From Octopus sinensis (taxonomy: Eukaryota): DNA of 64,000 nt. Below, one piece after another: positions 1-64,000 of the stretch. How positions within the stretch are numbered: position 1 is the stretch's first letter; each line of letters opens with the position of its first letter. The stretch is taken from assembly GCF_006345805.1 (NCBI RefSeq), contig NC_043014.1, forward strand, positions 7,626,001-7,690,000, in the 5' to 3' direction. The notes beneath the pieces were generated by a model. That model searched no databases and had not been told where the DNA came from. It saw nothing but the letters and a program-made list of their open reading frames with translations. The translations under genes were made by a program, and so were the position numbers.

Positions 1-200
1 AAATTTTATAATATTTCAAGGAATTAAAGCATTAATTTACTAAACCTTTGAATTAGAAATAATGAGTTGTAGTAGGTGGTTTATAAGGCATATGATGAAA
101 TTTGTCGAAAAATTCATATTTCGAAGTAATATTAGAGGCAATATCAGTGAAGTTACAATGCAAATATTGTATATATCAGACTAGTGAAAGTGTAAACTTC

Positions 201-364
201 ATACTTACCTGGCACAGGGGTAAACCATGATCATCTAGGTGGTTCTCCCAGAGTGAGGCCCTTCCATTGCACTCCGGTTGGGTTGACCTTTGCGATCGCC
301 CCAAATGTGGGCGACTCGGGTGCGCTATTTCTAAGTGTGGGGTCTGCGTTCGCGCTCACCCCGT
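201..364 (+). ncRNA. U1: U1 spliceosomal snRNA, copy 1
   Basis: Starts ATACTTACCTG (5' splice-site recognition sequence); U1A loop ATTGCAC; terminal stem-loop with GCG-TTCG-CGC; 164 nt; colinear with metazoan U1. Confidence 0.95.
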
Positions 365-592
365 CGTATAAATCAATAACAGACAAAATCGAGAAAGTTC
401 TCTTACATTGTGTACTTTGTATCGTTCTAGAAAGTTCGTATTCTCCCCGTAGTTCAAATGGAGAGAATTAGTAGCTTTCGCTTAACAACTACGACTATTG
501 TACACACAATGTTCATTTTCTGTTTTGGTTGGAATTGGCAAACCCTAGCCCCACCCACGTACTGAACCGTTAGCGGAGTTGTTTTTATTTTA

Positions 593-924
593 CTTGTTTC
601 AGTCATTTGACTGCGGCCATGCTGGAGCATCGACTGCAGGACTTATCCTGCCGGTCTTTTTTGCCGAACCGCTAAGTTACGGGGACGTAAACACACCAGC
701 ATCGGTTGTCAAGCGATGTTGGGAGGACAAACGCAGACACACATACATATGCATATATACGACGGGCTTCTTTCAGTTTCCGTCTACCAAATCCACTTAC
801 AAGGCATTGGTCGGCCCGGGGCTATAGTAGAAGACACTTGCCCAATATGCCACGCAGTGGGACTGAACCCGGAACCATGTGGTTGGTAAGCAAGCTACTT
901 ACCACACAGCCACTCCTACGCCTA
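593..924 (-). mobile_element. tRNA-derived SINE family A
   Basis: Pol III A/B-box-like head (TGGCTGTGTGG, GGTTCAGTCC); 18-bp TSD GGAGTTGTTTTTATTTTA (575-592, 925-942). Confidence 0.85.
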
Positions 925-1465
925 GGAGTTGTTTTTATTTTATTTATTTTTTTGTGTGTGTGTTTATCCATTTGCACAACTATAGAGGATTTGTTTCCCT
1001 ACAGCATTTTAACATTCGCAGGCGCACCCCCCCCCAGCCCTTTCCTTCATGAGAACCACTGAGTTGGATCTTTACATTTTGACCAGCAGATTTAGAAAAT
1101 TATCAACACTTTCAAACTTCGTATACTGGTAGAATGTGTCATATAAAACATCTTTTACTCTTAGCGTTTTGGAGAAAGGTTTATATTTACAAAGTCGTTT
1201 CGTGTTAAAGTAGCCGTATTTCGCTAATTTCAACCAATCAATGACAGGTATTCAGCTGAATAAAATTACTGCATTTGTTTGTCAACAACAACTATTGGCG
1301 GTGTATATTTCGTTTGCCACTGTTACTTATGACACCGTTCGTGCGTTTGTACTGGTTTTAGGACTGGGGTTAGGAATTTCACTTTGAGTATTTCCGTGGA
1401 AGCAAATGACTATTTGATTCTGTTTTTTGCTTGGAAACTTATGGATTTTACATACACACATAAAA

Positions 1466-1800
1466 CATCATCATCATCGTTTAACGTCCGTTCTCCATGC
1501 TAGCATGGGTTGGACGGTTCGACCGGGGTCTTGGAAGCCAGGAGGCTGCACCAGGCTCCAGTCTTATCTGGCAATGTTTCTACAGCTGGATGCCCTTCCT
1601 AACGCCAACCACTCCGTGAGTGTAGTGGGTGCTTTTTACGTGCCACCTGCACAGGTGCCAGGCGAGGCTGGCAACGGCCACGGTCGGATTGGTGTATTTT
1701 ATGTGCCACCGGCACAGAAGCCAGTCGAGGCGGCGCTGGCATCGGCCACGAGTCGGATAGTGCTTTTTACGTACCACCAGACCAGGGATCCTGGCTGGTT
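1466..1800 (-). mobile_element. Family D (RTE 3'UTR-type element)
   Basis: GGCGTTAGGAAGGGCATCCAGCTGTAGAAA domain plus (GAT)n tail; other copies at about 3770-4145, 21010-21330, 23483-23670, 27787-28340, 30564-30703, 36190-36505, 38290-38560, 44341-44488, 45690-45872, 51170-52086, 53830-54020. Confidence 0.8.
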
Positions 1801-2162
1801 CAATTCGATTTCGATTTCGATAAAACAGTTAAGAACAAATATGCAAGGCTTCTTTTTTGTCTTCAAGTTTTAAAATGAGACATTGCTGGCATAATTTCGT
1901 TATATCTATACTCCACAACCCACGGAAATACCCCAAGTGAAATGTTTTGAGTTTATCGAGTTATATCGAAGGAATGCCCATCAATAATATTTTACTTCTT
2001 TGACATAACAGTTTCTTGAATGTGTTTCACCGAAACAAGATATTACTTATTCTGGGCAGTTTCTTTATTATAGGCACAAGGCCTGCATACAGAGGGGACA
2101 TACAAAAACACGCGGAGACATAAAAATGAATGAAAAATGATAATGGAATAAATATAGTATAC

Positions 2163-2540
2163 AGGCGCAGGAGTGGCTGTGTGGTAAGTAGCTTGCTAAC
2201 CAACTACATGGTTCCGGGTTCAGTCCCACTGCGTGGCATCTTGGGCAAGTGTCTTCTGCTATAGCCCCGGGCCGGCCAATGCCTTGTGAGTGGATTTGGT
2301 AGATGGAAACTGAAAGAAGCCTGTCGAATATATGTATATGTGTGTGTGTGTGTTTGTCCCCCTAGCATTGCTTGACAACCGATGCTGGTGTGTTTACGTC
2401 CCCGTCACTTAGCGGTTCGGCAAAAGAGACCGATAGAATAAGTACTGGGCTTACAAAGAATAAGTCCCGGGGTCGATTTGCTCGACTAAAGGCGGTGCTC
2501 CAGCATGGCTGCAGTCAAATGACTGAAACAAGTAAAAGAG
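2163..2540 (+). mobile_element. SINE family A
   Basis: Full head, central TA/TG microsatellite, tail GACTGAAACAAGTAAAAGAG. Confidence 0.85.
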
Positions 2541-2754
2541 ACTAGCCATCTCAATACGGCTAACCACTAAGGGCGGGTGTTACTGTAGCTTTTGGCCCCA
2601 AGAGATCATCGTCTCCAGCTGGCTTTAGGCACACTTTCTGTGCCCTTATGGTATTTGAAAGTGTGCCTAAAGCCAGCTGGAGACGATGATCTCCTGGGGC
2701 TAAAAGCTACAGTAACACCCACCCTTAGTGGTTAGCCATATCGAGATGGCTAGT
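2541..2754. repeat. Palindrome, 98-bp arms with 18-bp spacer
   Basis: 2541-2638 is the near-perfect reverse complement of 2657-2754. Confidence 0.9.
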
Positions 2755-2967
2755 ATACTTTACATTGTCGAGCAGTTACTGCTTACATCTCGTTCAGAGA
2801 TTTATCATTGGAATAAATATAATTATAATGCAAATGAGATGGCCGTCTCGCCCCCACTGCAAGACGAACCGTGAATGTCTTTGCAATTCCATTTTTTTAT
2901 CCAACAAAAATAACATTTTGAGTACTTGTTTGTACTATTAAACTTTATACCATCACTTTACAAACAC

Positions 2968-3442
2968 AGAATGGTTGTATACTGTCAACTTAACGTGACA
3001 GTAGGGGATTACACCACCGCTGTTTAGCCCTAGGAAGCATCGACGCTTCCTGTCGGCTTCGACATTTCCTGTGTCCTTATATATTTACGAAGGGGAGACA
3101 AACACCCCCAACAGCTAGGCCTGCATCTAGAGACACACATGTTTCAGGGTCTTTGCCCATCATCGGTCTAGAGTAGCAGAAGCCTGCTAGCTGCAGATAT
3201 CAGTCTCGACTTCGTAAATATATATATCTAATTTTCAGTGACCGATGATGGGCAAAGACCCTGAAACATGCGTGTCTCTAGATGCAGGCCTAGCTGTTGG
3301 GGGTGTTTGTCTCCCCTTCATAAATATATAAGGACACAGGAAATGTGTCGAAGCCGACAGGAAGCGTCGATGCTTCCTAGGGTTAAACAGCGGTGGTGTA
3401 ATCCCCTACTGTCACGTTAAGTTGACAGTATACAACCATTCT
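2968..3442. repeat. Palindrome, about 200-bp arms with 71-bp spacer
   Basis: 2968-3168 vs 3240-3442, near-perfect. Confidence 0.9.
3126..3172 (-). ncRNA. Type I hammerhead fold with U4C core variant
   Basis: Stem I TCTAGA/TCTAGA, core CCGATGA, stem II GGG/CCC, GAA, stem III ACA-TGTG-TGT, triplet GTC. Confidence 0.6.
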
Positions 3443-4284
3443 ATCGCACCACCACTGTACATATCTCTGAGATATTTAGAAATTTAATATTTCTGATATA
3501 CAAACACACTTTACAATTAATCTTAAAACTACCTCTAGTTTCGCTGCAATGCGAAACCGTGACCTTTCCTTTTGTTTCCTGCCTTTAAATCAAACGTTGT
3601 AGGTCCTCAATTAAAATGCATGTCACAGCCTATAACATCAATGTTCTGGAAGAGTCTTCATCCTCTATCAGGATGTGGAAGTCTCCAAAACATAACATCT
3701 AATATAGCTTGATATTCAGCATGACAGCAAAAACTACTTTGCGAAAATATTAGAGAAAGGTGTAATTAACATCATCATTGTTTAGCGTCCGCTTTCCATG
3801 CTAGCATGAGTTGGACGGTTTGACCGGGGTCTGGGAAGCCAGAAGGCTGCACCAGGCCCAGTCTGATCTGGCAATGTTTCTACAGCTGGATGCCCTTCCT
3901 AACGCCAACCACTCTGTGAGTGTAGTGGGTGGTTTTTATGTACCACCGGCACAGGTGCCAGACGAGGCTGGCAAACGGCCACGATTGGGTGGTGCTTTTT
4001 ACATGCCACCAGCATAGAGGCCAGGCGAGGCTGGCAAACGGCCACGAACAGATGGTGCTTTTTACTTCCCACGGTATGGAGGCCAGTCGGGGTGGCGCTG
4101 GCAACGGCCATGTTCGGATGGTTCTCTTACATGTCACCAGCACTGGTATCACAGCTACAATTTCCATTGATGTTGATCGATTTCGATTTCGATTTTGTAA
4201 TGTATCCATAAATTTTCTCTTTGGCTTTGTGCTCATGCCATGACATGTTTTGAGCCATCATCAGGAGCTTGGTGTATGCACCAT

Positions 4285-4655
4285 CAAAGCTAGTGTTAGG
4301 AACATAAATTGGTGGAAGATTTTAATTCAAAACTTATGAAAATAAGACATTTGTACTGAGCCAGAGACAGTTTCAGCCAGGTTGGTATCAAAAGGATTAA
4401 GAATTATTTCTCTATTATATATATTTTAACCCTTTTGTTACCTTATTTCTGTTGAGATGTTCTGTGTTTCTTTCAATTAAGTTTAAATATAACAAAGAAT
4501 TTAGTAAAATAACTTAGTTATCATTAAGCTAGTGTTAGGAACATAAATTGTGATTAAGGTTTGGTGGAAGATTTTAATTCAGAACTTTTGAAAACAAGAC
4601 ATTTGTACTACAGAGCCAGAGGTGGTTTCAGCCAGGTTGGTAATGAATGGGTTAA
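4285..4655 (+). repeat. MITE family H, 1.5 units
   Basis: Same unit and a near-identical spacer. Confidence 0.75.
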
Positions 4656-4896
4656 TCCATGGATATTGAGTTCTTCCACTGCCAACGCCTCGTGTCCTTA
4701 TTCTTTAGTGTTAATTTTGATTTAATTTTAATGAAGTCAATATATACTGATCCATTTATCCAGCATTAATGAATAATTGTGGCTAATGAAATCTAGTTAA
4801 CACTTAAATCTGATCCAAACGTCAAACGAATTGGGCACCTTTGAGTCCGTGCACCAGAATGGCCATAACCCAATGAGTAAAAAATGATTTTTTAAT

Positions 4897-5225
4897 GTTG
4901 GCTGTGTGGTAAGTAGCTTGCTAACCAACCACATGGTTGCGGATTCAGTCCCACTACGTGGCATCTTGTGCAAGTGTCTTCTGCTATAGCCTCGGGCCGA
5001 ACAATGCCTTGTGAGTGGATTTGGTAGACAGAAACTGAAAGAAGCCTGTTGTATATATGTATATATATATATATGTGTGTGTGTGCATGTTTGTGTGTCT
5101 GTTTTTGTCCCCTAGCATTGCTTGACAACCAATGCTGGTGTGTTTACGTACCCGTCAATTAGCGGTTCGGCAAAAGAGACCGATAGAATAAGTACTGGGC
5201 TTACAAAGAACAAGTCCCGGGGTCG
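4897..5225 (+). mobile_element. SINE family A (3'-truncated)
   Basis: Matches other copies. Confidence 0.75.
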
Positions 5226-6992
5226 AGGATTTTTTCCTTTTCATGGACGAATTTTCTAGTTAACTAAACAATTTGAAACTTCGTATACTGGTAGAATGTG
5301 TCAAAAGAAAACATTAATTTCACTTGGCTTTTTTGAGAAAATTGTAATTTGTAAGTTTTACGTAGTTTAATTCTTCGAATTTTAACCAATCGTATTCTCT
5401 GTTTTGAGCTGAAATCATTTACTGCGTCTAAACATACTGTTACTGTGACGTAAACAGCTATTTTGTGACGTAGTTAACGTAAACAGCTAAATTCGTTTGG
5501 AAAGCCTGAGTATATATAAAATTAGTGTTTAAATTATTTTCCATTGTTTGCATTGCTTTATAGAATTTTAAAGTTATTCATTTTGTATAAAATTATTATT
5601 CGTTTTGTTTGTGTTTACTTGTTTACTTGTTACGTAAAATTCGTTTGTGCATGCCTCGTTACGGTTTATGTTAGGGTTAGAGCTATGGTCTAGAATTGGC
5701 ATCAGATAGCATACTAAATTGTAAATGGCCACGTTTACTGTATGCTAAACTGGCACTAGAGATTTAATGAGACAGTTTACCTATCAGAATTTAAGTCATG
5801 AAAGGGTTAGTTAGCATTGTCAACACACTTCACATTTCTCTGTTTCTGTGGGCAATGAAATAAAACACTAGATAAGGAGTGGGTCAATATAGCTGACATT
5901 ATTTCCTCCTATAAAATTTTTGGCTATGTACCTTTGTTAGAAATTCTTATTTGTACTAATATAAAGTGCGAGCAAGAGAACATCTGCAGGCTTTCCTAAA
6001 CTGTTAATGTGAATGTAGATGATGTCTTTTTTCAACTTGTGTAAATTAATGTCTGATGAGAATGTGATTCCATGTAGAAGCTGCCATTCTGGAGATAAAT
6101 GATTGGATAAAATATTTAGTAAAAGGTTCTAGCTGTGAGACATGTTAAAGATGATGATGTGGGCTCAGTTTGATATAGTATACAGCTTACTAATTCACAG
6201 GAATAGTAGTGGGTGTTAGGGGTTTTTTGCCCCATGTTTTATTTGAACAATTTGGCTGGATAAAGGGGGCTGTATCCTTGCCTTTTGCATTCCTTCTGAG
6301 ACAAGAGGTGTGCCTTCAAAACTGGTAAGATTGACGTAGTTGATCTTGAATAAAATGTGTGGATGGCTGCAGAGGAAATAACATGGACAAGGGAATTTCA
6401 GAAGGCTGACAATCTGGTAAGAAAGAATTTAATGCTTAGTTTGCAGGTGAATTACACGCTTTGTGATCTTCGATCCTTTTGTTGCCAGATGCTGTAACAT
6501 GGTTTGTATCCAATATAGTTGTACCACCACTATTGCGATAATGGCCTAAAATATGTGGTACCAGTGTGATAAAATAAGATAATGCAGCAGCAATAACAAC
6601 ATAACTATCTCTCAAGAACCAACAAATATTCCAAATGAACAAACCAACTCACACTCTCGAACTTCACTATGAAATAACACAAACTATATACACTCTCTCG
6701 GTTCAGTCCATTCCTCACAAGAGGGTACCTTGACTCTCATCACAACACTGAGAGTGTAAGAGGTGACTTAAGGTTACTAACTTAGTTCCGCCAACAAATT
6801 TCCATTTATTTATTCTTAAGCTTCTCTTACTGCTGGAAACCACCTCTGCCTGGTACTGGCATTTATGTGAACAATGTAGACAATTGACAAGTATCAAATG
6901 CCACAATACATAAATTCATTATTTATTAAAATTATCTTCAATTATAGAAGTATCATAATTACTAAATGGTAATCGATTAGCATATTCAGGGC

Positions 6993-9218
6993 CATTTAGT
7001 CACCTACCAATCTGGTAGACACACTAGTCAAATTGACTACATCCTCACTAGGAAACAGGAAAGACGATTACTTGTAAATGCCCAAACCTTCCCAGGTGAA
7101 GAATGTACCCCACAACATAGATTAGTAGTTAGCGACTTCAGGATCAGGGCTAAATGGATGCCCAGAAGACGACCGGAATGGAGGAGAAGGGTCTGGAAGC
7201 TTAAGGATCCTGCAAAAAGAGATTGAGAGGCATATTACTCAAAGCTGTGGAAGACAACTGGAGGTTTCTACAGGACAACCTTTTGAGGGCTAGTGACCAG
7301 ATCTGTGGATGGTGCAAAGTCTCCTCTCAACCCAAGGTAACGTGGTGGTGGAACAATGTTGTTGACAGGGCTAGTAAGGAAAAGAAACAGGCTTTGAAGG
7401 ACTGGAAGACCGGTGATAGCAGGGAATTGTATCAGACTGCCAAAAGGGAAGCTAGGAGATAGGTTTATTTGGCCAGAGGGGAAGCAGATAAGGAAAAATT
7501 TGCCAATGTTCTGCGCCGTGATGACCAAAGACTTGAAGTATTTTCCTGTTGCCAGACAGTGTATGAGAGAGAATCGCGATGTCCTAGGAGAGAAATGTGT
7601 CCTCATGGGTGACGGTTCACTTGCTTTAAACGAAGCTGCAAAGAGACAGGTTTGGAGACGCCATTATGAAAGTTTGCTAAATAAAGTGAATGAATGTGAG
7701 AAAGAGAGTCTGCCGAATGCCGGCCCAACAGAGGGACCAGCTATCTATCTAAATTGACAGTGCCTTGGTAGGTAAAGCAATTAAGGGTATGAAGACAGGG
7801 AAAGCCCCCGGACAATCAGGAATCACCACAGAGATGCTCAAAATATCTGGCGGTGTCGGCTATAGCCTAGTCAACCAGGTGGTACATGAAGGAGTCATAC
7901 CCAATGACTGGTGTAGCAGCACCATAGTCAACTGCTAACAAAGGTAAAGGTGACGCATTAGATACAAATAATTACAGAGGTATCAAGTTGTTGGATCAGG
8001 TAATGAAGGTCATGGAGAGGGTCATAGCCTAAGTAATTAGGGAGAGAGGCAGTCTAGATGAGATGCAGTTTGGTTTCGTGCCAGGGGAAAGCACCACTGA
8101 TGCTATATTTCTGATAAGACAGATGCAGGAGAAATAGCTAGTCCAAGATAAAACTCTGTACCTGGCTTTCATTGACAGGGTCCCCCGATCCACTATCTGG
8201 TGGTCAATGAGGAGACTAGGGATGGATGAATGTTTATTGAGAGCTGTAAAAGCCACGTACAGTAAGGTGAGGGTTGGCAACGAGTACAGTGAAGAATATC
8301 GGGTAGGGGTAAGGGTCAACCTAAGATCAGTCCTCAGGCCCCTCTTATTCATTATAGTCATCCAGGCATGCTCCTCCATGCTGATGACCTTGCACTAATA
8401 GCAGAGTCACTGCCGGAATTGGAGCCAATGGTTAGGGTGTGGAAGCAAAGTCTAGAATTGAATGGCCTTAGGGTTAACCTAGTCAAAACCAAAGTTCTTG
8501 TTAGTGTGCAGGCTGTCAAATCACAACTCCTCTGTAGAAAAGGCATTGGTAGAAACTCCATACGATGCACCCGGTGTAAGCTATGGACACATAAAAGGTG
8601 CAGCAATATCAAAGGAAGGTTAACTGGGAAAATTATTTCTTGTGTGTGGCAGATGCAGTGGGGCAATAAACACTGAAGGTGTTCAGAAAACAGCTTCCAT
8701 TACATGCCTGGGGAAGAAACTAGAAGTAGTAAATACTTTCTACTACCTAGGCGACCAAGTATGTAGTGGGAGTGATTGCTCTGCGAGTGTAGCAACTAGA
8801 GTAATAATAGCCTGGGCAAATTCAGGGAGCTCCTACCTCTGCTGGCAGCTAAATGCCCCTCACTCAGGGGGAAAGGTGGACTGTATGATGCATGTGTGTG
8901 AACTGCCATGCTATACGGTAGTGAAACATGGGCCATGAATGCCGAGGACATGCATAAGCTTGCAGTATGCTTGAGTCAAATAAAACCAATACCGTAGCTG
9001 GGGGCTGGTGACCCGCTAGCTGGCTCCTGTGCCGATGGGACATAAAGAACACACACTACACTCTCTGAATAGTTGGCGTTAGGAAGGGCATTTAGCTGTA
9101 GAAATTATGCTAGACTAGATTGGAGCTTGTTGCAGCTGCTGGCTCTCCAAGATTTCAGTCAAACTGTCCAACCCATGCCATCATGGAAAACGGACGTTAA
9201 TCGATGATGATGATGATG
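6993..9218 (+). mobile_element. Decayed RTE-clade LINE (endonuclease C-terminus, RT, 3'UTR, (GAT)n tail)
   Basis: TYQSG..SQIDYIL..PQHRLVV (APE-type), KAPGQSGIT, NYRGIKLL, QFGFVPG, LLHADD, Cys-rich CRKGIGRNSIRC..C..WTHKRC; several stops and frameshifts. Confidence 0.9.
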
Positions 9219-9749
9219 AAGATTATATTAGTAATAAAGTTGGGTGCAGGCAAGCGATTTGTAGTAGAGAGCAATAGCGTTCGGAGCGAGCAAAGAGTTG
9301 GCGGCCGGCGACAGGCGGTGCGATCGATCGAAAAGCCGTCATCTCGGCGGCGATATCGCCCGCGAGTGTGTGTCCGGTAGCGTGCGTAACACACGGACGC
9401 ATCGCGTTTATGCACGCGGCTAAGGCGGTGATAGACAGCTAATGTGTGCATGAATGCGATGCTCAGTATGCCGAAGTGAAGAATGCATTAAGTAAATAAA
9501 AAGCAAGCGATTTGTAGTAGAGAGCAATAGCGTTCGGAGCGAGCAATGAGTTGGCGGCCGGCAACCGATGCTGGTGTGTTTACGTACCCGTCAGTTAGCG
9601 GTTCGGCAAAAGGGACCGATAGAATAAGTACTGGGCTTACAAAGAATAAGTCTTGGGGTCGATTTGCTCGACTAAAGGCGGTGCTCCAGCATGGCCGCAG
9701 TCAAAATGACTGAAACAAGTAAAAGAGTAAAAGAGAGAGAGAGAGAGAC

Positions 9750-10002
9750 GCAAAGTTGTGTGTTTTAAGGGATATTTAGCTGTTGTTTCTAGCACATCAT
9801 ACGTCTTGATGCGTAACTCTACCAAAATGTGTTGCAAAGTTGTGTGTTTTAAGGGGTATTTAGCTGTTGTTTCTAGCACATCATACGTCTTGATGCGAAA
9901 CTCTACCAATTGTGTTGCAAAGTTGTGTGTTGTTTAAGGGGTATTTAGCTGTTGTTTCTAGCACATCATACGTCTTGATGCGAAACTCTACCAAATTGTG
10001 TT
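9750..10002. repeat. 3 x about 84-bp tandem repeat
   Basis: Units start at 9750, 9834, 9917. Confidence 0.9.
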
Positions 10003-10655
10003 TTTTTTTTGTCATAGCTAGATTCTCTTTCCACAGAGAACATTAAATAAACAAAGTAAAACGGTCCAAGTTGTATGTAATACGTTCGTATTATATTCTA
10101 ATAATCGAGAGTAAAGTCACGTATTGAATATTTTATAGAGAAACGACTCCGCGCCCGTGCACGTGCGTGCATGTGCGTGTGCGTGCGCGTTATTCATTAA
10201 TTTCGTAACTGAGCGTGAGAAAAATAAAGAAAAGTGGCTCGAAATGAGAATCGAAATAAAGTTGCGAAATTCTGTTGGCTAAAAAATATATTTAAAGGCA
10301 GGAGAGATGCATGAATGTAGCATTAAACAGTAGACATTTAAGCTGGGAGGGAAATTCAGGATATAAACATCGAAAAAGATTGTTCAATTACCTCCCTTGA
10401 ATAATGATGCATTATCGAAGAAATCACTTATGAAAGAATGTTTAATTAATAAATTTGTAAAATTTAGACAAAAAAAGCAAATTAAATAAAATTATTTTTA
10501 TCAAACAATTATAAATGATATAATAAATATAATGCTTAAAAATTTCTTTCATTTATTTTTAGTGTAAATAATAAAATGGAATATATTCTTTATATAAGAT
10601 CAGTCAATGAGTTTGTCACTAAGGGAATATAAGAAAAATCTTTAGGCAAGTAAGC

Positions 10656-10819
10656 ATACTTACCTGGCACAGGGGTAAACCATGATCATCAAGGTGGTTC
10701 TCCCAGAGTGAGGCCCTTCCATTGCACTCCGGTTGGGTTGACCTTTGCGATCGCCCCAAATGTGGGCGACTCGGGTGCGCTATTTCTAAGTGTGGGGTCT
10801 GCGTTCGCGCTCACCCCGT
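10656..10819 (+). ncRNA. U1: U1 spliceosomal snRNA, copy 2
   Basis: Identical to copy 1 except position 36 (A at 10691 vs T at 236); flanking sequence is otherwise unrelated. Confidence 0.95.
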
Positions 10820-10914
10820 AAACCCAACAAAGAACAGACTGAACAATCCCCTCCCCAACAATTTAACTTCGGTTTTATTACTACATCAGAGAGTGTAATG
10901 CAATGGCGCAATGT

Positions 10915-11484
10915 GTCAGTCATTTGACTGTGGCCATGCTGGAGCACGGCCTTTAGTCGAGCAAATCGACCCCGGGACTTATTCTTTGTAAGCCTAGTAC
11001 TTATTCTATCGGTGTCTTTTTGCCGAACCGCTAATTTAAGGGGACGTAAACACACCACCATCGGTTGTCAAGCGATGTTGGGGTGGGGGGGGCAAACACA
11101 GACGCGCACATATATATATATATATATATATACATATATACGACAGGCTTCTTTCAGTTTCCGTCTACCAAATCCACTCACAAGGCTTTGGTCGGCCCGG
11201 GGCTATAGCAGAAGACACTTGCCCAAGATGCCACGCAGTGGGACTGAACCCGGAACCATGTGGTTGGTAAGCAAGCTACTTACCACACAGCCACTCCTAC
11301 GCCTATAAATATATATATATATACGACAGGCTTCTTTAAGTTTCCGTCTACCAAATCCACTCACAAGGCATTGGTCGGCCCGGGGCTATAGCAGAAGACA
11401 CTTGCCCAAGATGCCACGCAGTGGGACTGAACCCGGAACCATGTGGTTGGTAAGCAAGCTACTTACCACACAGCCACTCCTACG

Positions 11485-11488
<4 letters not shown>
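10915..11488 (-). mobile_element. SINE family A plus tandem duplicate of its 5' half
   Basis: Full copy to about 11305; head half repeated at about 11310-11488. Confidence 0.8.
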
Positions 11489-11527
<39 letters not shown>

Positions 11528-11726
11528 TATATATATATTTCTAACTACATTCAGTCATTGGATTGTACCCAGGCTGGAGCCATGAAGGGTTCAATGTCGA
11601 TCCCATTTCATTTACTGTATCAGATTAAAGTCGATCCACGCAGCGGATATAGACTATTCCAATCCGTAATGTTCGGTAAAGGGATCAGTTTTCATTATAA
11701 CAATTTTATTAATAAGACAAAAAAAA

Positions 11727-12142
11727 GGATCTTTTCGGTTTGACCGGCAGTTTTTAAAAATAATTTCCACGTAACTAAACACTTTTAAACTTCGTATACT
11801 GGTAGAATGTGTTTATAAAACATCTTTTTCTCTTGGCTTTATTGAGAACATTCTATAGTTTGTAAGATATTTGTTGTTTTTTTTTCTTCAATTTCTGCAA
11901 TTTCAACCAACCAATGACGTCTATTGAGGTAAAAAAACAAAGCAAACATTCCGTGCCGTATGAATACGTCCCTCGTTTAAGAAACAGATTGGGTTTATTT
12001 ACATTTGTGAAGAAAAAAAGATACCCTGACCCTAACCCTAAAACAGATTGAAATGCAATAGATCGATACTAGGGTCACTTTTATGGGTGACAATTTCATA
12101 TGACACTGCTAGAAAAAACTGCCGTTCAAACCGGAAAGATCC
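11727..12142. mobile_element. MITE with TIR GGATCTTTTCGGTTTGAACGGCAG
   Basis: TIRs at both ends; relatives at 18014-18921 and 30964-31775. Confidence 0.8.
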
Positions 12143-12242
12143 GATAAATTTTCTTTTCTATGATAATCTGTAATAAAATAAGGAAAAAAAAGATACCCTT
12201 CCCCCCACCCCCAACCCTAAAAGAGATTGAAATGCAATAGAT

Positions 12243-12642
12243 AGGCGCAGGAGTGGCTGTGTGGTAAGTAGCTTGCTTACCAACCACATGGTTCCGGGTT
12301 CAGTCCCACTGCGTGGCATCTTGGGCAAGTGTCTTCTGCTATAGCCCCGGGCCGACCAATGCCTTGTGAGTGGATTTGGTAGACGGAAACTGAAAGAAGC
12401 CTGTCCTATATATGTATATATATGTATATGTGTGTGTGTGTCTGTGTTTGTCCCCCTAGCATCGCTTGACAACCGATGCGGGTGTGTTTACGTCCCCGTT
12501 ACTTAGCGGTTCGGCAAAAGCGACCTATAGAATAAGTACTGGGCTTACAAAGAATAAGTCCCGAGGTCGATTTGCTCGACTAAAGGCGGTGCTCCAGCAT
12601 GGCCGCAGTCAAATGACTGAAACAAGTAAAAGAGAAAAAAGA
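12243..12642 (+). mobile_element. SINE family A
   Basis: Full-length match. Confidence 0.85.
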
Positions 12643-13167
12643 GATCGATCCTAGGGTCATAATTATGGGTGACAATTTCATATGACACCCCTAATTATGA
12701 CCCTAGTATCGATCTATTGCATTTCAATCTCTTTTAGGGTTAGGGGTGGGTGGAAGGGTATCTTTTTTTCTTCACAAATGTAAATAAACCCAATCTGTTT
12801 CTTAAAGGGTTTCACTAATTTATATTCACAGTACAAGGGAGGCAACTGTGTTATATATAACTCACCACACCAATAAAACACATTTCTGAATATTTATGAA
12901 AATAATGCGATAATTATGATCAAAATTAATTAATTACTGTTATTAGTCCCGCAAAGAAAATATCATCTCTATTTTAAAATAAAGGTTTATAAACTTTTTT
13001 TCAACTTCCGATTAGTTTTACAATTTGTTGTATGAAAAAGTCTTTAAGACAAAGTATAGAACGGTCTTAATGACTAATAATTATTTCTACTCTAGGCGCA
13101 TGGCTTAGGTGAAATTTTTGGGGGAAGAGGCCTAGTCGATTATATCGACCCCAGTACGTAAGTGGTA

Positions 13168-14113
13168 CTGCCGCTACGTTCTGAGTTCAAATTCCGCCGA
13201 GGTCGACTTTGCCTTTCATCCTTTCGGGATTCGATAAGTTAAGTACCAGTTACGCACTGGGGTCGATGTAATCGACTTAATCCGTTTGTCTGTCCTTGTT
13301 CGTCCCCTCTGTGTTTAGCCCCTTGTGGGTAGTAAAGAAATTTATATCGACCCCTGTACGTAAGTGGTACTGCCGCTACGTTCTGAGTTCAAATTCCGCC
13401 GAGGTCGACTTTGCCTTTCATCCTTTCGGGGTCGATAAATTAAGTACCAGTTACGCACTGGAGTCGATGTAATCGACTTAATACCTATGTCTGTCCTTGT
13501 TTGTCCCCTCTATGTTTGGTCCCTTGTGGGTAGTAAAGAAATAGGTATTTCGTCTGCCGTTACGTTCTGAGTTCAAATTCCGCCGAGGTCGACTTTGCCT
13601 TTCATCCTTTCGGGGTCGATAAATTAAGAACCAGTTACGCACTGGAGTTGATGTAATCGACTTAATACCTATGTCTGTCCTTGTTTGTCCCCCTCTGTGT
13701 TTAGCCCCTTGTGGGTAGTAAAGAAATTTATATCGACCCCTGTACGTAAGTGGTACTGCCGCTACGTTCTGAGTTCAAATTCCGCCGAGGTCGACTTTGC
13801 CTTTCATTCTTTCGGGGTCGATAAATTAAGAACCAGTTACGCACTGGGGTCGATGTAATCGACTTAATACCTATGTCTGTCCTTGTTTGTCCCCTCTATG
13901 TTTAGTCCCTTGTGGGTAGTAAAGAAATAGGTATTTCCTCTGCCGTTACGTTCTGAGTTCAAATTCCGCCGAGGTCGACTTTGCCTTTCATCTTTTCGAG
14001 GTCGATAAATTAAGTACTATTTACGCACTGGGGTCGATGTAATCGACTTAATACCTATGTCTGTCCTTGTTTGTCCCCTCTTTGTTTAGCCCCTTGTGGG
14101 TAAAAAAGAAATA
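13168..14113 (+). repeat. Tandem array of five headless SINE family B units (about 185-205 bp)
   Basis: Repeated GTTCTGAGTTCAAATTCCGCCGAGGTCGAC...GGGTAGTAAAGAAAT; 386-bp higher-order period. Confidence 0.9.
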
Positions 14114-14384
14114 GGTACTTATTTCATCGATCCTGAGAAGATGAAATCCAAAGTCGACCTCGGCGGAATTTGAACTCAGAACGAAATACTGCTAACACCG
14201 GTGTGGGGGGGATTCGAGAAAAAAATTTTAGATTCATTTATTTTTCGTTTGAGTAATAGAGAAAGGTTTTTTAAAATGATACCAACGGTGGGGATGTGGT
14301 GAGAACACCAGCTAAATCACCCGTAATTTATTTTCATAGTGAAGCCATATTCAACACCGTCTTTAGGAATTTATTTCTTTCAGC

Positions 14385-14792
14385 ATAATAAATAATAATA
14401 ATAATGAAATTATTGTATACAGTGCTCAGGTGCACCACAACTTGTCAAAAGTGCATATAAAGCACATGCAGTAATGTACAAATGTCTGGAAAGCGAACAA
14501 TGTATGAGTCAGATACATGCTTGTGTGTGTATGGAGGGGAGAAAATCAGGTGTAGTGTTGGCGAATCCCAGGAAGCATGGAAGTGTTGAAGGATGCAGTG
14601 CTCCGACAACTAACAACTGATGCCGGCAGTTTGTTCCATGCTTCAGCAACTCTCACCGTGAAAAAAATGTTTCCTAAAGTCATGGGAGCTGTGCTGTTTT
14701 CTGACTTTGTAAATATGTCCACGGGTGTTAGACGGGTGGAGTTTGAAAAGGTGCTCAGAGTTAATCCTTGTGCGATGGTTAAATACATGGGA
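14385..14792 (-). mobile_element. CR1-type LINE 3' fragment
   Basis: FFTVRVAEAWNKLPASVV motif and (TAT)n tail. Confidence 0.75.
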
Positions 14793-14979
14793 TCTTATAA
14801 AAAAAAAAATTCTATTACTAAAAGGGAAAATAAAATGAATCTAAAAAATATTTTTCAAGCTTATTTCCATTATATTCAAGCAAAAAAATAATTTATGAAT
14901 TTTATTCTCTTCGAAATTCCTCCTCACCTCCTTCCCTCAGAAAAAATTTCGCCGCAAGTTTCTTTATAATCGTAATCTC

Positions 14980-15193
14980 GTTTACTTTTTTTACTTGTGT
15001 CAGTCATTTGACTGCGGCCATGCTGGAGCACCGCCTTTAGTCGAGCAAATCGACCCCAGGACTTATTCTTTTTAAGCCTAACACTTATTTTATCCGAATC
15101 TTTTGCCGAACCGCTAAGTGACGGGTACGTAAACACACCAGCATCGGTTGTCAACCGATGTTGGGGGGGGGGGGACAAACACAAACACATACA

Positions 15194-15252
<59 letters not shown>

Positions 15253-15428
15253 ATATATATATATATACGATGGGCTTCTTTCAGTTTCCGTCTAGGAAAT
15301 CCATTCACAAGGCTTTGGTCGGTCCGAGGCTATAGTAGAAGACACTTGCCCAAGGTGCTACTCAGTGGGACTGAAACCGGAATTATGTAGTTCGTAAGCA
15401 AGCTTCTTACCACACAGCCACTCCTACG
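14980..15428 (-). mobile_element. SINE family A
   Basis: Full-length match with (TCTA)n centre. Confidence 0.8.
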
Positions 15429-15720
15429 TTTGAACGGTATTTATATGAAATTTCATCAAAAGATATCCATTTTCCTAAAAGTTATTAGGGGAAAAATCGT
15501 ATCGTGTGAATATTCCGAAAGTCCTCTCCCTCCGCCCCCTGTTCGTTGGTGCAATTTTTCTTCAATTCGTTTAATGGACTTTTTTTTACATCTATTACAC
15601 TTCTGTTTTTTTATCGTGCTTTGGTGACCGGGAGTTAAAGTAAGCATTAACCACAGTATGTATGTATACATGATGGGATACTTTTAGTTTCTGTTTACCA
15701 AATCCACTTGCCCAAGGTAC

Positions 15721-16488
15721 CTATTTCTTTTCTATCCACAAGGGGCTAAACACAGAGAGGACAAACAAGGACAGACAAACGGATTAAGTCGATTACATCG
15801 ACTCCAGTGCGTAACTGGTACTTTTTTAATCGACCCCGAAAGGATGAAAGGCAAAGTCGACCTCGGCGGAATTTGAACTCAGAACGTAACGGCAGACGAC
15901 ATACCCATTTCTTTACTATCCACAAGGGGATAAACATAGAGGGGACAAACAAGGACAGACAAACGTATTAAGTCGATTACATCGACTCCAGTGCATAACT
16001 GGTACTTATTTAATCGACCCCGAAAGGATGAAAGGCAAAATCGACCTCGGCGGAATTTGAACTCAGAATGTAAAGACAGACGAAATCCTTATTTCTTTAC
16101 TACCCACAAGGAGCTAAACATAGAGGAGAGAAACAAGGACAGACAAACGGATTAAGTCGATTATATCGACCCCAGTGTGTAACGGGTACTTATTTAATCG
16201 ACCCAGAAAGGATGAAAGGCAAAGTCGACCTCGGCGGAATTTGAACTCAGAAATACCTATTTCTTTACTACCCACAAGGGGCTAAACACAGAGGGGACAA
16301 ACAAGGACAGACAAAGGGATTAAGTCGATTATATCGACACCAGTGCGTAACTGGTACTTATTTAATCGACCCCGAAAGGATGAAATGCAAAGTCGTCCTC
16401 GGCGGAATTTGAACTTAGAACCTAGCGGCAGACGAAACACGGCTAAGCATTTCGCCCCGGCGTGCTAACGTTTCTGCCAGCTTGCCGT
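15721..16488 (-). repeat. Tandem array of four SINE family B units, the first with a tRNA-like head
   Basis: Units begin near 15721, 15905, 16088, 16257; head GGCAAGCTGGCAGAAACGTTAGC at the right end. Confidence 0.9.
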
Positions 16489-16559
16489 GTAGGACCGAAC
16501 CCAGAATCACGAGGTTTGGAAAGGAAACTTAGAACATTAAACCACGTTTACTCCAAGGG

Positions 16560-16687
16560 AGATCACTGTAGCGTCAAGCTTTTTGACGACTGCGCAGACG
16601 GTGCTGTTTCGGCTGTTCTAATTACTTCCGGCTGCAGGTGCGACCCAAAACTTTTAGACAGAATCCCTTAAAGAAATTAAAATTAAA
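16560..16687 (+). promoter_or_regulatory. Candidate RRP9 promoter/5'UTR
   Basis: CpG-rich stretch before the ATG with ETS-type motif ACTTCCGG at 16624-16631; motif match only. Confidence 0.4.
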
Positions 16688-16783
16688 ATGTCTTTTTTTA
16701 TACGGAACGATAAACCTTTAAAGAAACGGAAACTGCAGGACACAAAACGCCGCAAGGATCGTAAGGACCTTAAACTGACACAA
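16688..16783 (+). CDS. RRP9: RRP9 exon 1 (MSFFIRNDKPLKKRKLQDTKRRKDRKDLKLTQ)
   Basis: ATG at 16688, basic N-terminus, donor CAA|GTATGT in phase 0 matching exon 2. Confidence 0.75.
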
Positions 16784-19700
16784 GTATGTTGAGATTGTTT
16801 TCTTTTTTATTTATAATTCATTTAATCCAACGATTGCTCCGAACTCCACGTGGTCTTGACTTCCTGTATAAACGGGATAATAGAATGTCTGTTAAGGCCC
16901 TATCATTCGCCTCGTCGCTTCTTCTTCGTTGTTAACCCTTCTATTATTCATTTCGTTATCATCTATCAATACAGTTAAGGCACGGTACTATTTAAGAAGA
17001 GTGGTCCCGGTGCGCGCACTCGTGTACTCGCGCACCGGCGCTAGCTAGTCGTGACTAGTCGATCCTTACTTTGTGTTTTTGTGTGTTATTTACTTCGTGT
17101 AAAATAATTATTTATTTTGTGTGTTATTTACTTTGCTAGGTATTCGTAGGATCGACTAGTCACGACTAGCTTACGCGAGTGCGCGCACCGGGACCACTCT
17201 TCTTAAGTAGTACCTTAGATCTATTGATAGGGCACTACTTAAATACAGAGGTCCCGGCTCATCGACGTATCGATGGTTACGTAGATACGTCGAGACCCCT
17301 GTATTTAAGAGAAAGCGACCGATAGAATAAGTGTCAAGCTTAAAAAATAAGTCCTGAGATCGCTTTGTTTCACTAAAACTATTCAGTGTGTTGCTCTAGC
17401 ATGGCCGCAGTCTTATAACTGAAACAAGTAAAAGACTGAACAATGAGGCCGCGTCTAAACGACTGGGAACACAAGAGCACCTGACAACTGCAAGGTTATT
17501 CCTCACTCCACCCCCAGCTGTGTTTTGGTACCCATTTTCAGCTGAGTACGAGAATCGAACCCACGGATTAACGATCATGAGCCAAACGGTGGAGGTAAAG
17601 AATACGCACACCACCCGTTTTCGACGTAACAAAAAAAACCCTAACCCGTAACCCCTAATTCTAAACACCAGGTGTCCGTATTCTTTACCATCGCCGCCAT
17701 GACCATCCCGTCCGTCCGTCCGTCCGTCCGTTCCTTTTTTTTCTTTTTAACTCGCACAGTTTACCTCGGAATGTATTAAGCAAAGTGTCTACTTTTAAAC
17801 CCGGTTAGTGTGTTGTTTGAAGAAGCTTCTGACTATTTCTAGCATGTCAAGCGACCACAGAGGGGCTCTCACTTTCACCAAATTAAAATTACTTGTGGAA
17901 CACGTGGAAATTCCACGTTTTCTAAATATTTTTGGTGTCAAAATTTATAAATCTTTACAATTTTGTTTCATTAGGTTATTGTTTATCCGTGGAAAATTTC
18001 ATTAAAAAAAAAGGGATCTTTTCGGTTTGAACGGCAGTTTTTTCTAGCAGTGTCATATGAAATTGTCACCCATAATTATGACCCTAGTATCGATCTATTG
18101 CATTTTAATCTCTTTTAGGGTTAGGGTTGGAGGTGGTGGAAGGGTATCTTTTTTTCTTCACAAAGGTAAATAAACCCAATCTGTTTCTTAAACGAGGGAC
18201 ATATTCATACGGCACAGAATGTTTTTTACATCAATAGAGGTCATTGATTGGTTGAAATTGCAGAAATTGAGGGGAAAAAAAACAAGAAATATCGATCTAT
18301 TGCACTTCAATCTCTTTTAGGGTTAGTGGTGGGGGGAAGGGTATCTTTTTTTCTTCAGAAATGTAAATAAACCCAATCTGTTTCTTAAACGAGGGACATA
18401 TTCATACGGCACAGAATGTTTTTTACATCAATAGAGGTCATTGATTGGTTGAAATTGCAGAAATTGAGGGGAAAAAAACAAGAAATATCGATCTATTGCA
18501 CTTCAATCTCTTTTAGGGTTAGAGGTGGGGGGAAGGGTATCTTTTTTTCTTCAGAAATGTAAATAAACTCAATCTGTTTCTTAAACGAGGGACATATTCA
18601 TACAGCACAGAATGTTTTTTTTACCTCAATAGATGTCATTGATTGGTTGAAATTGCAGAAATTGAAGAAAAAAACAACAAATATCTTACAAACTATAGAA
18701 TTTTCTCAATAAAGCCAAGAGAAAAAGATGTTTTATAAACACATTCTACTAGTATACGAAGTATAAAAGTGTCTAGTTGGAAATTATTTTTAAAAACTGC
18801 CAAAAAAAGGGTTCTAAAAAAAGTTTTAGGTAAAGAAATTTGTATTGGAGTTTGGGGGCACAATTCTGTACTTATGCCTGGAAATTATTTTAAAACACTG
18901 CCGTTCAAACCAAAAAGATCCAAAAAAAGCGTTCTAAAGAAATTTGTGTTGGAGTTTGGGGGCACATTTCTGTACTTATGCCTGTTTTGAACTGCGAGGC
19001 TGGAGAAAGTCTATGAAATCTTTTAACATAGACTTATATAAATTTATCCACCAAAACAGAAAAAAAGACCATTTAAGAAACATGAAATTTCTTTGGGTTT
19101 CACTACTTGCTACTGATTTTACTCTGGCCAACGTTGGAGCCTCTATGTGGTCACTCAACGTGCTAGAAATAGGCAGTCTACTTTGAACCATTACACAAAT
19201 TCCAAAGGATAAAGAATTTACGAGGGGTTAAATCGCATTTTCAAAATTTCGATTCTTCCTTTCCCACTCATTTTTCACTTTTTGTTTTTTTTTTTAAATT
19301 TTATTATTATTATTATTATTTGCAAAATACGTAGAAAAACATGAAGATTAGGATTGCGAAAAAATTTTGTAAAATTTCAATTTTTCAAGAAAAAAATAGG
19401 CGCAGGAATGGGTGTGTAGTAAGTAGCTTACTTACCAATCATATGGTTCTGGGTTCAGTCCACTGCGTGGCACCTTGGGCAAGTGTTTTCTACTACAGCC
19501 TCAGGCCAACCAAAGCCTTGTGTGTGGATTTGGTAGACGGAAACTGAAAGAAGCCCGTTGTATATATATATATGTTTGTGTATCTGTGTTTGTCCTCCCC
19601 AACATCACTTGACAACCGATATTGGTGTGTTTACGTCCCCGTCACTTAGCGGTTCGGCAAAAGAGACCGATAGAATAAGTACTAGGCTTACAAAAGAATA

Positions 19701-21781
19701 AGTCCTGGGGTTGATTTGTCCGATTAAAGGTGATGCTCCAGCATGGCCGCAATCAAATGACTGAGACCAGTAAAAGAATACCTCCAACCCCCTTCCTTCC
19801 CAATTCTACAGCCTGGTTGGAGGGGGAGGCCTTTTAGAAAATAGAAACAAGATTGTTTTATAAAACAGAATTTCCTTGGGTCTTGCTGGTTATTCTTAAT
19901 GTGGATGTTTTCTGTTTGGATGCCAAGTTTCAATCTTTTCAGTTTCCTTTCGAATTGATTTCAGTGTAAGATATACCAGTATTGCTCGATCTCGATTTTC
20001 AGTACGAATACGGACCACGAAAGCGTGGCCCATCGATCCTTTCCGAATAACAGCGGCGAGCTGGCAGAATCGTTAGCACACCTGACGAAATGCTAAGCGG
20101 TATTTCGTCTGTCGTTACGTTCTGAGTTCAAATTCCGCCAAGGTCGACTTTGCCTTTCATCCTTTCAGGGTCGATAAATAAAGTACCAGTTTTGCACTGG
20201 GGCCAATGTAATCCACTTAATCCCTTAGTCTGTCCTTGTTTGTCCTCTCTATGTTCAGCCCCTTGTGGGTAGTAAAGAAAAAGATATACCAGTATTGCTT
20301 TTAACAGAATAATGTGAGTACCGTACTCTTTTGTTTTCATTTCAGGAACCTACGGAGAGCAGCAATAATAAGCAGGAAGAAGAAATTGAATCTGACAGGT
20401 GAGAGATGTTAACTAAAACCTCAGACTAACGTGGCCCCACCCCGATCTTTATAAACAAGAAGACAAATTGGAGTTTGTCCATTCTTAAGTTCTGGCAGAC
20501 TCTGACATAGACATGACTTTTCCTTTTCCACTGGAGAATTTGTTTCTACTCTAGGCACAGGGCCCAAAATTTTTGGGGAAGGGACCAGTTGATTAGATTA
20601 GACCCCAGTACGCAACAGGTACTTAATTTATCCACCCTGAAAGGCAGAATTTGAACTCAGAACATAGCAGCAGACGAAATACCTATTTCTTTACTACCCA
20701 CATGGGGCTAAACACAGAGGGGACAAACAAGGACAGACCCTGGAACCATGTGGTTGGTAAGCAAGCTACTAACCACACGATCGCGCCTGCGCCTATATTA
20801 AAAAAACATTTGTGAAAATGTTTTGTGTATTGTAGAAATATAACCTGTTTATTGCTGATTAATTCTAAAAACAAAATCCGATGTCGACCCCTAAGGGCCA
20901 CATGGACCCTCGTTAAGGACCACTGCTTTGCACACTGATAATAAATTGACCAACACTGTAATTGACTTCATGACAGTTGAAGATGAATTATCAATGGAAA
21001 TAGTAGTTGTGATACCTGTGCCGGTGGCACATAAAAAGCACCATCCAAATGTGGCCGATGCCAGTGCCGCCTTGACTGGCTTCTGTGCCGGTTGCACGTT
21101 AAAAGCACCAACCGATCGTGGCCGATGCCAGACTCCCCTGGCACCTGTGCCGGTGGCACGTAAAAAGCACCCACTACACTCGCGGAGTGGTTGGCGTTAG
21201 GAAGGGCATCAAGCTGTAGAAACTCTGCCAGATCAGACTGGAGCCTGGTGCAGCCCCTGGCTTCCCAGACCCCGGTCGAACCGTCCAACCCGTGCTAGCA
21301 TGGAAAACGGATGTTAAACGATGATGATGAGATTGTCCTAGTGACATTCCTCCCCCATCACCGAATGGTGACCTGTCTGGTTGCTTTTGCTTCTGTTAAT
21401 CTTGTTTCTTCTCCTTCCAGTGATGTTGAATACGACAAGTTACCATCGGATGAGGGTGGCTCATCAGATGAAGAAACAGCTCAGGAGAAAAAGATTCGTC
21501 TGGCTAAAAAATATTTGGCTGAATTGAAAAGTGAGGGTGTTGGAGATGATGAGGATGGAAGTGATGGTGAGTATCTACGGATCTGTTTATTTATTTATTT
21601 ATGATGTTGATAGGGACTTCAAAGTTTCTGCCAGCTAAGCCTTTGTTGAACTGCGAAAACTTCGATGTCGCTCTGATTTAAGAATTATAAATTTGTACTC
21701 TTTAAAAGTACAGAGTTACTCATCAGAATAATGTAAAATTGTTTTTATTATAACTAAACATAAAAACAAAACACTAATATA

Positions 21782-21867
<86 letters not shown>

Positions 21868-24800
21868 CAAAAATAAGCAACAAGAATGAATCCGGTAATT
21901 TAGTACAATTGTTTCATACTACAACATTTTATTAAAAGCTGTAAATATTACAGCAGATTTAAGATGCCGAGTAATCTTCAGCCAATTTATATAGGTTTTC
22001 CAATAATATAAAGTTCTCAGATCAATTAATAACATCTTAGGGAAGGTAAATATTTATTAATTGATCTGAGAACTTTATATTATTGGAAAACCTAAATAAA
22101 TTGGCTGAAGATTACTCGGCATCTTAAATCTGCTGTAATATTTACAGCTTTTAATAAAATGTTGTAGTATGAAACAATTGTACTAAATTACCGGATTCAT
22201 TCTTGTTGCTTATTTTTGATTATAATCACCCCGCATATTTTTATGGGTAACACCATAAAAAATTCTGGTGCATCTAAATTAAGTACCATATTCATTTGAA
22301 TCTAAATTGATGCTGATCTTATATATATATATATAGTTAATCCAAATATGAAAGCACAAAAAAACACAACATTGCGAGGACGTGGAACAAATATAGTATT
22401 ATTGGACGCTCAGGAAGGAAGGGAAGAAGGAGGGTTTAACGTTTCGAGTGGAGCTCTTCGTCAGAAACATTGGAAAAGGAAAGATCCAGAGAAGGGAAGA
22501 TGGAGGGAAAAAAATCGCCAACGGTACACACGAGGTCACATTTTTTAAATATATATATATATATATTCACACACATATATATATATATTCACACATATAT
22601 ATATAGATATATACATATATATACACACACATACTTACAAGGTGAGCAAAAGTGTACGTATGCCACTATATGTATAAGTAAAGCCAAAAGACGGAACAAG
22701 GTCACAACAGATGGCAATAAAACATCCAGACAGACGATACAAAGACTGACAAAAGAAAAACAACAAAAAGACAGACAGGAAAAAACATTTGCAGCCTTCT
22801 CTCATCAGTCAAGTTTCCAGATTGTCCTTACAGTTTGGGGTGGATATATATATATATATATATATAGATAGTTAGATAATTATTGACAATGGTGTTTGTT
22901 TGTGTATGTATGTGTACTTGTTTGTATATGAATAAATAAAAGGGGCAGGCAACAGGTTGCTTAGCCGCATACCGAAAAAATTAGAAATAGCAGTCAAAGA
23001 CTTTATTTCTATTTTCTACAAATGAGACTACACATACGACATATCCCTGTAATTCACAAATGCAAAACAAAAGGAATAAATAACGAAAACAAAGTCTGGC
23101 GGTCATTTGCGAACATGTTTCTAGATTAGAAATATATTGAATATGTATTTTATATATATTTTGAATATATATTTCATATCTTTCATCAGCGCAACTCTCC
23201 ATTGAAATAGATTTATCGAATGCCACGTACCTCAACCTTCTGACCAGGTGACATCAAAAGAGTTGAAGAAAGTGAGCATAGGCTAAACCTAAATAGACAG
23301 TTGAATTCGTAAATTTTCCCTCCAAAATTTTACCATGCGCATTACAAAAATTTATATATACAATTTATATACAATATATATACTGAACTTTACAGAAGTT
23401 CCTACCGTTAATCGGTTATATTTACATACCGAATTTTTTAAAAACCATTAAAGAAATTATTTACTCTTATCATTATATATATATGGCACGTAAAAAGCAC
23501 CCACTACACTCGCGGAGTGGTTGGCGTTAGGAAGGGCATCCAGCTGTAGAAACAACTGCCAGACCAGACTGGAGCCTGGGGCAGCCCCTGGCTCCCCAGA
23601 CCCCAGTCGAACCGTCCAACCCGTGCTAGCGCGGAAAACGGACGTTAAACGATGATGATGATGATGATGATATATGTGTGTGTGTGTATATATATGTGTG
23701 TATATATATATGTATGTATATATATATATATATGCCAATTTGTGTGTGACAGGTATCTGCCACAATTGTGATTTTACCTGGCTTGATGGGCCTTCTACCC
23801 AAGCACGATATATTGACAAAGGTCTCGGTCATTGCCCCTGCGAGGCCTAATGCTTGAAAGGAACTCGGCTGCTTTGCCTCTGTGAAGCCCAACGTTCAAA
23901 AGATGTTCTTTACGTGCCACCAGCATGGGTGCACTTGGCTTAGGCCAGCACGTTTGGAGGAGGGGTTAAGTCGATTGCATTGACACCAGTGCTCAACTAG
24001 TACTCATGATATCGACCCAGAAGACACACACACACACACAATCTAATTATAAATTCTTTATTGGCCACACAGGGCTGCACACAGATGGGACAAGTTACAA
24101 GGTAGAGCTTTTCTTTTGGGGGATGAAAAAAACAAAAAACAAAAAAAAGGTGGCGTAGGTTTCCGATCAAAAGGGATCATAAAAGGAAAAAAAGAACAAA
24201 AAAAGGAAAAGGAACAAAAGAAAAGAAAAATGAAAAAAGAGGAAAAAAAGGGGAAGAGGAAAGAAAAACGATCAATAGGGATCGTGTATCACAGTGTCAT
24301 GATGTATGGTGTAAAGGGGAGAGCAAGTAAGGTTTATCCGTGGAAAGAAAAGCCTACGAAAAAGACCACGGTAACCTTGGTCAATATTGTTATATGTTAC
24401 CACATTTGTTTGCAAGTGGGTAAACCCTCTGTTTTCAATTTCTGGGTTCATAGGATTTATGCTCAAGGTGGCTTCGTCATTCATACGTGCCATCCTTGCT
24501 ACATTCACACAATCTAATTATAAAGAAGAAACAAAACAGCAGAATCTCCAGTGAATTGTAATAAGTCTTCGTGTTTTTCTTTTCTTTTGTAGACGATAAA
24601 AGAGATGCGATCAGTGACAGGTTGAAACATGATTTTGTAAGTAAAATATCTGTGGTCTTACCTTGGCATCTGATCTACAACTAAAGGGAGATAACTAAGT
24701 ACTTTTTAGTTTACTTCTCAATTTCTAAAAACACTTAATCCTTTCGTTAATGTATTTCTGTTGAGATGCTCTGAGTTTCTTTTAATTATTCTAAATATAA

Positions 24801-27800
24801 CAAAGAATTTAGTAAAATAACTTAGTTATCATTCAGCTAGTGTTATGAACGTAAATTGTGACTAAGGTTTGGTGGAAGATTTGAATTCAAAACTTAAGGA
24901 AACAAGATATTTGTACTCAGAGCCAGAGCTGGTTTCAGCCGGGTTGGTATCAAAAGGGTTAAGAATTGTTTCTCTATTATATATATTTTAATCCTTTTGT
25001 TACCATATTTCTATTGAGATGTTCTGTGTTTCTTTCAATTAATTTTAAATATAACAAAGAATTTAGTAAAATAACTTGGTTATCATTAAGCTAGTGTCAG
25101 GAACATAAATTGTGACTAAGGTTTGGTGGAAGATTTTAATTCAGAACTTTTGAAGACAAGACATTTGTACTACAGAGCCAGAGCTGGTTTCAGCCGAGTT
25201 GGTATCAAAAGGGTTAAGAATTGTTTCTCTATTATATATTTTAACCTTTTTGTTACCATATTTCTATTGAGATGTTCTGTGTTTCTTTCAATTACTTTAA
25301 ATATAACAAAATATTTAGTAAAATAACTTGGTTATCATTAAACTAGTGTTAGGAACATAAATTGTGACTAAGGTTTGATTGAAGATTTTAATTCAGAACT
25401 TTTGAAAACAAGACATTTGTACTCAGAGCCAGAGGTGGTTTCAGCCAGGTTGGTATCAAAAGGGTTAAGCTGGTATTAGGAACATAAATTGTGACTAAGG
25501 ATGAAAGGCAGAGTCGACCTCAGCAGAATTTGTGAAAACGAAAATAGGAATTTTGATAGAAGTTCCCATAAAACTGGTTTTTAAATATTGAATGGCTTTG
25601 GGGGTTCACCAGGATAAAATAGCAATAAAAAGGGTCCATAGCTAAAAAGTGGTTGAGAACGTTTGCTTTGAGAGCAGGGGTCTCCAAAGTAGTTGATATC
25701 AACCTGGGAGTTGATGGCACTATTCAAGGGGGTCGATAAATGCACATCTACTTTATTATTTACTTATTTTCCTGTACATGCCTGGGGGTCAATGAGGGGT
25801 CAAGAATTCCATGAAGTGGTCGATGGCTTAAAAAGTTCAGGGACTCCTGCTTTAGAGCATCAGAAAGAAATGCCTTGTGGTTTCTTTTTTTCCAAATTTC
25901 TCTGTTCTAAGTTCATATCCTGTTGAGATCAACTTTGCTTCTTAGACTTTTTGCCTTTGCTAGAAACTGTTGTTAATGTTGTTGTTATTAGCTTTACAGT
26001 TCTATATTTAAGAGATGAGGAATTATTGACATTATTTACATTATTTACATTTGACGGATATTTGTCCTCATCTTGTTTGTTGATAACACAACATTTCGGC
26101 TGATAAACCCTCCAGCCTTCTGCAGGGAAATTTCGAACCTGGGTTTCGATGTTATTATTATTATTATTATTTAAGTCACTGCCTGGAATTGAACTCAGAA
26201 TCTTGGGGTTAGTCGCCTGCGCTCTTAACCACTACACCATATACCCGTGAACAATTATGGAGTGAATTTTAGGGCTTAGAAATCTAATATTTTCCTATCC
26301 TTCCTTAATATTAATAATAATAATAACCTCAAAAAATACCTTAGGAATGAGAACCCAGGTTTGAAATTTCCCCAGGACACCTGATGAAGGCTGGAGGGTA
26401 TATCAGCCGAAATAAGATGAGGACAAATATCCATCAAATGTAATTAATGTTGTTGTTGTTAACAGTAAGAAATTACTAAACAGTTTGAGATTTTTTGTTT
26501 GTTTACAATTTTTAATTTTTTTTAATGTTTTTTTTTCCAGTTAGAACAGAGTGGGAAACTCAACAAACAAGTTGCAGATGAGGTAAGTCTTATATGTGTG
26601 TGTCTGTGTGTCCATCACTGTTGTCATTATTGTACAACCCCAGGTCAGCTCTGGTTCAGCAGCATGCTCATGATGCCATGTAGTGATCTGTTGTTTCAGG
26701 TATATTGTGCCTCTGCCTAACAGAGAACCATGATGCACATTGTGGCATTGTTTGCATTCTGTATTATGTCCTTCAGAGACTTCCATACTTATGTTGTTTC
26801 TTTTTATTATTGCAAACACAAGTTCAAAGGTCATTTTGGAATTTACTACTATTTTGAGGATATTTAAACTTTTCCAAGGCAATTATAATAAAACTGACTA
26901 ATCACTTCTTTTGCCTTATATCATACTAGCAGTATAGCTCAGCGTTGCTCGGGCTTGTTTTCTTTTCGACCCTTTAGAATTGAAATTTTTGAAAAGTAAA
27001 AATTTTGGCATTATGTAGCTTGTTATTCTCTTTAAGTGAATATTTTTCTGGTTGAAATACACCAAAAAATAGCGACACAGCAGGCAAAAAATCGTAAAAA
27101 ATAGGGATTTTCATAGAAAAAAAAAGCACCTTATTGATGTAAATAATTTTTGGTGTTAACATGGTCTGATTTGAATTTTTTCTTCTATGGAAGGAAGAGC
27201 AAGCCTTCTTCTATCATACTCTCAATTTTGGTCAACTTACGCCGCAGTGTCTCGGAGGAGATAGTGTTAGTTGAAGGCTACTAAATCTGCCATACACAGA
27301 CAACTTCAGCTTTATATATAGAGAGATTACTAAAGAACAAGCAGTGTGTATAATACACGTGACCACAAGGTCGACTTTGCCTTTCATCCTTTCGGGGTCG
27401 ATAAATTAAGCACCAGTTACGCACTGCGGTCGATGTAGCCGACTTAATCCCCTTGTCTGTCCTTGTTTGTCGGATTCACTTTATAGATGAATAAATATTG
27501 TAATTTCTCATCATTTCGTGGCATCGTTTCTAACCTTATTTTTGTTTTTTGTTTTAGTACCTTCCACCTGAAAGTTCTGATATCACATACCTCAAAGGAC
27601 ACAAGCTACCAATCACCTGTATTGTAATCACTCCAGATAATAACTACGTTTTCAGTGCTTCCAAAGATTGCTCTATTATCAAATGTAAGCCTTTTCGGGT
27701 TTTTTGTTGTTGTTGTCTTTTTCGCTGTAGCGTGTCTCTTGTAATCAGTGTGTGTGTGTGTTCTTGTGAGTTCCTGTACATTCATGTTCATCATCATCAT

Positions 27801-30800
27801 CATCATCATCATCCTCGTTTAATGTCCGCTTTCCATGCTAGCATGGGTTGGACGATTTTGACCGAGTGCTGGCGAACCAGATGGCTGCACCAGGCTCCAA
27901 TCTTGATTTGGCAGAGTTTCTACAGCTGGATGCCCTTCCTAACGCCAACCACTTCGAGAGTGTAGTGGGTGCTTTTTACGTGCCACCAGCTCAGGGGCCA
28001 GTCAGGTGATACTGGCAATGACCTCACTCAAATCTTTTTACACATGCCACCAGCCCAGGTGCCAGCAAGGCGATGTTGGTAACGATCACGCTCTAATGGT
28101 GCCCTTTTACGTGCCACCGGCAGGGAAGCCAGTTGGCTGCTTTGGCAACGATCACGCTTGGATGGTGCTCTTGGAACCCTACTAGCACGGGCACAAGTGC
28201 CAGTAAGGCGACGCTGGTAATGATCATACTCGAATGGTGCCTTTTATGTGCCACTGGTACGGAAGCCGGTTATCCGCTCTGTCAATGATCACGCTCGTAT
28301 GGTGCTCTTTGCACCCCGCTAGTACGGATGCCAGTCATCGAATGTGATTTTGATTTTGATTGTTGTGGTTATATTTCCATATTTGTTAGTGTATGTATGT
28401 GTGGCACTTCCTCGCATATGGTATGGTCATGTGTTACGTATGAATGAAGACAGCTGTGTGAGGAAGTGCCACTCCTTAACTGTAGAAGGAACCTGTAGAA
28501 GAGGTAGATCCAGGAAGACATGGGATGAAGTGGTGAAGCATAACCTTTGAACATTGGGCCTCACAGAGGCAATGATAGGAGACCGGGACCTTTGGAGATA
28601 CGCTGTGATTGAGAAGACCCGGCAACTAATGTGAGATCACAGCTGCACATGTCCGGCCCTGTTAAGAGTACCCCTGGTGTGTCAGGTGATATAATATACT
28701 TGAAAATACTTGTTGAGTCAAGCAAAACCAATATCGTAGCTGTGGCCAGTACACCCTATCAGGCGGCACTGGCATTGACCATGCTCAAATAGTGCTTTTT
28801 ATGTGCCACTGGCACGGGTGCCAGTCAGGCAGTACTGGCATCAGCCACAACTACAATTTCGCTTGACTCAACAGGTCTTCACAAGCACAGTTTATTGCTC
28901 AATGATTGAAAGGTACTTTTTAAATGGGCTGGTTATGTGATATTGGCATCAGCCATGTAAATAAATAATCGTTGCAATTGACAGAACAGTCTGAAAGCTA
29001 AAGGGTTAATACTCTTTTTTGTGTTGGAATGGGTTGAACAGTTTGGCCTGAAGGAACCTGTGAGCCAGAGGGTTGCACCTAGGTCCAAGGTCTGCTTTGG
29101 CATAGTTTCTGCAGTTGGGTGTCTTTCTCTCACTGCCAACCACTTCTCAGAGTGTACTGGATGTTTCTTTGGTTTGTGTGACACCAGCATGGGTGGGGTC
29201 ACCAAGGCCAAGACCCTTTCAAGTGAGTGGGGTGTAGTGTTGAGGGATACGTCAGTATGATACACAGATAGGAGCAAGTGTCTTGCTCAAGAGGTGAATA
29301 CATGGCTTTCCCCACTCGGAAAGAGAGAGAAGGATATGAGAGGTCAAAGTACAAAGTGCATATGGCATAGTGGTTAAGAGCGCGGGCTACTAACCCCAAG
29401 ATTTCAGGTTCGATTCCAGGCAGTGACCTGAATAACAATAATAATAATTAATTCTTTTATTTTTAATAATTAATTCTTTTATAATGACAATAATAATAAT
29501 AATATCAAAAAATACCTTAGGTTAAGAACCCAAGTTCGAAATTTCCCCAAGACACCTGACGAAGGCTGGAGGGTATACCAGCCGAAATGTTGTGTTAACA
29601 ACAAACAAGATGAGGACAAATATCCGTCAAATGTAAATAATGTAAATAATGTAATTTTGTCTTATTTTTTTTTTTCTTTGACAGGGAGTGTAGCGAAATG
29701 TTCCAAAGTCCATAAAATTCCACGAGTGGAAAAGGGAGCCGAGGGTGTGAAAGTGGGTCACACGACACACATATTAGCACTAGCGATATCATCTGATGGA
29801 GAATTTCTGGTGAGTGATTTTTACCAAACTTGTCGTATCTCGCAGACCCTAAGCCCCTTTCTTGTTTACTTTTGGTCTTATTTCTTTGTCTGCCACTGTC
29901 ACAATTGCCCAGTGGTTAGGGCAGCGGACTCGCGGTCGGAGGATCGCGGTTTCAATTCCCAGACCGGGCATTATGAGTGTTTATTGAGCAAAAACACCTA
30001 AAGCTCCATGAGGCTCCGGCAGGGGATGGTGGTGATCCCTGCTGTGCTCTTTCACCACAACTTTCTCTCGCTCTTTCTTCCTGTTTCTGTTGTACCTGTA
30101 TTTCAAAGGGCCAGTCTTGTCACATTCTGTGTGTCACGCTGAATCTCCTCGAGAACTACATTAAGGGTGCACGTGTCTGTGGAGTGCTCAGCCACTTACA
30201 CGTTAATTTCACGAGCAGGCTGTTCCGTTGATTCGGATCAACCGGAACCCTCGTCGTCGTAACCAACGGAGTGCTCCTACTATATTTCTTTGTCTGCCTC
30301 TGTCACAACTGGTGCCCTTTCGTTACCTCTAACCCCTTTTTTCATTGAGGCAGTAAGTTGCTTGATTTGCCAGCAATAGCAACCAAATCTCCTTCAGATT
30401 ATATTGCCTTATCTTAACGAAAAGATGCATTATATAACAAGACCTTAAACATGGGATGGTCATATCTGGAATGTCTTTTGATGATAGATCTATATGCCCC
30501 CCACCGTGTTTGTGTGTGTATCGATGCTACTAGCTTTGATGTTTATAAACAGATTGGGGCATCCTGGCGTTAGGAAGGGCATCCAGCTGTAGAAACACTG
30601 CCAGATCAGACTGGGCCTAGTGCAGCCTTCTGGCTTCCCAGACCCCAGGTGAACTGTTTAACCCATGCTAGCATGGAAAGCGGACGCTAAACGATGATGA
30701 TGATAATTCCTGACGTTAACTGTCCCAAATGAATTCAGGATTCAATTCTTTTCCCATTCGACAACAATGCAAACTATAAAAGCAGAGTTATCTCCCTTGC

Positions 30801-33223
30801 TACGTTTCGCGACCTCAAAGGTTCCTTTATCGTAACACATCTTACCACAAATGCTAAGCTCTTTCACCTGTCGACTATTTTTACCTCATTATTTATGCAG
30901 AATCAGTTAACTCTGTACTGCTTTATAGTATGTTATGCAGTTATTTCTCTCAGTTCCCCTCCGGGATCTTTTCGGTTTGAACGGCAGTTTTTTAAAATAA
31001 TTTCCACGTAACTCCAGGCACAGGAGTGGCTGTGTGGTAATTAGCTTGCTAACCAACCACATGGTTCCGGGTTCAGTCCCACTGCGTGGCATCTTGGGCA
31101 AGTGTCTTCTGCTATAGCCCCGGGCTGACCAATGCCTTGTGAGTGGATTTGGTAGACGGAAACTGAAAGAAGCCCGTCGTATATATGTATATATATGTGT
31201 TTGTGTGTCTGTGTTTGTCCCCCTAGCATTGCTTGACAACCAATGCTGGTGTGTTTACGTCCCCGTCACTTAGCGGTTCGGCAAAGGAGACCGATAGAAT
31301 AAGTACTGGGCTTACAAAGAATAAGTCCTGGGGTCAATTTGCTCGTCTAAAGGCGGTGCTCCAGCATGGCCGCAGTTAAATGACTGAAACAAGTAAAAGA
31401 GAGAGTAACTAAACACTTTTAAACTTTGTATACTAGTAGAATGTGTTTATAAAACATCTTTTTCTCTTGGCTTTATTGAGAAAATTCTATAGTTTGTAAG
31501 ATACTTGTTGTTTTTTTTTCTTCACTTTCTGCAATTTCAACCAATCAATGACGTCTATTGAGGTAAAAAAAAACAACATTCTGTGCCGTATGAATATGTC
31601 CCTCGTTTAAGAGACAGATTGGGTTTATTTACATTTGTGAAGAAAAAAAGATACCCTTCCCACTAACCCTAAAACAGATTGTAATGCAATAGATCGATAC
31701 TAGGGTCATAATTATGGGTGACAATTTCATATGACACCGCTAGAAAAAAACTGCTGTTCAAACCGAAAAGGATCCCTCCTCCTCCCCTAGCTGGCAGAAT
31801 CTTTATTCCGCTGGGCGAAATTCTCTTATTCTGTTATTCTTTGCTGCAGTCATTTGATTGAGGCCATGCTGGAGCACCGCCTTTAATCGAACAAAACGAC
31901 CGGAAGACTTAGTTTTTGTAAGCCTAGTACTTATTCTATCGGTCTCTTTTGCTGAACTGCTAAGTTACGGGGGGTGGGTGGAGGTTCTTTAAACACACCA
32001 ACATTGGTTGTCAAATGATGATGATGATGATGATGGAGGGAGGTTTCAAATACAGACGCACAAATATGGGGACACGGACACACACACACACGACAGGCTT
32101 CTTTCAGTTTCCGTCTACCAAATCCACTCACAAGGCATTGGTCGGCCCGGGGCTATAGCAGAAGACATTTGCCCAAGATGCCACGCAGTGGGACTGAACC
32201 TGGAACCATGTGGTTGGGAAGCAAGCTTCTTACTACACAGCCACTCCTGCATCTGCACACAACCACGGTATTTTGTCTGCTACCACGTTTCGAGTTCAAA
32301 TTCGGCTGAGGTCGACTTTGCCTTTCATCCTTTTGGGGTCGATAAATCAAGTTCCGGTGATACACTGGGATCAATGTAATCGACTAGTACCTTCCACCCA
32401 AAATTTCTGCCTTGTGCCTCTAGTAGAAAGGATTATTATTATTATGACCGAAAGTGGCCTGCTGGCAGAATTGTTAGCACACGGAGCAAGATGCTTAGCG
32501 TAGCATTTCGTCTGTCTCCACGTTCTGAGTTCAAATTCCACTGAGGTCAGCTTTGCCTTTTATCTGTTCAGGGTTGATAAAATAAGTACCTGTTGCATAC
32601 TGGGGTTGATGTAATTGACTCTTAGCCTCTCCCCTGAAATTGCAGGCCTGTGCCAAAATATGAAATAATAATAATAATAATAAAAGAGAAGAATGCAACT
32701 GTTATCAAATGAACAATATTTTGATATCTCGTGTGTCTTCCACAGGTTGAAAATAAACAAATATAGGCGCAGGAGTGGCTATGTGGTAAGTCGCTTGCTT
32801 ACCAACCACATGGTTCCGGGTTCAGTCCCACTGCGTGGCATCTTGGGCAAGTGTCTTCTGCTATAGCCTCGGGCCGACCAAAGCCTTGTGAGTGGATTTG
32901 GTAGACAGAAACTGAAAGAAGCCCATCGTATATATGTATATATATATGTGTGTATGTGTGCGTATGTTTGTGTGTCTGTGTTTTTCTCCACCAACATCGC
33001 CTGACAACCGATGCTGGTGTGTTTACGTCCCCGTAACTTAGCGGTTCGGCAAAAGAGACCGATAGAATAAGTACTAGGCTTACAAAGAATAAGTCCTGGG
33101 GTCTAGTTGCTCGACTAAAGGCAGTGCTCCAGCATGGCCACAGTCAAATGACTGAAACAAGTAAAAGAGTAAAAGAATTCAATCTTTTTCATTTTGGTAA
33201 TACTTATAGGATTGATGATGTTG

Positions 33224-33268
<45 letters not shown>

Positions 33269-36200
33269 TATTATTATTATCTGGAGTTCAATGTTTTTTT
33301 TTTTTTGTTATCTTTAAAGGTGTCGGGTGACAAGAGTAAGTTAATACACATCTGGAATCCAACCAATTGCCAGCATATACAAACGTTTAAGGGTCACCGT
33401 GATGCCATCACAGTAAGTCTTCAAACATTTTGCTTGCATTTCTCCCTACTTCCACCCCTCTACCAAAGGAGGCCCAAGTCCTTTCACACACGCACAAGTA
33501 TGCATGCACAACGGGAACTTCCACCAACCAATTTCAATCACAAGGCTTTGGTCAGCCCAAGGACATTGTCAAAGATACTTGCCCAAGGTGCCACAGTAAG
33601 AATTTAGTAAAATAACTTGGTTATCATTCAGCTAGTGTCAGGAACATAAATTGTGACTAAGGTTTGGTGGAAGATTTTGATTCAGAACTTATGAAAGCAA
33701 GATATTTGTACTCAGAGCCAAAGGTTGTTTTAACCAGGTTGGTAACGAAAGGGTTAAGAATTGTTTCTCTATTATATATATTTTAACCCTTTTGTTACCA
33801 AATTTCTGTTGAGATACTCTGTGTTTCTTTCAATTAATTTTAAATATAACAAAGAATTTAGTAAAATAACCTTATTATCATTAAGATAGTGTTAGGAACA
33901 TAAACTGAGACTAAGGTTTGGTGGAAGATTTTAATTCAAATCTTATGAAAACAGGACATTTGTACTCAGAGCCAGAGTTTGTTTCAATCAAGTTGGCATC
34001 AAAAGGGTTAAGAATTGTTTCTCTATTATATATTTTAACCCTTTCGTTACTGTATTTCTGTTGAGATACTCTATGTTTTTTTTCAATTGATTTTAAATAT
34101 AACAAAGAATTTAGTAAAATAACTTCATTATCATTCAACTAGTGTTAGGAACATAAATTGTGACTAAGGTTTGTGCGAAGATTCTAATTCAGAACTTTTG
34201 AAAACAAGACATTTGTACAACAGAACCAGAGGTGGTTTCAGGTGAGTTGGTACCGAAAGGGTTAAACCAGCCATATCTGGCCCAAATGTTCAACATGTTT
34301 TATGTTTAAATTGTCAAGATCTGATCTCTCACACCTACCCTACAATGTCATTCTAAAAATAAACAATCACATCTTTGAAGTCTCAAAACCACAAGATTAT
34401 CAGCATAATTAATTCAAAACAATGTGAATAATTAGTTATAACATTTGACAGAATAATTTGCATGCTAAAGGGTTAAAACATTAAAACCATTTTTTTGTTC
34501 TTTTGTTATTATTGTAATCTCTCGTTAAATTTAATAATCTTTAATTCTATACTTCTAATTCTCTTTGTTTCTTCAGGGTTTAGCCTTCCGGAAGAATACT
34601 CACCAAATGTTTAGCTGTTCCCAAGACCGTTCTGTGAAAGTGTGGGATTTAGACCAGATGTCCTATGTTGAAACACTGTAAGTTGGTAGCGCCAGCTTCC
34701 CCGATCCAAGAATTCTTCCTAATTTAGGTTTTTTACAAACTGCTTAGAAATAATATCAGTTTGTTATTTATAGGCGCCGGTGTGGCTGTGTGGTAAGAAG
34801 CTTGCTTCCCAACCACATGGTTCTGGGTTCAGTCCCACTGCGTGGCACTTTGGGCAAGTGACTTCTACTATAGCCTCGGGCTACCAAAGCCCTGTGAGTA
34901 GATTTGGTTGATGGAAACTGAAAGAAGCCCATTGTATATGTGTGTGTGTTTGTATATCTGTGTGTGTATATATATGTGGGTGTATGTATATGTGGGTGTG
35001 TGTATATATATATATCTGTGTGTGGTGTCTTTGTCTCTGTTTGTCCCCACCATTGCTTGACAACCGGTGTTGGTGTGTTTACGTCCCCATAACTTAGCAG
35101 TTCAGTAAATAGAGACCAATTGAACAAGTAGTAGACTTTAAAAAAATAAGTCTTGGAGGTTGATTTGTTCGACTAAAACCCTTCAAGGTGGCGGTGCTCC
35201 AGCATGGCCACTGTCAAATGACTGACACTCACAACCATATGGTCATGAGATCAATTCCTGGGGGGTGCATTGTGCCCTTGGGCAAGACACTTCACCTCCC
35301 TTTGCTCCAGTTCAATCACCTGGCAAAAATGAGATGAGTTTTACCAGTAATTCAAAGGGGCCAGCCTTGTCACACTTTGCGTCATGCTGAATCTCCCCGA
35401 GAACTATGCCAAGGTTGCATGTGTCTGTGGAGTACTCAGCCACTAGTGCGTTAATTTCACAAGCTGGCTGTTGTACCACTCTGTTTTCTTTCTATACTCT
35501 ACTGGCTGTATTCAGTAAACATCATCATCATCACCATCATCATCAAACCATGGGTCAGATGGAATTCTTTGAAGCAGAGGTTGTACAGTTGGGTGCCCTT
35601 CCTGTCACCAACCCTCGCCTATCTCCAAGCAGGGTTCTGTTTCCCCTTGGCTGGACATATTTTCATGGCACCCTTGAATGTGAGCAAATTTCCTTATATG
35701 TCACTAACACTCATTTACCATAATCGCTCGATGTCAAGATAAAGGGACACTAACACAATGGGCTTCTTTCAGTTTCCATCTACCGAATCCACTCACAAGG
35801 CTTATGGTTGGCCTGGTGCTATTGTAGAAGACACTTGCCCAAGGTGCCACGCAGTGGGACTGAACACGGATTCATGTGGTTGGGAAGTGATCTTATTAAC
35901 CCCATGGCCATGTTCTCATAATTAGAACCAAACGCCTTATTAAGCCTACCTGCTTGTTTTCTTCACATAAAGGTATTTTGTATTTCACACCTGTACACTT
36001 TGAATTGCTCAGCAGCTGGATTGTTTAAGAAGGACTCGAAAATTGTCACTGCTGATCAAATGGTCATCATCACCATCACCATCATCAGACATTCTGTTAT
36101 CCCTTAGAGTGACCCACTGTTCTTGAGGAGGCCTATTGAGTCAAGTACATCAACATCAAAATAAAAGTTCAATTGGAAATTGCAGTTAAGACACCTGTGC

Positions 36201-39000
36201 CGGTGACACGTAAAAAGCACCGTACAAACGTGGCAGATGCCAGCGCCGCCTGACTGGTGTCTATGTTAGTGACACGTAAAAGTACCAACCGATTGTGGTT
36301 GTTTGCCAGCCTCGTCTGGCACCTGTGCAGGTGGCACGTAAAAAGCACCCACTACACTCACGGAGTGGTTGGCGTTAGGAAGGGCATCCAGCTGTAGAAA
36401 CACTGCCAGATCAGACTGGAGTCTGGTGCAGCCTCCATGGCTTCCAGACTCCGGTCGAACCGTCCGACCCATGCTAGCATGGAAAACGGACGTTAAATGA
36501 TGATGTATGGGTTGTCATTTGTGAAAGCATGCACACACACACACACACGTATGCATATTTGCCTGTTTCTGTCTATCAAATTTTACTTAATCCTTTTGTT
36601 ACTGACCGGTCCGAGATAATCCTTGATTACACCACACAAATTCACTGTCTTAAAACAATCTAAATTAAAATCTTCCATCCCAATATAACTTTTAATTTGT
36701 TCCAGACAGCAGCTTAATAACAAGAAAATTATTTTATCAAATTCTTCATTATTTTAAAAATTCTAATTGAAACAAAGATGGTGTGTGTAAACAGAAATAT
36801 GCTAATTGCATTTCTGTTGAGATGCTCTGTGTTTCTTTCAATTAATTTTAAATATAACGAATTTAGTAAAATAACTTAGTTATCATTCAGCTAGTGTTAG
36901 GAACATAAATGGTGACAAAGGTTTGGTGGAAGATTTTGATTCAGAACTTTTGGAAACAAGACATTTATACTACAGAACCAGAGGCAGCTTCAGCTAGGTT
37001 GGTATCAAAAGGATTAAGAATTGTTTCTCTATTATATATATTTTAACCCTTTTGTTACCATATATCTGTTGAGATGCTCCGTGTTTCTTTCAATTAATTT
37101 TAAATATAACAAAGAATTTAGTAAATTAACTTAGTTACCATTAAGCTAGTGTTAGGAACATAAATTGTGACTAAGGTTTGGTGGAAGATTTCGATTCAAA
37201 ACTTATGAAAACAAGACATTTGTACAACAGAGCCAGTTTCAGCCAGGTTTGTATCAAAAGGATTAAGAATTGTTTCTCTATTATGTATTTTAACCCTTTT
37301 GTTACCATATTTCTGTTCAGATGCTGTGTTTCTTTCAATTAATTTTAAATATAACAAAGAATTTAGTAAAATAACTTAGTTATCATTAAGCTAGTGTTAG
37401 GAACATAAATTGTGACTAAGGTTTGGTGGAAGATTTTAATTCAGAACTTATGAAAACAAGACAGAACCAGAAGCAGTTTCAGCCAGGTTGGTCACGAATG
37501 GGTTAAAACAACAGCCAAAGGCTTTAGTAAGAAACACTCCCACAAGGTGCCTCACTGTGGGATTGAACCTGAAAAGCCTCCAGTGGCAAAACAAACACAC
37601 ACCTCCATGTCTGTGCCTGCCCTTAACCCTAATTATTCCTAAACTCTTTTGTGTTTCCAGATTTGGCCACCAAGACACGATAACCGGTATCGACTCTCTG
37701 ACAAGAGAGAGAGCTTTGACATCTGGAGGTCGAGATGGTTCCGTTCGTATTTGGAAGATTCTAGAAGAATCGCAGTTGGTCTTTAATGGTCACAAGTAAG
37801 TTAAATAAATCATTTTTTCCATTTTTCATTTTATTTTTTTATATCTCAGGTGCAGGAGTGGCTCTGTGGTAAGTAGCTTGCTTACCAATCACATGGTTCC
37901 GGGTTCAGTCCCACTGCGTGGCATCTTGGGCAAGTGTCTTCTACTATAGCGTCGGGCCAACCAAAGCCTTGTGAGTGGATTTGGTAGACGGAAACTGAAA
38001 GAAGCCTGTCATATATATGTATATATATATATGTGTTTGTGTGTCTGTGTTTGTCCCTCTAGTATTGCTTGACAACCGATGCTGGTGTGTTTATGTCCCC
38101 GTCACTTAGCGGTTCGGCAAAAGAGACCGATAGAATAAGTACTGGGCTTAAAAAGAATAAGTCCCGGGTCGAGTTGCTCGATTAAAGGTGGTGCTCCAGC
38201 ATGGCCACAGTTAAATGACTGAAACAAGTAAAAGAGTAGAAGAGTATCATTATTATTGTTCTAAAATTAACCCATGCTAGCATGAAAATCATTGTTTAAC
38301 GTCCGCTTTCCATGCTAGCATGGGTTGGACGATTTTGACTGAGGTCTGGTGAACCAGATGGCTGCACCAGGCTCCAGTCTGATCTGGCAGAGTTTCTACA
38401 GCTGGATGCCCTTCCTAACGCCAACCACTCCGAGAGTGTAGTGGGTGCTTTTTACATGCCACTGGCACGAGGGCCAGTCAGGCGGTACTGGCAACGACCT
38501 CGCTCGAATCCTTTTACACATGCCACCAGCACAGGTGCCAGTAAGGCGACTTTGGTAACGAAAAGCGGACGTTAAATGATGATGATGATGATGATGATGT
38601 CAGGGCAGTTTTCTCCAGCCAGATCTCCTGCCTCACTGTCACCGATGCCCAACTGTTTCGAAGCAAGGTACTAAATCTACCCAGTCTTATAAAACAACAG
38701 ACAACCTGGCCATGGTTGTATAAAGAACTGGAAACACACCGCATTGCCTGAATGAGGGGTTTCGTTAACAAAGGTCACACAACAGGAAAGGTGGTGGTGG
38801 TGGCGGCTGCTGCTGCTGCTATTGTTTCAAATTTTGCCACAAGGGCAGCAGTTTTGGGGGAGGGGGATGAGTCGATTACATTGACCCCAGGGTTTCACTG
38901 GTACTTAGTTCATCGATCCTTAAAGGATGAAAGGCAAAGTCAACCTTGGTGGAATTTGAACTCAGAACATAAAGATGAGTGAAATGCCACTAAGCCTTTA

Positions 39001-39031
<31 letters not shown>

Positions 39032-39114
39032 AATGATAATAATAATAACAATAATAATAATAATAATATAATAATAATAATATTATGATAATAATAATAA
39101 CAATAATAATAATA

Positions 39115-39145
<31 letters not shown>

Positions 39146-39323
39146 TATTGATAATAATAATAACAATAATAATAATAAAATATATGATAATAATAATAAC
39201 AATAATAATAATAATAATAATATAATAATAAATAATAATAATAATATATTGATAATAATAATAACAATATAATAATAATAATAATAATAATATAATAATA
39301 ATAATATATTGATAATAATAATA

Positions 39324-39361
<38 letters not shown>

Positions 39362-39403
39362 TAATAATAATAATATATTGATAATAATATAACAATAATA
39401 ATA

Positions 39404-39438
<35 letters not shown>

Positions 39439-39688
39439 TTGATATAATAATAACAATAATAATAATAATATAATAATAATAATATAATAATAATAATAAT
39501 ATATTGATAATAATAATAACAATAATAATAATAATATAATAATAATAATAATAATAATAATTAATTATATTATAATAATAATATAACAATAATAATAATA
39601 ATAATAATAATAATATATTGAGAAATAATAATAACAATAATAATAATAATATAATAATAATAATAATAATATATTGAATAATAATAAC

Positions 39689-39722
<34 letters not shown>

Positions 39723-39752
39723 TAATAATAATATATTGATAATAATAATAAC

Positions 39753-39786
<34 letters not shown>

Positions 39787-40038
39787 TATTGATAATAATA
39801 ATAACAATAATAAAGTAATAATAATAATAATAATAATATAATAATAATAATATGATTAATAATAATAAACAATAATAATAATATAATAATAATGATAATA
39901 ATAATAATAATAATAATATATGATAATAATAATAACAATAATAATAATAATAAAAATAATAATAATATTGTAATAATAAACAATTAATAATAATAATAAT
40001 AATAAAATAATATATTGATGTAATAATAATAAATAATA

Positions 40039-40073
<35 letters not shown>

Positions 40074-40148
40074 TATTGATAATAATAAGAACAATAATAA
40101 TAAATAATAATAATAATAATAAATAATAATATTGATAATAATAATAAC

Positions 40149-40182
<34 letters not shown>

Positions 40183-40652
40183 TATTGATTAATAAAATAA
40201 CAATAATAATAATAATAATAAATAATAATAATAATATTGATAATAATAATAACAATAATAAAATAATAATAATAATAATGAAATAATAATAATAATAATA
40301 ATAATGATAATAATGATAATAATGATAATAATAATAATAATAATGATAATAATAATAATAATATATTGTAATAATAATACAATATAATAATAATAATATA
40401 ATAATAATAATAAAATAATAATAATATATTGATAATAATAATAACAATAATAATAAATAATAATAATAATAATAATAATTGATAATATATAATAACAATA
40501 ATACAATAATAATAATAATAATAATAATAATATATTGATAATAATAATAACAATAATAATAAATAATAATAATAATAATAATAATAATATGATAATAATA
40601 ATAACAATAATAATAATATATAATAATAATAATATATTGATAATAAAATAAC

Positions 40653-40683
<31 letters not shown>

Positions 40684-40702
40684 TATTGATAATAATAATA
40701 AC

Positions 40703-40739
<37 letters not shown>

Positions 40740-40819
40740 TATTGATAATAATAATAACAATAATAAAATAATAATAATAATAATAATAATAATATAATAA
40801 TAATGATAATAATAATAAC

Positions 40820-40865
<46 letters not shown>

Positions 40866-41038
40866 TATGATAATAATAATACAATAATAATAATAATAAT
40901 AAAATAATATAATAATAATATATTGATAATAATAATAACAATAATAATAATAATAATAATAATATAATAATATATATTGATAATAATAATAACAATAATA
41001 ATAATAATAATAAAATAATATATTGATAAAATAATACC

Positions 41039-41083
<45 letters not shown>

Positions 41084-41159
41084 TATGATAATAATAATAA
41101 ACAATAATAATAATATAATAATAAAATAATAATAATAATATATTGATAATAATAATAAC

Positions 41160-41191
<32 letters not shown>

Positions 41192-41393
41192 TAATAATAA
41201 TGATAATAATAATAATAAAATATAATAATAATAATAATATATTGATAATAATAATAACAATAATAATATAATAATAATAATAATGAAATAATAATAATAA
41301 TAATATAATGATAAGAAATGATAATAATGATAATAATAATAATAATAATAATAATGATAATATAATAATAATATAGATGATAATAATAATAAC

Positions 41394-41430
<37 letters not shown>

Positions 41431-41458
41431 TATATAATATATTGATAATAATAATAAC

Positions 41459-41489
<31 letters not shown>

Positions 41490-41555
41490 GATAATAATAA
41501 TGATATAATAATAATAATAATATAATAATAAATATTGATAATAATAATAACAATA

Positions 41556-41586
<31 letters not shown>

Positions 41587-41754
41587 AATGATAATAATAA
41601 TAATAATAATAATAATGATAATAATAATAATAATTATTGATAATAATAATAACAATAATAATAATAATAATAATAATATAATAATAATAATAATATATTG
41701 TAATAATAAAACCAATAATAATAAAATAATAATATAATAATAATAATAATAATG

Positions 41755-41829
<75 letters not shown>

Positions 41830-42404
41830 TATATATTGATAATAATAATAACAATAATAATAATAATAATAATAATAATATATAATGATAATAATGATAA
41901 TAATGATAATAATAATAATAATAATAATAATGATAATAATATAATAATAATAATAATAATGATAATAATGATAATAATAATAATGATAATAATGAATAAT
42001 GATAATAATAATAAATAATAATAATAATGATTAATAATAATAATAATAATAATGATAATAATGATAATAATGATAATAATAATAATAATAATGATAATAA
42101 TAATATAATAATAATAATGATAATAATGATAATAATGATAATAATAATAATAATAATAATAATGATAATAATAAAATAATAATAATAATAATAATGATAA
42201 TAATGATAATAATAATAATAATAATAATAATGATAATAATAATAATAATATATATGATAATAATAATAATCCATTAATAATAATAATAATAATAATAATA
42301 CTATAATAATAATAATATATGATTAATAATAATAACAATAATAATAATAATAATAATATAATAATAATAATAATATAATGAATAATAAAAATAATATAAT
42401 AATG

Positions 42405-42437
<33 letters not shown>

Positions 42438-42489
42438 TATTGATAATAATAATACAATAATAATAATAATAATAATAATAAATATAATG

Positions 42490-42525
<36 letters not shown>

Positions 42526-42648
42526 TATTGATAATAATAATAACCAATAATAATAATAATAATTAATAATAATAATAATAAATAATAATAATGATAATAA
42601 TAATAATAATAATAATAAAATAATATATGATAATAATAATAACAATAA

Positions 42649-42679
<31 letters not shown>

Positions 42680-42709
42680 TAATAATAATATATTGATAAT
42701 AATAATAAC

Positions 42710-42749
<40 letters not shown>

Positions 42750-42856
42750 TAATAATTAATAATAATAATAATATATTGATAATAATAATAACAATAATAA
42801 TAATAATAATAATAATAATGATAATAATGATAATAATATATTGATATAATAATAAC

Positions 42857-42896
<40 letters not shown>

Positions 42897-42923
42897 TATG
42901 ATAATTATAATAATAAATAATAA

Positions 42924-42975
<52 letters not shown>

Positions 42976-42977
42976 GA

Positions 42978-43015
<38 letters not shown>

Positions 43016-43034
43016 TATTGATAATAATAATAAC

Positions 43035-43074
<40 letters not shown>

Positions 43075-43102
43075 TATGATAATAATAATAACAATAATAT
43101 AA

Positions 43103-43145
<43 letters not shown>

Positions 43146-43242
43146 ATATTGATAATAATAATAACAATAATAATATAATAATAATAATAATGATAATAAT
43201 GATAATAATATATTGATAATAATAATAACAATAATAATAATA

Positions 43243-43274
<32 letters not shown>

Positions 43275-43294
43275 TATTGATAATAAATAATAAC

Positions 43295-43332
<38 letters not shown>

Positions 43333-43482
43333 TAATAATAATAATAATAATAATAATATATTGATATAATAATAACAATAATAATAATAATAATAAAATA
43401 ATAATAATAATAATAATAATATATTGATAATAATAATAACAATAATAATAATAATAATAATAATAGAATAATAATAATAATG

Positions 43483-43515
<33 letters not shown>

Positions 43516-43613
43516 TATTGATAAAATAATAAACCAATAATAATAATAATAATAATAATAATGAATAATGATAATAATATATGATAATAATAATAACAAT
43601 AATAATAATAAAA

Positions 43614-43644
<31 letters not shown>

Positions 43645-43659
43645 TGATATAATAATAAC

Positions 43660-43703
<44 letters not shown>

Positions 43704-43811
43704 TAATAATATATAATAATAATAATAATATATTGATAATAATAATAACAATAATATATAATAATAATAATAATGAAATAATGATAATAATATATTGATA
43801 ATAATAATAAC

Positions 43812-43854
<43 letters not shown>

Positions 43855-43873
43855 TATTGATAATAATAATAAC

Positions 43874-43955
<82 letters not shown>

Positions 43956-44036
43956 TATTGATAATAATAATAACAATAATAATAATAATAATAATAATGA
44001 TAATAATGATAATAATATATTGATAATAATAATAAC

Positions 44037-44067
<31 letters not shown>

Positions 44068-44086
44068 TATTGATAATAATAATAAC

Positions 44087-44135
<49 letters not shown>

Positions 44136-44488
44136 TATTGATAATAATAATAACAATAATAATAATAATAATAATAATAATGATAATAATGATAATAATA
44201 TTGATAATAATAATAACAATAATAATAATAATAATAATAATAAAATAATTGATAATAATAAACAATAATAATAATAAAATAATAATAATAATAATAATAA
44301 TATATTGATAATAATAATAACAATAATAATAATAGTACTAATCATCATCATCATCATCATCATTTAGCGTCTGCTTTCCATGCTAGCATGGGTTGGACGG
44401 TTCAACTGGGGTCTGGGAAGCCAGAAGGCTGCGCCAGGCCCAGTCTGATCTGGCAGTGTTTCTACGGCTGGATGCCCTTCCTAACGCC

Positions 44489-44527
<39 letters not shown>

Positions 44528-45837
44528 TGGTAATAATACTAATGATAATGATATTAATAATAATATTTCTAATAATTGAAATTCTTTTTTTTTAATTACA
44601 GAGGATCTATTGATTGCATTTCACTAATTAACGACTCGTGTTTTATATCTGGTGGAGATGATAAGTATGATCTTTGTTCTGTCTTTTTGGCCCCTTTTTC
44701 TTTCCTTTTTTCTTTGCTGTTCTTTCATTTTTCTTTTTGATTTTATTGGTATTGAATCCGGCCCAAATATTCCATATGTTTTATGTTGCCACTGGCCAGA
44801 TAAGGCCTCTCACACCTACCCTGCAATGTCATTCTAAAACTTAACAATCATAGACGCAGGTATGTCTGTGTGGTTAAGAAGCTTGCTTCCCAACCACATG
44901 GTTCTGGGTTCAGTCCTACTGTGTGGCATCTTGGGCAAGTGTCTTCTGTTGTAGCCTTGGATTGACCAAAGCCCTGTAGAAACGTTTTGCCTCCTTTTTG
45001 GGGTGTGCCACCCTTGTGTCTTTTCCTTGTACATGATAGCATGATTCGATTTGAGGCAGGTTTGGCTGCTATTTCTTGCAAGTCCATGAAAATATAGTCT
45101 TGTTGGTTTTAATGGCATTAGGGCCTCATGGAGGTGACAAGGGGGTGAAACCTTTAGTGACATGCTGTGTCAAGCCAGGTAAGAGCATAGCTGTGGCCCG
45201 TGCCTGTGTCACATAAGTGGCACCTGTACTGGTGGCACAAAATGCACCCATTGGCAGAATCCCCAAGGACATACTCTACGGAGAGCTTGCTAGGGGTACT
45301 AGGTCTGTGGGTAGACCGTTCTTACGTTACAAGGATGTTTGCAAAAGGGACATGAAGGCCTGCAACATCAATATTACCAACTGGGAAGCAGTTGCCAGCA
45401 ACCGTGGAGATTGGCGACTTACAGTAAAAGAGGGAACGCAAAGGAGAGACAGAGAGAGAGGGGAGAAATGGAAAGACAAGAAAAGACGTCAACAAGAAAC
45501 TATGACATTATAACCAGCCAGGCAAAGTCTTCGCTACATTTGCGGTACCTGCCAGAGGGAGTGTTTGTCCAGGATAGGACTACACAGCCACAGCAGGAAA
45601 TGTATCAGGACATGAAATGTAAAAGCCGGACTAGATATTTTAAGCATAACTCCATTGTCTCCCGAGGCAAAAAGGATACCAACAACAACATTCTTGGAGT
45701 GGTTGGCGTTAGGAAGAGCATCCAGCTGTAGAAAACCATGCTAAATCAGACTGGAACCTGGAGTGACTCTCTGGCTTAACCATTTTCAATCAAACCATCA
45801 AACACCCATGCCAGCATGGAAAGCAGACACTACATGC

Positions 45838-45872
<35 letters not shown>

Positions 45873-47507
45873 GTTAGTTGTAGTAATAGTAGTGGAGTAA
45901 CACCTGTATATTAGGCTTGCTCATTATTTACATTATTTACATTTGACGAATATTTGTCCTCATCTTGTTTGTTGTTAACACAACATTTCTGCTGATATAC
46001 CCTCCAGCCTTCATCAGGTGTCTGGGGCAAATTTCGAACCTGGGTTCTCATTCCTAAGGTATTTTTTGATGTTATTATTATTATTATTATTATTATCATT
46101 ATTCAGGTCACTACCTGGAATCGAACTCGGAATCTTGGGGTTAGTAGCCCATGCTCTTAACCACTACGCCGTATGCCCATGGTTAAGAGTGCAGGCTACT
46201 AACCCCAAGACTCCGAGTTCGATTCCAGGCAGTGAACTGAATAATAATAATGACATTGAAAAATACCTTAGGAATGACAACCCAGGCTCGAAATTTCTCC
46301 AAGACACCTGATGAAGGCTGGAGTGTTAGCAAACAAGATGAGGGCAGATATCCATCAAATGTAAATAATGTAAATAATGTAAATAATTCCTCATCTCTTA
46401 AATATAGAACTGTCCTAGGCTTGCTGTTTTGGGGCTTCTGTTTGCATTAACCCTTTAGCATTTAAACCGGCCATATCCGGCCAAAAGTATTCTGCCTGTT
46501 CTATGTTCAAACTGGCCAGATCTGGTCTCTCACACCAACCCTACAATATCATTTTTAAAAAATCTCAAAGCTACAAGATAATGCAGGATTAGTTCAAAGC
46601 AATGTGGATAAAAAAGGATTAATTTTGGTAGAATAATGCGAACACTAAAGGGTTAATTAGTTATCGTATTTAATTCTGTTCCTTTCTTGTTTCCCCATCG
46701 GCAGTTGTCTGTGCTTGTGGAATGTGGCTAAGAAGAAGCCAGTAGCTGTCTGCGTAAAAGCCCATTCTGGGGCAAAGGACGGTGTAAATACAGTGGCTGG
46801 TGAAAACTGGATATCATCCGTTGCAGCTATGCAGCACACAGATTTGGTTGCATCAGGTTAGTGCAGACAAATGCACTTGGTATTTTGTGCATCTCTTTCT
46901 CTCTCCCTGTCTCTCTCTCTGTCTCTCTCTCCCTGTCTCTCTTTCTCTCTCTCTGTCTCTCTCTTTCTCTCTCTCTCCCTGTCTCTCTCTTTCTCTCTCT
47001 CTGTCTCTCTCCCACTCTCTCTTTCTCTCTCTGTCTCTCTCTCTCTCCGTCTCTCTTTCTCTATCTGTCTCTCTCTCTCCCTGTCTCTCTTTCTCTCTCT
47101 TTCTCTATCTGTCTCTCTCTCTCCCTGTCTCTCTTTCTCTCTGTCTCTCTCCTCTCTCTTTCTCTCTCCCTCTCTCTCTGTCTCTCTGTCACTGTCTCTC
47201 TCCCTCTCTTTTTTTGGTTTTATTTATTCTTCTGAGGCTTAGTGGTTCGGGTGTTAAGCTCATTCTTTTACTTGTTTCAGTCATTTTGACTGTGGCCATG
47301 CTGGAGCACCACCTTTAGTTGAGCAAAAACTTTTAGTTGGGGCGAAAGAGTACAGCAGGGATCGCCACCACCCCCTGCTGGAGCCTCGTGGAGCTTTAGG
47401 TGTTTTCGCTCAATAAACACTCACAACGCCCGGTCTGGGAATCGAAACCGCAAGTCCGCTGCCCTAACCATTGGGCCATTGCACCTCCACACACATATAT
47501 ATAATAT

Positions 47508-47561
<54 letters not shown>

Positions 47562-49037
47562 TTCCTTTCTCATTTCCCCACCCGCAGTTGTCTGTGCTTG
47601 TGAAATGTGGCTAAGAAGAAACCAGTAGCTGTCTGCATAAAAGCCCATTCTGGGGCAAAGGACGGTGTAAATACAGTGGCTGGCGAAAACGACGGTGCAT
47701 CAGCATGGCCACAGCTCTGAGCTGAAACTAGAAAAAAAAATATATATACGACAGGCTTCTTTCAGTTTCCATCTATCGAATCCACTCACAAGGCTATAGT
47801 AGAAGAGACTAACCCATGGGCCTACGAATTCTTCGTCTTAACCCTTCATCAGAACCTAATTCTAGATATTTCTTTTTTGTCCCTTTGTCATTAACAGGTT
47901 CTAAAGATGGTTTCCTTCGTTTCTGGAAATGTGGACAAGGCTTTAAGAATCTCAAATCTTTGTTTGCAGTTCAAATTGTGAGTTTCTCTTTTCTCTGTAT
48001 GCTTTTTCGTGTTTGTTTGTTGTAATTCGGTTGTATTTTTTTTCAAAGTTTGGGGTTGGCGCAGAGGTGCATGCTTCACCACAGGACCCTGGTAATATGT
48101 GGGTAGGGTCATGGTACTTCAGAAAGGAGCGTGAATAAGTATTAACCCTTTAGTATTTAAACCGGCCATATCCAGCCAAAATAGCTAATCTGTTTTATGT
48201 TCAAACTGACCAGATCCAGGCTCTCACACCTACCCTACAATGTTATTCTACATTAAGTAATTACACCATCAAGATCTTGAAGATATGAGATAATGCATGA
48301 TTAATTCAAATCAATGAGAATCAATAGGCATTATGTTTGATAGAATAATCTGAACACTAAAGGGTTAAATGAATAAATCTTGGATTAAGTTAAGTTAAGT
48401 TAATTTTTTTGGCTCAAAAAGCAAAAAGCAAGGCCATGTAGGGGGACATGGAGTTAAGTACAGGGTGGTGTTCATGCAAAGAGTTCAGGCCATTTCTGGT
48501 CAAGGGAGACTTTGAACCGAGCGGTCGTTGGCATCTTCACTATCTCGTCCGGCAGCTTATTCCACGGATCCGCAACCCGGACGGAGAAAGCCCCTCTCCT
48601 TTGATTGAGATGAAATCGTCGCAGGTAGAGCTTTTCGAAGTGACCCCGCAGCCGACGCTCTGGAGCAGGAGTGAAGAACAGCTTTTAAAATTTTAATTAG
48701 ACTTTCATCTTCATCATTGTCGCTTAACAGCTATATTCCGTGCAGATATGGGTGGGACAGTTTGATAGGAGCCGGCCAGGCAAGAGCCTGCACCAAACCT
48801 CCACAACTGTTTTGGTAGGACTTTTACAGCTTGATGCCCTTCCTAACACCAACCCAACCACTCAGCAGAGTGGACTAAGTGGTTTTTACATGTCACAAGC
48901 ACAGGCAAGGTCAGTTTTCGCAAGGTTTTTACAGCTGGATGCCCTTCCAAATGCCAACCACATTACTGTGTGGACTGGGTGCTTCTAAGTGGCACCTGCA
49001 CTGATAGGGTCACCAAATACTTGCAAGACAATATATG

Positions 49038-49069
<32 letters not shown>

Positions 49070-50428
49070 ATATCTATATCTATATATATATATATATATA
49101 TGTATTACTCTTTTACTTGTTTTGGCCATTTTGACTGCGGCCATGCTGGAGCACTGCCTTTAGTCGAGCAAATCGACCCTAGGACTTATTCTTTGTAAGC
49201 CTAGTACTTATTCTATCAGTCTCTTTTGCTGAACCGCTAAGTTACAGAATGTAAACACACCAGCAACGGTTGTCAAGTGATGTTGGGGGGACAAATACTG
49301 GCACACAAACATACACATACACACACACGCATGCACACACACATATATATGCATATATACGACAGTAAAGAAATAGGGTAGTAAAGAAATAGGTATTTTG
49401 TCTGCCGTTACGTTCTGAGTTCAAATTCCGCCGAGGTCGACTTTGCCTTTCATCCTTTCGGGGTTGATTAAATAAGTACCAGTTACGCACTGGGGTCGAT
49501 ATAATCGACTTAATCCGTTTGTCTGTCCTTATTTGTCCCCTCTGTGTTTAGCCCCTTGTGGGTAGTAAAGAAATAGGTATTTCGTCTGCTGCTACGTTCT
49601 AAGTTCAAATTCTGCCGAGGTCGACTTTGCCTGTCATCTTTTTGTGGTCGATCAATTCAGTACCAGTTACGCACTGGGGTCGATATAATCAACTTAATCC
49701 ATTTACTCTTTTACTCTCTTTTACTTGTTTCAGTCATTTGATTGTGGCCATGCTGGAGCACCGCCTTTAGTCGAGCAAATCGACCCCGGGACTTATTCTT
49801 TTGTAAGCCCAGTACTTATTCTATCGGTCTCTTTTGCCGAACCGCTAAGTAACGGGGACATAAACACACCAGCATCGATTGTCAAGCAATGCTAGGGGGA
49901 TAAACATAGACACACAAATGCATATATATATATATACGACAGGCTTCTTTCAGTTTCCATCTACCAAATCCACTCACAAGGCTTTGGTCGGCCCGAGGCT
50001 ATAGTAGAAGACACTTGCCCAAGGTGCCACACAGTGGGACTGAACCCGGAACCATGTGGTTGGTAAACAAGCTACTTACCACACAGCCACTCCTGCGTCT
50101 GTCTTTGTTTGTCCCCTCTGTGTTTAACCCCTTGTGGGTAGTAAAGAAATAGATATCTGGTATGCGGAATTTCCATCTGACTACACATGAACAGGCAAGC
50201 TGTTTCCAAGTCCCCTATTTTTGTACATGTATGTTCACGTTGGCATTAATATTTCTTGTTCTTTTTTGTCCCCTCAAATTTCAGCCTGGATTCATCAATT
50301 CCATCCAATTTTCCAAAGACGGGTCCTTCGTTGCGGCTGGCGTCGGTCAAGAACACAAATCTGGCAGATGGTGGCGAATAAAAGAAGCAAAGAATGCTGT
50401 TTGTGTAATCAAGTTACGGACATCTTAG
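16688..50428 (+). CDS. RRP9: U3 snoRNA-interacting protein 2 (U3-55K), WD40 repeat protein; 14 exons, 466 aa
   Basis: Exons 16688-16783, 20346-20398, 21421-21566, 24593-24636, 26541-26582, 27558-27684, 29685-29809, 33320-33412, 34577-34677, 37661-37795, 44602-44664, 46705-46856, 47898-47977, 50285-50428 join in frame with matching phases (1401 nt). Motifs ETAQEKKIRLAKKYL, GHRDAITGLAFRK, FGHQD..GGRDGSVRIWKI.EESQLVF.GH and GQEH..GRWWRIKEAKN match RRP9. Confidence 0.95.
16984..17214. mobile_element. GC-rich MITE in RRP9 intron 1
   Basis: Long TIRs GGTACTA(T/C)TTAAGAAGAGTGGTCCCGGTGCGCGCACTCG. Confidence 0.75.
18014..18921. mobile_element. Same MITE, reversed, with internal triplication
   Basis: Internal units begin at 18090, 18292, 18488. 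Confidence 0.8.
19398..19775 (+). mobile_element. SINE family A
   Basis: Diverged full-length match. Confidence 0.8.
20346..20398 (+). CDS. RRP9: RRP9 exon 2 (EPTESSNNKQEEEIESD)
   Basis: TTTCAG acceptor, AG|GTGAGA donor, phase 0 to 2. Confidence 0.8.
21421..21566 (+). CDS. RRP9: RRP9 exon 3 (acidic region, ETAQEKKIRLAKKYLAEL)
   Basis: CCTTCCAG acceptor, G|GTGAGT donor, conserved motif. Confidence 0.92.
21862..22318. mobile_element. Family G: 171-bp inverted arms plus one-sided 3' extension, between (TA)n tracts
   Basis: 21862-22032 vs 22054-22224 (one mismatch seen); extension homologous to 57061-57155. Confidence 0.85.
22099..22189 (+). ncRNA. Type I hammerhead ribozyme fold; mirror copy at 21897-21987 on the minus strand
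   Basis: CTGAAGA 22105-22111, GAAAC-AATT-GTA 22171-22182, stem I AATTGG/CTAAATT. Confidence 0.7.
22434..22468 (-). ncRNA. Minimal Penelope-type hammerhead fold
   Basis: GTTT-CTGACGA-A-GAG(CTCCA)CTC-GAAA-CGTT-AAAC. Confidence 0.6.
24054..24505 (-). mobile_element. 5'-truncated non-LTR retro-insertion (possibly L1/Tx1-like)
   Basis: Perfect 19-bp TSD CACACAATCTAATTATAAA (24035-24053, 24506-24524); AATAAA at the minus-strand 3' end; clade is a guess. Confidence 0.6.
24593..24636 (+). CDS. RRP9: RRP9 exon 4 (DKRDAISDRLKHDF)
   Basis: TTTTGTAG acceptor, GTAAGT donor, phase 1 to 0. Confidence 0.88.
24735..25468 (+). repeat. Tandem array (3 x about 252 bp) of TTAA-flanked MITE family H
   Basis: Units TTAA|CCTTTT...AAAAGGG|TTAA separated by GAATTGTTTCTCTATTATATATT. 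Confidence 0.85.
25997..26450. mobile_element. Family F head-to-head pair
   Basis: Minus copy 25997-26245; headless plus copy about 26310-26450. Confidence 0.75.
26541..26582 (+). CDS. RRP9: RRP9 exon 5 (LEQSGKLNKQVADE)
   Basis: TTCCAG acceptor, GAG|GTAAGT donor. Confidence 0.88.
26924..27326 (+). mobile_element. Helentron/HINE-like non-autonomous element
   Basis: 5' TACTAGCAGTAT..GCGTTGCTCGGG and 3' CTTTATATATAGAGAT shared with 55176-55561; class inferred. Confidence 0.5.
27558..27684 (+). CDS. RRP9: RRP9 exon 6 (first WD40 repeat, GHKLPITCIVIT...SASKDCSIIKW)
   Basis: TTTTAG acceptor, GTAAGC donor, GH...KW repeat. Confidence 0.93.
28420..28630 (+). mobile_element. RTE LINE C-terminal fragment
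   Basis: WYGHVLRMNEDSCVRKC..GRSRKTWDEVV..DRDLWR. Confidence 0.8.
29357..29655 (+). mobile_element. Family F: tRNA-headed SINE-like element with a hammerhead ribozyme fold
   Basis: Head TGGCATAGTGGTTAAGAGCG...GGTTCGATTCC, AT-rich linker, hammerhead at 29551-29596, (AATGTAAAT)n tail. Confidence 0.75.
29551..29596 (+). ncRNA. Minimal type I hammerhead fold in family F
   Basis: GACAC-CTGACGA-A-GGCTGG(AGGGTATA)CCAGCC-GAAA-TGTT-GTGTT. Confidence 0.65.
29685..29809 (+). CDS. RRP9: RRP9 exon 7 (GHTTHILALAISSDGEFL)
   Basis: GACAG acceptor, CTG|GTGAGT donor. Confidence 0.93.
29905..30282 (+). mobile_element. tRNA-derived SINE family E
   Basis: GCCCAGTGGTTAGGGCAGCGGACTCGCG head; 26-bp flanking direct repeat (25/26); relatives at 47340-47495 (-) and 57360-57570 (+). 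Confidence 0.75.
30964..31775. mobile_element. Same MITE carrying a nested SINE A
   Basis: TIRs intact; colinear with 11727-12142 once the SINE is removed. Confidence 0.8.
31014..31404 (+). mobile_element. SINE family A nested in a MITE
   Basis: GTAACT duplicated at 31008-31013 and 31405-31410. Confidence 0.85.
31840..32245 (-). mobile_element. SINE family A
   Basis: Diverged match. Confidence 0.75.
32764..33176 (+). mobile_element. SINE family A
   Basis: Full-length match. Confidence 0.85.
33320..33412 (+). CDS. RRP9: RRP9 exon 8 (VSGDKSKLIHIW...GHRDAIT)
   Basis: AAG acceptor (non-YAG), GTAAGT donor, phase 0 to 0. Confidence 0.9.
33598..34265 (+). repeat. Tandem array of MITE family H (about 2.7 units)
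   Basis: Same unit and spacer. Confidence 0.85.
34577..34677 (+). CDS. RRP9: RRP9 exon 9 (GLAFRKNTHQMFSCSQDRSVKVWD...YVETL)
   Basis: TTCAG acceptor, GTAAGT donor. Confidence 0.93.
34772..35225 (+). mobile_element. SINE family A
   Basis: Diverged full-length match. Confidence 0.75.
36810..37506 (+). repeat. Tandem array of MITE family H (about 3 units)
   Basis: Same unit and spacer. Confidence 0.85.
37661..37795 (+). CDS. RRP9: RRP9 exon 10 (FGHQDTIT...GGRDGSVRIWKILEESQLVFNGH)
   Basis: TTCCAG acceptor, GTAAGT donor. Confidence 0.95.
37848..38240 (+). mobile_element. SINE family A
   Basis: Full-length match just after exon 10. Confidence 0.85.
39000..44333. repeat. 5.3-kb compound (AAT)n satellite in RRP9 intron 10
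   Basis: AAT runs punctuated by recurring AATATATTGATAATAATAATAACAAT. Confidence 0.97.
44602..44664 (+). CDS. RRP9: RRP9 exon 11 (GSIDCISLINDSCFISGGDD)
   Basis: TACAG acceptor, GTATGA donor, phase 2 to 2. Confidence 0.92.
45253..45690 (+). mobile_element. 5'-truncated RTE (BovB-like) LINE end
   Basis: GRIPKDILYGEL..GRPFLRYKDVCKRDMK..WE..A.NR..WR; remnant Cys/His finger; (CAA)n tail. Confidence 0.8.
45921..46412. mobile_element. Family F head-to-head pair
   Basis: Minus copy 45921-46178 directly abutting plus copy 46179-46412. Confidence 0.8.
46447..46656. mobile_element. TTAA-flanked MITE family I
   Basis: TTAA|CCCTTTAG...CTAAAGGG|TTAA; relatives at 48142-48368 and 34262-34475. Confidence 0.8.
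46705..46856 (+). CDS. RRP9: RRP9 exon 12 (CLCLWNVAKKKP...WISSVAAMQHTDLVASG)
   Basis: GGCAG acceptor, CAG|GTTAGT donor. Confidence 0.93.
46890..47205. repeat. (CT)n/(CTGT) microsatellite in intron 12
   Basis: Direct inspection. Confidence 0.95.
47570..47690 (+). pseudogene. Truncated duplicate of RRP9 exon 12 with acceptor and premature stop
   Basis: 47588-47690 matches 46705-46807; TGG changed to TGA at 47601-47603; acceptor CCCCACCCGCAG retained. Confidence 0.9.
47898..47977 (+). CDS. RRP9: RRP9 exon 13 (SKDGFLRFWKCGQGFKNLKSLFAVQI)
   Basis: AACAG acceptor, GTGAGT donor. Confidence 0.93.
48385..48686 (-). mobile_element. CR1-type LINE 3' fragment
   Basis: Minus-strand frame LRGHFEKL..RRGAFSVRVADPWNKLPDEIV..FKVSLD*, (TTAAC)n tail. 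Confidence 0.85.
49083..50152. mobile_element. Nested cluster: two minus-strand SINE A copies interleaved with tandem plus-strand SINE B units
   Basis: A at 49083-49365 (truncated), B units at 49393-49700, A at 49705-50098, B unit resumes at 50099-50152. Confidence 0.75.
50285..50428 (+). CDS. RRP9: RRP9 exon 14, terminal (PGFINSIQFS...GQEHKSGRWWRIKEAKNAVCVIKLRTS*)
   Basis: TTTCAG acceptor, TAG stop at 50426-50428. Confidence 0.95.
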   Translation, partial: PGFINSIQFSKDGSFVAAGVGQEHKSGRWWRIKEAKNAVCVIKLRTS

Positions 50429-50497
50429 TCCGTAACGAGATTAATTCTTCAAACTGTGTAAATATTTCGTCTTGTTTATACAAAATTGGACTCCACA

Positions 50498-50503
50498 AAT
50501 AAA
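50498..50503 (+). terminator. Candidate RRP9 polyadenylation signal
   Basis: AATAAA 70 nt after the stop codon. Confidence 0.55.
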
Positions 50504-50651
50504 AGTTGTACAAACAGACAGACAAAAAAATAAGCAATATATAAAAAAAAAAGGAAGCTATTTTTAATTTTGCCTTCGTTAGTCATTTTGTCATTATTTC
50601 TCTCTCTTTTCCTTTCTTTCTTTCTCTTCTGCTTCTTTTTTTCTTTTTGTT

Positions 50652-51131
50652 TTAACCCTTTTGTTACCAACCCAGCCAAAACCGGCTCTGGCTCTGTGGT
50701 AAAATGTCTTGTTTTCATATGTTTTGAATTAAAATATTCCACCAAACCTTAGTCACAATTTATGTTCCTAACACTAGCTGAATGATAACTAAGTTATTTT
50801 ACTAAATTCTTTGTTATATTTAAAATTAATTGAAAGAAACACAGAGCATCTCAACAGAAATATGGTAACAAAAGGGTTAAAAAATATAATAGAAAAACAA
50901 TTCTTAACCCTTTTGATACCCACCTGGCTGAAACCGCTTCTGGCTCTGAGTACAAATGTCTTGTTTTCATAAGTTCTGAATTAAAATCTTCCACCAAACT
51001 TTAGTCACAAATTATGTTCCTAACACTAGTTTAATGATAACTAAGTTATTTTACTAAATTCTTTGTTACTTTTAAAATAATTGAAAGAAACACGGAGCAT
51101 CTCAAAATAAATACAGTAACAAAAGGGTTAA
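50652..51131 (-). repeat. Tandem dimer of MITE family H
   Basis: TTAA at 50652, 50877, 50904, 51128. Confidence 0.85.
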
Positions 51132-51379
51132 TATTTGTTTATGTAGAGTCAAGTAAAACCGATATCGTTACTGTGGCCAGGTCTGCCTGACTGGCTCCTG
51201 TACTGGTGGTATGTAAAAAGCACCAACCAGACATGGCCGATGCCAGTACCCCCCCTGACTGGCTCTTGTGCCAGTGGCACGTGAAAAGCACCATCCGGAC
51301 GTGGTTGATGCCAGGTCCACCTGACTGGCTCCTGTGCTGGTGGCACATAAAAAGCACCAACCAAATGTTGCTGATGCCA

Positions 51380-51686
51380 CTGATGATGGCAATCCCTCAA
51401 GGTCGAGGATGATGGTCTTCGCGCAAATTTACTGGTGAGTCCGTAGGTGACTGATAAGACCAATTCTTGCTTGAAAAGATCGGTCGCAGTGCGGACATCT
51501 AGTGCAGGAAGGGAGAGTCGCACGTGGTTGTTGTTGGCGCTCCTCCCGTCGTCGTCTTTTCTCCTCCAGCTCTGCAGACCTTTTCGACTCGAAAGTCGCC
51601 GTTCCCTCATGGATGGTGGTTTTCCAGAGTGGTCTGTTTTTTGCCGTTACCTCCCAGTTAGTGAAGTCGATGTCACACTTTTGCCA
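51380..51686 (-). mobile_element. 5'-truncated RTE (BovB-like) LINE end, second family
   Basis: NWEVTAKNRPLWK..CPHCDRSFQARIGLISHLRTH C2H2 finger; TGCCA at both junctions. Confidence 0.85.
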
Positions 51687-52574
51687 GTACTCCCTGAATG
51701 GCTCTTGTGCCTGTGGCACTTAAAAAGCACCATCTGAATGTGGCCAATGCCAGTACTGTCCAACGGGCCCCCGTGCCGGTGGCTTGTAAAAAAGCACCAA
51801 CCAAACATGGCCGATGCCAGTACCCACTGACTGGCCTTCATGCTGGTGGCGCGTAAAAAACACTATCCGAACATGATCAATGCTAGGTCCGCCCAAGCGG
51901 CACCTGTGCGGTGGCACGTAAAAAGCACCCACTACACTCTCAGAGTGGTTGGCATTAGGAAGGGCATCCAACTGTAAAAACATTGCCAGATCAGACTGGA
52001 GCCTAGCGCAGCTGCTGGCTTTCCAGACCTCAGTCAAACCGTCCAACCCATGCCAGCATGGAAAACGGACGTTAAAAGATGATGATTTGTAAATATGAAT
52101 GAGGTGATAGAAGAACTTGGGTACAAGAGGAACGAGATGCAATGTTAAAAGATAGAGGACTTCTTTGATATCTTGCATTTTGTATTTATTATTTGTTTCA
52201 GTCAGTAAACTGTGGCCATACTGGAACACCACTTTGAAAGGGTTTTAGCCAGACAAATCAAAACTGGTATTTAATTTTAAAAAAAATCTTTTCCTAGTTT
52301 GCTACTTATTCTATGGGTTTGTTGAAATGCTAAATTACAAGAATGTAACCAAACCAACACGGGTTGTCAAGCATTGGGTGGGGGGGGGGAAGCACACACA
52401 TACGTGTTAATCATTTTCATTTAACGTCCTTGGATGGGGCTGACAGACTGCACCCTTTCTCTCTTTCACTCACACACATACACCATCTTCATCACTTTCA
52501 TTTCACATGCTTGCATGTGTTGCATAGAATGCACACACACATAATCATTATCATTTAATATCCTCGGCAAGCCG

Positions 52575-53860
52575 TGGCGGTGGCACGTAAAAAGCACCAT
52601 CCGATCGAGGCCGTTTGCCAGCCTCGTTTGGCACCTGTGCAGGTGGCACGTTAAAAGCACCATCCGATCGAGGCCGTTTGCCAGCCTCGTCTGGCCCCCA
52701 TGCCGGTGGGACGTAAAAAGCACCATCTGATCGTGGCTGTTTGCCAGCCTCGTCTGGCCCCCATGCCGTGTGGACGTAAAAAAGCACCATCTGATCGTGG
52801 CGTTTTGCCAGCCTCGTCTGGCCCCCATGCCGGTGGCACGTAAAAAGCACCATCTGATCGTGGCTGTTTGCCAGCCTCGTCTGGCCCCCATGCCGGTGGC
52901 ACGTAAAAAGCACCATCTGATCGTGGCTGTTTGCCAGCCTCGTCTGGCCCCCATGCCGGTGGCACGTAAAAAGCACCATCTGATCTCGGCTGTTTTGCCA
53001 GCCTCGTCTGGCCCCCATGCCGGTGGCACCACGTAAAAAGCACCATCTGATCGTGGCTTTTTGCCCAGCCTCGTCTGGCCCCCATGCCGGTGGCACGTAA
53101 AAAGCACCATCCTATCGTGGCTGTTTGCCAGCCTCGTCTGCCCCCATGCCGGTGGCACATAAAAAGCACCATCCTATCGTGGCTGTTTGCAGCCCATCTG
53201 GCCCCCATGCCGGTGGCACGTAAAAAGCACCATCTGATCGTGGCCGTTTGCCAGCCTCGTTTGGCCCCCATGCCGGTGGCACGTAAAAAGCACCATCTGA
53301 TCGTGGCTGTTTGCCAGATCGTCTGGCCCCCATGCGGTGGCACATAAAAAGCACCATCCGATCGTGGCTGTTTGCCAGCCTCATCTGGCCCCCATGCCGG
53401 TGGCACGTAAAAAGCACCATCTGATCGTGGCTGTTTGCCAGCCTCGTCTGGCCCCCATGCCGGTGGCACGTAAAAAGCACCATCCGATCGTGGCTGTTTG
53501 CCAGCCTCATCTGGCCCCCATGCCGGTGGCACATAAAAAGCACCATCCGATCGTGGCTGTTTGCCAGCCTCGTCTGGCCCCCATGCCGGTGGCACATAAA
53601 AAGCACCATCCGATCGTGGCCGTTTGCCAGCCTCGTCTGGCCCCCATGCCGGTGGCACGTAAAAAGCACCATCCGATCGTGGCTGTTTGCCAGCCTCATC
53701 TGGCCCCCATGCCGGTGGCACGTAAAAAGCACCATCCGATTGTGGCCGTTGCCAGCCTCGTCTGGCCCCCATGCCGGTGGCACGTAAAAAGCACCATCCG
53801 ATCATGGCTGTTTGCCAGCCTCGTCTGGCCCCTGTGCAGGTGGCACGTAAAAAGCACCCA
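52575..53860 (+). repeat. 63-bp minisatellite, about 20 units, inside a family D element
   Basis: Unit CCATGCCGGTGGCACGTAAAAAGCACCATCTGATCGTGGCTGTTTGCCAGCCTCGTCTGGCCC; 21 AAAAGCACC cores counted. Confidence 0.95.
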
Positions 53861-54367
53861 CTACACTGACGGAGTGGTTGGCGTTAGGAAGGGCATCCAG
53901 CTGTAGAAACATTGTCAGATCAGATTGGAGCCAGGTGCAGCCTTCTGGCTTCCCAGACCCCAGGTTGAACCGTCCAACCCATGCCAGCATGGAAAACGGA
54001 CGTTAAATGATGATGATGATTCACCATACTGACCTGGGTTGGACAGTTTGACAGGATCCAATGTGTCCAACGTTTGCATCAGGTTCCAATCTTTGCCTTG
54101 GCATGGTTTCTGTGGCTGGATTCCTTTTCTAATGCCAACCACTTCAGAACATAGATTGGGTGCTTTTTTTCTTTCTGTCTGTCCACCCACCTTCCCTGTT
54201 ACTTACACTGTTGCAAAATTGCAAACCCAGTGATTGGGGGTTAGCTTCATGATAATGCACAAGGGGACTGAAATCTAAGAAAGGGATAGGCAGTGGAAGT
54301 TCATCCACCTCTTCATTTAGTATCTGTTTTCTATACTGGCATGGGTTGGACGGTTTGACGGTTTGGG

Positions 54368-54597
54368 CGGTGAGCTTGGCAGAACCGTTAGCACACCGGG
54401 CGAAATATGTAGCCGTATTTCGTCTGCCGTTACATTCTGAGTTCAAATTCTGCCGAGGTCGACTTTGCCTTTCATCCTATCGGGGTTGATAGATTAAGTA
54501 CCAGTTACGCACTGGGGGTCGATGTAATCGACTTAATCCCTTTGTCTGTCCTTGTTTGTCCCCTCTATGTTTAGCCCCTTGTGGGTAGTAAAGATAG
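54368..54597 (+). mobile_element. SINE family B, full-length monomer
   Basis: Head GGTGAGCTTGGCAGAACCGTTAGC, B-box GAGTTCAAATTC, tail GGGTAGTAAAGATAG. Confidence 0.8.
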
Positions 54598-55175
54598 GTT
54601 TGACAAGAGCTGAGGGGCTGTTCAGGTTCCCTGTCTGTTTTGGCATGGCTTTTATGGCTGGATGCCCTCTCTAATGCCAACCGCTTTACAAAGTGTACTG
54701 GCTGCTTTTACGCAGCACTGGCTTGGGTGCTTTTTATGTGGGACCAGCGCCTACCAGCTCGCAAGATTAGGGATGCTCAACTGGAGAGGGTCGCAAGGGA
54801 TGGGCCTGTATAAAGGGGCAACCAAGCTTTTTCTTGATGTGACTTCAAGCACAGCAAATCACCACGGGTCTCGGTCCCCTGTCATCCCCTCTGTGAGACC
54901 CACGTGCTTTCACTTAGTTAATGTATGTGTGTGTAAGAGCGGCGGATAGTGAGAAGGAGCAATCAACCATTCCAACTCAAAGATGTCGGTGATCTATCCA
55001 GTTTCAATATGGCAATATGAAAATACTTCAAGATACGAATATCAAGGGAAGTAACTCATAAGGCTTCATTCATTGTTATTTCCCTTGCGTTAGACTTTTA
55101 TTCTTTGTGTTAGTAAAATGTCTATATTGTATAATACGAATATATCCGCACTTACGCTTATATATATATATATAC

Positions 55176-55561
55176 TAGCAGTATCGCCCGGCGTTGCTCG
55201 GGTTTGTAAGGGAAATAACTATATAAGCATTTTTAGAGAGTTATAGCCAAAAAATGCATTAAAAATGGAAAAAAAAATGATGGTAAATTTAAAAAAAAAT
55301 CGTTGACTCATCGTAGACATTTTTAGAGAGTTACTTCCCTTATATAATAGCGAAAAATGCATTAAAATAGAAAAAAATGATGGTAAATTTTTTTTTAAAT
55401 CGTAGACTCATCGTAGACGCGCGCTAATACCCAGAAGGGCTCGATATGAATCACGACTATAAAATACCCGGTTTTGGTTAAACTGCACCGCAAAATGTGG
55501 GAGTAGTTAGGAATCTAAATCGTAGGAGACAGACACACAACTTCTCTTTTATATATAAAGA
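55176..55561 (+). mobile_element. Helentron/HINE-like non-autonomous element
   Basis: TACTAGCAGTATCGCCCGGCGTTGCTCGGG start with hairpin, internal duplication of about 100 bp, in (TA)n. Confidence 0.55.
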
Positions 55562-56033
55562 TATATATATATATGTAAAAAAATACAAACTGGGATAAGA
55601 ACGCGAAACATTTAGGAGACGATACAAAAAACACGGACGGGACATTTGAAGGCTTCAATCTTCAGTCAAGAACCGCATCATCCTCGCAATTTCGGCTGAT
55701 TAATCTTAAGATTGCTCCAATCTGGCCAGCCCCAAGGAAAATCTTTGGAAGAAAGCTTCGAATGTATATACAAAGCAAGGACGGAAAAACGGACGATGGT
55801 ATATGAATAGGAATACAAAAATACGTAAAAACAATAATAATAATAATACCAAAAACAGGACATCACAAACAGGCGTCTTTCGACAGGACGAGTAAACGTG
55901 AGCTGGCGTGTTAGGAATGGGCCTTAGGGCAGAGAGAAAAAAAAATGTGTGTATATATATGTATGTATATGTATGTATGTATGTATGAAAGCAACAAGAA
56001 TGGATCGGTAGTTTAGTACAATTGTTTCATACT

Positions 56034-56267
56034 CTCTTTCTTTTTTCTCTCTTTTACTTGTTTCAGTCATTTGATTGCGGCCATGCTGGAGCACCGCCTT
56101 TAGTCGAGCAAATCGACCCCGGGACTTATTCTTTGTAAGCCCAGTACTTATTCTATCGGTCTCTTTTGCCGAACCGCTAAGTTACGGGGGCGTAAACACA
56201 CCAGCATCGGTTGTCAAGCAATGCTAGGGGGACAAACACAGACACACACACACACACACACACACAC

Positions 56268-56324
<57 letters not shown>

Positions 56325-56486
56325 GACAGGCTTCCTTCAGTTTCCGTCTACCAATTCCACTCACAAGGCATTGGTCGGCCCGGGGCTATAGCAGAAGACA
56401 CTTGCCCAAGGTACCACGCAGTGGGACTGAACCCGGAACCATGTGGTTGGTTAGCAAGCTACTTACCACACAGCCACTCCTGCGCC
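56034..56486 (-). mobile_element. SINE family A inserted into the arm of a palindromic element
   Basis: TACT at both junctions; interrupts an inverted repeat. Confidence 0.85.
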
Positions 56487-56942
56487 TACTATAAACATTT
56501 TACTTAAAGCTGCAAATATTACAGCAAATATAATGTCAAGTATTCTTCAGCTAAATTCCATATAGGTTTTCCAAACATCTTAGAGAGTGTAAATATCCTT
56601 GTGAAGTTATAGGAGTTTTTTTTTCTCCTGCTGTCCTTTGCTCTGGTTAAACCTACCCCGCTGTCTTTCATGCTAGTATAGAATTTGGTCTACAACAGTT
56701 AGATGCGAACTTAACAACCGTAGTCTGAACGGTATCTCTCCTCATGTTTCTTGGAACTTATACCCACATCTTTATGAGTAGATTTACCTTCTCTGGGATG
56801 TCAATAATTAATTTAAAAACTTTGTATTATTGGAAAACATATACAGTCTGCTTGGAATATTACTTCAAATTCATGGAACTCACTCCTATAACTTCATAAG
56901 GATATTTACACTCTCTAAGATGTTTGGAAAACCTATATGTGA

Positions 56943-57029
56943 TTTAGCTGAAGAGTACTTGACATTATATTTGCTGTAATATTTGCAGCTTTAAATAAAA
57001 TGTTTATAGTATGAAACAATTGTACTAAA
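56943..57029 (+). ncRNA. Type I hammerhead ribozyme fold
   Basis: Stem I TTTAG/CTAAA, core CTGAAGA 56948-56954, stem II GTACT/AGTAT with long extension, GAAA 57013-57016, stem III AC-AATT-GT, triplet GTA 57022-57024. Confidence 0.75.
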
Positions 57030-57217
57030 CTACCGATCCATTCTTGTTGCTTTCTTCTTGGTTATAATCACCCCACGTAATTTTATGGTTAATACCATAA
57101 AAGATTCTGGTGCATCTAAGTTAAGTATCATATTCTTTTGAATCTAAATTGTTTTGCTGAAATTATATGTATGTATATATATATGTATGTATGTATATAT
57201 ATGTATGTATATGTATG

Positions 57218-57253
<36 letters not shown>

Positions 57254-57261
57254 TATATATA

Positions 57262-57309
<48 letters not shown>

Positions 57310-58999
57310 GTATATATATATATGTATGTGTATATATATATATGTATATATTTGTGTGTGTGGAGGCGCAATGGCCCAGTGGTTAGGGCAGCGGACTCGC
57401 GGTCGTAGGATCACGGTTTCGATTCCCAGATGTGTGTGCATTCCGTGCAACTCATGCAAGCATGTGAGTGTTTATTGAGCGAAAACACCTAAAAGCTCCA
57501 CGGTCCTCCGGCAGGCGGTTGGTGGCGATCCCTGCTGTACTCTTTCGCCACAACTTTCTCTCACTTTTGACCAGCGATGTGTGGCAACATCTGATAGCCT
57601 GGTCGGTCATGGCGATCACGGCGATATATATATATATTACTATATATATATATATATATATATACATTTCGAAATACGGAGTAGACGAAACGGGGACAAC
57701 TGAAGAAGGGGAATATTCCTTGTGTTGTATGTCTTGTACTCTGTTTTTTCGTTGTTTGAAAAAAAGTTCGTTTCCAGGCTTAGGTCGGCCCGAAGGTACT
57801 CGTCCAATGTGCCACGCAGTGGAAATGAACCCGGAACCATGTGGTTAGCAAGCAAGCTACTTACTACACAGCCACTCATGAGCCTATACACACACAAAAT
57901 ATGGAGGTTTCGTTCACAGGTGATCTAAACGTGTAGGTACGCTGGGTAAGTGCTATAACGGATTACCAAGGCTGCAAGGTTTATAGCCGAGCCGGGAGTT
58001 ATGCAACCATTGCAGATATCCGACACAGCGGATATATATAATTGTTAAAGAGGACAGCAAACGTTAAGGCAAGGCAAACATCTCAAGTCATACGTTATTA
58101 TCATTGGAAAAATTCAAAGTCCCAGCTGTTTCTGGGATATTCCGTCATCGGAGACAAACAGGGAAAATGTGAAGGGTAGATCCACGATTCCCAACGTGGG
58201 GCACGGTAATAATTTGGTGAGGTATGCAAAAGAAAGGGGGCAATTCGCGAATGAGTTATTAAGAAAAGAAATTCTTTACATCCCACTTCTGTGGACAATT
58301 TTAACAAATTTTTGACACTTTAGAGACAACAGAACAACAGGTCGTGTTCAATACCAGACATAGATTTTTGACAAGATTTGATGTCGCTAATGAGGAAATC
58401 GCGCGTGCGTGTGTGCGGTAGACATGAGACAGAGAAAATGAATTATGAACGACTTGTTCACAAACACCCGTCAGTAGGGAACAGTTCTCAAAAATAGTCC
58501 CAAATTCCTATGTTCTCGGAAACTACATAATCCAAGGTATATTTGTAGCGAATTTCATTAAAAAATATCCATTTTCTTGAAAGTTAAGACGAATTTAATT
58601 GGACTCAGGAGAAATTTCCAAAATTCCTCACCCCAACCCCTCTTCAAACATTTCCCCCGCAAAATCTTGTATATTCGGAATCTACATAATATAACACATA
58701 TTCGTAGACAATTTCATTAAGAATATCTATTTTTTAATGAAAGTTATGATCATCCAAAGTCGGGGGCGCAGAAATCTGTAGTTATGCCGATTTAAAAAAC
58801 TACAGTAGTGCAGGTAAAAAACAAATCGTCAATGTTGAGAGCAATATTTACTCGTTTTACAAATCAATTTTCCCCATTGAAATTAACTAAAATATAATTA
58901 ATCCGTTCCAGAGCTACCAAAAGCCACTCAAAAAGGATTTTTTATCGCTTTTTATGTGATGTAGATGAGGTGAAAGAAGAACTTGGGTAAAAGAGGAAC

Positions 59000-59133
59000 C
59001 TTTCATCCTTTCGGGGTCGATAAATTAAGTACCAGTTACGCACTGGGGTCGATGTAATCGACTTAATACCTATGTCTGTCCTTGTTTGTCCCCTCTATGT
59101 TTAGCCCCTTGTGGGTAGTAAAGAAATAGGTAT
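59000..59133 (+). mobile_element. SINE family B 3' fragment with TSD
   Basis: 9-bp TSD AAGAGGAAC (58991-58999, 59134-59142). Confidence 0.85.
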
Positions 59134-59346
59134 AAGAGGAACGAGATGCAATGTTAAAAGATAGAGGACTTCTTTGATATCTTGCATTTTGTATTTATTA
59201 TTTGTTTCAGTCAGTAAACTGTGGCCATACTGGAACACCACTTTGAAAGGGTTTTAGCCAGACAAATCAACACCCAGGGTTTTATAAAAGAAGGTGTAGT
59301 TACGAATGAAATGGCGATTATAAAAAAAGAGAATGCAAAAGAAATA

Positions 59347-59860
<514 letters not shown>

Positions 59861-60590
59861 GAGTATGTAAACTGGTTTTATTTACTGAATCCGCTCGTAC
59901 ACCAAATTACTCGTATAATGGGGCGCTCGTACTGCGAGTGTTCTACAATACGCACACATATAATAAGCATCACCGACCTGCAGGTTTGTGTGCATGCGTT
60001 TCATTTCGTGCGACTTAGAACGTCTTCAAACGTTAATAAGTTCACGAGAGAAATTATATGTTACAAATCATATAATGTTGTATACGGACGTGTGACATGC
60101 ACACAGCTTTTAACTTAAGCCTGCCTCATTGAGATAGTTGGGTGATTAATCGAATGAAGAATATATACTATTACTACACACGCATACATTATCCGAAACG
60201 TACAGTGTAATACACCCATCATGGCCCATACTACCAATCGGTTTCGCGCTAGGTGTACATTGGAGTGTCAGGTAACAATCCGATTATATAACACTACACT
60301 CATCAGAGGTAGCCGATATAAACGTTACTAACTATGTAAATCCCATAAGACAATCTGTATACACAAGCACATACGTTCACAGAAGGACAGCTGTGTGAAG
60401 CTCGTATATATTTATATAAATGAATAGTTGTGTTTGATTTCTCAGCTGATTTCTATGGCTTGCCTTTCTTCGACAGACACCCACCACAATTGTAACATGT
60501 TAAACTGATCTCTGTACCGACATACTCTGGAAAATTCACACCAAGCCCCTTTCGACAATCCCTCTTTAGCTCTTCATATAAAACATACAT

Positions 60591-60965
60591 ATTTTATTTT
60601 ATTTTATCTAGTTTCAGCTCACGAGCTGTGGCCATGCTGGGGCACCGCCATTTGGTGTTGCTACATGATTTTACTTCACGAATGCTTTTTAGCAATTGCC
60701 ATTTGGTGCATGAGAGAGTTCGATGCTGCTGCCCTCATCTGCACCTCCTGCCGTGAAGTTGGTTCATCTGGGACACCTGACAAGAAGAGATCCAGTTTTA
60801 TTTTAAAGACATCTGCATCCACCCCATGCAGGTCTCTTAGGTTCTTCGGGAGGATATTAAAGAGCTGTGGGCCTCTGAAGCCCAGGCTATCACAGAATCT
60901 TGTCCTACATCTTGATGGCAAATTTGGAGTCCTTGGCACTATGCAGTGGCGCCCAGTTCTAGTAT
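60591..60965 (-). mobile_element. CR1-group LINE 3' fragment
   Basis: GFRGPQLFNILPKNLRD..FKIKLDLFLSGVPDEP..RAAASNSL; (TAAAA)n tail. Confidence 0.75.
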
Positions 60966-61066
60966 TTGTGTAACTCTCGATACATACATACAGACAGACA
61001 CACGCACATGAAAATATTTGGTTCATTTTGCTTTACATTTCTCGTTTTTTGCACAACTTGGCTAAA

Positions 61067-61166
61067 NNNNNNNNNNNNNNNNNNNNNNNNNNNNNNNNNN
61101 NNNNNNNNNNNNNNNNNNNNNNNNNNNNNNNNNNNNNNNNNNNNNNNNNNNNNNNNNNNNNNNNNN
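61067..61166. other. Assembly gap (100 N)
   Basis: Run of N. Confidence 1.
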
Positions 61167-61214
61167 TTCAGGCCTTGTGGCTATTGCAGAAAGAATTATT
61201 ATTATTATTATTAT

Positions 61215-61641
61215 TATTACTCTCTTTACTTGTTTCAGTCTTTTGACTGCGGCCATGCTGGAGCACCGCCTTTAGTCGAACAAATCGACCCCGAGACTTA
61301 TTCTTTTGTAAGCCCAGTACTTATTCTATAAGTCTCTTTTGCCGAATCACCAAGTGACGGGGACGTAAACACACCACCATCGGTTGTCAAGCAATGCTAG
61401 GGGGACAAACACAGACACACAAACATACACACACATACATATATATATACATACATATATATATATATACATATATACGACAGGCTACTTTCAGTTTCCG
61501 TTTACCAAATCCACTCACAAGGCATTGGTCGGCCCGAGACTATAGCAGAAGACACTTGCCCAAGATGCAACGCAGTAGGACTGAACCTGGAACCATGTGG
61601 TTGGTAAACAAGCTACTTACCACACAGTCACTCCTGCGCCT
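61215..61641 (-). mobile_element. SINE family A
   Basis: Full-length match. Confidence 0.8.
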
Positions 61642-61671
61642 TTATAAATATATATATATATAGATAGATAG

Positions 61672-63623
61672 ATTCCTTCCTCTCTTTCGTCCAATCTTTC
61701 CATCCAGCCCTCCACTTCACTTCCACTATCTCCAACACCTCTGTCTCCTTCCTCGACATTTCGGTTAGCATTCTTCACTCACCTCTACCACCTCCATTCA
61801 CTACAAACACACAGACTCACACTCATACCTCAACTTCTCTTCCTCCCACCCAGAAACACACAAGCTTTCATCCCCTATTCCCAATTCCTCCGTTCTACGT
61901 AGGCTCTGTAGTGACGACCATGACTTTGAGACTCAGTCTCAACGTACGGCTCACCACTTCACCCTACGTGATACCCCCTCACCACCCTTGCCAGAGCACG
62001 GTCCGTGGACCGTGTATCTGCTCTCTCTCCCCGAACCCGCCCTGTAGTCTCCCGCCTCCATTTTCCCCTCACTTACCACCCCACGACCCTAGTCTCCAAC
62101 GCACCATTCTTCGAGCTTTCCGTCATCTCCAGTCCGACCCGTCCACTTCACACCTCTTCCCTAACCGACCCTCCCCTCTTTCAAACGAGCCCCAACCTTC
62201 GAGACCTTTTGGTCCATAGCTCCTTCCTGACCCTACCTCCCAACCCGGCTCGTTCCCCTGCTCCCGCCCACGTTGCCGCACTTGCCCTTACCTCTCCAAC
62301 ACCACCGCCTCATAGCACCCAACATCGACCCTATCCCATCATCCACTCCTTCACCTGCACCTCCAGCAATATTATCTATTGCATCTCTTGCTCTCTCTCA
62401 GCAATTCCTTGTACATCGGACAAACGGGACGCCGCTTGGCTGACCGGTTCGCGGAACACCTTCGTGGACATCCACCTTGCGAACGACACACCGGTCTCAC
62501 GCCATTTCCGCTCCACCGGTCACTCCTTGCAACACCTATCTGTGTTCGGTTTGTCCTTACACAGAGGCCATCCGGATTCCCGTTTCGCCGTGAACAGGAA
62601 TTATCTTCTCTCTTCGCTCTTATACGCCATTTGGTCTCAACTCTCCCCCCCTCCTATCTAACCCCCTCTCCCCCTCCTCACCTATCCTTTCCCCCGACCC
62701 CTACTTCTTCAGTCCTTCATCATTTCACCCCTACTCCCCTCCCTTCTTCCCTTTTCTCCCTCCCTCTTCCCCTTCCCTCTGCTCCCTCACTCCCTCTTCC
62801 CCTTCTCTCTCCCCTCTCCCTCTTTCCTCCTTCATCCCCCTTCTCACCTTCCTTCTCCCCCATCCTCTACTCTTCCCCCCTCTCCTCCCCTTTCTTCTTC
62901 CCTCCCCTTTCCCCCCTCTTCCCCCCTCCCCCTCTTCTCCTCACTACACCACATGACTTACACATCACATCACATATGATGTGCCATACTAATAAACACA
63001 CCAAACTAATACATACTAATACGTACTAATACATACTAGTACATACTAATACTTACACCAACCCTATACATACACACGTCCAGACCCCGCATACGCACTT
63101 ATACTCTCTCATACACACACACACACCTATACATACCAATACGTACTAATACATACTAATACATACTAATACATACACCAACCCCATACATACGCACGTC
63201 CAGACCAATCTTACGCACTAATACTCTCTCATACACACACACACACACACACACACCCTATACATACTAATACATACACCAACCCTATACATACACACAT
63301 CCAGACCCCTCCCACGCACTTTTAGCTGGTCCCTCAACCTTTTATCAACCCTATTATCTCCCTTATTTCGCTCTCGCGTCTCATGTTTGATCTTTGACCT
63401 CTGGCCGAAATCAGATCGCCATGTTGATTCGTTAGCTACTGCACGCATTTTTTCTCTCTCTTCTTTCTGTGTTTTTCTCTCTCTGTGTATCTTTCTGTTG
63501 AAGAGCGTAGGCTCGAAACGTTAAAGACTTGTTTTATTTATATTTCCTGAGCGCCATACTAATACAATTGTTCGTTGTTTTCCACCTGCCTTCATCTTTT
63601 GTTTATTTTCATAAAGCTTCCCG

Positions 63624-63624
<1 letters not shown>
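61672..63624 (+). mobile_element. Decayed Penelope-like element (RT C-terminus, GIY-YIG endonuclease, terminal hammerhead-like motif)
   Basis: FHPALHFT..SFLD..HYKHTDSHSYL..SSHP..IPYSQFLR; NIIYCISC..LYIGQTGRRLADRFAEH; frameshifted; flanked by (TA)n. Confidence 0.88.
62640..63310. repeat. Polypyrimidine tract followed by an ATAC-rich compound tandem repeat
   Basis: C/T-rich tract at 62640-62940; about 120-bp units with CTAATACATA subrepeats at 63000-63310. Confidence 0.85.
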
Positions 63625-63672
<48 letters not shown>

Positions 63673-64000
63673 TTACACTGGGGTCACTGTAATCGAATGG
63701 TCCCCTTCCCCAAAGTTTCAGGCCTTGTGGCTATTGTACAAAGAATTATTATTATTATGAGTGAGAGAGCAGTCGATGCCATCAAAGTGACATGGGGTAA
63801 AATATAGGAACCCCAATATACCCATCATGACTACCCGTCTGATAAAGGTACACCAGGCACAGCATCACAACCATATGTGCGCGAACATTTGATCTCATAT
63901 CAAGATAAACAGCACATGACCTTGCAGGTGGGGCCCAGTTAGAATTTTCTTCAGATTGAGTAGCCCATCCCGCTTCAAACGGTCCCTGAATAAGGGTTGT

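What the first reader, a model, noticed from the sequence alone, without database searches (positions are those of the whole stretch)
47570..47740. Partial RRP9 exon 12 duplicate fused to a LINE 3' tail (candidate template-switch chimera)
Seen: about 18 nt of intron 11 acceptor plus the first 103 nt of exon 12 are repeated about 880 bp downstream. Directly after them comes GACGGTGCATCAGCATGGCCACAGCTCTGAGCTGAAACTAGA and an A-run. This matches the 3' end of the LINE at 60591-60650 (CAGCATGGCCACAGCTCGTGAGCTGAAACTAGA) better than it matches the SINE A tail. The unit lies in a (TA)n tract. Inference: the RT started on LINE RNA and switched to local RRP9 pre-mRNA or DNA, as in U6/L1-type chimeras. 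The copy keeps an acceptor and has TGA at 47601, so it could act as a decoy or poison acceptor.
Basis: partly seen in the sequence, partly recalled or inferred. Interest (0 to 1): 0.7.

Follow-up and report, generated by a model that had tools for sequence, protein, structure and literature searches.

The report
Gene fragment fused to LINE tail
A 179-base insertion in an intron of the RRP9 gene joins a decayed copy of the nearby splice acceptor and half-exon to the last 42 bases of a LINE retrotransposon, most likely a by-product of one retrotransposon integration; this kind of event is known and there is no evidence that it has a function.

Summary
Positions 46679-46807 (26 nt of intron plus the first 103 nt of a conserved RRP9 exon) recur at 47562-47690, gapless, with 8 mismatches (94%). 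Directly after them come 42 nt (47691-47732) and an A-run. The 42 nt match the 3' end of the element at 60591-60650(-) at 39/42, and 22 SINE tails at no more than 35/42. That element is a real 5'-truncated LINE: its ORF is 66% identical to the C-terminus of a 984-aa endonuclease plus reverse-transcriptase protein. Three related LINE 3' ends from other assemblies carry the same two-hairpin tail after their stop codon. The (TA)n tract follows a SINE head. All but one of the other 18 copies of that head in the window run straight into a microsatellite, and none carries this insert, so the 179 bp behave as one discrete insertion.

The best explanation (about 0.6) is one target-primed reverse transcription event. 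The reverse transcriptase (RT) copied only the LINE tail module and then switched to local RRP9 sequence. Nascent pre-mRNA and DNA cannot be told apart as the second template.

The decoy-acceptor idea is untested, and the copy lacks the likely branch point. No orthologous site could be fetched. This is an ordinary member of a known class; interest is low to moderate.

The parts
46679..46807 (+).
   Evidence: Gapless 129-nt match to 47562-47690
46705..46856 (+). RRP9 coding exon (152 nt); the donor GT is at 46857-58
   Evidence: The translation, spliced to the next exon, aligns with human RRP9 residues 347-415, E 3e-16; sequence read
47898..47977 (+). Next RRP9 exon (80 nt). The insert therefore lies in the 1041-nt intron between the two exons, in the sense orientation of the gene
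47562..47690 (+). Decayed copy of the acceptor plus half-exon. It has 8 substitutions, 7 of them transitions and none A-to-G. AG is at 47586-87 and the in-frame TGA at 47601-03
47691..47732 (+). LINE 3' terminal module with two hairpins: GAC-GGTGC..GCAT-GCC and CAGCTC-T-GAGCTG, followed by GAAACTAGA
   Evidence: 39/42 identity to 60602-60650(-) against at most 35/42 for SINE tails. The same module follows the stop codon of related LINEs L001, L002 and L003.
47733..47740 (+). A-run (nine consecutive A counting 47732). It is the 3' end of the insertion and differs from the LINE's own (TAAAA)n by two T-to-A changes
47495..47561 (.). (TA)n tract to the left of the insert, the target microsatellite
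   Evidence: TRF period 2, 35 copies
47741..47749 (.). TATATATAC: the remainder of the same microsatellite to the right of the insert. A possible target-site duplication here is unreadable
47750..47816 (-). Head fragment of the abundant SINE (SINE-A). In all but one of its other copies this head runs straight into a (TA)n(TG)n or (TG)n microsatellite
   Evidence: 19 head matches in the window. Of the other 18, all but the copy at 35757 run straight into a microsatellite, and none carries an RRP9/LINE-tail insert
47263..47488 (-). Second, tRNA-like SINE (SINE-B head) carrying the SINE-type tail. It lies between the source and the copy, next to (TG)n(TA)n
   Evidence: ARAGORN calls no tRNA here
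60591..60975 (-). 5'-truncated LINE: the last ~99 codons of ORF2 (stop at 60676-78), an 85-nt 3' UTR ending in the two-hairpin module, and (TAAAA)3
   Evidence: ORF 66% identical to residues 883-974 of the 984-aa protein P0004, which has Exo_endo_phos and RVT_1 domains. Sequence read

Best explanation
The 179 bp at 47562-47740 are one retrotransposon-mediated insertion into a (TA)n microsatellite inside an RRP9 intron.

Proposed steps, all inferred:
1. A LINE reverse transcriptase (RT) nicked the TA-rich target.
2. It primed on the A/T-rich end of a LINE RNA, or of an unsampled SINE RNA with the same tail.
3. It copied only the 42-nt two-hairpin module that this stringent-type LINE family and its SINEs share.
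4. It left that template at the base of the first hairpin and continued on local RRP9 sequence of the same sense (46807 back to 46679).
5. The product was joined to the upstream TA tract.

The second template was either nascent unspliced RRP9 pre-mRNA at the locus or the exposed top DNA strand 0.75-0.9 kb upstream of the break. I rate these about equally.

Shown: the duplicate, the LINE identity of the tail, the direct sense-sense fusion, and the insertion-like relation to paralogous SINE copies. Inferred: that it was a single event, that an RT made it, and which template was used.

The copy has since decayed neutrally (one nonsense, one missense and two synonymous changes in the exon part). 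It most likely has no function.
For: 1. The two parts abut with no spacer, both in sense, with the LINE tail and A-run on the 3' side.
2. The tail is LINE-type: 39/42 against at most 35/42 for SINE tails. The reference element is a genuine LINE ORF2 3' end. Three related LINEs from other assemblies have the same module right after their stop codon.
3. The retained 42 nt are exactly the conserved two-hairpin unit. 3 of its 12 pairs show compensatory changes across 10 LINE and SINE tails, and z-scores are -3.3 to -4.1 for the four LINE and SINE reference tails (the insert's own, decayed tail gives z = -0.85). This is the part an RT of a stringent-type LINE must engage first (PMC3747384).
4. All but one of the other 18 copies of the host SINE head run straight into a microsatellite, and none carries this insert. 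The unit is therefore an insertion.
5. The source lies 883 bp upstream in the same gene and orientation. For a donor unrelated to the site this would have a chance of roughly 1 in a million in a Gb-sized genome, so the second template was local.
6. RT template switching and templated insertions or small duplications at LINE integration sites are documented (PMC2104539; bioRxiv 10.1101/2025.02.02.635956; PMC11702581).
Against: 1. No readable target-site duplication or endonuclease motif, because the target is a microsatellite.
2. No orthologous or population empty site.
3. No clear microhomology at either junction. This fits RT jumping but proves nothing.
4. The A-run is not the LINE's usual (TAAAA)n.
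5. The in-window LINE copy is about as diverged from the tail (93%) as the exon is from its copy (94%), so an RT-free route copying both from nearby DNA is not excluded.
6. Only one LINE-type reference tail is present in the window.
Confidence: 0.6

Rival explanations
1. Two independent events. Either a local (tandem or dispersed) duplication of the exon start came first and a very short 5'-truncated LINE insertion then removed the rest of the copy, or a 50-bp LINE fragment came first and the RRP9 patch was added exactly at its 5' end later.
For: Local duplications and heavily truncated LINE inserts are each common. The offset (883 bp) equals the distance from the start of the source to the TA tract, as a tandem duplication would give. 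LINE insertions with target deletions are known (PMC11702581).
Against: This needs two rare events whose breakpoints coincide to the base. Downstream of the A-run nothing resembles the source region beyond 46807. Apart from the insert, the flanks read as one interrupted microsatellite of a SINE.
Confidence: 0.2
2. RT-independent repair or replication error at a fragile (TA)n tract (MMBIR/FoSTeS or polymerase-theta templated insertion). It would have copied two nearby DNA templates in series: 46679-46807 in direct orientation and a genomic LINE 3' end, for example the inverted copy 13 kb downstream.
For: Both pieces have possible DNA donors within 13 kb at similar divergence, 94% and 93%. Long (TA)n tracts are known to be fragile (general knowledge). 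There is no readable target-site duplication.
Against: The second piece is exactly the 3'-terminal module of the LINE and ends at the element's natural 3' end with an A-rich run next to the target. That is expected for TPRT and a coincidence for random templated synthesis. There is no microhomology of 2 nt or more at the junctions. Templated insertions of 129 nt plus 50 nt are long for polymerase theta (general knowledge).
Confidence: 0.12
3. An RNA-level fusion formed before reverse transcription (RtcB-type ligation or trans-splicing of an RRP9 pre-mRNA fragment to a LINE 3' fragment), followed by ordinary retrotransposition of the fused RNA.
For: This route is demonstrated for U6/L1 (PMC6789731) and proposed for mRNA/L1 chimeras.
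Against: A free fused RNA would integrate anywhere, so landing 0.9 kb from its own source is unexplained. There is no splice donor at the exon-side junction (GAAAAC|TGG in the source).
Confidence: 0.03
4. An assembly artefact: a misjoin in the (TA)n tract that brought in sequence from another locus.
For: Microsatellites are frequent misassembly points. The window contains an N gap elsewhere (61067-61166).
Against: The copy differs from the source at 8 of 129 positions, with a decay-like pattern. Both junctions lie in unique sequence, not in the repeat. The flanks continue as one SINE.
Confidence: 0.05

Closest known systems
Bipartite and tripartite LINE template-switch chimeric retrocopies: U6/L1 and other small-RNA/L1 chimeras in mammals, and MGL-LINE/WEIRD/Mg-SINE chimeras in Magnaporthe (PMC2104539; bioRxiv 10.1101/2025.02.02.635956)
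   Same: A 5'-truncated LINE 3' end with its tail lies on the 3' side. A foreign sequence is fused directly to its 5' end in the same sense, and the whole behaves as one insertion.
   Different: The LINE is a stringent-type element with a hairpin tail, not L1 or MGL, and only 42 nt of it are retained. The partner is an unspliced fragment with an intron-exon junction from the host gene itself, 0.9 kb upstream, not an abundant dispersed RNA. A target-site duplication cannot be verified.
Local sequence alterations at LINE-1 integration sites: small tandem duplications, templated insertions and template-switching RT seen in experimental L1 expression and in tumours (PMC11702581; PMC7058536)
   Same: A LINE segment sits at a breakpoint together with a duplicated piece of nearby target DNA, attributed there to processing of the two DNA ends or to RT template switching.
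   Different: Those are somatic or experimental human L1 events. This is a fixed, about 6% diverged germline event by a different LINE clade in an invertebrate-type, SINE-rich genome.
Birth of SINEs by fusion of a LINE 3' tail to another RNA: tRNA or 5S heads with RTE or CR1 tails, and de novo SINE emergence in passerines (PMC5729268; PMC3747384)
   Same: The product is 'foreign 5' part plus the minimal LINE tail module', the same architecture that makes a sequence mobilisable by a stringent-type LINE.
   Different: The 5' part has no internal pol III promoter, and there is no sign of amplification: no second copy in the window and none in the metagenome scan.
Eel UnaL2/UnaSINE1-type stringent LINE/SINE pairs (described in PMC3747384)
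   Same: LINE and SINE share a conserved 3' stem-loop module followed by short tandem repeats. Compensatory changes keep the stems.
   Different: The clade was not determined by phylogeny here. The tail has two hairpins, and its repeat units are (TAAAA)n, (TTAAA)n and (GTAAAAGA)n.

Membership tests
LINE template-switch chimeric retrocopy | The 3' part is the 3' end of a LINE, 5'-truncated and carrying the element's own tail | tested here: met
   39/42 identity to the LINE tail at 60602-60650(-). The LINE status of that element is shown through a 984-aa endonuclease plus reverse-transcriptase homologue. The same module lies downstream of the stop codon in L001, L002 and L003
LINE template-switch chimeric retrocopy | The 5' part is a copy of another transcript, fused directly and in the same sense as the LINE part | tested here: inconclusive
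   Direct fusion and sense-sense orientation are met. Whether the template was RNA is unknown. The piece is unspliced and shows no A-to-G (editing-type) differences
LINE template-switch chimeric retrocopy | The whole chimera is flanked by one target-site duplication at an endonuclease-type site | tested here: inconclusive
   Both flanks are (TA)n. Any TA-repeat duplication would be invisible, and the endonuclease preference of this LINE is unknown
LINE template-switch chimeric retrocopy | An empty site exists, meaning the unit is absent from the pre-insertion allele | tested here: inconclusive
   Paralogous proxy only: of the other 18 copies of the host SINE head, all but one run straight into a microsatellite and none carries this insert. 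The true orthologous site could not be obtained
Stringent-type LINE/SINE pair with a shared 3' tail | An autonomous LINE with endonuclease and reverse transcriptase whose 3' UTR end is shared with a SINE | tested here: met
   P0004 has Exo_endo_phos and RVT_1 domains. The LINE and SINE tails align
Stringent-type LINE/SINE pair with a shared 3' tail | A conserved stem-loop with compensatory substitutions, followed by short tandem repeats | tested here: met
   Two hairpins, with 3 of 12 pairs showing changes on both sides. z-scores are -3.3 to -4.1 for the four LINE and SINE reference tails; the insert's own, decayed tail gives z = -0.85. The tails end in (TAAAA)n, (TTAAA)n or (GTAAAAGA)n
Stringent-type LINE/SINE pair with a shared 3' tail | The tail is required for retrotransposition | not testable with these tools
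   This needs a retrotransposition assay
CR1/L2-clade LINE | Phylogenetic placement of the RT domain within the clade | not tested
   The only pointers are the domain content (endonuclease plus RT, no RNase H, about 980 aa) and a C-terminal LYSLERRRERY motif in homologue P0001. I recall that motif from CR1-like elements. This is a lead, not a test
Poison exon or decoy splice acceptor | The site is used by the spliceosome, shown by junction reads, with NMD-sensitive products | not testable with these tools
   Only the sequence could be read. Pyrimidines make up 20 of the 23 positions before the CAG in the copy against 19 of 23 in the source, and the TGA is in frame. The best branch-point candidate of the source (TTAAT, 46670-74) lies outside the copied segment

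The most novel reading that the evidence does not exclude
The second template was the nascent, still unspliced RRP9 transcript at the integration site, possibly the lariat intermediate. The copy is in the sense of transcription. It contains an unspliced intron-exon junction. Its 5' end (46679) lies 5-6 nt downstream of the best branch-point candidate (TTAAT, 46670-74), where an RT would be blocked. If this is right, the locus is a fossil of a LINE integration caught in the act inside a gene being transcribed. It would also show a route by which LINE RTs duplicate splice sites and exon pieces locally, giving raw material for exon duplication or poison exons.
Probability: 0.2. Interest if true: 0.55.

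Novelty: new member of a known kind. Interest (0 to 1): 0.3.

Why it matters
If the reading is right, a non-L1, stringent-type LINE also produces chimeric insertions by leaving its template right after the tail module. It also means the captured partner can be the host gene's own unspliced sequence next to the integration site. That is a small-scale route to intragenic duplication of splice signals, and it is the same kind of fusion that gives rise to new SINEs. For RRP9 itself the most likely consequence is none: the copy is decayed, intronic and has no donor site.

A practical by-product is a clean description of this genome's LINE/SINE tail module (two covarying hairpins plus short repeats). 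This is useful for repeat annotation.

Tried and rejected
1. Orthologous or other-species locus. A protein search with the exon peptide found nothing, not even the window's own protein, so this genome and its close relatives are not in that collection as annotated proteins. A scan of metagenome contigs for the 21-nt junction gave 10 hits that match only the pattern itself, so they are chance matches in unrelated contigs.

2. Pfam on the 116-aa LINE ORF fragment and on a nearby 218-aa ORF gave no family. LINE status was obtained instead through full-length homologues.

3. ARAGORN finds no tRNA in 47100-48000, so the tRNA-like look of the second SINE stays an impression.

4. Mapping the whole gene by concatenated ORF segments gave too much low-complexity sequence to submit. 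Several further RRP9-like exons are visible by eye, but I did not check the exon numbering.

5. Large target-site duplication was rejected. The two copies do not flank the LINE piece.

6. Copying from the neighbouring inverted SINE tail (47263-47330) was rejected. The diagnostic second hairpin and the CTAGA end are LINE-type.

7. 'The exon derives from the element' was rejected. The exon encodes conserved RRP9 residues.

8. An RNA-editing signature was looked for as evidence of an RNA template. None of the 8 differences is A-to-G, which is uninformative.

9. The species was not identified. The repeats look cephalopod-like from memory, and I did not test this.

Full report
**What is in the sequence**

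Reading 46300-48300 and aligning the two stretches confirms the duplicate. 46679-46807 and 47562-47690 match without gaps over 129 nt, with 8 mismatches (94%), 883 bp apart on the same strand. A sensitive self-search finds no third copy in the window.

The source comprises the last 26 nt of an intron (pyrimidine tract and CAG, AG at 46703-04) and the first 103 nt of a 152-nt exon (46705-46856). The next exon is 47898-47977. The spliced peptide of the two exons aligns with human U3 snoRNA-interacting protein 2 (RRP9/U3-55K) at residues 347-415 of 475 (E 3e-16). So the gene assignment is right and the exon, not the downstream copy, is the original. I did not verify the label 'exon 12'; further RRP9-like exons are visible upstream and downstream.

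The copy carries TGG to TGA at 47601-03 in the RRP9 frame, one missense and two synonymous changes, plus four changes in the 26 intronic bases. Seven of the eight are transitions and none is A-to-G. This is the pattern of a neutrally decaying copy.

**The tail**

Directly after the copy come 42 nt (47691-47732, GACGGTGCATCAGCATGGCCACAGCTCTGAGCTGAAACTAGA), then eight more A, then TATATATAC.

The core CAGCATGGCC motif occurs 18 times in the window within two mismatches (23 other sites at three mismatches; expected 0.06). All but two of those 18 belong to SINE tails that continue CAGT-CAAATGACTGAAACAAGTAAAAGAG. Only the finding and 60602-60650(-) have CAGC-TC(G)TGAGCTGAAACTAGA. Identity of the 42 nt is 39/42 to the 60.6-kb element and 29-35/42 to 22 other tails.

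**Is the 60.6-kb element a LINE?**

Yes. On the minus strand an ORF ends at 60676-78, followed by an 85-nt 3' UTR that ends in the tail and (TAAAA)3.

- Its last 99 codons have 834 relatives at E no greater than 0.001.
- The best relative (P0004, 66% identity, E 9e-31) aligns at residues 883-974 of a 984-aa protein. That protein and other 970-1020-aa hits carry Exo_endo_phos and RVT_1 domains.
- The window copy is 5'-truncated at about 60975.
- Three related LINE 3' ends from other assemblies show the same module directly downstream of the stop codon: L001 from NCBI GCA_024449705.1, and L002 and L003 from ENA assemblies, L003 being full length.

The module folds into two adjacent hairpins. z-scores are -3.3 to -4.1 for the four LINE and SINE reference tails; the insert's own, decayed tail gives z = -0.85. 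In an alignment of ten LINE and SINE tails, 3 of the 12 pairs keep pairing through changes on both sides, for example CAGCTC/GAGCTG, CAGTCA/TGACTG and CAGCCA/TGGCTG.

This is the arrangement described for 'stringent-type' LINE/SINE pairs, in which the RT recognises the 3' stem-loop and the elements end in short repeats (PMC3747384). The clade (CR1/L2-like, judging from domain content and a C-terminal motif I recall) was not tested.

The 42 nt in the finding are exactly this module and begin at the base of the first hairpin. That hairpin has one A-C mismatch in the insert.

**The target**

The (TA)n tract is not anonymous. The sequence right of the insert (47750-~47816, minus strand) is the head of the window's abundant SINE. 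That head occurs 19 times. Of the other 18 copies, all but the one at 35757 run straight from ...GAAGCCTGTCG into a (TA)n(TG)n or (TG)n microsatellite, and none carries an RRP9 or LINE-tail insert. Here the head is followed by TATATATAT, then the 179-bp unit, then 67 bp of (TA)n, then (TG)n and a second, tRNA-like SINE (47263-47488; other copies at 29.9 and 57.4 kb).

These paralogues serve as a proxy for the empty site. The RRP9 piece, the tail and the A-run together look like one discrete insertion into a microsatellite. Because the target is a repeat, a target-site duplication cannot be read. The intron (1041 nt) is otherwise almost entirely a CT-rich microsatellite plus these SINEs.

**Mechanism**

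The architecture is: foreign sense sequence, then the 5'-truncated LINE 3' end, then the A-rich end, then an A/T-rich target. This is the architecture of LINE template-switch chimeras (PMC2104539; Law and Burns).

The most economical account is one target-primed reverse transcription event. In it the RT copied only the tail module and then moved to a second template.

That second template must have been local. A donor independent of the site would land within 1 kb of its source with a chance of about one in a million in a Gb-sized genome.

Two local templates fit:
- Nascent, unspliced RRP9 pre-mRNA. The copy is in the sense of transcription and contains an unspliced junction.
- The top DNA strand, exposed by resection upstream of the break, copied and released.

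Small duplications, templated insertions and template-switching RT at L1 integration sites are documented experimentally (PMC11702581).

I cannot separate the two. The sense orientation gives at most a two-fold preference for RNA. The copy starts 5-6 nt downstream of the best branch-point candidate (TTAAT, 46670-74), where an RT on a lariat intermediate would stop. This is suggestive, but it was noticed post hoc and rests on a consensus match only. Neither junction shows microhomology of 2 nt or more.

**Rivals**

- Two independent events with coinciding breakpoints, including tandem duplication followed by a LINE insertion with a target deletion. Possible but less economical (0.2).
- RT-free templated repair or replication at the fragile TA tract, using the exon and a nearby LINE copy as DNA donors. 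It is not excluded, because both parts are about 93-94% identical to in-window sequences. It does not explain why the second piece is precisely the element's terminal module, ending at its natural 3' end against the target (0.12).
- RNA ligation or trans-splicing before RT. This leaves the local position unexplained, and no donor site exists at the junction (0.03).
- Misassembly. Unlikely given the 6% divergence and junctions in unique sequence (0.05).

**Function**

The copy keeps a good pyrimidine tract and CAG: pyrimidines make up 20 of the 23 positions before the CAG, against 19 of 23 in the source. It did not carry the source's likely branch point, is preceded by (TA)n, and has no convincing donor downstream before the next exon. 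Use as a decoy acceptor is possible in principle but has no support here. I rate the element as most likely inert.

**What could not be done**

No orthologous locus, population data, long reads or RNA-seq were reachable. The protein collection lacks this genome, and the metagenome scan returned only chance matches. I did not identify the species. The repeat content resembles what is reported for octopus genomes (LINE about 13%, SINE about 12%; PMC13282606), but that is context, not evidence.

**Verdict**

The locus is a new example of a known class: a LINE-associated chimeric insertion or local templated duplication, here by a non-L1, hairpin-tailed LINE with a local unspliced gene fragment as partner. 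Interest is low to moderate.

Noticed in passing
window, 19 sites (e.g. 2305, 11142, 12385, 31158, 37990, 49938, 56325, 59492, 61479): An abundant composite SINE. It has a tRNA-like head ending in GGAAACTGAAAGAAGCCTGTCG, an internal (TA)n(TG)n microsatellite of very variable length, and a body whose last ~45 nt are the LINE-like two-hairpin tail plus (GTAAAAGA)n. The internal microsatellite may act as a hotspot for later insertions and recombination between SINE modules.
   Followed up: partly
window 47263-47488(-), 29902-30062(+), 57358-57555(+): A second, tRNA-like SINE head (GGAGGYGCAATGGCCCARTGGTTAGGGCAGCGGACT...). Only the 47-kb copy carries the LINE/SINE-type tail; the other two continue differently. 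Two of the three copies are preceded by (TA)n(TG)n. This may reflect module swapping between SINE families at the microsatellite. ARAGORN calls no tRNA.
   Followed up: partly
L002 610-707, L003 3235-3291, window ~49540-49580 (minus strand, downstream of the SINE at 49741): The string TTTCTTTACTACCCACAAGGGGCTA.ACA.AGAGG(GGACAAA) follows LINE or SINE tails in three unrelated loci, in two cases immediately after the tail repeats. It is either another very abundant repeat or a preferred target or partner of this LINE family.
   Followed up: no
window 52572-53858: A minisatellite with a ~63-bp period and about 20 copies at 90-93% identity, seen as a ladder of self-matches.
   Followed up: no
window 52121-52262 and 59129-59270: A 142-bp segment repeated at 99.3% identity 7 kb apart, including a variant SINE-type tail (CAGTATGGCCACAGTTTACTGACTGAAAC) and identical 3' flanks. 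This points to a recent segmental duplication or an assembly duplication.
   Followed up: no
window 46892-47209: A 318-bp CT-rich compound microsatellite (periods 8, 10, 12 and 34) starting 35 nt after the exon's donor site. Together with the SINEs it makes up nearly the whole 1041-nt intron.
   Followed up: no
window 61067-61166: A 100-N assembly gap about 90 bp beyond the 5' end of the truncated LINE fragment. The true 5' extent of that LINE copy is therefore uncertain.
   Followed up: yes
window 62005-63029(+): Two overlapping reading frames with proline/serine-rich sequence and a stretch resembling a GIY-YIG-type motif (LYIGQTGRRLADRFAEH; PVSRHF..GH). It may be a decayed Penelope-like element. 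Pfam gave no hit for the one frame tested, which does not contain the LYIGQTG stretch.
   Followed up: partly
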